A stretch of DNA of 64,000 nt from Eledone cirrhosa (taxonomy: Eukaryota). The notes below the pieces were generated by a model that had not been told where the DNA came from, made no database searches, and saw nothing but the letters and a program-made list of their open reading frames with translations. The position numbers were made by a program, and so were the translations under genes. Location of the stretch: NCBI GenBank assembly GCA_964016885.1, contig OZ024748.1, positions 26,598,001-26,662,000 on the forward strand. The letters are read 5' to 3'. Positions 1 to 64,000 of the stretch are shown piece after piece; position 1 is the first letter of the stretch, and each line of letters opens with the position of its first letter.

Positions 1-25
1 TATTAATATGCAAAATACTCAGATT

Positions 26-99
<74 letters not shown>

Positions 100-103
<4 letters not shown>

Positions 104-1085
104 TCCTAGCTAAAAGTAAACCCCTCTACTTAGCTTTTGTTGACTTGGAGAAAGCCTTTGATAGAGTCCACCGCTCCATTATCTGGTGGGCTCTTAGAAA
201 ACTTGATCTTGATGAATGGCTTGTGAGAACTATACCAGCCATGTATAAAGTAACAGCAAGGTTAGAATTAACAATGAATATAGTGAAGTATTTAGCATAA
301 AAGTTGATGTTCATCAAGGCTCTGTCCCTCCTATTTATTATTGCCCTTCAGGCTATAACAGAGGAGTTTAAGACCGGCTGCCAATGGGAACTTCTATACG
401 TAGATGATCTAATTCTCATAGCTGAATCTATGGCTGAACTAGAGAAGAAATTCCAAACATGGAAGCATGGCCTAGAATCAAAAGACCTTAACGTTAACTT
501 ATCTCAGACTAAAGTTCTAGTATGTAGAAAGGAAAATAGGGCACAGGTGCCCTCTGGGAAATGGCCATGTTCAGTGTGTAGGAAAGGAGTAAGTAGAAAT
601 TCCATTTTATGTCCCAAATGCAAAGTATGGGTACATAAAAGATGTAGTGGGATCACAGGTAAGTTATCTAAGAACATAGATTTTATATGTGGCCGATGCT
701 CAGGTGCAATAAGTAGCAAGTGCCCACAGGATACTAGCTCCTTCTATTGCCCAGATGGTTCCATAGAAATAGTGGACACTTTCCGTTACCTGGGTGACAA
801 AATCAGCAGTGGTGGAGGGTGCTCTGAAAGTACTGTAGCCAGAGTCAGAACGAGATGGAGAGCTTATACCGCTGTTGGCCACAAAAAGTTTCTCTCTAAA
901 AATGAAAGGCAGATTGTATGATGCCTGTATACGAACAGCAATGTTACATGGCAGTGAGACATGGGAATTGTGTGCAGAGGACTTGCACAGACTGTAAAGG
1001 AACGAAGCATGCATGCTCCATTGGATATGTAATAGTAATATATGTGAACGGCAAAACATAAATGAACTAAGTGAGAAATTAGGAA
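100..1085 (+). mobile_element. Degraded, truncated RTE-clade LINE: reverse transcriptase with internal PHD-type zinc finger
   Basis: Frameshifted pieces read LAFVDLEKAFDRV, ELLYVDDLILIAES (RT YxDD motif) and CSVC...CPKC..WVHKRC...CGRC (C4HC3), then FRYLG. 815-1085 is closely similar to the copy at 46910-47200. Confidence 0.9.
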
Positions 1086-1690
1086 TAATGTCTGTTGTGT
1101 TGTTTCGCTTGTGTTGAAGATGTGGGGTTGCATAGCCTTGATATAGTTCAGCATGCTGTCTATTGACATCCTACCAGATTTATCTGTAGGTAGGCACACT
1201 ACCTCACCATCCCTTGTGCGCTGCTTGAGGCTAAGTAGGCCTTCTACAGGTTTCCTTCCAAGTTGTTTGATATCTGGTCTGCTTTGTCTCTTAGTATATT
1301 GGTCTACTACCTGTCTAAGTTTATTTCTAACTATGGTAAACTGTGCCTCTGTTTCGTCATCTATTTGTTGTGGAATACAAACTCTTTTATTAAAAGGTAA
1401 TTTAGTGGGGTAAATTTTGTTCATTTTGTATGTTTTGTCAGCTGGGTTGAAGAACAGGTTCTCTAAGGGGTTGTCATTGAATCTATCGCTTTAATTGTGT
1501 GTACTATTATAGCTTATTATTGTTTTCCCTACTGTTAACGTTATTATTATTTCTGTTATGGTTGGCGGGAAATTAGCTAAGCAATGTAAAAAGGCTCTAA
1601 GAAAGACCCATCTAAAGATTAAAGTGGTAGAAAAGCCAGGAACTACCATAAAATCCCTCATCAGCAAAACATACTCCTTTAAGAAAATCC
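1086..1690. mobile_element. Penelope-like retroelement fragments in inverted arrangement
   Basis: Minus strand 1424-1090 reads GLLSLKQRTRDGEVVCLPTDKSGRMSI...Y...H, like the start of a PLE RT. Plus strand 1560-1685 reads GGKLAKQCKKAL..IKVVEKPGTTIKSLISK, like the PLE thumb/GIY-YIG linker. Confidence 0.6.
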
Positions 1691-1757
1691 AAATATAACA
1701 ATATCTGTTTCAACACATGATTTCATATCAAAAACCTTGCAAAACAAAAATTCATCG

Positions 1758-1789
<32 letters not shown>

Positions 1790-2549
1790 CAAAGAAAGTG
1801 TGGTAAGGAACCAGGTGGACCAACCATAATGCACCATACTGCTGGGTTAGTTCGGATCTAGCTGTCAAAATGGCTGGAGCTCAGCCGTCGGGGTCCTGAC
1901 TTTTTTCCTATGTATATGTGTGTGTGTGTATACATATATAAAAATGTATAAGAACATATATATATATATGTGTAGACACATATATAGTGTAAGTAGTTTA
2001 GAACTATAAATTTCAGTCTATTTTTCTATTGCTGGAATCCAGAGATTTCTCAAACTCAAGAATGCAGCCACCAGGTCTTAAAACTACATCAGGAATCTTG
2101 TCATTCTTGGTTTTCTTTAAATATCTTCACCCACTTTTTCCTGGATGGGTTATGGGGGCAGAGACAGCTGCTTCTGACAGTACCTGCTGGAATGAGTACT
2201 TGAGGACTCTGTAGATGTTTATTACAAAAATTGTAAAAAAAAGTAATAATAATCTATGAGAAACATCCAATCTTAGTTAAAAATCATTCATTCAACCATA
2301 ACGTGTATATTATAAAGATACAAGAATATAGTCTCAAATATATTATTTCTCTCTCTCTCTCTCTCTATATATATATTATATATATTATATATATTAATAG
2401 TAATGAGTATAATCGAAATTGCAGCCACAAGTAACAGATACGCATCTGATTGAATTTTGAAGACTGTCACAAAGCACTCAATGATAAAGTAATTAAGAAA
2501 TTTATCCTCAGAGTGAACACAAAAAGTTAGGTAATAGTAACACAATGAA

Positions 2550-2734
2550 TAATTGTTTCTACTTTTGGCACAAGGCCAGCAATTACCCAGTGCATTACTG
2601 GTACTTTATTTTATCGACCCCGTAAGGATGAAAGGCAAATTTAACCTTGGCGGGATTTGAACTCAGAATGGCAAGGGCCGTAACTCTATGCGTCAAAGCA
2701 TGGCATCCGACCCTCTACCGATACTGCCAATCCA
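2550..2734 (-). mobile_element. tRNA-derived SINE family A
   Basis: Reverse complement of the unit TGGCAGTATCGGTAG (A box), GAGTTCAAATCC (B box), TTTGCCTTTCATCCTTACGGGGTCGATAAAATAAAGTACCAG core, GTAGAAACAATT tail. Confidence 0.85.
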
Positions 2735-3049
2735 TGAATAATGTGACCAAAGTTACTCCCAAACTTACCTGTCTCAGGCAATACAGTCAAAACATGAAGA
2801 CAAATTTATATTAAAGGTAAGTGGTGCCTCAGCAGCACACAATTGGCCAAGCATGGTGAGCTTGGCTACACCACTGAAGACATGACCAAAACCAAACAGA
2901 AGGTGGCAAAGGTCAATATATACAATACTGACACAACTAAACCAGTACTTCATACTGATACAGATAGAGTTCACTGGTGTGTGAGAGTGGGGGAGGGGTA
3001 GGAATGTGTGAGAGACAGTGTGGGGCAGCGTTGTGTAAATTTGTGCACA

Positions 3050-4109
3050 GATGCAAATGTGTGTGAGTTTGTGTGTGTGTGTTTATGTGTGTTTGTGTGT
3101 GTGTTTATGTGTGTGTTTATGTGTGTGTTTATGTGTGTTTATGTGTCCATGCATTCATGTATATGAGTGTGTTTATGTATGTGTATGTGAGTTTGTGTGT
3201 CTGTATCTGTATGTTCATGTGTATGTCTATGTGTATGTGTATGCGTGTGAGTGTGTGTTTCTGTATGCCTTTGTGTGTTTGTATCTGTGTGCAGGGCCGT
3301 CTTAATGCATGGGCACGCTGGGCAGTTGTCCGGGGGCCCCACGAGGATAGGGGGCCCATTTGTATTTTTATTCCTGTGAGTGGTTGTGTAGGTAGGGGCC
3401 CCAGTGCTCTGCTTTGCCCGGGGGGGGGGGGGGGGCTATAATGCTGTTAAGACGGCCCTGTCTGTGTATGTGAGTTTGTGTGTTTGTATCTGTGTGTTCA
3501 TGTGTATGTCTAGGTGTATGCGTGTGAGTATGTGTTTCTGTGAGCCTTTGTGTGTTTGTATGTGTGTGAGTGAGTTTATGTATTTGTATATGTGTTTGTA
3601 TCTATGTGTGCATGTGTGTGAATCTAGTCAACCTCTTCTGTCATACCTTAGTATAGGAACCAATAAGGCAGCTGCTAGAAATAGCAGCCAAAACTCTTTC
3701 AAATCACACACCACTATGTTTTTTTTAAATATTAACACATTGGATATTTATAAGTGTAAGTGTGAGTGTTGTATATATGTGTATGTGTGTGTCTGTTGTG
3801 TGTGTGTGTGTGTGTGTGAGTGTATGTAGCCTTGTGATATTATGACATTGAATAAAGCAGACGTTAAACGATGATGAATGACAATATAATGGAAAAGTGG
3901 AACATAATATATATGTGTTAATTATACACACACACATACACACACATACAAACATACATACATACACACACACACATACATACACACATACAAACACACA
4001 CACACACACACACGTACATACATACATACATACATACATACATACACACATACACACACACACACATACATACACACATACACACACACATACAAACACA
4101 CATACACAC

Positions 4110-4142
<33 letters not shown>

Positions 4143-4153
4143 GACACACACAT

Positions 4154-4234
<81 letters not shown>

Positions 4235-4424
4235 AACATTTATACAATATATGTAAACATTTAAAAACGTTACGGACATTGCAGAAGTAAAGTTATATTG
4301 ATGTTATAGGCTGTTTGAATAGCCCAATACTACAATGGTCGTGTATATTTAATGTCATTGACAGATATATGGTGTATACACACACATACACACACACCAT
4401 CATCACACAAGCACACATCACCAT

Positions 4425-4455
<31 letters not shown>

Positions 4456-4721
4456 CATCATCACTCTCTCACACACACACATCATCATCATCTCACACAC
4501 ACACACACATACCATCATCACACGAGCACACATCACCATTGCACACACACACACACATCATGACAAACACCTCATCATTACACACACCTCATCTCACACA
4601 CATACACACACACCATCATCATCACACAAGCACACGTCACCATTGCACACACACACACACATAATGACAAACACCTCATCATTGCACACACCTCATTACA
4701 CACACACATCATCATCATCAT

Positions 4722-4760
<39 letters not shown>

Positions 4761-4805
4761 CATCATTACACACCACAAACACCTCATCATCATCACACAC
4801 ACATC
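3050..4805. repeat. Compound (TG)n/(CA)n/(CATA)n/(CAT)n microsatellite tracts
   Basis: Directly visible low-complexity runs. Confidence 0.9.
3292..3460. mobile_element. hAT-type MITE
   Basis: Perfect 14-bp TIRs CAGGGCCGTCTTAA / TTAAGACGGCCCTG. 8-bp TSD TCTGTGTG (3284-3291) / TCTGTGTA (3461-3468). Confidence 0.85.
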
Positions 4806-5699
4806 AATATTGGCATGGGTTCAATGAGTTATCACAGTCAGAGACTACACAGATCAGGGAGAGACCATCTTGCTCATACATTCCATATTTGGGATGGTTT
4901 CTAAAGCCAAAGGCTCTTCCTAACACCAACCACCTTACAGGATGTACAGGGTGTTTTTATCATGCCATGAGCACTGTTAATTTACAGAATGAACTGATGT
5001 ATTTTATAATGGCACCAGCACCAGAAATGTCATAAGCTTGGTCAGACTAAAGATTCCTTTTTACCTCATATAGTCTCAATTTGAATGTCAGCTACATTAC
5101 AGAGTGTACTGGGTGCTTTCTATCATAGCACCAAAGTTATCTCAGTATGTTTCAGATACAAACCCACAAACATACACATACATAAACTCATACACATGAA
5201 TATACACATAAACACACAAACTCATACACATTTGCATAAATATGTCCACCAATTTATAGCCCCTACACACACACTCTCTCTCCACTTTCCACTGAGTGAT
5301 AGACCTCTGCACCAGTGTCTAGAGTGGGAAAATATTTTTTTTTTTTGAAAAATATTGTTTATAACAAAATTTCTGTTAAATAAGATCTTCAGGGAGAAGA
5401 AGCAAAAACCACAGTTAAAAAGATTGTGTCTATAGAATTTTATTGTAAAATGAAAAGGCCATAAAATATCAAAGACAGTAATCCAGAGATTAAACTGGCA
5501 CTTTTGTGGAAGATGATTTATTGAATTTTACCCTGCAAAGTGTAGTTTTCTAAACAAGTCTGACACAAATCAGGCAACCTTTAGAAATGTATTTGCTCTA
5601 AGAAAGTCTTCAGAAAACTAAAATTTAAAACATTTCACACCATTCTACACAATAGTTAACACTTTCTGGAATCCTCTGGCTTTCAAGCAAAAGTTCAGT

Positions 5700-6500
5700 T
5701 AAAAGGACTTAAAAGCTGAAGTTTTATGCTGACTTGAATGTTCTTTGTTGGAACTTGCAACAGATCAGTTCCCCATGAAAATAACACACACTTTAGTGTT
5801 AAGCTTCACTTTTGTTTGTTGGTACCCAATACAATGAACTCAAATGGGCTGAAATGTTTAATATAGATATTTGGAGACATTTCATTTTTTGACAAGCAAC
5901 CAAGTGATACAAAATCTTTTGAGCAAAATCTAATGATCTCAGTTTGAAGTGAAGGACTGAGAAACAATGCAAATCTGCTTTTATAATGTTTTCATGGCAC
6001 TGACCCTGCCTTTTACTACTAGAATATGATATCTTGCTAGCACCCAATTTCTCCCATGCTTCCTTGAAGGAATTATAATCCTTTGTTATCTGGAATCCCT
6101 TGGGTAAAAATGAAATATGATTTGCATCAGCTCATGTGGGTGGCATAAATGACAGAATGCACCACTATGAAGAAGAGATACCACCTTGCCATCAATCATT
6201 TTATGTCATTCACTGTGACATATAAACCAAAACTTTCCCTGATAACATCCAAAGAAAGATCAAGTTCTACAGACAGCACATCTTGATCCTCTACACCCAG
6301 TACCAAGGAAACTGGACAAATAAACACTGTGTTGTTTGGAACAGGGTTTGTCCAAATAATGTTATTAGCAAGCCATAATTCTAATGGGCAATAACAAGAC
6401 AAAATAAATGAGGTCCTTTTTGTTGGGTTCAGAGTACCATAGAGAGACACTCTTTCTCTAAGTATGCCAAATTTATCACTATGAAGTAACTGATAAAACT
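5700..6500 (-). pseudogene. RAG1/Transib-superfamily transposase fossil (frameshifted, internally deleted)
   Basis: Collinear minus-strand pieces across frameshifts: KFGI...SFILSCYCPLELWLANNIIWTNPVPNNTVFICPVSLVLGVEDQDVL; MIDGKVVSLLHSGAFCHLC; ADANHISFLPKGFQITKDYNSFKEAWEKL...KRQGQCHENIIKADLHCFSVLHFKLRSLDFAQKILYHLVA. Order matches RAG1/Transib core motifs (NPxP, second catalytic Asp in DGK/DEK, CxxC, LH). Confidence 0.75.
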
Positions 6501-6789
6501 TATAAATTCAATACATTTATTTTTCTGCCAATCACAAATCATGGCAATTAAGCAATTTTTGCAGCAAATGCCAGAAAAAGAAATCAAGTTATATCTTTAA
6601 AATTAGATGCTTTCTTTGAATAGTTTTAATTCCATTATTTGCAGCTTGCTAAAATGCTTCTGACAAGCTATAAACGACTTCGCCGTGTCAATTTTTTGCG
6701 GAGATATGAATTTATTCCTAAATTTGGCATTATGGGTGGACTGTGCTCTAGTTTTTGTTAGGATATCATTCTAGAAGAAAAACTGATGT

Positions 6790-7319
<530 letters not shown>

Positions 7320-8483
7320 TTAGGTGAAGAGGCATCAAGCTATTTCAGTGGAAGGAAGCAACAAAAGAGGAAGACCTTGACTGAATAGGTGAGAGCTGAT
7401 CTGAAACCAGTGAACCGTACAGAGATGATCTGAAAGACTGATAGAAAAGAACCCATCCAACCCATCCAAGCATTGAAAGATGAAAGTAAACTGATGATGC
7501 TTGTATAAATATAAAAGGACTTGGTTAACTTAGAAAACATTGGGAAATTTGAAAATATGATTTCCACAATGCAGATAACTATAGTAATAGTTGATAACTA
7601 TAGATAATTTTGAATAAATTGAGTAAATTATTCCTGAAAATAGAAAAAGTGGTCAGAGGTCTCTGGCATCTAATCTCATCTGTCAGTCTCTCTCACCTTC
7701 CTGCACTCTTTCTCTCTCTCTCTCTCTCTCTTTGTCTGTCTGTCCCTCTATCACCCTCCTGCTCCCTTTGTCTGTTTCCTCTCTCACACACACACCTTCC
7801 AGATATCTTTCTCTGCCTCTCTCTGTCTCACCTTCCTCTTCTCTTAGTCTCTTTCTCTCACATACACACCCTCCTGCATTCTTTATCCCCTTCTCCCCAC
7901 CCTCTCTCTCTCAAGTGTCAAAATTGACAGTACCAAGTGTCAGGAGGAGTACATTTCTAAAGAATGTATTTGCTCCTGCCCAATATAAGTGATTCTTCAA
8001 ACAGCAATGTTTGTTTGTTTATGTGTTGATTGGTTGGTTTATTGTTTTAGTTTTAATCATTTATTTATTGTGAGTTTGTTTATATATATATATATATATA
8101 TATGTGTTAACAAGGCAGACTGATTGAGTGAATCTTTCAGAAGTCTGCCAATATGAAGAAATTGAGTGAAGGCCCTGTACCCTATTGTAAACACTCATAA
8201 ATCACACCAAGTACACCCTGTAAAGTGGTAGAGCTGCTTGTGAACTTGTCTTGCTTATACAGACTGATTTGGGCTTGGTTTCTACAGCTGGATGCCCTTC
8301 CTAACGCCAACCTCATTTACAGTGACACTGGAAGCTTTTTGTCCTGACACCTACACAACCACTTTACAATGAGGATTGGGTGCTTTTTGTCGGGAACCCT
8401 ACATGACCACTTTACAGTGTGGACTGGGCACTTTTGTTGGGACACCTTCACAACTACTTTAAAGTATGGACTGGGCACTTGTC

Positions 8484-8756
8484 GAAAATTAAAAAACCAA
8501 AATTTGTTTTTGCTCTTAACGTGTATTTATGAGTGAATAATAATCATATTACAATAATATCATAATATTATTAATATTTGGTTTGTTTGCAAACAAACAG
8601 CCCCATAAACACCATGTGTTAGATGACAAAATCATCCTTTTGTTCCAGTGGTAGCTGAGAGAAAATGATATTATAATATTATTATTATTCACACACGGAT
8701 ACATTTAGTTATCCACCACGTTAAGAACAAAAACAAATTTTGTTTTTTTAATTTTC
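8484..8756. mobile_element. AT-rich fold-back (MITE-like) element
   Basis: About 40-bp near-perfect terminal inverted repeats GAAAATTAAAAAACCAAAATTTGTTTTTGCTCTTAACGTG / CACGTTAAGAACAAAAACAAATTTTGTTTTTTTAATTTTC, with further imperfect pairing inside. Confidence 0.65.
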
Positions 8757-8849
8757 AGCAAAGCTGAACATGCTGTTTTGTCTATACTGACTAATTCTGC
8801 TCTCATATCTTTTAATTTTTTCACTTTTGGCTATGTCACTTTAGTTCCT

Positions 8850-9232
8850 CTATTATAACATTTAGCCCTTTCCCCTTTCTGGTGTATTTCCTTGTCAATC
8901 TATCTTTAGTATCTATGTTTTAGTTGTCGATATCCTTTGCTAGGGCCCCCATTTTTATCTACAGGATTGCTGAAGTAGTAACATTCCATGACCACATTTA
9001 CTTGTTTACTCCATTTCCATCGTGATTGCTGGTCCATTACTGAATAACGACCTACTGGAACTGGACCAGGTACTCCAAGTTTGCTGGGCACGATACTTTC
9101 ACCATCGAGTGTTCCAGTCCCGTTAATGCCATTGTTCTCAAAATATTTTTGCTTTACCATAATCACTCATATGAGTTAGAAAAAATAGATTTAACATATG
9201 AGGTAGCAATTATTAGGTTGCGTAACTACCAG
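8850..9232 (-). mobile_element. 5' fragment of an R4/Dong-like LINE (ORF N-terminus)
   Basis: RWKWSKQVNVVMECYYFSNP....PSKGYRQL resembles the conserved N-terminal block of R4/Dong ORFs. It lies next to (ATT)n at 9257-9290. Confidence 0.55.
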
Positions 9233-9255
9233 TGTTTTTATCATGACACCATCAC

Positions 9256-9288
<33 letters not shown>

Positions 9289-9293
9289 CATTA

Positions 9294-9503
9294 GGGCGGT
9301 GAATTGGCAGTATTGGTAGAAAGGTCAGACATGCTTTCCAGCGTAGTTATGTCCCTTTATGATCTGAGTTCAAATCCCGCCGAGGTTAACTTTGCCTTTC
9401 ATCCTTACGGGGTCGATAAAATAAAGTACCAGTAATGTACTGAGTAATTGCTGGCCTTGTGCCAAAAGTAGAAACAATTATTATTATTATTATCATTATT
9501 ATT
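9294..9503 (+). mobile_element. tRNA-derived SINE family A with (ATT)n tail
   Basis: A box, B box GAGTTCAAATCC, conserved core and tail. A degenerate related copy follows to about 9705. Confidence 0.85.
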
Positions 9504-9774
9504 AGGGTAGTGGATTGGCATAGTTGTTAGTGTATTGAACCAAATGCTTTGTAACATTTATTCCAGCTTTTTTCCGTCTGAATTAAGCTTTAACTTATTG
9601 ACCTCGGAAGGATGAAAGGCAAAGCACCAGTCATGTATTGGGGAGAGGGATATAATTGACTTTCTCCTCTCCACAAACTGTTGGCCTTGTGCCTAAATTA
9701 GCAATCATCATCACCAATGCTATTTTTGTTGTTGATGGCATTTGAAGGTATTTCCTTCCATTGAAACTTAAAAA

Positions 9775-11005
9775 CAACAACTGCAGCAATGTCTAATAAC
9801 AACCACCACATCAACAACAATAACAACTGCAGCAATGTCTAATAACAACCACAACATCAACAACAATAACAACTGCAGCAATGTCTAATAACAACCACAA
9901 CATCAACAACAACAACAACTGCAGCAATGTCTAATAACAACCACAACATCAACAACAACAACAACTGCAGCAATGTCTAATAACAACCACAACATCAACA
10001 ACAACAACTGCAGCAATGACTAATAACAACCACCACATCAACAACAACAACAACTGCAGCAATGTCTAATAACAACCACAATATCAACAACAACAACTGC
10101 AGCAATGTCTAATAACAACCACAACAACAACAACAATAACAACTGCAGCAATGTCTAATAACAACCACAACATCAACAACAATAACAACTGCAGCAATGT
10201 CTAATAACAACCACAACATCAACAACAACAACAACTGCAGCAATGTCTAATAACAACCACAACAACAACAACAATAACAACTGCAGCAATGTCTAATAAC
10301 AACCACAACATCAACAACAACAACAACTGCAGCAATGTCTAATAACAACCACAACAACAACAACAATAACAACTGCAGCAATGTCTAATAACAACCACAA
10401 CATCAACAACAACAACAACTGCAGCAATGTCTAATAACAACCACAACAACAACAACTGCAGCAATGTCTAATAACAACCACAACAACAACAACAATAACA
10501 ACTGCAGCAATGTCTAATAACAACCACAACATCAACAACAATAACAACTGCAGCAATGTCTAATAACAACCACAACATCAACAACAACAACAACTGCAGC
10601 AATGTCTAATAACAACCACAACAACAACAACAATAACAACTGCAGCAATGTCTAATAACAACCACAACATCAACAACAATAACAACTGCAGCAATGTCTA
10701 ATAACAACCACAACATCAACAACAACAACAACTGCAGCAATGTCTAATAACAACCACAACATCAACAACAACAACAACTGCAGCAATGTCTAATAACAAC
10801 CACAACATCAACAACAACAACAACTGCAGCAATGTCTAATAACAACCACAACAACAACAACAATAACAACTGCAGCAATGTCTAATAACAACCACAACAT
10901 CAACAACAATAACAACTGCAGCAATGTCTAATAACAACCACAACATCAACAACAATAACAACTGCAGCAATGTCTAATAACAACCACAACATCAACAACA
11001 ACAAC
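9775..11005. repeat. Minisatellite, about 46-bp unit AACTGCAGCAATGTCTAATAACAACCACAACATCAACAACAATAAC
   Basis: About 26 tandem copies that vary in the number of AAC triplets. Confidence 0.95.
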
Positions 11006-12934
11006 AACATCAGTAATAACACCAACAACAACATCAACAACCATAATATCATAACCATCACAACTTCCACATCAACCACAATAATACCATCAATATTAAC
11101 AACAACAACACCAACAACAATAACAACAACACCATCAATATTAACAACCTCAACAACCACAACAACATCCATAACAACATCCATAACAACATCCATAACA
11201 ACAACAGCACCACCAATATTAACAACTACAACACCAACAACATCCACAACAACAACAGCACCATCCTCAACCACAACAGCAGCAGCACCGACAACAAACA
11301 CAACAACCACAACACCAACAACAGCACGGGGTGCAGGGTGGGCTCAACCACAACACCAACAACAACCACAACAACAGCACCGTCCTCAACCACAACAACA
11401 ACCACAACACCAGCAACAGCACGAGGTGGGGGGGGGGGGCTCAACCACAACAACAACAACAGAACAACAACCACAACACCAACAACAGCACGGGGTGGGG
11501 AGGGGGGCTCAACCACAACACCAACAACATCCACAACACCAACAACAACAGAACAACAACCACAACACCAACAACAGCACGGGGTGGGGAGGGGGGCTCA
11601 ACCACAACGCCAACAACATCCACAACAACAACAACAACAACCACAGCACCAACAACATCCACAACAACAACAACAACAACACCAATATTAACAACTACTG
11701 CTCAGTGTATCAATTGTTTTGTTTCTGGGAACCATTCCGCCCTCCCTCCCTCTTCCTTGTATGGCAGTTTTGATGAATGACTTCTTCAATTGTCATCAGA
11801 TGCTCTCTCTCTCTCTCTCTGTATGTGTATGTGGTTATATCTATGGATGTGTATGTATGTGTGTGTGTGTGTTATGTATGTATGTGTGTGTGGTTGTATC
11901 TATGGATGTGTGTGTATGTGTGTGTTTATGTATGTATGTATGTATGTATGTATGTGTGTGTGGTTGTATCTATGGATGTGTGTGTATGTGCGTGAGTGGT
12001 TGTATGTATGTATGTGTGTGTGGTCGTATCTATGGATGTGTATGTATGTGTGTTTTTTATGTATGTATGTGTGTGGTTGTATCTATGGGTGTGTGTATGT
12101 GTGAGTGGTTGTGTGTATGTGTGTGTGGTTGATTCTATGAATGTGTATGTATGTGTGCATGTGTTTTTTATGTATGTATGTGTGATTGGTTGTATCTATG
12201 GATGTGTGTGTATGTGTGTGTTTATGTATGTATGTATGTGTGTGGTTGTATCTATGGATGTGTGTGTGGTTGTATTTATGGATATGTGTGTATGTGTGTG
12301 TTTATGTATGTATGTATGTGTGTGGTTGTATCTATGGATGTGTGTATGTGCGTGAGTGGTTGTATGTATGTATGTGTGTGTGTGGTTGTATCTATGGATG
12401 TGTATGTATGTGTGTGTTTTTTATGTATGTGTGTGGTTGTATCCATGGGTGTGTGAATGTGTGAGTGGTTGTATGTATGTATGTGTGTGTGTGGTTGTAT
12501 CTATGGGTGTGTGTGTATGTGTGTGAGTGGTTGTATGTATGTGTATGTGGTTGTATCTATGGATGTGTGTATGTGTGTGTTTTTATGTATGTATGTGTGT
12601 GTGGTTGTATCTATGAATGTGTATGTATGTGTGCGTGTGTTTTTTATGTATGTATGTGTGATTGGTTATATGTATGTATGTGTGTGTTTTTTATGTATGT
12701 ATGTGTGTGTGGTTGTATCTATGGATGTGTGTGTATGGATGTGTGTGTCCATATGTGTGTGTGTGTGTGTCCATATGTGTGTGTGTGTATGTCTCTACAC
12801 ACCAGTTATATTACAATGCAATTCACTCTCTCACTCTCACTCCAACTCTCTCACTTTCACAGTTTCTCTTTCACTCCCTCTCTTTCTCACTCATTCTCAT
12901 TATCTCTTTCTCCTATCTTCACACTTTCTTTCTA

Positions 12935-13018
<84 letters not shown>

Positions 13019-13185
13019 CCTCACACACACACAAACTCTTTCTCTCTCTCTCTTATACACACACACACACAAACTCTTTCTCTCTCTCTCTCTTATACAC
13101 TACACACACAAACTCTTTCTCTCTCCCACGTTCACACACTCTCTCTTTCACTCCCACATTCTCTCTCACACTCTCTCTCTCTACC
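11005..13185. repeat. Low-complexity (AAC)n-rich tract, GTGGTTGTATCTATGGATG-punctuated TG-rich repeats, and (CA)n/(CT)n
   Basis: Directly visible. Confidence 0.85.
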
Positions 13186-13314
13186 TTAGGAAACAGAGAT
13201 TCCATTAAAATATAAACACCTGCACACATCTGCTTTTTGAAGTCCTTTCTTGTTCTTCTGTTTCCTCTTAAATTTATGTCTAACAAACAATGGTGTTATA
13301 ACCAATGTTTATTG

Positions 13315-25399: not shown

Positions 25400-26365
25400 T
25401 ACTCTAAGTTCTACAAGAAAGGGATCTGTTGGCATGAGGAAGCTGCAGTTTTGCACACCCAGACTCTATGCAAAGCCAAAACCAACATGGGCAAACAACA
25501 CAGCACACAAGGTCACTGCCCAGGAAGTATGCTGAGGTTTCACATACTGCCCCGATGAAGAAGAGACAGTATGTGGAAGCAGTACAGACAGTAGCTGTGG
25601 AATAACAGTCTTTTTTAAACATGGTGGAAAAGATTATGAGGCAGCTGACTTGGCTTCTTCAAATACAAAGCCAAAGTCAGTCATATCAACACTCACGACC
25701 ACCACAAATAAAGGACCTAGGGTGGCCACGACTGTACCCATGCAAATACCATATCAGTGACCACCACTGACACCCAAAATGTCACATTAGTGCTACTACT
25801 AAATGTTGGAGGCCTGGTAAAACTGACCAATGTGTAAGATCCCCTACCTAAGAGACCTAGGCACCAGCACCCAAGCAATATCCATGGCACTAACTGAAAC
25901 TCATCTGACAGCTAGCATAGCAGATGTGGAGATACACATACCAAAGTATGTTGTAATTCGTATTGACAGGAGGGAGAGAGCTCATGGTGGAGTTGCTTGG
26001 TACATCATTAGTATTGTTGTCACATCATTAGTACTGTTGTCACATTCCAGCCTCTGTCTGTGACACACTAATAGTACATGTGAAGCAACTCAAAATGATA
26101 ATATGTCTCACATATCAACCACCAGATGCCCTCAGACATGAGGACAAGTTTGAAAATAGCCTTAGAAAGATTGGACCAGAGTCTCAACAGCCTGTTGCTA
26201 GGAGATTTTAACATCCTCAAAGTCAAATGGCTCAAAGGCCCTGTCTCCTTCTCAGAAATTACGGTACTTGAATAAAGGCAGACAGAATCCTTGTTAGACC
26301 TTACAAACACACTCTTCATGGAACAAATGGTACTTCATCCAACAAGAGATGAGAATACCCTGGGT
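25400..26365 (+). mobile_element. Degraded CR1/L2-group LINE 5' part (ORF1 CCCH-like finger plus APE endonuclease)
   Basis: KFYKKGICWH..SCSFAHP (CCCH-like), LLLNVGGL, ALTETHL, IRIDRRERAHGGVAWYI, LLLGDFN, EQMVLHPTRDENTL (APE motifs), with stops and frameshifts. Confidence 0.75.
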
Positions 26366-26414
26366 TTTCATGTTTTGTTTTTGGCAAACATCCCTTTTTC
26401 AAAGTTCTTATAAC

Positions 26415-26680
26415 TTAGTAGTTAGGGTGTTGGTCCCATAATCATACAGCTGTGGAGTTGATCCCTGGACCAAATAGTGTCCTTCAGCAAGACACTTTAT
26501 TTCCCATTGTTTCAGTCCATTCAGCTGAAAAAAAAACAACTGTAAGTACCAATAGCAGCTGAGAACCTTACAATGGACTAATGTCCTATCCCAGTTGGAA
26601 GTCTCACACTCAAAATCCCTTAACGGCTCATAAAGCAGGGATAATCTCTGGCCTGATGAACTACTAGGCTCTGAGATAGA
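26415..26680 (+). mobile_element. Degenerate SINE family B-related copy
   Basis: CTTAGTAGTTAG, GAGTTGATCCC, GTCCTTCAGCAAGACACTTTATTTC match the 13559 head. Confidence 0.55.
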
Positions 26681-26811
26681 CTTTAGATTTAGGCTGAACT
26701 ATGGCAAATACAGAATATAATCATAAAGATGACGTTGATGATGATGACAATGGTGATGATGATGTCAATGATTCCATTAATGATTATGGAGATCATTAAT
26801 ATTGCTGGTGA

Positions 26812-26843
<32 letters not shown>

Positions 26844-28881
26844 TTTGAGTCTCAGTCATTGATGTTAGTTAACTGGAAAGTTTGTTGAAATGAATATCAA
26901 GCCACTACCTGCAGCCTCAGATATTCAGGACGTATCGGAGGGTTCTTGCTGTTCCCAGCAAGCATGCTTTTTGAAGCGTTCCAAAAAGCGTGAAGGGGCC
27001 AATTTTCTTTAACCATCCCTGGAAACTTTTTGAGATAGTACCTAGTGCGCCTATGACAATCGGGACCACTTTGACTTCATGGCAGTTCCAAATCCTTTTT
27101 ACCTCCCACTTTAAGTCCTGGTATCGGTTAATTTTCTCCCTCTCCTTCTCTTGCACTCTTGTGTCGAATGGGCAGGCCACATCCACAATCAGGCACGATC
27201 TTTTTTCTTTGTCCAAAACCACCAGGTCAGGTCTATTGTGTTCCAGTTTCTTGTCCGTCTGTATCCTAAAATCCCACAGCATCTTCACCTGATCGTTTTC
27301 TATCACCGACTCTGGCTTATGCTCATACCACTTCTCAGAATGTGGTAAATTGTTTACTTTGCATAGGTGCCAGTGGATCACCCTGCCCATCACATCATGT
27401 CTCCAGCCCTTATAGTGAGTCTGGGCTAGGTGTTTACACTCGGATACAATGTGAGCCACAGTCTCCTCTCTCTCTCCACAGATCCTGCACAGTGGGCTAG
27501 CCTCCTCCTTGTAAATATGGTGATCCAACCACTTCGTTTTGAGGGCCTGCTCTTGCGCAGCCATTAACATTCCTTCTGTAGCCTTTTTAAGGTCTCCTCT
27601 TTTCAACCAGTTCCATGTCTGTGTATCTCTAAATTCAGTTTTCTCAAAGAAGGTACTATGAAGGGATTTTTCCTGAAGGCTGCTCTTTCTCCTTGTTGTT
27701 ATTTCCTCCCTGGACATCCCCTCGTCTATTGTCCTCTCCTTCAGTACAGTTCTGAGCATTGGCTCCTTACTATCAGTCACGTATTTGTGTAGGTTGTTTT
27801 TCTCCATCTGAACACAGTCCTCTATGCTGATAAGACCTCTTCCACCTTCAGATCTCCTTAAGTAGAGTCTATCGACATCACTCCTCTTGTGGAACATGTT
27901 GTAGATAGTCAATAATTTCCTAGTCTTCCTATCCATTTCTTTTTGTTCAGCAACATTCCATCTCAGAATTCCCGCACTGTACCTAATAATAGACACAGCT
28001 CGGAAATTTACTGCACTTATGGCATTCCTACTGTTCAGATGTGACTTTAATACGCTCCTTACTCTCCGAATGTATTCAGTTCTTATCAATTCCTTCATTT
28101 TTTTGTTCTTGATGTCATCAGCCTCCAGAACACCCAAATACTTGTATCCTTCTTCAGTGTCAATTTCCTTTATCATCTCACCTGTTGGTACCTGGATTCC
28201 GTTGCTTCTGCTCAATTTACCCCTCTTCATCACAAGGACTCCACACTTACTAATACCAAATTGCATACATATATCATTGCTGAAAATACGGACAGTGTCA
28301 ACAAGCACATCCAACTCCTTCTCGCTCTTCCCGAAGAGCTTAAGATCGTCCATGAAGAGGAGGTGATTGATGGTAAGCTCTCCCTTTCCCAACTTGTATC
28401 CTGCTCTCACTTTTCGCAGTATAATGGTCAGGGGCATCAGGGCAAGGACAAACAACAGAGGGGACAGACTATCTCCCTGGAAGATATCTCTCTTGATCTT
28501 CACGCCTCCCAAGGATTCTCCAGCTGATGTTAACTCTGTTTCCCAGGACTTCATACTTTTGCCCAACAACTGTCTGATGTTATCTGCCACCTTGAAGATC
28601 TCTAGGCTTTTGGTGATCCAAGAATGAGGCACCATGTCAAATGCCTTTTTGTAGTCTATCCATCCCATGGCAAGACCAGTGTGTCTCCTCTTGCAATTCC
28701 TCATTACCATCTTATCAATAAGTAACTGGTCCTTTGTACCACGGGACTTCTTTCGGCATCCTTTCTGTTCGTCCGGCCGGTAACAAGCTGTTTGTGTGGA
28801 GGTGATGGTAGATTTCCTCAGACATAATGCTTGTCAACAGTTTCCACATTACGGACAGACATGTGATAGGTCTATAGTTGG
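26844..28881 (-). mobile_element. 5'-truncated R4/Dong-like non-LTR retrotransposon inserted in a (TAA)n microsatellite
   Basis: Flanked by (ATT)n on both sides (26812-26843, 28882-28906). Begins at NYRPITCL with one CCGG-duplication frameshift near 28775. Confidence 0.9.
26917..28710 (-). CDS. RT + CCHC zinc knuckle + restriction-like endonuclease ORF (partial) of the R4/Dong-like element
   Basis: [68 protein letters not shown]...IVDVACP...KINRY. 597 codons without a stop. Confidence 0.9.
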
Positions 28882-29411
28882 TATTATTATTATTATTATT
28901 ATTATTGCCACTGCTGTTGTTTATTCTGCTTAGTTGAATAAATAAAATCAGATGATAAAGTTACAGAACTTCATCTATTTATCTGTTTGTTTATTTAGTC
29001 AGTTAGTTACTTATGAAAGTATGCTTGACTTTTAAACAACTTTTCCTCCATTATTACTGTACACACACCACCACCACCACCACCACCACCACCACCACCA
29101 TCATCACCACCACCATCACTACCACCATAATTGCTAGACATACTAAAACAATAAAACAACAACAAAGAAACAACAGACCAAAACTAAAATCTTTCCACCA
29201 CCACCCAATCACCCTTCTTCCCCTAAAAGGCAGAGAAAGAAAAACATTAGATTCTGAGGTTCTTTAGAATTAATAAACAAAGACATAATTTATATGTGGT
29301 GGAACCATCTACGTACACACACATACATACTTACATACACACATATGCACATGTATACGCACATATAAATACACACAATACACACATATATATGTGTGTG
29401 TATATTTATAT

Positions 29412-29444
<33 letters not shown>

Positions 29445-29461
29445 CATACATATATATATAT

Positions 29462-29843
29462 ATATTGTTATACTTTGGGAGGGTCATGTTGCCAATAAAA
29501 ACACACGCACCTGTTGTCTGTCACTTCAATTTATTATATATTTCCGGTTGGTTGGTGGATTCGATAACTGGATGGTTGTTTATATATTGTCAAAGCTCTT
29601 TCATCACACATTCCGTGACCTCCTCAGTGACTAGGTTTTTATTTTATGTCCCTCCTTTGTTCTGACAGAACAAAGGAGGGACACAAAAAAAAATGTGTGA
29701 TGAAAGAGCTTTGACAATACATAAACAACCATCCGGTTATCGAACCAACCAACCAACCCGAAATTTATAATAAATTGAAATGAAAACCAACAGGTGTGTG
29801 TGTTTTTATCAGCAGCAATGACCCTCCCAAAGTATAACAATAT
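29462..29843. repeat. About 380-bp imperfect palindrome (fold-back element)
   Basis: Arms of about 150 bp (ATATTGTTATACTTTGGGAGGGTCAT... / ...ATGACCCTCCCAAAGTATAACAATAT) plus an inner perfect 18-bp hairpin at 29647-29683. Confidence 0.85.
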
Positions 29844-29992
29844 TCAACACACGTTTTCAGATAAGAAATCTTGCAAAACAAATTCAAAAACGAAATATAT
29901 ATATATTCTTTTACTGATTTTAACACCTTTATTAACACCATTTTTAGATAATAATATTGACCCCAGTACTTATTTTTCAAGCTTGGTACTTA

Positions 29993-30431
29993 CTGTGCAT
30001 ACTTGTATATAAGCCGAGCAATATATAACAAACAATTGATCGTAAAATAGGGAGTCAGCTTATATTCAAGGTCAATATTTTGCCAATTTTCACCAACTTC
30101 AAAATTCTATGTAAATTACACCGGTTTCACCTCCGTCTGTATTTCCTATTGATTTTTATGCTTTGAATGTTCAAAACAGTCGGAAATTGGTAAAAACAAT
30201 TATTACATAATGGAGTTGTGAAACAAAAACTACACACGAAACGATGCTTAAAACATTTTAAATATTAATATTAATACTTCAGAAATATATTCTCCACTCA
30301 TGAGAATTTCAAAACTGCACCATCTAAGCATAATGCGTTGATTACCCCCCTTGGCTTATAAACGGGGTTTGGATTTTTTACCTATTTCTCAGACATAAAA
30401 GAGGGGTCGACTTATATTTGAGTATATAGGG
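29993..30431. mobile_element. Tc1/mariner-superfamily (Tc2/pogo-like) non-autonomous element
   Basis: TA-flanked degenerate TIRs CTGTGCATACTTGTATATAAGCCGA / TCGACTTATATTTGAGTATATAGG, with internal GCTTATA subterminal repeats. Confidence 0.6.
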
Positions 30432-30947
30432 TACTTTATCAATCTCTGTTTTGTTGTATCACTAATATATGGCAGAAAACACAGACAAATACTCATATAT
30501 AACCCACCACCACACACACATATACCATCAAATATATATATATGTATATAAACACACAAACATGTCTTCACTGTTTTAGCCACCCTTACTAAAGGTCATG
30601 CTGGAGCACCAACTTCAGTGTGAACTGTTCTCTATTTTCTGAATGTAGACATTTTGCTTCTTCTTAAGATTCCCCAACAAATCTACTTCTAACAGATTTA
30701 ACCTCTCTGTAGAGACAACCATAAATCTGTGAGAAAGAGATGTCTTTTTAGATTTTCTATTTTTTTTTTTTTGTGGCTTCAGACTAGAAAACTTCTCTCC
30801 ATACTACACATTGAGAGTTCTGTTATTTTCTGAGCTGATAAAGAAGGACGTTTTAGTGGGGGTTTTTTTAAATCAAATTGTGTGCTAGGTGCATCATGTT
30901 GATAAGAAAAAAGTCAAATGTGTTATATTTACATATAGGTTGTGTGG

Positions 30948-31085
30948 TTAGTTGGTACATAAAGAGAAGGATGTCTTGGGAGTTAGTTGGTACATAAAGA
31001 GAAGGATGTCTTGGGAGTTAGTTGGTACATAGAGAGGAGGATGTCTTGGGAGTTAGTTGGTACGTAAAGAGAAGGATGTCTTGGA
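30948..31085. repeat. 35-bp tandem repeat TTAGTTGGTACATAAAGAGAAGGATGTCTTGGGAG
   Basis: 4 copies. Confidence 0.9.
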
Positions 31086-31769
31086 TGAGGGATATTTATT
31101 AGTGTCAAGATGACCATCCTCTTGTCCTGTAAGCCATTATATTTCCAAGAAGGCAGGTGTTAATAGTGCAGGTGTGTGACACCCCCCCCCCCCCCCCCCA
31201 CCACCACCCCGCCACACCCACCCACACCCACTGTTTAGTGTGTCTGCTGTTACTTCCATACTATGGTTTTGTTCTCTGTGTTTTCCTAACGACTTTAACA
31301 TCATCATCATCACCATCATTTTGGCATCCCTTGCATGAGTTTATCAAGTCCTCTCCTGCACAGTTTCCCTCACTTGTTTCTTTCCTTAGGTTCAGCATCC
31401 ATATATTACATGGAAAGCAGACAGAAATTGATGATGATAGTGGTGTCTGTGTGTATGCATGCATATGAGTGTGTGAGTGTGTGCACATGTGTGTGTGTAC
31501 ATATGTGTATGTATAAACATAACCTACCATTAATCATAGTGTTTCTCTAAACCACATGCTGTATATTAAAGAATAAAAAAAAGGGGGCAGGCGGCCATTC
31601 CCAGGGTAAAGATCTGTTTCTCAAGATCTTCAATAATTTCATTTTAAGATCTTGACTAAAAAGAAAGACTTCCACCCCAATACATTATCATTGTTTAACG
31701 TCCATTTTCCATGCTAGCTGGGTTAATCAGAACTAAATGTTAAATATATTGTAAAGTACCAACAATCTT

Positions 31770-32195
31770 CTTCTTTGCTCACTTATTCCTGAGAGGGTCA
31801 AGAGGGCAAAGTCCTCAAACACTCCTTCTAGCAGGTCCTGTCAGAAGCAACTGTCTCCAACTGATCTGGTTGGATCTCCAAGGGACACCAGCCAAGCTCA
31901 TGGATGTTCTTGCGAACCATCTTGCTCGAGGTCTACCTCTGGGTCTCTTTGCCAATTGGTTTTGCCCATAAAATCTGTCCAGCAATTCTTTCCTGAGACA
32001 TTCTAACCGCATGTCGGTTAGCTGTGATTTCTCAATTCAGAGAAGCAGTGGCTCAAAATGGAGTGACTCTCTGGTCTCCAAGCTATGCACTCTATTGAGT
32101 AATGCTACTCCAAAGAGCCTTTGGAGGAACCCCATTTCAGTTACTTGTATTCAGGATCATATTCTTTCCGTCATTATCTAAGATTCATGACAGTA
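31770..32195 (-). mobile_element. Degraded 3' end of a second RTE-like LINE family
   Basis: KRPRGRPRARW motif. Homologous plus-strand fragments at about 2150-2212 and 33455-33580 (GCTTCTGACA...GGAATGAGT...TTGAGGA). Confidence 0.65.
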
Positions 32196-32637
32196 AATGT
32201 AAAATATAAAATAAAGTAAATGCTGAATATATTGTAAAGTAAACAGAGAGATTGTAGGAGAAAATCATGGTGGCCTGAATCAGAAATGACTGAGTTTAAA
32301 CAGTTCAAACATGCAATAAACTGGTTTGCTACGAGAAAAACAATTTATTTCATTTTTAAAAGTTGTTTTTAAAATATATTCTAGCAACTCTGTAGCCTTC
32401 ATTGAGTTGGAAATGTAAGGGAAATGATACCAAGATGAGACCTAATAGATTGGATACTGGTACAAAATACTGATGCTCTATAGAAGTTCTGGGTTTAATA
32501 GGACATCTTCAAGTCCCAAGTACTTCTTGAAAATGTCATTCATCATTTGGAATTTGTTGCTCACTGCATTTTTGAACTTTACTAACTAATTTGTCTCTCC
32601 TCTCATCATACATTCTAGATGTCTACATCATCTACAC

Positions 32638-32942
32638 TAGTGGTCTCTTTTTTATACCACGGACCGGCTTCATGCCGGACAATCTTTCCGCAGACTGGTA
32701 GTTGCACATATGTGTTATTTAAGTGCATTTTGATAAAGAGAGCAGTAATAAAAAGAGCAATTTATTAAAGTGAAGAAAAAGTGTATAATATTTTGACTCT
32801 TATGTAAATCTTTTAAAATTAAAGTCTAATATTCAATTTATCTATTATATAATTTTAAACAAGTTAATTATTTCTTTGCGGCCTGGTAGCAGATAATCTA
32901 CGGACCGGTACCCGTCCACGGCCTGGCGGTTGGGGACCTCTG
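32638..32942. mobile_element. hAT (Charlie/Buster-like) MITE
   Basis: Right end CGGACCGGTACCCGTCCACGGCCTGGCGGTTGGGGACCTCTG and degenerate left end TAGTGGTCTC. 8-bp TSD ATCTACAC / ATCAACAC. Confidence 0.7.
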
Positions 32943-33240
32943 ATCAACACCACTCCACAATAGCTAGAATACCCATTCCTTCTTCCACGGGACATTGGTC
33001 CCTCTGGAACTTCCTCCCTATCCATGTTTTTCATGCAGCCTTGCATTTTTTCAATAGAAATAGTATCATGTTGACCTCACTGATGTGAAAAAGAGGAATG
33101 TCTATAAACGTCATAAGCAGGGTCCTGACTTCCAAACTAAACCAATATAAAGTTCAGAAACATTCTTTGGCTCATCACAAATAGAGATTTTCATTGACAC
33201 AGGATCCATTTGCTTATGTTAAGGAAATCTTTAACCCTTT

Positions 33241-33406
33241 CGGTGAATTGGCAGTATCTGTAGAGAGTCGGACACCATGCTTTGAAGCATAGAGTTACGT
33301 CCCTTTATGATCTGAGTTCAAATCCCGCCAAGGTTAACTTTGCCTTTCATCCTTATGGGATCGATAAAATAAAGTACCAGTAATGTACTGGGTAAGTGCT
33401 GGCCTT
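33241..33406 (+). mobile_element. tRNA-derived SINE family A
   Basis: A/B boxes and core, 3' end truncated. Confidence 0.8.
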
Positions 33407-35121
33407 TATATATTTCTAATGAATCCTACAGCTTATGATTTGTAAATTATTGCTTTGCTGGTCTCGCTTGGGGATCCACCAAGATCAATTAGAAATGGTT
33501 GCTTCTGACAAGTTCTGGTGGAATGAGTGTTTGAGGAATCTGTCCCCATGACCCTCCCAGATGTAAGAAGAAGAAGAACAAGGGGGAGGAGGAGGATGTG
33601 TTGGTGGTGATGATGATGATGATGGTTTTGAAAATAATCAAGAATTTGAAAAGATTTAGTAATGTGATTTAACTTTCCATTATTAAATTGGTGTTTGAAA
33701 CATAAGCCAACAAAAGTTCTTACATAACATTATGATGGAAGGTCTTAGTTAAAATATAAATACTTCTTCTATATCTCTTTCTTACTTCCTCTCTCTCACT
33801 TTCTATCCTTCTCTGGAAGAAATCTGCTGTGTTCAGACCTGGAGAGGGACAGGCTTAAAATGCCCAAGAAACACCATATGCCACTACGGTGCCCCCACCA
33901 TTCCTTCAAGAGTTGCGGGGGGAGGGGCATATCATACCATAAACACTTTAAACAGCTTTGTATGAGAGAAGCAGGCAAGGTTTCAGACAGTTTGGTGTCA
34001 AAAGAGTTAAAGGTTAAGAGTTTCAGGCAACAAAATAGACCATCAAACAACTTCAGTCTGTAAATAGAACAGCGGAAATAGGCAAACTATTTTGAAAGTT
34101 AAATTCTATACAGTTGTTGATGTATAAATTAAAATGGTGGAACTTTCTGTCTTAGAAACCAATCCCTTAGTCCTCCCTATCCCCACCCCCACCAACTACT
34201 TCTTTATTGGTTGGATGTGTAGAATTAAGAAAATAGTCATGTCACATACATACATCATACACACATGTCACATACATATACACATGTCACATACATACAT
34301 CATACACACACATGCTACATACATACACACATCGCATACATACACTTACACATATCATACACACATGCACGTCACATACAAACACATACATACATCATTC
34401 ACACACACATGCTACATACACACACATTTATTTACTCTAAAGTTCTGACTTCTCTTTTACTTTGTTCATAGTATTACCTTGTACGTAGTAACACTTACAA
34501 CAACCCAGTGTTATATATATACATATATATGTAATGATGATGATGATATATATAGTTTTATATATATATATATGTGTGTGTGTATGTGTAATACAAACAT
34601 TTAACATCTAACCCATTCCCTATTTCTTCTCTTACACAAACACACACACACACACATATACATACATACACAAACACATACATATACATACATACAAAAA
34701 CACACATATACATATACATACACATATACATAAACACACACGCATATATGTGAACAATATTTCTAAAGAAAATCCCCCTCCACCCCCTTACACTCACTAC
34801 CAAACTCCCAATGATTTCAACATGGAGTCTTTGAAGAAAGTTTAATCTTGAAGAAAAGAAAGCCCAAGTGTAAATTAAAAGACTGAAATAACAGCAAATG
34901 CCAGCATATAATCAATCATCATCACTATTAAGAGTTTTAGAAGACTGAAATAACACCAAAATTAGCCATATCATAATCATCATCATCATCATCATCATCA
35001 TTGTTGTCCTCCTCACTATCACCACCATCATCATCATCATCTTCACTATCACCATCATAACCATGTCCATCATTAGTGCCACAATCATCATCATCATCAT
35101 CATCAATTAGTTTTAGCTTAA

Positions 35122-35331
35122 CCCTTTAGCATTCACATTACTCTATATATACTATTATATTTTCATGGTAAAGGCTTTATCTCACATAATTATCTCACAT
35201 AATATCGAATCTATGAGATTTTGAAAGTATTTATTTTGAGAACAAAACCGTAACATTAGTTTGAGCGACCAGTTACAGCCAGTTTCAACAGAAACAGGTA
35301 AAGAATTCTGGCCGGTTTTAACATTAAAGGG
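35122..35331. mobile_element. piggyBac-type MITE
   Basis: TTAA|CCCTTTAGCATT ... AACATTAAAGGG|TTAA (CCC/GGG termini with TTAA TSD). Confidence 0.65.
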
Positions 35332-35872
35332 TTAAATATAAAAAAAAAAAATTAATATCTTCTCATTGTGTGCACAAGTTTCTGTGTGTGCGTGTGTGCG
35401 TGCGTGTGTGTCTGTGTGTGTGCATGTGTATCAGTCACTTGAATGTGACATTGAAATTATTGTAAAAAGGCTGTGATGACATTTGTCTTTTATGTCACCA
35501 TTGGCAGCATTTGAGACTCAATAAAAATGTTAAGGGTTTGTACTATACTTAGAATAAAGTGTGTTAGTATGAGGAAGGGAAACATGTTGCAGAAAACCTG
35601 CCAGTAAAGAGATCTTGGTTAACCCATGCAAGCATGGAAACACGTGTAAAAGTAATGATTGTATATATGTGTACTAGCATAGTAATAGTAAAAAATAAAA
35701 TAAAAATAAAATAAAAATAAAATAAAATGTATTTATTACATTTATTACAACATTCTATATAAAGGTGTTTGATTATCCTTCTCACTTTGACCATTGCAAT
35801 ATTTCATTTTACATTCATTTAAATCAATGACAATAATACCTTCTGTGTTACTATTAAAGTGGTTATCGCGTG

Positions 35873-36412
35873 TAGGACGGATCCAGCTATCAGCAGAGAA
35901 TTGCCCCGCCCTCTTCCTTTAGCTGGGAAGGGCAGGCAGTTTTTTATCTGTCTGGTGGCCATGGCGAAAGAGATAGTATGGTGGACACGTTTGAAAGGGC
36001 TGAAGACGAGCACTTACCTCTTCGGTGATGCCCTGATTAACTTTTTCAAATTTCATTTGAAAAGGAAAATCAGGGTAGAGAGGGAAGTGCTCTCTTCCCA
36101 GCATTTTGTTGAAAGATGGGTGAGAGAGGCAAGAATGGCCCGAGTATGTGTCTGTAAATAAAGGTGGAAAACTGGGAGAGGGCATTTTCCCTGGTGGTCA
36201 GAGTCACTGTGGCTTTTTAATGGGCTTTCTCCACGAATGTCCCTCAGAAGTCTCCCCCCTATTGGGGAATATTTTCATTGTTCTATTATTACATCCTCTG
36301 TTTTTGGGGTTTTTTTTACACGCAGAAATGCCCTTTTGTACCGTCCTGTATTGTCCTGTACTGTCCTTAATGTCTACTTTGTGAAAACCCTTGTGGTTAA
36401 TAAAGAAAGCAT
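35873..36412 (+). mobile_element. 5'-truncated Tx1/L1-like LINE 3' end
   Basis: FICLVAMAKEIVWWTR...FHLKRKIRVERE...FVERW resembles the Tx1-type C-terminus. AATAAA at 36399. 21-bp TSD TATTAAAGTGGTT(A/G)TC(G/A)CGTG at 35852-35872 and 36413-36433. Confidence 0.65.
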
Positions 36413-36485
36413 TATTAAAGTGGTTGTCACGTGATCTTAGGTTTTATTATTTTTATTATAATTATATTATTATAATAATAAAAAA

Positions 36486-36672
36486 GGCGGTGAATTGGCA
36501 GTATCGGTAGAGGGTTGGACGCCATGCTTTCTAGCATAGTTATGTCCCTTTACGGTCTGAGTTCAAAACCCACCAAGGTTAACTTTGCCTTTCATCCTTA
36601 CAGGGTCGATAAAATAAAGTACCAGTAATGCACTGGGTAATTGCTGGCCTTATGCCTAAAGTAGAAATAATT
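36486..36672 (+). mobile_element. tRNA-derived SINE family A
   Basis: Full-length copy. Confidence 0.85.
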
Positions 36673-36849
36673 ATTTTTATTATAATTATATATATATAAT
36701 CAATAATTTTGAGAAAGCCTTTGTTTTTGTTTTTTTCTACTGCATTATACCGGCTTTTTGGAAATTATCAGTCTTGTTTTACATATCTCAAAATGCTCCG
36801 TATTAATTCAGTATATGTGTGTGTATATCCACCACCACCACCACCACTA

Positions 36850-37285
36850 TCATCATCATCATCATCATCATCATCGTTTAACGTCCATCTTCCACGCTAG
36901 CATGGGTTTGGACGGGAATTTTCCCACTTGATGCAACATTGGTTGTCTTGCTCGTATGGGACTGTCTGGCAAGTTTTCTATGGCTGGATGCCCTTCCTAA
37001 CACCAACCACGTTTACAGTGTGGACTGGGAGGTTTTTACCGTGTTACCTACATGCCCACATTACAGCGTGGACTGTGTTTTTTTTTGTCGTGACACCTAC
37101 ACGACCTCATTTGTTTCGGACTGGATGTTGTGGTACCAACATAACTTTACATTGAAAGGGGTGGTGTGGATGGGGTGGGGGTAGTGGGACGGGGGACGGG
37201 GGGTATTTTTTGTTAGAGGTACCTACTGACTGTAGGTTTCGCTTTGTACTTAGGCAAGGCAGGTCTTCTGTATTACTGCCTAAGT
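36850..37285 (-). mobile_element. RTE LINE 3'UTR and last codons
   Basis: Reverse complement of 47420-47970, lacking the internal 113-bp duplication. (CAT)n tail. Confidence 0.85.
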
Positions 37286-37288
37286 ACA

Positions 37289-37342
<54 letters not shown>

Positions 37343-37678
37343 TAAGACGATAGTATGGACGAAACAAGGGATTTGAACTCAGAATGTAAAGGGCCCCAAC
37401 TAAATACTACATATTTTGTAGTCCTGCCCTCTAATCACTCAGCCAATCTTGCACCCTAAATTAACAAACATTACAACCCACTTGCTCGACCTGCGAGAAA
37501 CAGCAGCCAAATCACCATCACATCACAGCTTGTAGGTTTAAATAAGGAATGCAACACAAGAACTCTTGCGATCCCCTCTCCCCTTTCCGTTCTTTTTCTT
37601 CTTTCTCTATATTTCCCTATTCTTTCTTTCCTTTTGTTTCCCCTTTTTTTAAATTATAGTTGTCATTATTTTTAAATA

Positions 37679-37872
37679 AGGTGGATTGGCAGTATCGGTA
37701 GAGGGTCAGACACCATGCTTTCCAGCATAGTTACGTCCCTTACCTTAACGATCTGAGTTCAAATCCCGCCGAGGTTAGCTTTGCCTTTCATCCTTACGGG
37801 GTCGATAAAATAAAGTGCCAGTAATGCACTGGGTAATTGCTGGCCTTGTGCCAAAAAGTAGAAACAATTATT
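37679..37872 (+). mobile_element. tRNA-derived SINE family A
   Basis: Full-length copy. Confidence 0.85.
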
Positions 37873-39026
37873 TTAAAATAAATATTTTATTTTTTGAAGA
37901 ATATACCAACCATAAATAACATTTTTCAATTTATGGAGGCTACAAAAAACATTTGACTACTTTATCTGTCCTTTTTCTTTTTTTCTCTCTATTTCTGATA
38001 TATAAAGGGCTTTAGATCCTTTCTGTTTGTTGTGACTTACCATGCCCCCTAAATAAAATTGGAGAGTCATGGATAGAATGTATTTGATCATGTGACAGCT
38101 GGATCAGGATTGACAACAACAACCTACTTATTTTTCATGGCCATCATTTTCATATTTACCCCAACTACCATTCCACTCCTAGACCCCCAGAGATTTATTT
38201 CTTTATTACTGCAGCTCCTCCCTCATTTACCACCATGGACCTGAAGACAGGGCAAGTATGGTGGTGGTGTAGGGGAGGGGGGGGGGGGGGGGAAGGGGGA
38301 AAGGTATACTAGAACATCAACAACATACTACCTAAAAAAAACCCTGCTCAGACAGGGATATACATCCTCTTTATTCCTGTTACTACTACTACTACTATCT
38401 ATCTATGCTTAAGACCCTTTTCCTCTATCTCACACACCCTGGCACCCCATATCACAGTGGGGTGGACCATCTTTTCGATTGCCATCTGGTCACACCCTGA
38501 TAACCTCTCATCTTCTGTAACAACCTCCACCCTTTCACCACTCATTACAACAGGGAGAAAGTGGGGGAGTTGTTTTCTTCAAGTTGTTGTTGTTTAGCCC
38601 CAGGTCAGCAACATATTGAGCAGATGTATGATGTTATTGGACCCCAAAACAGCTTTGAATATATTTAATACTTGGTGAAGATTAGTATACCGGGTTTAAT
38701 GGGTATATGAACAATCATACAAACTGTGAAATTTGTGTTTTGACGAATTAATGATTTGCATAGGAGAAACCCTATAGTTGATGTTGATTATTGACATGTG
38801 GAAGTGATTTGTGATATGAATGATATTTTAATAATTTATTTCTAAGATATAATTACTTAAATCTTCAGCATGTATTTACAGATGATATAAATGTATTATG
38901 AGTAATTTTGGAGAAATAACTATTTGCAGGAACAAATGTAGGGTTAGAATCTAGATCCTTGTAATTGGAAAGAAAACTTTTTATTGTAGCAAGCATGACA
39001 GACAGTAAATAAATATATATATATAG

Positions 39027-39106
<80 letters not shown>

Positions 39107-39354
39107 ATTTTATAGAGTTACAGACAGAGTTATTTATATAAAATAAATATACAAACACATTATATTAAGTCATGTATAAAAATGTATATTCATATACAAA
39201 GATAATTCATATATTTCATGGTGTGTTATGTAATACTTCTGATTCACTTGTTGTCAATCAGTTCTAATATCACTGAATAATTAAACCCTGCTATATACAG
39301 ATATATAAACAATCTTACTTAATAGTCATGTATGGTTCAAATTGTATTGAGGCT

Positions 39355-39620
39355 GATTGAGACAGTTATGTTGAGACGCAGTAGTGTTGAAACAGCTATC
39401 TTGAGACACAGTAATGTTGAATCATAGCTATGTTGAGACAGCTATGTTGAGACACAGTAATGTTGAATCATAGCTATGTTGAGACAGCTATGTTGAGACA
39501 CAGTAATGTTGAATCATAGCTATGTTGAGACAGCTATGTTGAGACACAGTAATGTTGAATCATAGCTATGTTGAGATGTAGTATATGGAGATACAACTAT
39601 GTTGAAACATAACTATGTTA
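39355..39620. repeat. 46-bp tandem repeat built from GTTGAGACAGCTAT subunits
   Basis: Period 46 (39432, 39478, 39524). Confidence 0.85.
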
Positions 39621-40504
39621 AAACACTGGAAGGGCATCCAGCTGTAGACAGCTTGCCAAACAAAAGGTTGAGGGGAACAGTCAGTTGTGTCAAAGACATG
39701 ACAACCTCTCCTGTGCACGCAGTACAGGCCTGTCTGGGAGATCAGTAGCCCTGCTTCAGTACTGACTTTGTCTATGTAGATCCATCCAACTCTTGCAAGC
39801 AGGAATTGCTGGTGTTAACACAACAATGATGATGTTGAGACAGAGTAAGATCTAACTGAGCTTAATGAGATCCAACCAGTCTATTGAATACATTTTATCA
39901 TAAGTCTCCTCAATTAGGACTGACTTGGGGCTAAATAACATCACTATCACCCTCACCCTCCAACACCACCAACACCAACTCTCCCCACCACACATTCCAC
40001 CACACCACCTATGTTCCTCTATCTTTTACTTTACCTCACAGCTTCATTCCTTGCTCTCATTTCCAAGAGATCAAAAGCTTGTTTATCTAAGGGGAGAAAC
40101 ATCCTAAACTAATATAGACCCAATACCATCCTTGATTATCCACACCTCCCACACCCACCCTAATACAACCTCATCTACTTATTCACCATCTTCTGCCTCT
40201 AGATCTACACACACACACAGGTATACATACATATACACATACACACACACACATACATATATACATACTGAGGCAATTTTAATATCCCTTTGCAATGGTG
40301 ACTTTCACTCTGATCTCACACTTCCCAACCATTTCCATTCCCTGTATACTTCAAGCATGACTGATAGCTGATAACTGTCTGTCTCCTCTCCATTTCTCTC
40401 CCTTCTCCAAGGAAGAAAATTCCCTCAACCATGACCTTCCACCCCCACATCTCCTCTTCTCCTCCTCTCCCATTTAGGGACCTTTACTACATACATTAGT
40501 CCCT

Positions 40505-40604
40505 GGACCTGCTAGAAATAATAGCCAAGTCTCACTCCAAATCACACACATCCAACCATCTTGGAATATAAAACAAAATGATGAAGTCCTAACTACACTA
40601 CTAT

Positions 40605-40662
<58 letters not shown>

Positions 40663-40757
40663 GTGTCTGAAAAGAAAAGACCAGATGGTCACAGCAGGAA
40701 TGTTTTTTTGATCATAGGTTTCCTACAGTGGGACTGACCTGGGGTTAAACAACAACA
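40505..40757 (+). mobile_element. Third dispersed repeat family (SINE-like, (AAC)n tail)
   Basis: GCTAGAAATA.CAGCCAA..TC..TCAAATCACAC ... GACCTGGGG.TAAACAACAAC recurs, whole or in part, at about 3670, 24400-24592, 37490, 38585(-), 52250 and 52900-53075. Confidence 0.55.
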
Positions 40758-41027
40758 TTAACAAATGGAAGATATATAAAAAGGGGGTTAAGAGGGAAAC
40801 AAATTTAGTTACTATTATTGACTCAAATAACAGACTATAAAGATAAAGATAAAGTGAAAATTATATGGTGCATGTGTTTCTATTGGCAACATGACCATCC
40901 CCAAATATAACAGTATCAGTTTCAACACACTATTTCACATCAAGAATCTTGCAAAACAAATATATAAATGTGTGTGTGCATATAATATATATTATATATA
41001 TTATATATATATATATTATATATTGAA

Positions 41028-41211
41028 GGGCGGTGGATTGGCAGTATCAGTAGAGGGTCGGACGCCATGCTTTCCAGCATAGTTACATCCCTTTACGATC
41101 TGAGTTCAAATCCCGCTGAGGTTGACTTTGCCTTTCATTCTTACGGGGTCGATAAAATAAAGTACCAGTAATGCACTGGGTAATTGATGGCCTTGTGCCT
41201 AAAGTAGAAAC

Positions 41212-41250
<39 letters not shown>

Positions 41251-41371
41251 CAGTACTTTAAATAAAGCCCTTATTGTACAGTCAACCATGTTACTCTTCT
41301 TTCTTTAAGGAAAAAAGTATGTGCAAGATGTGGTTCACCCAGTCTAACTTCAGATTGTGACAACTCAGCCA

Positions 41372-41403
<32 letters not shown>

Positions 41404-41500
41404 TACTGGTACTTTATTTTATCGACCCCGTAAGGATGAAAAGCAAAGTTAACCTCGGTGGTATTTGAACTCAGAATGGCAAGGGCCGTAACTCTATGCT
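41028..41500. mobile_element. SINE family A copies: full-length plus (41028-41216) and partial minus (41401-41500)
   Basis: Conserved A/B boxes and core. Confidence 0.8.
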
Positions 41501-41642
41501 AGAAAACAAAGTTTTCATTTTAATTTAATCTTTAAGAAAACACATTACCATCTCATGTCACAAACTAAAATACCTCAGATTTTGGTTTTTGTCATTTTAC
41601 TAAACATATATACTTTCTTACTAATGCTGACTACAACTACTA

Positions 41643-41679
<37 letters not shown>

Positions 41680-41863
41680 CAGCACCACTACTACTACTAG
41701 TCTCTTAGGATTGCATTGGTTACATTTGATATATAAACTATACATATACTGATATATATATATATATATAACTTTTGAGAAATTTTGATTCTGCTTAAGT
41801 TTATGCTGAGTCAAACTAAATCTAAGGAGGTCAGTGAAACAGGCAGGTTTTTATGGAGGTGGA

Positions 41864-41933
<70 letters not shown>

Positions 41934-42091
41934 GGTGGTAATGGTAGCAACAGCAGCAGCAGTAGTAGTAGCAGCATTATGGCAGGACACAATTAACCCT
42001 TTTGATACCCATCCAGCCAAAACCAATTCTGGTTCTATGAAACCAAACCACCCATTTTATTTTAAAATGGCTCCTATTTATATTTAAATCT

Positions 42092-42136
<45 letters not shown>

Positions 42137-42943
42137 TTTTATTGCAGCCATAGTCAAACTGTGGTCTGTTTCTGTTTTTTTTTTTTGGCTTTCTGAATGG
42201 CGCTCAATTTCAAAATTGCCTTGAATTTTTTAATAGCACAGCTTGATGAGCAACATCCTATGGGACCCTACTGTTAAAAAAAAAAAGGTTGCCCATGCCT
42301 GCTCTATACCTCACCCCATCTTACTCTGCTCACCACACCACTCCCCAGTCATTTCTTCAGTCAGACATTCATGAATCATTTATGAGGGAGTTTAGTCTTC
42401 TTACCTTTAAAATTATTTTTTCTTAGGGTTTAGGTATATTGGGTACATTTAGATCTCCTCGCCTGCCCCACCACTCATATTCCATGCCAACAGGTTTCAA
42501 GTGTTCCCCAGCCCCTTGTATCCCATATCAACAAGCTTAAAGTGTTGCCCCCCTCCTCCCGGCCATCTGGTTTGAGACAAACAATCCAGTAGTAGATTTC
42601 ATGAATCCCTAATGAGCAAGCCCTTAAAATATGTTTTCTTTAAGGGCTTGGTTTCTTTTGCTTTGGCTTCCCCACCCTCTTTTTTTATAGGATCAAATGG
42701 TGGAAATGTATTTCTATTGTACTATGGACTAAATTGTTAATCTATCTAGGGTGGTGGTGATGGTGGTGGTGGTGTATATCATCATCATCATCATCATCAT
42801 CATCATTGCTTTTAAATGAATTTTTTCATTCTGTCATAAGTTTGAATAACATTTTTCAGGGGCAATGTTTTACAATCAGATGACCTTCCTGGCACTAACC
42901 CTTTTAGTTGCTTCTTGTGACATGCAGGGCTACACACGAATCA

Positions 42944-43000
<57 letters not shown>

Positions 43001-43007
<7 letters not shown>

Positions 43008-43642
43008 AAGTTGTAGTTCCTGTCTGTTTGTTTGTTTGTTCACGAACTCCCCCTATGGTTTTAGAGATAGACCCCCATAAACATATATATTCTGAAACTA
43101 CATTGCCCAGGGTACTTGGATAAGTATATTTCATTTTATCAAAGGATTCCCAGGGGCACAAACCCCTACTGAAAATTTTCTCCCTTCGATTTATATGAAA
43201 TTTAAACCATAGGTAAATGACAAGATATGATGCCTATTCACAGAATTTCAGCAAATTTCAATAATATTAATACACCCTAATGGGGGGTTAAACCCCTTAT
43301 AGTGAACATTTTGGAAGCCCATAACTTGAGTATTGGAACTTTGAATTTCTAATTTGAAAATAATGCTTTACACAAAAATGTAATGATCAAGTTTTGAATT
43401 GATATTTTGAAAGAAATTATTTACAAGAAACAAAATAAGAATAAGATTTAATAATGTAATTTTGATTTGATATATTACAAAAAATAATGTTTTCCAATTT
43501 TTCATGCATTACATTTTGCATTGAGTAATATTGAAATGCAGAGTTTTTCTCCATAAATTATATCACTGATTTTAAATCAATTATCATTTTCTTACAAAAA
43601 AAAAATGTGTGAAACGCAGCAATGCGCGGGTAATTTGGCTAG
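43001..43642 (+). mobile_element. Non-autonomous Helitron-like element
   Basis: 5' ATATATAAAG...GTCTGTTTGTTTGTTTG. 3' GC-rich hairpin CGCA-GCAA-TGCG (43615-43626) 12 nt before CTAG (43639-43642), followed by T. Confidence 0.6.
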
Positions 43643-43762
43643 TATATATATATAGTATATATGCTAGCAAGTAAAACAGACATTAAATGATGATGATATA
43701 TATATATACTGAGTAATTCCACAAGTTCAACACCCGTACAAGGATTAGGAAGACTAACAACA

Positions 43763-43892
43763 TTAATTGTTAGTTGATCCAGCCCCTGGGTCTTCAAAGC
43801 AAAGATACAGGGCTGAGGTAAACAATATTAATTGTTAGTTGATCCAGCCCTTGGGTCTTCAAAGAGAAGATACAGGGCTGAGGTGAACAACA
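43763..43892. repeat. 65-bp direct tandem duplication
   Basis: TTAATTGTTAGTTGATCCAGCCC...ACAGGGCTGAGGT twice. Each copy has CAGCCC/GGGCTG inverted arms. Confidence 0.85.
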
Positions 43893-45626
43893 TTGGAAAA
43901 AACAACAACAAAACAAGATTTTCTTATTAAAAAATATGAAAAGATTGATTCTTATAACATTCTGTAATTAGTGTGTTGTTGTTGTTATTGTTGTTGTTGT
44001 TAAGCACCAATTCAACTTGGATTGAGAACATCTATAATTAAAGACATTCCTGCCATGGTCATCCCACCTTTTTAAGGATTTGTAGGACTACCTTATTTAA
44101 TGTCACATTGGTGGTTAGAGACTGTAGTAGTAGTGGTGGTGGTGGTGGTGGTGGTGGTAGTAATAGTTGTAGTATGGGGTGGTAGTGGTGGTGGTAGTAG
44201 TAGTAGTAGTGATGGTGGTGGTAGTAGTAGTTTTAGTTGTGGTGGTGGTGGTGGTGGTGGTAGTAGTAGTAGTAGAAGTGGAGGTGGTGGTGGTGGTAGT
44301 AGTGGTGGTGGTGGTAGTAGTAGTAGTAGTGATGGAGGTGGTGGTGGTGATAGTAGTAGTTGTAGTAGTAGCAGTTGTGGCAATGGTAGTAGTAGTAGTA
44401 GTGGAGGTGGTGGTGGTGGTGGTGGTGGTAGTAGTAGTAGAAGCAGTGTTATAGATTACTTGCAATCTATGGATTTTGTTTTGTTTTTTCCTTTCCAAAT
44501 AATAGTTTTTAATTTAGGCATAAGGCCAACAATTTTAAAGGAAAAGTCGTGTTGAACCCAGTACTTTACTGGTACTTTATTGGCTTCCTAAGGATGAAAG
44601 GCAAAGTCTTTGAAACCAGATCATAGAGGACTGAAAGAAAATATTGCAATACATGTGCAGGTCTAATGGACACTGGACTTAATGACCTGTAACATAATAA
44701 CCAGCAATCAGTTAAAGATGACATATAACAACAGACAATATACTGACACCACCACCACCACCAATACACCAACACCAACATCACCACTATCCCCCACCAC
44801 CACCACCATCGTCACCATCCCCCACAACCCACCACCACCACCATCATGCCACACAACCATGACCATCACCCCCACCCCCTCACCACCACCATTGCCAATA
44901 AAAAAAAACCCATCATTACCACCACCACCACCACCAACACCAACAACAAAACTATAGATAACACCACCACCACCAACAACAACAACAACAACAATACCAC
45001 CACTACAACAACTACAAGGGCAATATTGCTACAGTATGTGACCCAGGTGATGTGAATACTAAACAAACACCATTTGCAGCATCTCAGCTTACCTGGCTTT
45101 GGTGAACATAATGGAACACGTATGAAGGGGGGGGGGGTGTGACAGTAGCAAGCAATACCTTTCTCTATCCCCTAGTGCATGGGAAAAAAACTTGTATAGT
45201 ATATATATACCAACACAAACATACACACATGCATATATATATATATACCAACACAAACACATATATATACACACACATACATACATATATATATATATAT
45301 ATACACATACACACACATCTATACTATAGAAATGTCCCCTCTCCTCCCTCCACCCACACACCCCTATATCCCATTCTCACCTCACTTCTAATTCCTCAAA
45401 TTCTCTTCCTTATACCCACCTGTACCCAACAATGTCACAAAATTGATGTGTACACACACACGCACACACACGCGCACACACACACACACACGAACGCACA
45501 CATACATACATACATACATATGTATACATGTGTACACACAAAATTGTATTAAGTAGATGTGTGAGTGAGTATCAATACATTATGTGGTGAGCAGTGCATA
45601 TATTCCATAAATTGATAAACATATAT

Positions 45627-47936
45627 TACTGACCCCAGGGGTAGGGATGTAACACAGTCAGTATTGATACACTGACCCCAGGGGTAGGGATGTAACACAG
45701 TCAGTATTGATACACTGACCCCAGGGGTAGGGATGTAACACAGTCAGTATTGATACACTGACCCCAGGGGTAGGGATGTAACACAGTCAGTATTGATACA
45801 CTGACCCCAGGGGTAGGGATGTAACACAGTCAGTATTGATACACTGACCCCAGGGGTAGGGATGTAACACAGTCAGTATTGATACACTGACCCCAGGGGT
45901 AGGGATGTAACACAGTCAGTATTGATACACTGACTCCAGGGGTAGGGATGTAACACAGTCAGTATTGATACACTGAGCCCAGGGGTAGGGATGGAACAGT
46001 CAGTATTGATACACTGACCCAGGGGTAGGGATGTAACACAGTCAATATTGATACACTGACCCCAGGGGTAGGGATGTAACACAGTCAGTATTGATACACT
46101 GACTCCAGGGGTAGGGATGTAACACAGTCAGTATTGGAATAGTGACCCCAGGGGTAGGGATGTAACACAGTCAGTATTGATACACTGACCCCAGGGGTAG
46201 GGATGTAACACAGTCAGTATTGATACACTGACCCCAGGGGTAGGGATGTAACACAGTCAGTATTGATACACTGACCCCAGGGGTAGGGATGTAACACAGT
46301 CAGTATTGATACACTGACCCCAGGGGTAGGGATGTAACACAGTCAGTATTGATACACTGACCCCAGGGGTAGGGATGTAACACAGTCAGTATTGATACAC
46401 TGACCCCAGGGGTAGGGATGGAACACAGTCAGTATTGATACACTGACCCCAGGGGTAGGGATGGAACACAGTCTGTATTGATACACTGACCCAGGGGTAG
46501 GGATGTAACACAGTCAGTATTGATACACTGACCCCAGGGGTAGGGATGGAACAGTCAGTATTGATACACTGACCCCAGGGGTAGGGATGGAACAGTCAGT
46601 ATTGATACACTGACCCCAGGGGTAGGGATGTAACACAGTCTGTATTGATACACTGACCCAGGGGTAGGGATGTAACACAGTCAGTATTGATACACTGACC
46701 CCAGGGGTAGGGATGTAACACAGTCTGTATTGATACACTGACCCTGGGGTAGGGATGTAACACAGTCAGTATTGATACACTGACTCCAGGGGTAGAGATG
46801 TAACACAGTCAGTATTGATACACTGACTCCAGGGGTAGGGATGTAACACAGTCAGTATTGATACACTGACCCCAGGGGTAGGGATGTAACACAGTCAGTA
46901 TTGATACACGTGGGGGAGGGTGCTCTGAAAGTACAGTAGCTAGAGTCAGAACTGGATGGAAAAAGTTCAGAGAGCGTATACCACTATTAGCCGCTAGAGG
47001 GTTCTCCCTAAATATGAAAGGCAGGTTATACGATGCCTGCATACGAACAGCAATGCTGCATGGCAGTGAGACCTGGGCATTGTGTGCAGAGGATATACGC
47101 AGACTAGAGAGGAACGAAGCTTGCATGCTCCGCTGGATGTGCAATAGTAATATACGTGAACGGCAAAGCATAAACGAACTAAGGAAAAAATTAGAAATAA
47201 GAGGGATCAGATGTTGTTTACTCGAGAGAAGGCTACGTTGGTACGGTCACGTGATGCGCATGAAAGACGACAGCTGTATAACAAAGTGCAGGGCAATAAA
47301 GATAGACGGTAGCCACGGAGTAGGCAGACCCAGAAAAACATGGGACGAGCTGATAAATTCCGACCTCACATGCTTACACCTCTCCAAGACAATGTCACTG
47401 GACCGAGACCTTTGGCGGTACTCAGTAATAGAGAAGACCCGCCTTACCTAAATACAAAGTAAAAACCTACTACAGTCAGTAGGCATCTCTATCAAAACAC
47501 CCCCCCGTCCCACCACCTCCACCCCATCCACACCACCCCTTTCAATGTAAAGTTATGTTGGTCCCACAACATCCAGGCCGAAACAAATGAGATCGTGTAG
47601 GTGTCACGATAAAAAAACACACAGTCCACGCTGTAAATGTGGCCGTGTAGGCAACACGGTAAAAACCTCCCAGCCCCACACTGTAAATGTGGTTGGTGTT
47701 AGGAAGGGCATCCAGCTGTAGAAAACCCGCCAGACAGTCCACGCTGTAATGTGGCCGTGTAGGCAACACGGTAAAAACCTCCCAGCCCCACACTGTAAAT
47801 GTGGTTGGTGTTAGGAAGGGCATCCAGCTGTAGAAAACCCGCCAGACAGTCCTATGCGAGCAAGACAACCACTCTTGCCTCAAGTGGGAAAACCCCCGTC
47901 CAAACCCATGAAAGCGTGGAACACGGACGCTAAACC

Positions 47937-47969
<33 letters not shown>

Positions 47970-49590
47970 CCCCAGGGGTAGGGATGTAACACAGTCAGTA
48001 TTGATACACTGACTCCAGGGGTAGGGATGTAACACAGTCAGTATTGATACACTGACCCCAGGGGTAGGGATGTAACACAGTCAGTATTGATACACTGACC
48101 CCAAGGGTAGGGATGTAACACAGTCAGTATTGATACACTGACCCCAGGGGTAGGGATGGAACAGTCAGTATTGATACACTGACCCCAGGGGTAGGGATGT
48201 AACACAGTCAGTATTGATACACTGACTCCAGGGGTAGGGATGTAACACAGCCAGTATTGATACACTGACCCCAGGGGTAGGGATGTAACAGTCAGTATTG
48301 ATACACTGACCCCAGGGGTAGGGATGTAACACAGTCAGTATTGATACACTGACCCCAGGGGTAGGGATGTAACACAGTCAGTATTGATACACTGACCCCA
48401 GGGGTAGGGATTTAACACAGTCAGTATTGATACACTGACCCCAGGGGTAGGGATGGAACAGTCAGTATTGATACACTGACCCCAGGGGTAGGGATGTAAC
48501 ACAGTCAGTATTGATACACTGACTCCAGGGGTAGGGATGTAACACAGTCAGTATTGATACACTGACCCCAGGGGTAGGGATGTAACACAGTCAGTATTGA
48601 TACACTGACCCCAGGGGTAGGGATGTAACACAGTCAGTATTGATACACTGACCCCAGGGGTAGGGATGTAACACAGTCAGTATTGATACACTGACCACTG
48701 GGGTAGGGATGTAACACAGTCTGTATTGATACACTGACCCCAGGGGTAGGGATGTAACACAGTCAGTATTGATACACTGACTCCAGGGGTAGGGATGTAA
48801 CACAGTCAGTATTGATACACTGACTCCAGGGGTAGGGATGGAACAGTCAGTATTGATACACTGACCCCAGGGGTAGGGATTTAACACAGTCAGTATTGAT
48901 ACACTGACCCCAGGGGTAGGGATGGAACAGTCAGTATTGATACACTGACCCCAGGGGTAGGGATGGAACAGTCAGTATTGATACACTGACCCCAGGGGTA
49001 GGGATTTAACACAGTCAGTATTGATACACTGACCCCAGGGGTAGGGATGGAACAGTCAGTATTGATACACTGACCCCAGGGGTAGGGATGTAACACAGTC
49101 AGTATTGATACACTGACCCCAGGGGTAGGGATGTAACACAGTCAGTATTGATACACTGACCCCAGGGGTAGGGATGTAACACAGTCTGTATTGATACACT
49201 GACTCCAGGGGTAGGGATTTAACACAGTCAGTATTGATACACTGACCCCAGGGGTAGGGATGGAACAGTCAGTATTGATACACTGACCCCAGGGGTAGGG
49301 ATGTAACACAGTCAGTATTGATACACTGACTCCAGGAGTAGGGATGTAACACAGTCAGTATTGATACACTGAGCCCAGGGGTAGGGATGTAACACAGTCA
49401 GTATTGATACACTGAGCCCAGGGGTAGGGATGTAACACAGTCAGTATTGATACACTGACTCCAGGGGTAGGGATGTAACAGTCAGTATTGATACACTGAC
49501 TCCAGGGGTAGGGATGGAACAGAGTCAGTATTGGAATAGTGACCCCAGGGGTAGGGATGGAACAGAGTCAGTATTGGAATAGTGACCCTA
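45627..49590. repeat. 43-bp satellite GACCCCAGGGGTAGGGATGTAACACAGTCAGTATTGATACACT, interrupted by an RTE insertion
   Basis: Period 43 (45631, 45674...), with 41-42-bp variants. Confidence 0.95.
46910..47969 (+). mobile_element. Young 5'-truncated RTE LINE with intact ORF end, 3'UTR and (TGA)n tail
   Basis: KGRLYDACIRTAMLHGSETW...RRLRWYGHVMR...GRPRKTW...DRDLWR, stop at 47451. (GAT)n at 47937-47969. Confidence 0.92.
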
Positions 49591-49650
49591 CAATAAGGTA
49601 ACATTTAGTAGTGTTGGTACTATAATAAAGTGGTGTTGCTACTGTAATAG

Positions 49651-49836
49651 TGTTTCTACTTTTGGCACAAGGCCAGCAATAATCCAGTACATTACTGGTA
49701 CTTTATTTTATCGACCCCGTAAGGATGAAAGGCAAAGTTAACCTTGGCGGGTTTGAACTCAGAACACAAAGGGCCATAACTCTATGCTGCAAAGCATGGT
49801 GTCTGACGCTCTACCGATACTACCAAACCATCGCCC
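49651..49836 (-). mobile_element. tRNA-derived SINE family A
   Basis: Full-length reverse copy at the start of the 27-bp array. Confidence 0.85.
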
Positions 49837-51896
49837 TATATAATAGTGTTTAGTAGTGTTGGTACTATAATAGTGTTTAGTAGTGTTGGTACTATAATAG
49901 TGTTTAGTAGTGTTGGTACTATAATAGTGTTTAGTAGTGTCGGTACTACAATAGTGTTTAGTAGTGTTGGTACTATAATAGTGTTTAGTAGTGTTGGTAC
50001 TATAATAGTGTTTAGTAGTGTTGGTACTACAATAGTGTTTAGTAGTGTTGGTACTATAATAGTGTTTAGTAGTGTTGGGACTATAATAGTGTTTAGTAGT
50101 GTTGGTACTATAATAGTGTTTAGTAGTGTTGGTACTACAATAGTGTTTAGTAGTGTTGGGACTATAATAGTGTTTAGTAGTGTTGGTACTATAATAGTGT
50201 TTAGTAGTGTTGGTACTACAATAGTGTTTAGTAGAGTTGGTACTATAATAGTGTTTAGTAGTGTTGGGACTATAATAGTGTTTAGTAGTGTTGGTACTAT
50301 AATAGTGTTTAGTAGTGTTGGTACTATAATAGTGTTTAGTAGTGTTGGTACTACAATAGTGTTTAGTAGTGTTGGTACTACAATAGTGTTTAGTAGTGTT
50401 GGTACTATAATAGTGTTTAGTAGTGTTGGTACTATAATAGTGTTTAGTAGTGTTGGTACTAGAATAGTGTTTACTAGTGTTGGTACTATAATAGTGTTTA
50501 GTAGTGTTGGTACTACAATAGTATTTAGTAGTGTTGGTACTACAATAGTGTTTACTAGTGTTGGTACTACAATAGTGTTTAGTAGTGTTGGTACTATAAT
50601 AGTGTTTAGTAGTGTTGGTACTATAATAGTGTTTAGTAGTGTTGGTACTATAATAGTGTTTAGTAGTGTTGGTACTATAATAGTGTTTAGTAGTGTTGGT
50701 ACTACAATAGTGTTTAGTAGTGTTGGTACTACAATAGTGTTTAGTAGTGTTGGTACTATAATAGTGTTTAGTAGTGTTGGTACTATAATAGTGTTTAGTA
50801 GTGTTGGTACTATAATAGTGTTTAGTAATGTTGGTACTATAATAGTGTTTAGTAGTGTTGGTACTATAATAGTGTTTAGTAGTGTTGGTACTACAATAGT
50901 GTTTAGTAGTGTTGGTACTACAATAGTGTTTAGTAGTGTTGGTACTACAATAGTCTTTAGTAGTGTTGGGACTATAATAGTGTTTAGTAGTGTTGGTACT
51001 ATAATAGTGTTTAGTAGTGTTGGTACTATAATAGTGTTTAGCAGTGTTGGTACTATAATAGTGTTTAGTAGTGGTGGTACTATAATAGTGTTTAGTAGTG
51101 TTGGGACTATAATAGTGTTTAGTAGTGTTGGTACTACAATAGTGTTTATTAGTGTTGGTACTATAATAGTGTTTAGTAGTGTTGGTACTACAATAGTGTT
51201 TAGTAGTGTTGGTACTACAATAGTGTTTAGTAGTGTTGGTACTACAATAGTGTTTAGTAGTGTTGGGACTATAATAGTGTTTAGTAGTGTTGGTACTATA
51301 ATGGTGTTTAGTAGTGTTGGTACTATAATAGTGTTTAGTAGTGTTGGTACTATAATAGTGTTTAGTAGTGGTGGTACTATAATAGTGTTTAGTAGTGTTG
51401 GGACTATAATAGTGTTTAGTAGTGTTGGTACTACAATAGTGTTTAGTAGTGTTGGTACTACAATAGTGTTTAGTAGTGTTGGTACTACAATAGTGTTTAG
51501 TAGTGTTGGTACTATAATAGTGTTTAGTAGTGTTGGTACTATAATAGTGTTTAGTAGTGTTGGTACTAGAATAGTGTTTACTAGTGTTGGTACTATAATA
51601 GTGTTTAGTAGTGTTGGTACTACAATAGTGTTTAGTAGTGTTGGTACTACAATAGTGTTTAGTAGTGTTGGTACTACAATAGTGTTTAGTAGTGTTGGTA
51701 CTATAATAGTGTTTAGTAGTGTTGGTACTATAATAGTGTTTAGTAGTGTTGGTACTATAATAGTGTTTAGTAGTGTTGGTACTATAATAGTGTTTAGTAG
51801 TGTTGGTACTATAATAGTGTTTAGTAGTGTTGGTACTACAATAGTGTTTAGTAGTGTGGCTACTACAATAGTGTTTAGTAGTGGTGGTACTATAAT
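49837..51896. repeat. 27-bp satellite TAGTAGTGTTGGTACTATAATAGTGTT
   Basis: About 76 copies. It gives the 9-aa periodic ORFs on both strands. Confidence 0.97.
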
Positions 51897-52526
51897 GAAA
51901 TGAAGCCAGTCCATTCTATAACTCCAGTCCAGTACTTGACTATTACTTGACTTCCTTGACACTGGAAGGATTTCCTATATATTATGAAGGTTTCCTATAT
52001 ATTATGAGTTCAAATCCCAGTAGGGGGTGGCAATAATATTTATCTTTTGGAGCAGAGTAAAGGAGTCAATAAAACAAGACCTTCAGGTTAATTTTATCAA
52101 CAATAGACAGAGTCTTAATATCTATTTATTTCAATGTAAGGAACCACTGTAAGGGTGGGGCAAGCTTCATTCATTTTCACTTCTTTTCCCACAATAGTAA
52201 AAATAATCCAGATATTGAGGAAGCTTCTTTGAGGGTTTTCTGGCTGTTGGAGTAGCAACCAAATCTCTCTCAACCCACACCATACCGTTTTAACCCTTTT
52301 GTTACCATATTTCTAATGACTATTTTTCAGTTAATTAACTCTTAACATCCTGTACCACAAGAAACCACATTATTAAGACATTATTGAACAGTATAAAACA
52401 GCATTATGACTGCATCACATTAAAAATTAAAGTCTTTACTCTAACACTGCACATTTTCACAGCAAAACCATTACAGGATATTAAGTTAATGAAGAATTTG
52501 GAAAGATGTACTACAAACATTATTTC

Positions 52527-52847
52527 GGTCTGAGTTCAAATCCCGCCGAGTTTAACTTTTCCTTTCATCCTTACGGGGTTGATAAAATAAAGTACCAGTA
52601 ATGCACTGGGATGATTGCTGGCCTTGTGCCAAAAGTAGAAACAATTATTTCATTAAGAGGTGGATTGGCAGTATCGGTGAAGGGTTGGATGCCATGCTTT
52701 GCAGCAAAGAGTTACGGCCCTTTATGGTCTGAGTTCAAATCCCGCCGAGGTTAACTTTGCCTTTCATCCTTACGGGGTCGATAAAATAAAGTACCAGTAA
52801 TGTACTGGGTAATTGCTGGCCTTGTGCCAAAAGTAGAAACAATTATT
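52527..52847 (+). mobile_element. Tandem SINE family A copies (5'-truncated plus full-length)
   Basis: B box, core and tail twice, both ending AGAAACAATTATTTCA. Confidence 0.85.
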
Positions 52848-53429
52848 TCACTGTTAAGACTGTATTGATCACGGCTGGCTTTGGCTGGGTTGGTATGGAA
52901 GGGTTAAGGAAAGGAAAGGGCTCATCCAATAGTATAGCCCTAGACAGACAATTCCTGGTGTATTAATCATGGTTATATTTTGTGTATAGTACAGTACAGT
53001 CCTAGATACAGATGTCTGAAATAAAGATAGGATGTTCATCTTTGGAATGACTCTGGTGGGCTCAACAACAACAAAGGTAGACAATGAAATGGGATGCTAA
53101 GAGGAGGAGGAAAACTGATGCAAACCTCTCCCTCCTCCTCCTCCCAGTCTGACTCCACACGACCCCCCTCCCCCCTCTGTCTCCATCTCTGTCTGTTTCT
53201 CTCTATCTGTTTCACTCTGTCTCTCTTTCTCTCCATCATCAATCACAATTGACAGATGAAACAGTAGCCCCCTCCTCCACAAACATTAGATGAAGGGACC
53301 AGGGTCATTTCTATCTGATGGATCTAATCTATTGTGAATGGGGGTCACTCTGTTGGTCATCTCAACCAGACCAACCCAGCACTTGTGGTCAAGTAGACAA
53401 GGCCAACTAAACAGTAGCCACTTCACTTC

Positions 53430-55262
53430 TGTCTATGTATCTGTGTATGTGTATGTGTGTGGTGTATGTGTGTGTGGTGTATGTGTGTGGTGTATGTGTG
53501 TGGTGTATGTGTGTGTGTGGTGTATGTGTGTGGTGTATGTGTGTGTGGTGTATGTGTGTGGTGTATGTGTGTGGTGTATGTGTGTGCATGTGCATATGTG
53601 TAGGAGGGAGCAATGCTCTTTTTATTTATATAGATATATATATATATAGTTTTATATATATGTATATATATATATAGTTTTATATATATGTATATATACT
53701 GTGTATGTGTATGTCTGTCTATATAGTGTATATGTGTATATATATATATATAGTTTTATATATATGTATATATACTGTGTATGTGTATGTCTGTGTCTAT
53801 ATAGTGTATATGTGTATATATATATATAGTTTTATATATATGTATATATACTGTGTATGTCTGTGTCTATATAGTGTATATGTGTATATATATATATAGT
53901 TTTATATATATGTATATATACTGTGTATGTCTGTGTCTATATAGTGTATATGTGTATATATATATATAGTTTTATATATATGTATATATACTGTGTATGT
54001 CTGTGTCTATATAGTGTATGTGTGTATATATATATATAGTTTTATATATATGTATATATACTGTGTATGTCTGTGTCTATATAGTGTATATGTGTATATA
54101 TATATATATATAGTTTTATATATATGTATATATATACTGTGTATGTGTATGTCTGTGTCTATATAGTGTATATGTGTGTATATGTGTATGTATGTGTGCA
54201 TATTTGTGTGTGTGTATCTGTGTGGTGTGTATATGTAGTGTGTGTTGGGGGAGGGGGATATACACTTACTTTACATGGATATATACAGTGTGTAAATACC
54301 AATCCAACAGCCTAAGCCTTTATACAGGTGGACGACCTACTAGAAATAGTAACTAAACACCAACAGTAGTAGCAACACCACCACCACTACCATCAACAAA
54401 CACCAACACCACCATCAACACCAACACCACCAATAACAGTAACATCAACCACGACACCAACCACAACAACACCAACCAGAATACTAACACTACCGGCACT
54501 ACCAACACCACCAACAACCACACCATCACCACCACTACACCACCACCACTACCACTATGACCACCACCGTCAACAACCCCACCACCACTACTACCACCAC
54601 CACCAACAACACTACCACCACCACCACCACCATCAACAACACTATCATCACCACCACTACCACTACGACCACCACCATCAACAACACTACGACTACCACC
54701 AACAACACTACCACCACCACTGCCACTACCACCACCACCATCAACAACCCCACCATCACCACTACCACCACCACTACATCACTACCAACAGCAACACTAC
54801 CACCACCAACAGCAACACTACCACCAGCACCAACAACAACACCACCACCAACAACCCCACCACCACCACCACCATCAACAACACCACTACCACCACCACC
54901 ACCACCACTACATCACCACCACCAACAGCAACACTACCACCAGCACCAACAACCCCACCACCACCAACAACCCCACCACCACCACACCATCAACACCACC
55001 ACTACCCCCCCCCCCCCCCCCACCACCACCATCAACAACACCACTACCATTACCACCAACAACCCCACCACCACCACCACCAACAACAACAACCCCACCA
55101 CCACCCCCACCAACCTCCCCCCCCCAACAACACCCCCCACCCCCACCACCACCACCACCAAGAACAACCCCACCACCACCACCACCACCAACAACAACCC
55201 CACCACCACCACCACCACCACCACCACCACCACCACCACCACCACCACCACCACCACCACTA
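53430..55262. repeat. Compound low-complexity tracts: TG-rich, about 60-bp TA-rich unit (53640-54180), (ACC/AAC)n
   Basis: Directly visible. Confidence 0.9.
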
Positions 55263-55526
55263 CCTGTAGCAACAGCAGCAACCAAGGAGATCAGTAGAGC
55301 CAAGTTCAAAAAGAGAGCCAAGCCTGATGGATCTGTAACAGTCAAGTGTACATATTACTTCAAGATATCATGTTTCTAGAGCTGTTGCTCAGGTGAAAGA
55401 CAGGTCAGTTTTAGACAAGGTAACACTTTAATAAATTTTTTTAGAAGGGGTAGGGTAGGGGGCTGTGTTAATGGGGGTAGTGGTGTAGCTAGGGTGGTGG
55501 TGTTCTTGATGGCAGGTTTCAGTATT

Positions 55527-58500
55527 GTGTGTGTATATATATATGTTGTTGTTGTGCAACTTTGTGTGTATATATATATGCTGTTGTTGTGCAACTTTGT
55601 GTGTATATATATATATATGCTGTTGTTGTGCAACTTTGTGTGTATATATATATGTTGTTGTTGTGCAACTTTGTGTGTATATATATATGCTGTTGTTGTG
55701 CAACTTTGTGTGTATATATATATGTTGTTGTTGTGCAACTTTGTGTGTATATATATATATATGCTGTTGTTGTGCAACTTTGTGTGTATATATATATGTT
55801 GTTGTTGTGCAACTTTGTGTGTATATATATATGCTGTTGTTGTGCAACTTTGTGTGTATATATATATGTTGTTGTTGTGCAACTTTGTGTGTATATATAT
55901 ATATATGCTGTTGTTGTGCAACTTTGTGTGTATATATATATGTTGTTGTTGTGCAACTTTGTGTGTATATATATATGCTGTTGTTGTGCAACTTTGTGTG
56001 TATATATATATGCTGTTGTTGTGCAACTTTGTGTGTATATATATATGTTGTTGTTGTGCAACTTTGTGTGTATATATATATGCTGTTGTTGTGCAACTTT
56101 GTGTGTATATATATATGTTGTTGTTGTGCAACTTTGTGTGTATATATATATGCTGTTGTTGTGCAACTTTGTGTGTATATATATATATATGCTGTTGTTG
56201 TGCAACTTTGTGTGTATATATATATGCTGTTGTTGTGCAACTTTGTGTGTATATATATATGCTGTTGTTGTGCAACTTTGTGTGTATATATATATATATG
56301 CTGTTGTTGTGCAACTTTGTGTGTATATATATATGCTGTTGTTGTGCAACTTTGTGTGTATATATATATGCTGTTGTTGTGCAACTTTGTGTGTATATAT
56401 ATATGTTGTTGTTGTGCAACTTTGTGTGTATATATATATGCTGTTGTTGTGCAACTTTGTGTGTATATATATATGTTGTTGTTGTGCAACTTTGTGTGTA
56501 TATATATATGCTGTTGTTGTGCAACTTTGTGTGTATATATATATGCTGTTGTTGTGCAACTTTGTGTGTATATATATATGCTGTTGTTGTGCAACTTTGT
56601 GTGTATATATATATGCTGTTGTTGTGCAACTTTGTGTGTATATATATATATATGCTGTTGTTGTGCAACTTTGTGTGTATATATATATGCTGTTGTTGTG
56701 CAACTTTGTGTGTATATATATATGTTGTTGTTGTGCAACTTTGTGTGTATATATATATGCTGTTGTTGTGCAACTTTGTGTGTATATATATATATATGCT
56801 GTTGTTGTGCAACTTTGTGTGTATATATATATGCTGTTGTTGTGCAACTTTGTGTGTATATATATATGCTGTTGTTGTGCAACTTTGTGTGTATATATAT
56901 ATATATGCTGTTGTTGTGCAACTTTGTGTGTATATATATATGCTGTTGTTGTGCAACTTTGTGTGTATATATATATGCTGTTGTTGTGCAACTTTGTGTG
57001 TATATATATATGTTGTTGTTGTGCAACTTTGTGTGTATATATATATATATGCTGTTGTTGTGCAACTTTGTGTGTATATATATATGTTGTTGTTGTGCAA
57101 CTTTGTGTGTATATATCTATATATGCTGTTGTTGTGCAACTTTGTGTGTATATATATATATATGCTGTTGTTGTGCAACTTTGTGTGTATATATATATGT
57201 TGTTGTGCAACTTTGTGTGTATATATATATATGCTGTTGTTGTGCAACTTTGTGTGTATATATATGTTGTTGTTGTGCAACTTTGTGTGTATATATATAT
57301 ATATGCTGTTGTTGTGCAACTTTGTGTGTATATATATATGTTGTTGTTGTGCAACTTTGTGTGTATATATCTATATATGCTGTTGTTGTGCAACTTTGTG
57401 TGTATATATATATATATGCTGTTGTTGTGCAACTTTGTGTGTATATATATATATATATATGCTGTTGTTGTGCAACTTTGTGTGTATATATATATGCTGT
57501 TGTTGTGCAACTTTGTGTGTATATATATATATGCTGTTGTTGTGCAACTTTGTGTGTATATATATATGCTGTTGTTGTGCAACTTTGTGTGTATATATAT
57601 ATGTTGTTGTTGTGCAACTTTGTGTGTATATATATATGTTGTTGTTGTGCAACTTTGTGTGTATATATATATATATGCTGTTGTTGTGCAACTTTGTGTG
57701 TATATATATATATATGCTGTTGTTGTGCAACTTTGTGTGTATATATATATGTTGTTGTTGTGCAACTTTGTGTGTATATATATATGCTGTTGTTGTGCAA
57801 CTTTGTGTGTATATATATATATATGCTGTTGTTGTGCAACTTTGTGTGTATATATATATATGCTGTTGTTGTGCAACTTTGTGTGTATATATATATGTTG
57901 TTGTTGTGCAACTTTGTGTGTATATATATATATGCTGTTGTTGTGCAACTTTGTGTGTATATATATATGTTGTTGTTGTACAACTTGGTGTGTATATATA
58001 TATATATGCTGTTGTTGTGCAACTTTGTGTGTATATATATATGCTGTTGTTGTGCAACTTTGTGTGTATATATATATGCTGTTGTTGTGCAACTTTGTGT
58101 GTATATATATATATATGCTGTTGTTGTGCAACTTTGTGTGTATATATATATATGCTGTTGTTGTGCAACTTTGTGTGTATATATATATGTTGTTGTTGTG
58201 CAACTTTGTGTGTATATATATATATATGCTGTTGTTGTGCAACTTTGTGTGTATATATATATATGCTGTTGTTGTGCAACTTTGTGTGTATATATATATG
58301 CTGTTGTTGTGCAACTTTGTGTGTATATATATATGCTGTTGTTGTGCAACTTTGTGTGTGTATATATATGCTGTTGTTGTGCAACTTTGTGTGTATATAT
58401 ATATGTTGTTGTTGTGCAACTTTGTGTGTATATATATATGCTGTTGTTGTGCAACTTTGTGTGTATATATATATGTTGTTGTTGTGCAACTTTGTGTGTA

Positions 58501-61500
58501 TATATATATGCTGTTGTTGTGCAACTTTGTGTGTATATATATATATATGCTGTTGTTGTGCAACTTTGTGTGTATATATATATGCTGTTGTTGTGCAACT
58601 TTGTGTGTATATATATATGCTGTTGTTGTGCAACTTTGTGTGTATATATATATATGCTGTTGTTGTGCAACTTTGTGTGTATATATATATGCTGTTGTTG
58701 TGCAACTTTGTGTGTATATATATATGCTGTTGTTGTGCAACTTTGTGTGTATATATATATGTTGTTGTTGTGCAACTTTGTGTGTATATATATATGCTGT
58801 TGTTGTGCAACTTTGTGTGTATATATATATGTTGTTGTTGTGCAACTTTGTGTGTATATATATATGCTGTTGTTGTGCAACTTTGTGTGTATATATATAT
58901 ATATGCTGTTGTTGTGCAACTTTGTGTGTATATATATATGCTGTTGTTGTGCAACTTTGTGTGTATATATATATGCTGTTGTTGTGCAACTTTGTGTGTA
59001 TATATATATATATGCTGTTGTTGTGCAACTTTGTGTGTATATATATATGCTGTTGTTGTGCAACTTTGTGTGTATATATATATGTTGTTGTTGTGCAACT
59101 TTGTGTGTATATATATATGCTGTTGTTGTGCAACTTTGTGTGTATATATATATATATGCTGTTGTTGTGCAACTTTGTGTGTATATATATATGCTGTTGT
59201 TGTGCAACTTTGTGTGTATATATATATGCTGTTGTTGTGCAACTTTGTGTGTATATATATATATATGCTGTTGTTGTGCAACTTTGTGTGTATATATATA
59301 TGCTGTTGTTGTGCAACTTTGTGTGTATATATATATGCTGTTGTTGTGCAACTTTGTGTGTATATATATATGTTGTTGTTGTGCAACTTTGTGTGTATAT
59401 ATATATATATGCTGTTGTTGTGCAACTTTGTGTGTATATATATATGTTGTTGTTGTGCAACTTTGTGTGTATATATCTATATATGCTGTTGTTGTGCAAC
59501 TTTGTGTGTATATATATATATATGCTGTTGTTGTGCAACTTTGTGTGTATATATATATGTTGTTGTGCAACTTTGTGTGTATATATATATATGCTGTTGT
59601 TGTGCAACTTTGTGTGTATATATATGTTGTTGTTGTGCAACTTTGTGTGTATATATATATATATGCTGTTGTTGTGCAACTTTGTGTGTATATATATATG
59701 TTGTTGTTGTGCAACTTTGTGTGTATATATCTATATATGCTGTTGTTGTGCAACTTTGTGTGTATATATATATATATGCTGTTGTTGTGCAACTTTGTGT
59801 GTATATATATATATATATGCTGTTGTTGTGCAACTTTGTGTGTATATATATATGCTGTTGTTGTGCAACTTTGTGTGTATATATATATATGCTGTTGTTG
59901 TGCAACTTTGTGTGTATATATATATGCTGTTGTTGTGCAACTTTGTGTGTATATATATATGTTGTTGTTGTGCAACTTTGTGTGTATATATATATGTTGT
60001 TGTTGTGCAACTTTGTGTGTATATATATATATATGCTGTTGTTGTGCAACTTTGTGTGTATATATATATATATGCTGTTGTTGTGCAACTTTGTGTGTAT
60101 ATATATATATATGCTGTTGTTGTGCAACTTTGTGTGTATATATATATGCTGTTGTTGTGCAACTTTGTGTGTATATATATATATATGCTGTTGTTATGCA
60201 ACTTTGTGTGTATATATATATGCTGTTGTTGTGCAACTTTGTGTGTATATATATATGCTGTTATTGTGCAACTTTGTGTGTATATATATATATATGCTGT
60301 TGTTGTGCAACTTTGTGTGTATATATATATGCTGTTGTTATGCAACTTTGTGTGTATATATATATGTTGTTGTTGTGCAACTTTGTGTGTATATATATAT
60401 ATATATGCTGTTGTTATGCAACTTTGTGTGTATATATATATGCTGTTGTTGTGCAACTTTGTGTGTATATATATATGCTGTTGTTGTGCAACTTTGTGTG
60501 TATATATATATGTTGTTGTTGTGCAACTTTGTGTGTATATATATATATATGCTGTTGTTGTGCAACTTTGTGTGTATATATATATGCTGTTGTTGTGCAA
60601 CTTTGTGTGTATATATATATGCTGTTGTTGTGCAACTTTGTGTGTATATATATATGCTGTTGTTGTGCAACTTTGCGTGTGTATATATATATATGCTGTT
60701 GTTGTGCAACTTTGTGTGTATATATATATGCTGTTGTTGTGCAACTTTGTGTGTATATATATATGTTGTTGTTGTGCAACTTTGTATATATATATATATG
60801 CTGTTGTTGTGCAACTTTGTGTGTATATATATATGCTGTTGTTGTGCAACTTTGTGTGTATATATATATGTTGTTGTTGTGCAACTTTGTGTGTATATAT
60901 ATATGCTGTTGTTGTGCAACTTTGTGTGTATATATATGTTGTTGTTGTGCAACTTTGTGTGTATATATATATATATGCTGTTGTTGTGCAACTTTGTGTG
61001 TATATATATATGTTGTTGTTGTGCAACTTTGTGTGTATATATATATGCTGTTGTTGTGCAACTTTGTGTGTATATATATATGTTGTTGTTGTGCAACTTT
61101 GTGTGTATATATATATATATATGCTGTTGTTGTGCAACTTTGTGTGTATATATATATGCTGTTGTTGTGCAACTTTGTGTGTATATATATATGCTGTTGT
61201 TGTGCAACTTTGTGTGTATATATATATGTTGTTGTTGTGCAACTTTGTGTGTATATATATATGCTGTTGTTGTGCAACTTTGTGTGTATATATATATGTT
61301 GTTGTTGTGCAACTTTGTGTGTATATATATATGCTGTTGTTGTGCAACTTTGTGTGTATATATATATATATGCTGTTGTTGTGCAACTTTGTGTGTATAT
61401 ATATATATATGCTGTTGTTGTGCAACTTTGTGTGTATATATATATGTTGTTGTTGTGCAACTTTGTGTGTATATATATATATGCTGTTGTTGTGCAACTT

Positions 61501-62182
61501 TGTGTGTATATATATATGCTGTTGTTGTGCAACTTTGTGTGTATATATATATGCTGTTGTTGTGCAACTTTGTGTGTATATATATATATATGCTGTTGTT
61601 GTGCAACTTTGTGTGTATATATATATATATGCTGTTGTTGTGCAACTTTGTGTGTATATATATATGCTGTTGTTGTGCAACTTTGTGTGTATATATATAT
61701 ATATATATGCTGTTGTTGTGCAACTTTGTGTGTATATATATATATATGCTGTTGTTGTGCAACTTTGTGTGTATATATATATGTTGTTGTGCAACTTTGT
61801 GTGTATATATATATATATGCTGTTGTTGTGCAACTTTGTGTGTGTATATATATGCTGTTGTTGTGCAACTTTGTGTGTATATATATATATATGCTGTTGT
61901 TGTGCAACTTTGTGTGTATATATATATGCTGTTGTTGTGCAACTTTGTGTGTATATATATATATATATGCTGTTGTTGTGCAACTTTGTGTGTATATATA
62001 TATATATGCTGTTGTTGTGCAACTTTGTGTGTGTATATATATGCTGTTGTTGTGCAACTTTGTGTGTATATATATATATATGCTGTTGTTGTGCAACTTT
62101 GTGTGTATATATATATATGCTGTTGTTGTGCAACTTTGTGTGTATATATATATGCTGTTGTTGTGCAACTTTGTGTGTGTAT
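55527..62182. repeat. 6.6-kb minisatellite, about 35-bp unit G(C/T)TGTTGTTGTGCAACTTTGTGTG(TA)nT
   Basis: Roughly 180 copies with variable (TA)n. It lacks stop codons in the plus frames, hence the >2000-aa pseudo-ORFs. Confidence 0.97.
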
Positions 62183-62242
62183 GTAGAAGACCTGCCTTCC
62201 CATGGGCACAGGCTAAAGCCTGAAGCACACATACATACAACT

Positions 62243-62540
62243 GGACAAGGTCAGCTTTTATCACCTCGACCCAAGTCTTCCTGGGTCTCCCAACTCCACG
62301 GCTTCCATTGACTCTGAGTGCTCTGCAATTTTTTATACAGCTGCCAACCTTCATACGCATTACATGGCCATACCAACGTAATCTCCTCTCTTGCACACAG
62401 TATTTGATTCCTCTTATGCCTAGTTTCTCTCTCAGTATGTTTATGTATTGCTGTTCACGTATATTTACTATTACACATCCATTGGAGCATGCAGTCTTCT
62501 GCACACAGTGCAAAATTACTGTTTGTATGCACGCATTCAT
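62243..62540 (-). mobile_element. RTE LINE fragment (same family as 46910)
   Basis: REKLGIRGIKYCVQERRLRWYGHVMRMK...GRPRKTWVEVIKADL. Confidence 0.85.
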
Positions 62541-63290
62541 ACATACATAAATACATAAGTGATTAAATGCTTTAAACACTCTTTGATTGTCATTTACATT
62601 GTATTTCAGTTCTGTAGTATACTTGTTATTTTAAATTGAGCTATTTACATACTTGTAACTGGGTAATATTTATTATTGTCCACATTACATATATATTTTT
62701 ATATAGCTGCAATTATTACATAAATACATATATATTCTTTCAGTCATTCATACTGACTAATTCACACACATATACTCATACACACACTAGATGTGTGTCA
62801 AATATATGACAACCTCCCCAGTGCTGGTGCCAAGATAAAATGCACCAAATGCACTTTGTAGAGCGCAATATAAGTGGCTCAACTTAAGTACTAATCTGGT
62901 CTGTGATGATCAATCAAAACCTAGCTAGCAGGGAAAATAGAGATTAAATCGTGATAATGTTGATGGTGATACTCTCGCCCCCACCCCACATACATGCATC
63001 ACAAAACTCTCCGAAAATGTTTAGGACTGATGAAGTGACATGAAAATTCCCCAAAGCTCACCTAACCCTTTACCAAATACCAAATATTGTTGTATAATGT
63101 GTAGGTAGAGTTATGGAATTTATATGAGTCTTGTAACCTATGCTAACTTGTTCAATGTTATGTGTACAGTATGAAAGCAATATAATTAAGACTACTTACA
63201 GATTAATGGCCGACTCATTTTTCCCCATTTCTTCCTCTTCTCAACCTTTGGAAGACTAGTGTCCGAAACGTTAAGACTCTTTTCCTATTA

Positions 63291-63355
63291 AGGGCGGTGG
63301 ATTGGCAGTATCAGTAGAACGTTGGACCCCATGCTTCGCAGCATCGAGTTATGTC
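63291..63355 (+). mobile_element. SINE family A head only
   Basis: GGGCGGTGGATTGGCAGTATCAGTAG...CCATGCTT. Confidence 0.65.
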
Positions 63356-64000
63356 ACCTTTTCTAGCACCTTCCCAAGAATTTGGGTGGGCAGTGCTCTC
63401 TCTGATAGGGCTGCTCAGACACAGGCATCTCCACCAGAGTTAGCCCCTGTCACAGGAAGACATAACAATGATGTTATGATAAGACCCTTGCCACCTATGT
63501 GTAGATTTGCAACTATATACTTCCAACTGGTCAGGTCTGCACAGGTCACCACTCCTCCATTGCCATAGGACTTTCAGCTGTAAAAATGACAGATGAGAAG
63601 ATCCCAAAAGAGACATCTGTACCTCATTGGATTATAGTGGCAGATGCTTGTACTACAGGAACACCACTCTCTAAGTTTCAGTGATTATTGTCTGGTGACA
63701 GGCCTAAGCCAGATGACCTGTAATCACATCAACCACAGGTTTTATTTCAGTTTCCCCTCTTTTAGAAAGATACTGTAACAACTCGGGGTCCTTCACTCCC
63801 AGTGGATTTTCATTTTACCCATCTGCAGGCCACCACACCCATAAATGAGTTACAATGATTTGCTGACTCTTACATAAATGTAGACCAGGGACTCAATCCC
63901 ATTTGAAAGTCAAAAAAAAAAAAAGATTTAAAAAAGGTTTAAAAGGTTTTTAAACATTAAAAATTTTTTTGTTATCAAATATGTATATATAGGTACACAG

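Follow-up and report, generated by a model that had tools for sequence, protein, structure and literature searches.

A degraded transposase on the minus strand

The window, i.e., the whole stretch of 64,000 nucleotides that was analysed, carries on its minus strand, at 5310-6745, a 1,436-bp transposon that extends beyond the 5700-6500 segment to which attention had first been drawn. Its limits come from an alignment of the window copy with 40 other loci fetched from the same genome (L021-L060), in which the copies stop sharply at window positions 6745 and 5310. We recognize the following features, given from the 5′ to the 3′ end of the element:

6746-6750, minus strand: 5′ target-site duplication TAGAG, four of its five letters as in the 3′ copy CAGAG
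6731-6745, minus strand: 5′ terminal inverted repeat CACAGTCCACCCATA (family majority CACAGTGCACCCAGA)
6433-6730, minus strand: 5′ subterminal non-coding part, including KFGI (6474-6463), with no similarity to residues 1-270 of intact relatives
6432-6440, minus strand: junction of the family-wide 5′ deletion, with a microhomology of ~3 bp (GCA)
5886-6432, minus strand: transposase remnant, including part of the RNase H domain, residues 274-466 of P0003, a ~710-aa Transib transposase
near 6200 and 6138, minus strand: frameshifts, with an in-frame TGA directly after the CxxC
6193-6191, minus strand: codon of the second catalytic Asp (MIDGK)
6163-6143, minus strand: CxxC, followed by a long alpha11-12-like segment
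5957-5949, minus strand: LH motif
5878-5894, minus strand: junction of the ~1.07-kb deletion of the window copy, with ATG microhomology
5324-5885, minus strand: 3′ non-coding part, with an extra deletion of ~85 bp near 5445
5310-5323, minus strand: 3′ terminal inverted repeat TCTAGACACTGGTG, decayed (family majority TCTGGGTGCACTGTG)
5305-5309, minus strand: 3′ target-site duplication CAGAG, placed by eye, one base off the automatic end call

The first-pass annotation, made from the letters alone, had stitched a RAG1/Transib-like transposase out of four motif blocks in three minus-strand frames, and all four were found in collinear order where it had placed them: CPLEL..IIWTNPVPNN..ICPVSLV..VEDQD in a frame open from 6507 to 6199, MIDGK at 6199-6185, GAFCHLC at 6163-6143, and GFQITK..W..RQG..FSVLH ending at 5949. 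Two open fragments (103 and 110 codons) appear in the window's list of open reading frames. The upstream fragment has HzTransib as its best PDB match at a non-significant E of 0.53, the downstream fragment has no match in the PDB, and a Pfam scan of three window fragments gave no RAG1 or transposase match. The fragments gain their significance because intact relatives bridge them to Transib. With residues 1-82 of the downstream fragment as the query, 26 of 47 candidate proteins were related at E<=1e-3, seven of which are 702-723 aa long and 54-75% identical to it. One intact relative, P0003 (711 aa), aligns to the window copy at E 4e-57 and in turn detects HzTransib in the PDB at E 3e-21 (RAG1, E 0.037), which bears out the reading of the locus as a fossil, frameshifted transposase of the RAG1/Transib superfamily. 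The frameshift-aware comparison proposed as a check on that reading, run here against P0003, pairs 122 identical residues out of 203 (60%) across one stop and two frameshifts, and its score of 564 compares with 31-39 for eight shuffles and 34 for the opposite strand. The remnant proper spans P0003 residues 274-466, as the tail of the alignment past 466 crosses a deletion junction and is non-homologous. Of the three catalytic acidic residues, which are visible across L040 and the family consensus, the window copy keeps the second Asp alone.

Elsewhere in the window, a 638-codon stop-free frame at 26917-28833 (minus strand) carries a reverse transcriptase domain (RVT_1, E 9e-17) and, at its C-terminus, a zinc-binding and nuclease-like region; it is likely a young, 5′-truncated LINE. 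Large minisatellites lie at 9776-11008, 13949-14817, 20063-21151, 45628-49576, 49839-51896 and 55528-62178 (periods 46, 56, 48, 43, 27 and 35/109 bp, respectively; 92-98% match), and the majority of the window's very long but spurious open frames are due to them. Very high-copy short repeats, covered by reads thousands of times more deeply than the element, occupy both of its sides at 4850-5150 and 6875-7024.

Element ends and target sites

The majorities of 22 5′ ends and 23 3′ ends agree over the 15 bases CACAGTGCACCCAGA, beyond which the two ends diverge. This shared end opens with the exact RSS heptamer CACAGTG, and its first 25 bases find 14 matches in the genome at <=2 mismatches against none for the reversed control. 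Among 13 two-ended copies, perfect 5-bp duplications are seen in four (CATTG, CAATG, CTTGC and CAGAG), four of five letters are duplicated in two, and none to three of five in six. The automatic duplication score of the window copy is 0 because of a one-base shift at its 3′ end; placed by eye, the pair is TAGAG/CAGAG. The flanks of the insertions lean to CANNG and have a GC fraction of 0.51 vs 0.37 in the window. The CAC-starting terminal repeats and 5-bp duplications that the first-pass annotation had named as things to look for are present, as 15-bp ends and in 4 of the 13 copies, respectively; the hallmarks of Transib named in the available text of Kapitonov and Jurka (PMC1131882) are CAC ends, 5-bp duplications and targets rich in GC.

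In sequencing run X1, which may derive from the assembly's own sample, two contigs match the window at 100% identity across each end of the element; no RNA run is among the sequencing runs listed. Run X4, from a second organism, contains related pieces with about 6-14% differences, none of which, among the pieces listed, spans the ends of the window insertion.

Two deletions, one shared and one private

The commonest form of the family is 2,664 bp long, and its homology to the transposase begins only at residue about 273. Across the 41 loci examined (window included), 28 show the upstream anchor, and 25 of these have the same 5′ junction; L040, L041 and L047 are without it and continue differently. 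L040 retains residues 74-711 and with them the first catalytic Asp, in KIGVDG. L041 retains the gene start, which aligns to residue 1 of P0011 and lies ~600-715 bp from the 5′ end, about 300-400 bp beyond the 5′ subterminal part of the window copy. We infer that the shared deletion removed 1.1-1.2 kb, comprising the remainder of the leader, the start codon, the NBD-like and dimerisation regions and the first catalytic Asp, and that the full-length element measured about 3.8-3.9 kb. The first-pass annotation had the first catalytic motif deleted directly after KFGI (6474-6463): the Asp is indeed missing, through the family-wide deletion, but KFGI was never its neighbour. As the sequence preceding this Asp, KFGI is rejected by L040 and L041, whose layouts place it upstream of the gene start and therefore in the non-coding leader. 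A tandem duplication of ~110 bp lies over the gene start of L041 (L041:2170-2400), the only copy found that keeps the start.

The window copy suffered a further loss of ~1.07 kb at 5886, which took the His pair, the catalytic Glu, the CTT1-like tail, the stop codon and part of the 3′ region, and which is found in this copy only. For the deleted family form there is a published parallel in the Nozomi/Kodama Transib pair of Drosophila (bioRxiv 10.64898/2026.08.26.747230), compared here by the description given in the available part of that preprint: there too, a single precise internal deletion with microhomology produced a non-autonomous form, which is more numerous than the full-length element. 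Nozomi, however, is young and has autonomous copies, whereas the fossil family is ~10% decayed, with none found intact.

Decay of the family in the genome

A DNA search of the genome, in which 40 of 1,288 candidates were scored, gave at least 57 matching pieces. The divergence of 35 copies from their consensus has a median K2P of 0.095 (range 0.073-0.197; window copy 0.076), the pairwise median over 525 pairs is 0.179, and the 29 best-covered copies form a largely star-like tree. Substitutions relative to the consensus are distributed 927/886/788 over codon positions 1/2/3, and pN/pS is 0.86 over 9,204 codons, with 147 stops. For the window copy the corresponding values are 1.09 over 176 codons and 16/12/11. 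The copies thus decay near-neutrally, and the window copy displays no sign of domestication.

With P0003 as the query, at least 79 genome matches were obtained (63 of 106 candidates scored); seven are stop-free, none of them longer than 78 residues, and among the matches listed a single one extends upstream of residue 271. The intact copies for which such a protein-versus-genome search had been proposed did not turn up: none is present among the matches listed from the 40 of 1,288 DNA candidates and the 63 of 106 protein-query candidates scored. The more distant clade member P0047 yielded 56 matches, by eye nearly all of the fossil family, and no second family.

Physically close copies tend to resemble each other. 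Seven copy pairs lie on one contig no more than 6 Mb apart, and five of them are among the top 9 when 708 pairs are ordered by shared derived changes, the neighbour pairs sharing changes being window copy/L029, L023/L027, L042/L050, L025/L033 and L035/L042; all three starred pairs in the copy tree are same-contig neighbours, their flanks nonetheless being different. In the pair formed by the window copy and L029, 21 of 27 shared changes fall inside one 320-bp stretch, and segmental duplication is ruled out as the source of their resemblance by the differing flanks and target sites. Such patchy sharing suggests gene conversion among neighbouring copies or late local hopping. The coding region of the family (L021-L060 and the window copy) also has 21 dinucleotide sites at which both TG and CA occur at >=15%, and several recurrent stops arise at Arg codons via a TG/CA change, i.e., the pattern of CpG decay, which suggests that the copies were CpG-methylated in the germ line. 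In L029 a 55-bp inverted duplication in the 3′ region (L029:2724-2821) adjoins a deletion, and short inverted pieces are also found in L022, L025 and L043.

Affinities with Transib and RAG1

A profile of 13 family sequences matches HzTransib at E 1.1e-35 (126 bits), as against 1.1e-6 to 7.8e-5 for RAG1 and 5e-6 for BbeRAG1L (24-30 bits for the two), thereby favouring HzTransib by 29 orders of magnitude. This enzyme of Helicoverpa zea (PDB 6PQN), a classical Transib of Subgroup II, is the best solved-structure match in both sequence and fold, and shares the K-x-G-x-D-G, M-I-D-G-K, CxxC, LH and E-x-x-N-K motifs with the fossil family; it differs in having ~33 aa fewer between CxxC and LH and a CTT2-type tail, and identity is about 20%. 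The predicted fold, from a low-confidence model (pLDDT 66, pTM 0.39), fits Transib and RAG1 about equally (E 1.6e-16 vs 1.2e-15). The P element, another DDE family that might have matched better according to the first-pass annotation, proves a far worse fit to the same low-confidence model (Foldseek E 9e-4, rank 50, TM 0.15). P elements duplicate 8 bp of target; no 8-bp duplications were found, with at most five of eight letters agreeing under rough end calls. The intact relatives show no evident Cys/His-rich N-terminus of the kind expected from the Chapa zinc finger of Chapaev, the other family named there. Among look-alikes in the atlas, the nearest clusters are unnamed eukaryotic proteins at 0.95.

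The part of the protein that departs from classical Transibs is the zinc-binding region. Here the first-pass annotation was right in seeing a CxxC-to-LH segment more like that of RAG1: it measures 68 aa in the window copy and its clade vs 32-36 aa in six short-type Transibs, a RAG1-like length. Likewise, the second Asp and the Glu are 261 aa apart in the family consensus vs 206-214 aa in the six short-type proteins, while the available text of PMC1131882 gives spacings of 206-214 for Transib and 253 for RAG1. Retention of alpha11-alpha12 is read from this length and an alignment with zebrafish RAG1, the model being of low confidence there.

At 81% identity, an unnamed fragment is the protein nearest to the family consensus, with the intact P0003 at 69%. 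Intact relatives are 702-723 aa long and have their first Asp at about 250. An unrooted tree of 76 rows (73 long, core-covering proteins out of 220 search relatives, plus three fossil rows; groups labelled by motif; no RAG1 or RAG1L rows) places the fossil rows inside a clade of 38 rows (SH-aLRT 100, stem 0.83) that is separate from the six short-type rows. The alignment of this clade with other long-segment Transibs runs over the full length (probability 100, E 7e-80).

Among the relatives, P0003, P0006, P0009-P0012, P0021, P0025 and P0041-P0045 are intact, unnamed Transib transposases of 700-720 aa, many of them encoded on contigs of 2.6-4.1 kb. They have E-x-W-N-K around the catalytic Glu, and their CTT1 tail lacks the last Cys; the P0021 cluster includes members on megabase contigs. 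The metagenome collection contributed three short contigs without recognisable paired ends from 151 candidates, the bacterial collection one 29-residue match from 215 candidates, which we take as chance, and none of 148 candidates among viral contigs was related.

Subgroup I or a separate lineage

Subgroup I Transibs (e.g., MleTransib_3931, PbaTransib_8175 and HvuTransib-9) retain alpha11-alpha12 in the zinc-binding domain, have a CTT1 tail (Cx2Cx3GHx4C) and asymmetric bipartite terminal repeats, and are without RAG2L (Tao et al. 2022, PMC9435367). Judged from its sequences, the fossil family likely belongs to this already described RAG1-like subgroup, with which it shares the long CxxC-to-LH segment, the Cx2Cx3GH part of the tail and the single gene; the named members were compared with the fossil clade by eye. 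It differs in a Trp after the catalytic Glu, in the fourth CTT1 Cys lost from its clade, and in that no spaced end element is demonstrated. Specifically, Cx2Cx3GH is present in 16 of 17 tailed clade members and the fourth Cys in none of the 17, whereas CTT1 is complete in all eight tailed members of the sister clade; in the window copy the tail is deleted. The two ends differ after 15 bp, and their best shared inner 11-mer is equalled by 47 of 300 shuffles.

These same differences, together with the long, fully supported stem of the 38-row clade, could mark a separate, unnamed subgroup of the Transib superfamily outside Subgroup I as defined in 2022. The text of the PMC9435367 supplement, whose tree and alignment pages are images, has no match to WNK and none to six cephalopod names. 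We consider such a separate subgroup unlikely, given that the long segment and the tail are common to proteins that by eye resemble the ctenophore Subgroup I motifs in the available part of that supplement, and that the clade aligns end to end with other long-segment Transibs. A decidedly improbable extension of this idea is that of an undescribed, widespread Transib lineage, characterized by E-x-W-N-K, a RAG-type zinc domain, a three-ligand CTT1 and exact CACAGTG ends, which would be the closest sister of RAG1L among single-gene elements. Relative to RAG1L, the clade is placed by profile scores and motifs, because the tree is without RAG1 and RAG1L. Were it true, the intact ~710-aa members would be test enzymes for how a RAG1-like transposase acted on RSS-heptamer ends before RAG2.

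The case for and against a RAG-like element

The first-pass annotation had gone further and proposed that the lineage was RAG-like (RAGL/ProtoRAG) and informative on how the V(D)J recombinase arose. On such a reading the fossil would be a remnant of a ProtoRAG/TransibSU-type element, or of a lineage nearer to RAG1L than are other Transibs, with its RAG2L lost or deleted. There are real resemblances to RAG1 and RAG1L (PDB 4WWX, 3JBW and 6B40; available text of PMC7204232 and PMC4411706): the fold, the catalytic layout, the long zinc-domain segment, which has some RAG1-like residues besides its RAG1-like length in the zebrafish RAG1 alignment, an Asp-to-Glu spacing of 261-264 aa in the fossil clade vs 253, the exact CACAGTG heptamer at the ends, the 5-bp duplication, and a CTT motif in which the fossil clade and invertebrate RAG1L are alike. 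RAG1 clusters also appear among the atlas look-alikes (0.88-0.90), and RAGL elements are known in molluscs, as described in the available text of PMC7204232.

The more discriminating features nevertheless point away from RAGL, which we regard as highly improbable. Besides the 29 orders of magnitude in favour of HzTransib, the Pfam RAG1 profile gives 19-25 bits in three of eight clade members and is absent in five, and some other long-segment Transibs score higher on it (35-48 bits in 4 of 18). The motif around the second Asp is the Transib-type MIDGK, not YDEK. The available text of PMC4411706 places TransibSU by a core nearer to RAG1 than to Transib, with >30% identity; structural alignment of the fossil family with RAG1 and BbeRAG1L gives 16-18%. 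There is no N-terminal zinc-finger/RING region of the RAG1 type in the ~710-aa intact relatives, nor an extension before the L041 start, which corresponds to residue 1 of P0011; it is an N-terminal extension that separates RAG1L from Transib in the available text of Martin et al. (2020, PMC7204232). A 12/23 nonamer is rejected, the best candidates matching at five of nine positions at spacers 11-13 or 22-24, and a seven-of-nine match occurs at spacer 39, at the 5′ end only.

Nor is there room for the accompanying RAG2L gene, a search for which had been part of the same proposal. The kelch-PHD (RAG2L) gene codes for about 450-530 aa (available text of PMC1131882 and PMC4411706), and the region from the stop codon to the 3′ end of the element is 1,049 bp long with at most 64 stop-free codons in any frame, which is too small for even a decayed kelch-PHD gene; the 5′ leader is about 600-715 bp. 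Searches of the genome with the Pfam RAG1 and RAG2 profiles gave no matches, the control genomes being equally without match.

Finally, it is vanishingly improbable that the two open fragments stem from a domesticated host gene, or from a spliced gene with introns in place of the frameshifts, as the breaks are 1-bp-scale frameshifts and a short deletion, the window copy has a pN/pS of 1.09 with changes spread evenly over codon positions, two of the three catalytic residues are deleted, and dozens of copies are equally decayed.

A proposed history of the element

We posit that the window holds, very probably, the dead remains of a single-gene Transib DNA transposon, shortened by two deletions; it is likely a Subgroup I type and was likely moved in trans by full-length members. 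The full-length element would have coded for a ~710-aa DDE transposase that, by analogy with established Transib/RAG chemistry, is predicted to bind the 15-bp CACAGTG-starting ends and to excise the element in a cut-and-paste reaction via nick-hairpin cleavage; a staggered insertion, with a leaning to CANNG targets, would then produce the 5-bp duplication. An early derivative probably lost the start codon and the first catalytic Asp and afterwards became the commonest form, and, since this form has neither, its enzyme would have been borrowed in trans. The family appears to have spread mostly in one old burst followed by near-neutral decay. The window copy then lost its additional ~1.07 kb, including the catalytic Glu. 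The window copy can yield no active enzyme.

Significance

The locus is a real but ordinary transposon fossil that adds a member to the Transib family, and its proposed bearing on how V(D)J recombination arose is not supported. The fossil alone says little on that origin because RAG1-like single-gene Transibs and molluscan RAG1L-RAG2L pairs have already been published. Among the titles listed on octopus and cephalopod Transibs, molluscan RAG1L, Subgroup I and CTT1, none describes the fossil family, which may already carry a Repbase or Dfam name. According to the available text of one survey (PMC10294476), a single Transib ORF was present across 39 mostly molluscan genomes, and the fossil documents that Transib once invaded a genome in which surveys built on ORFs would overlook it. 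Beyond this, it draws attention to intact, unnamed transposases that form a clade and in which the segment equivalent to the RAG2-binding one is retained in the absence of RAG2. Their likely end sequence, opening with the exact RSS heptamer, is provided by the fossil family. It is these intact relatives, rather than the window copy, that are suited to testing the long segment and the CTT1 tail in a RAG2-free enzyme.
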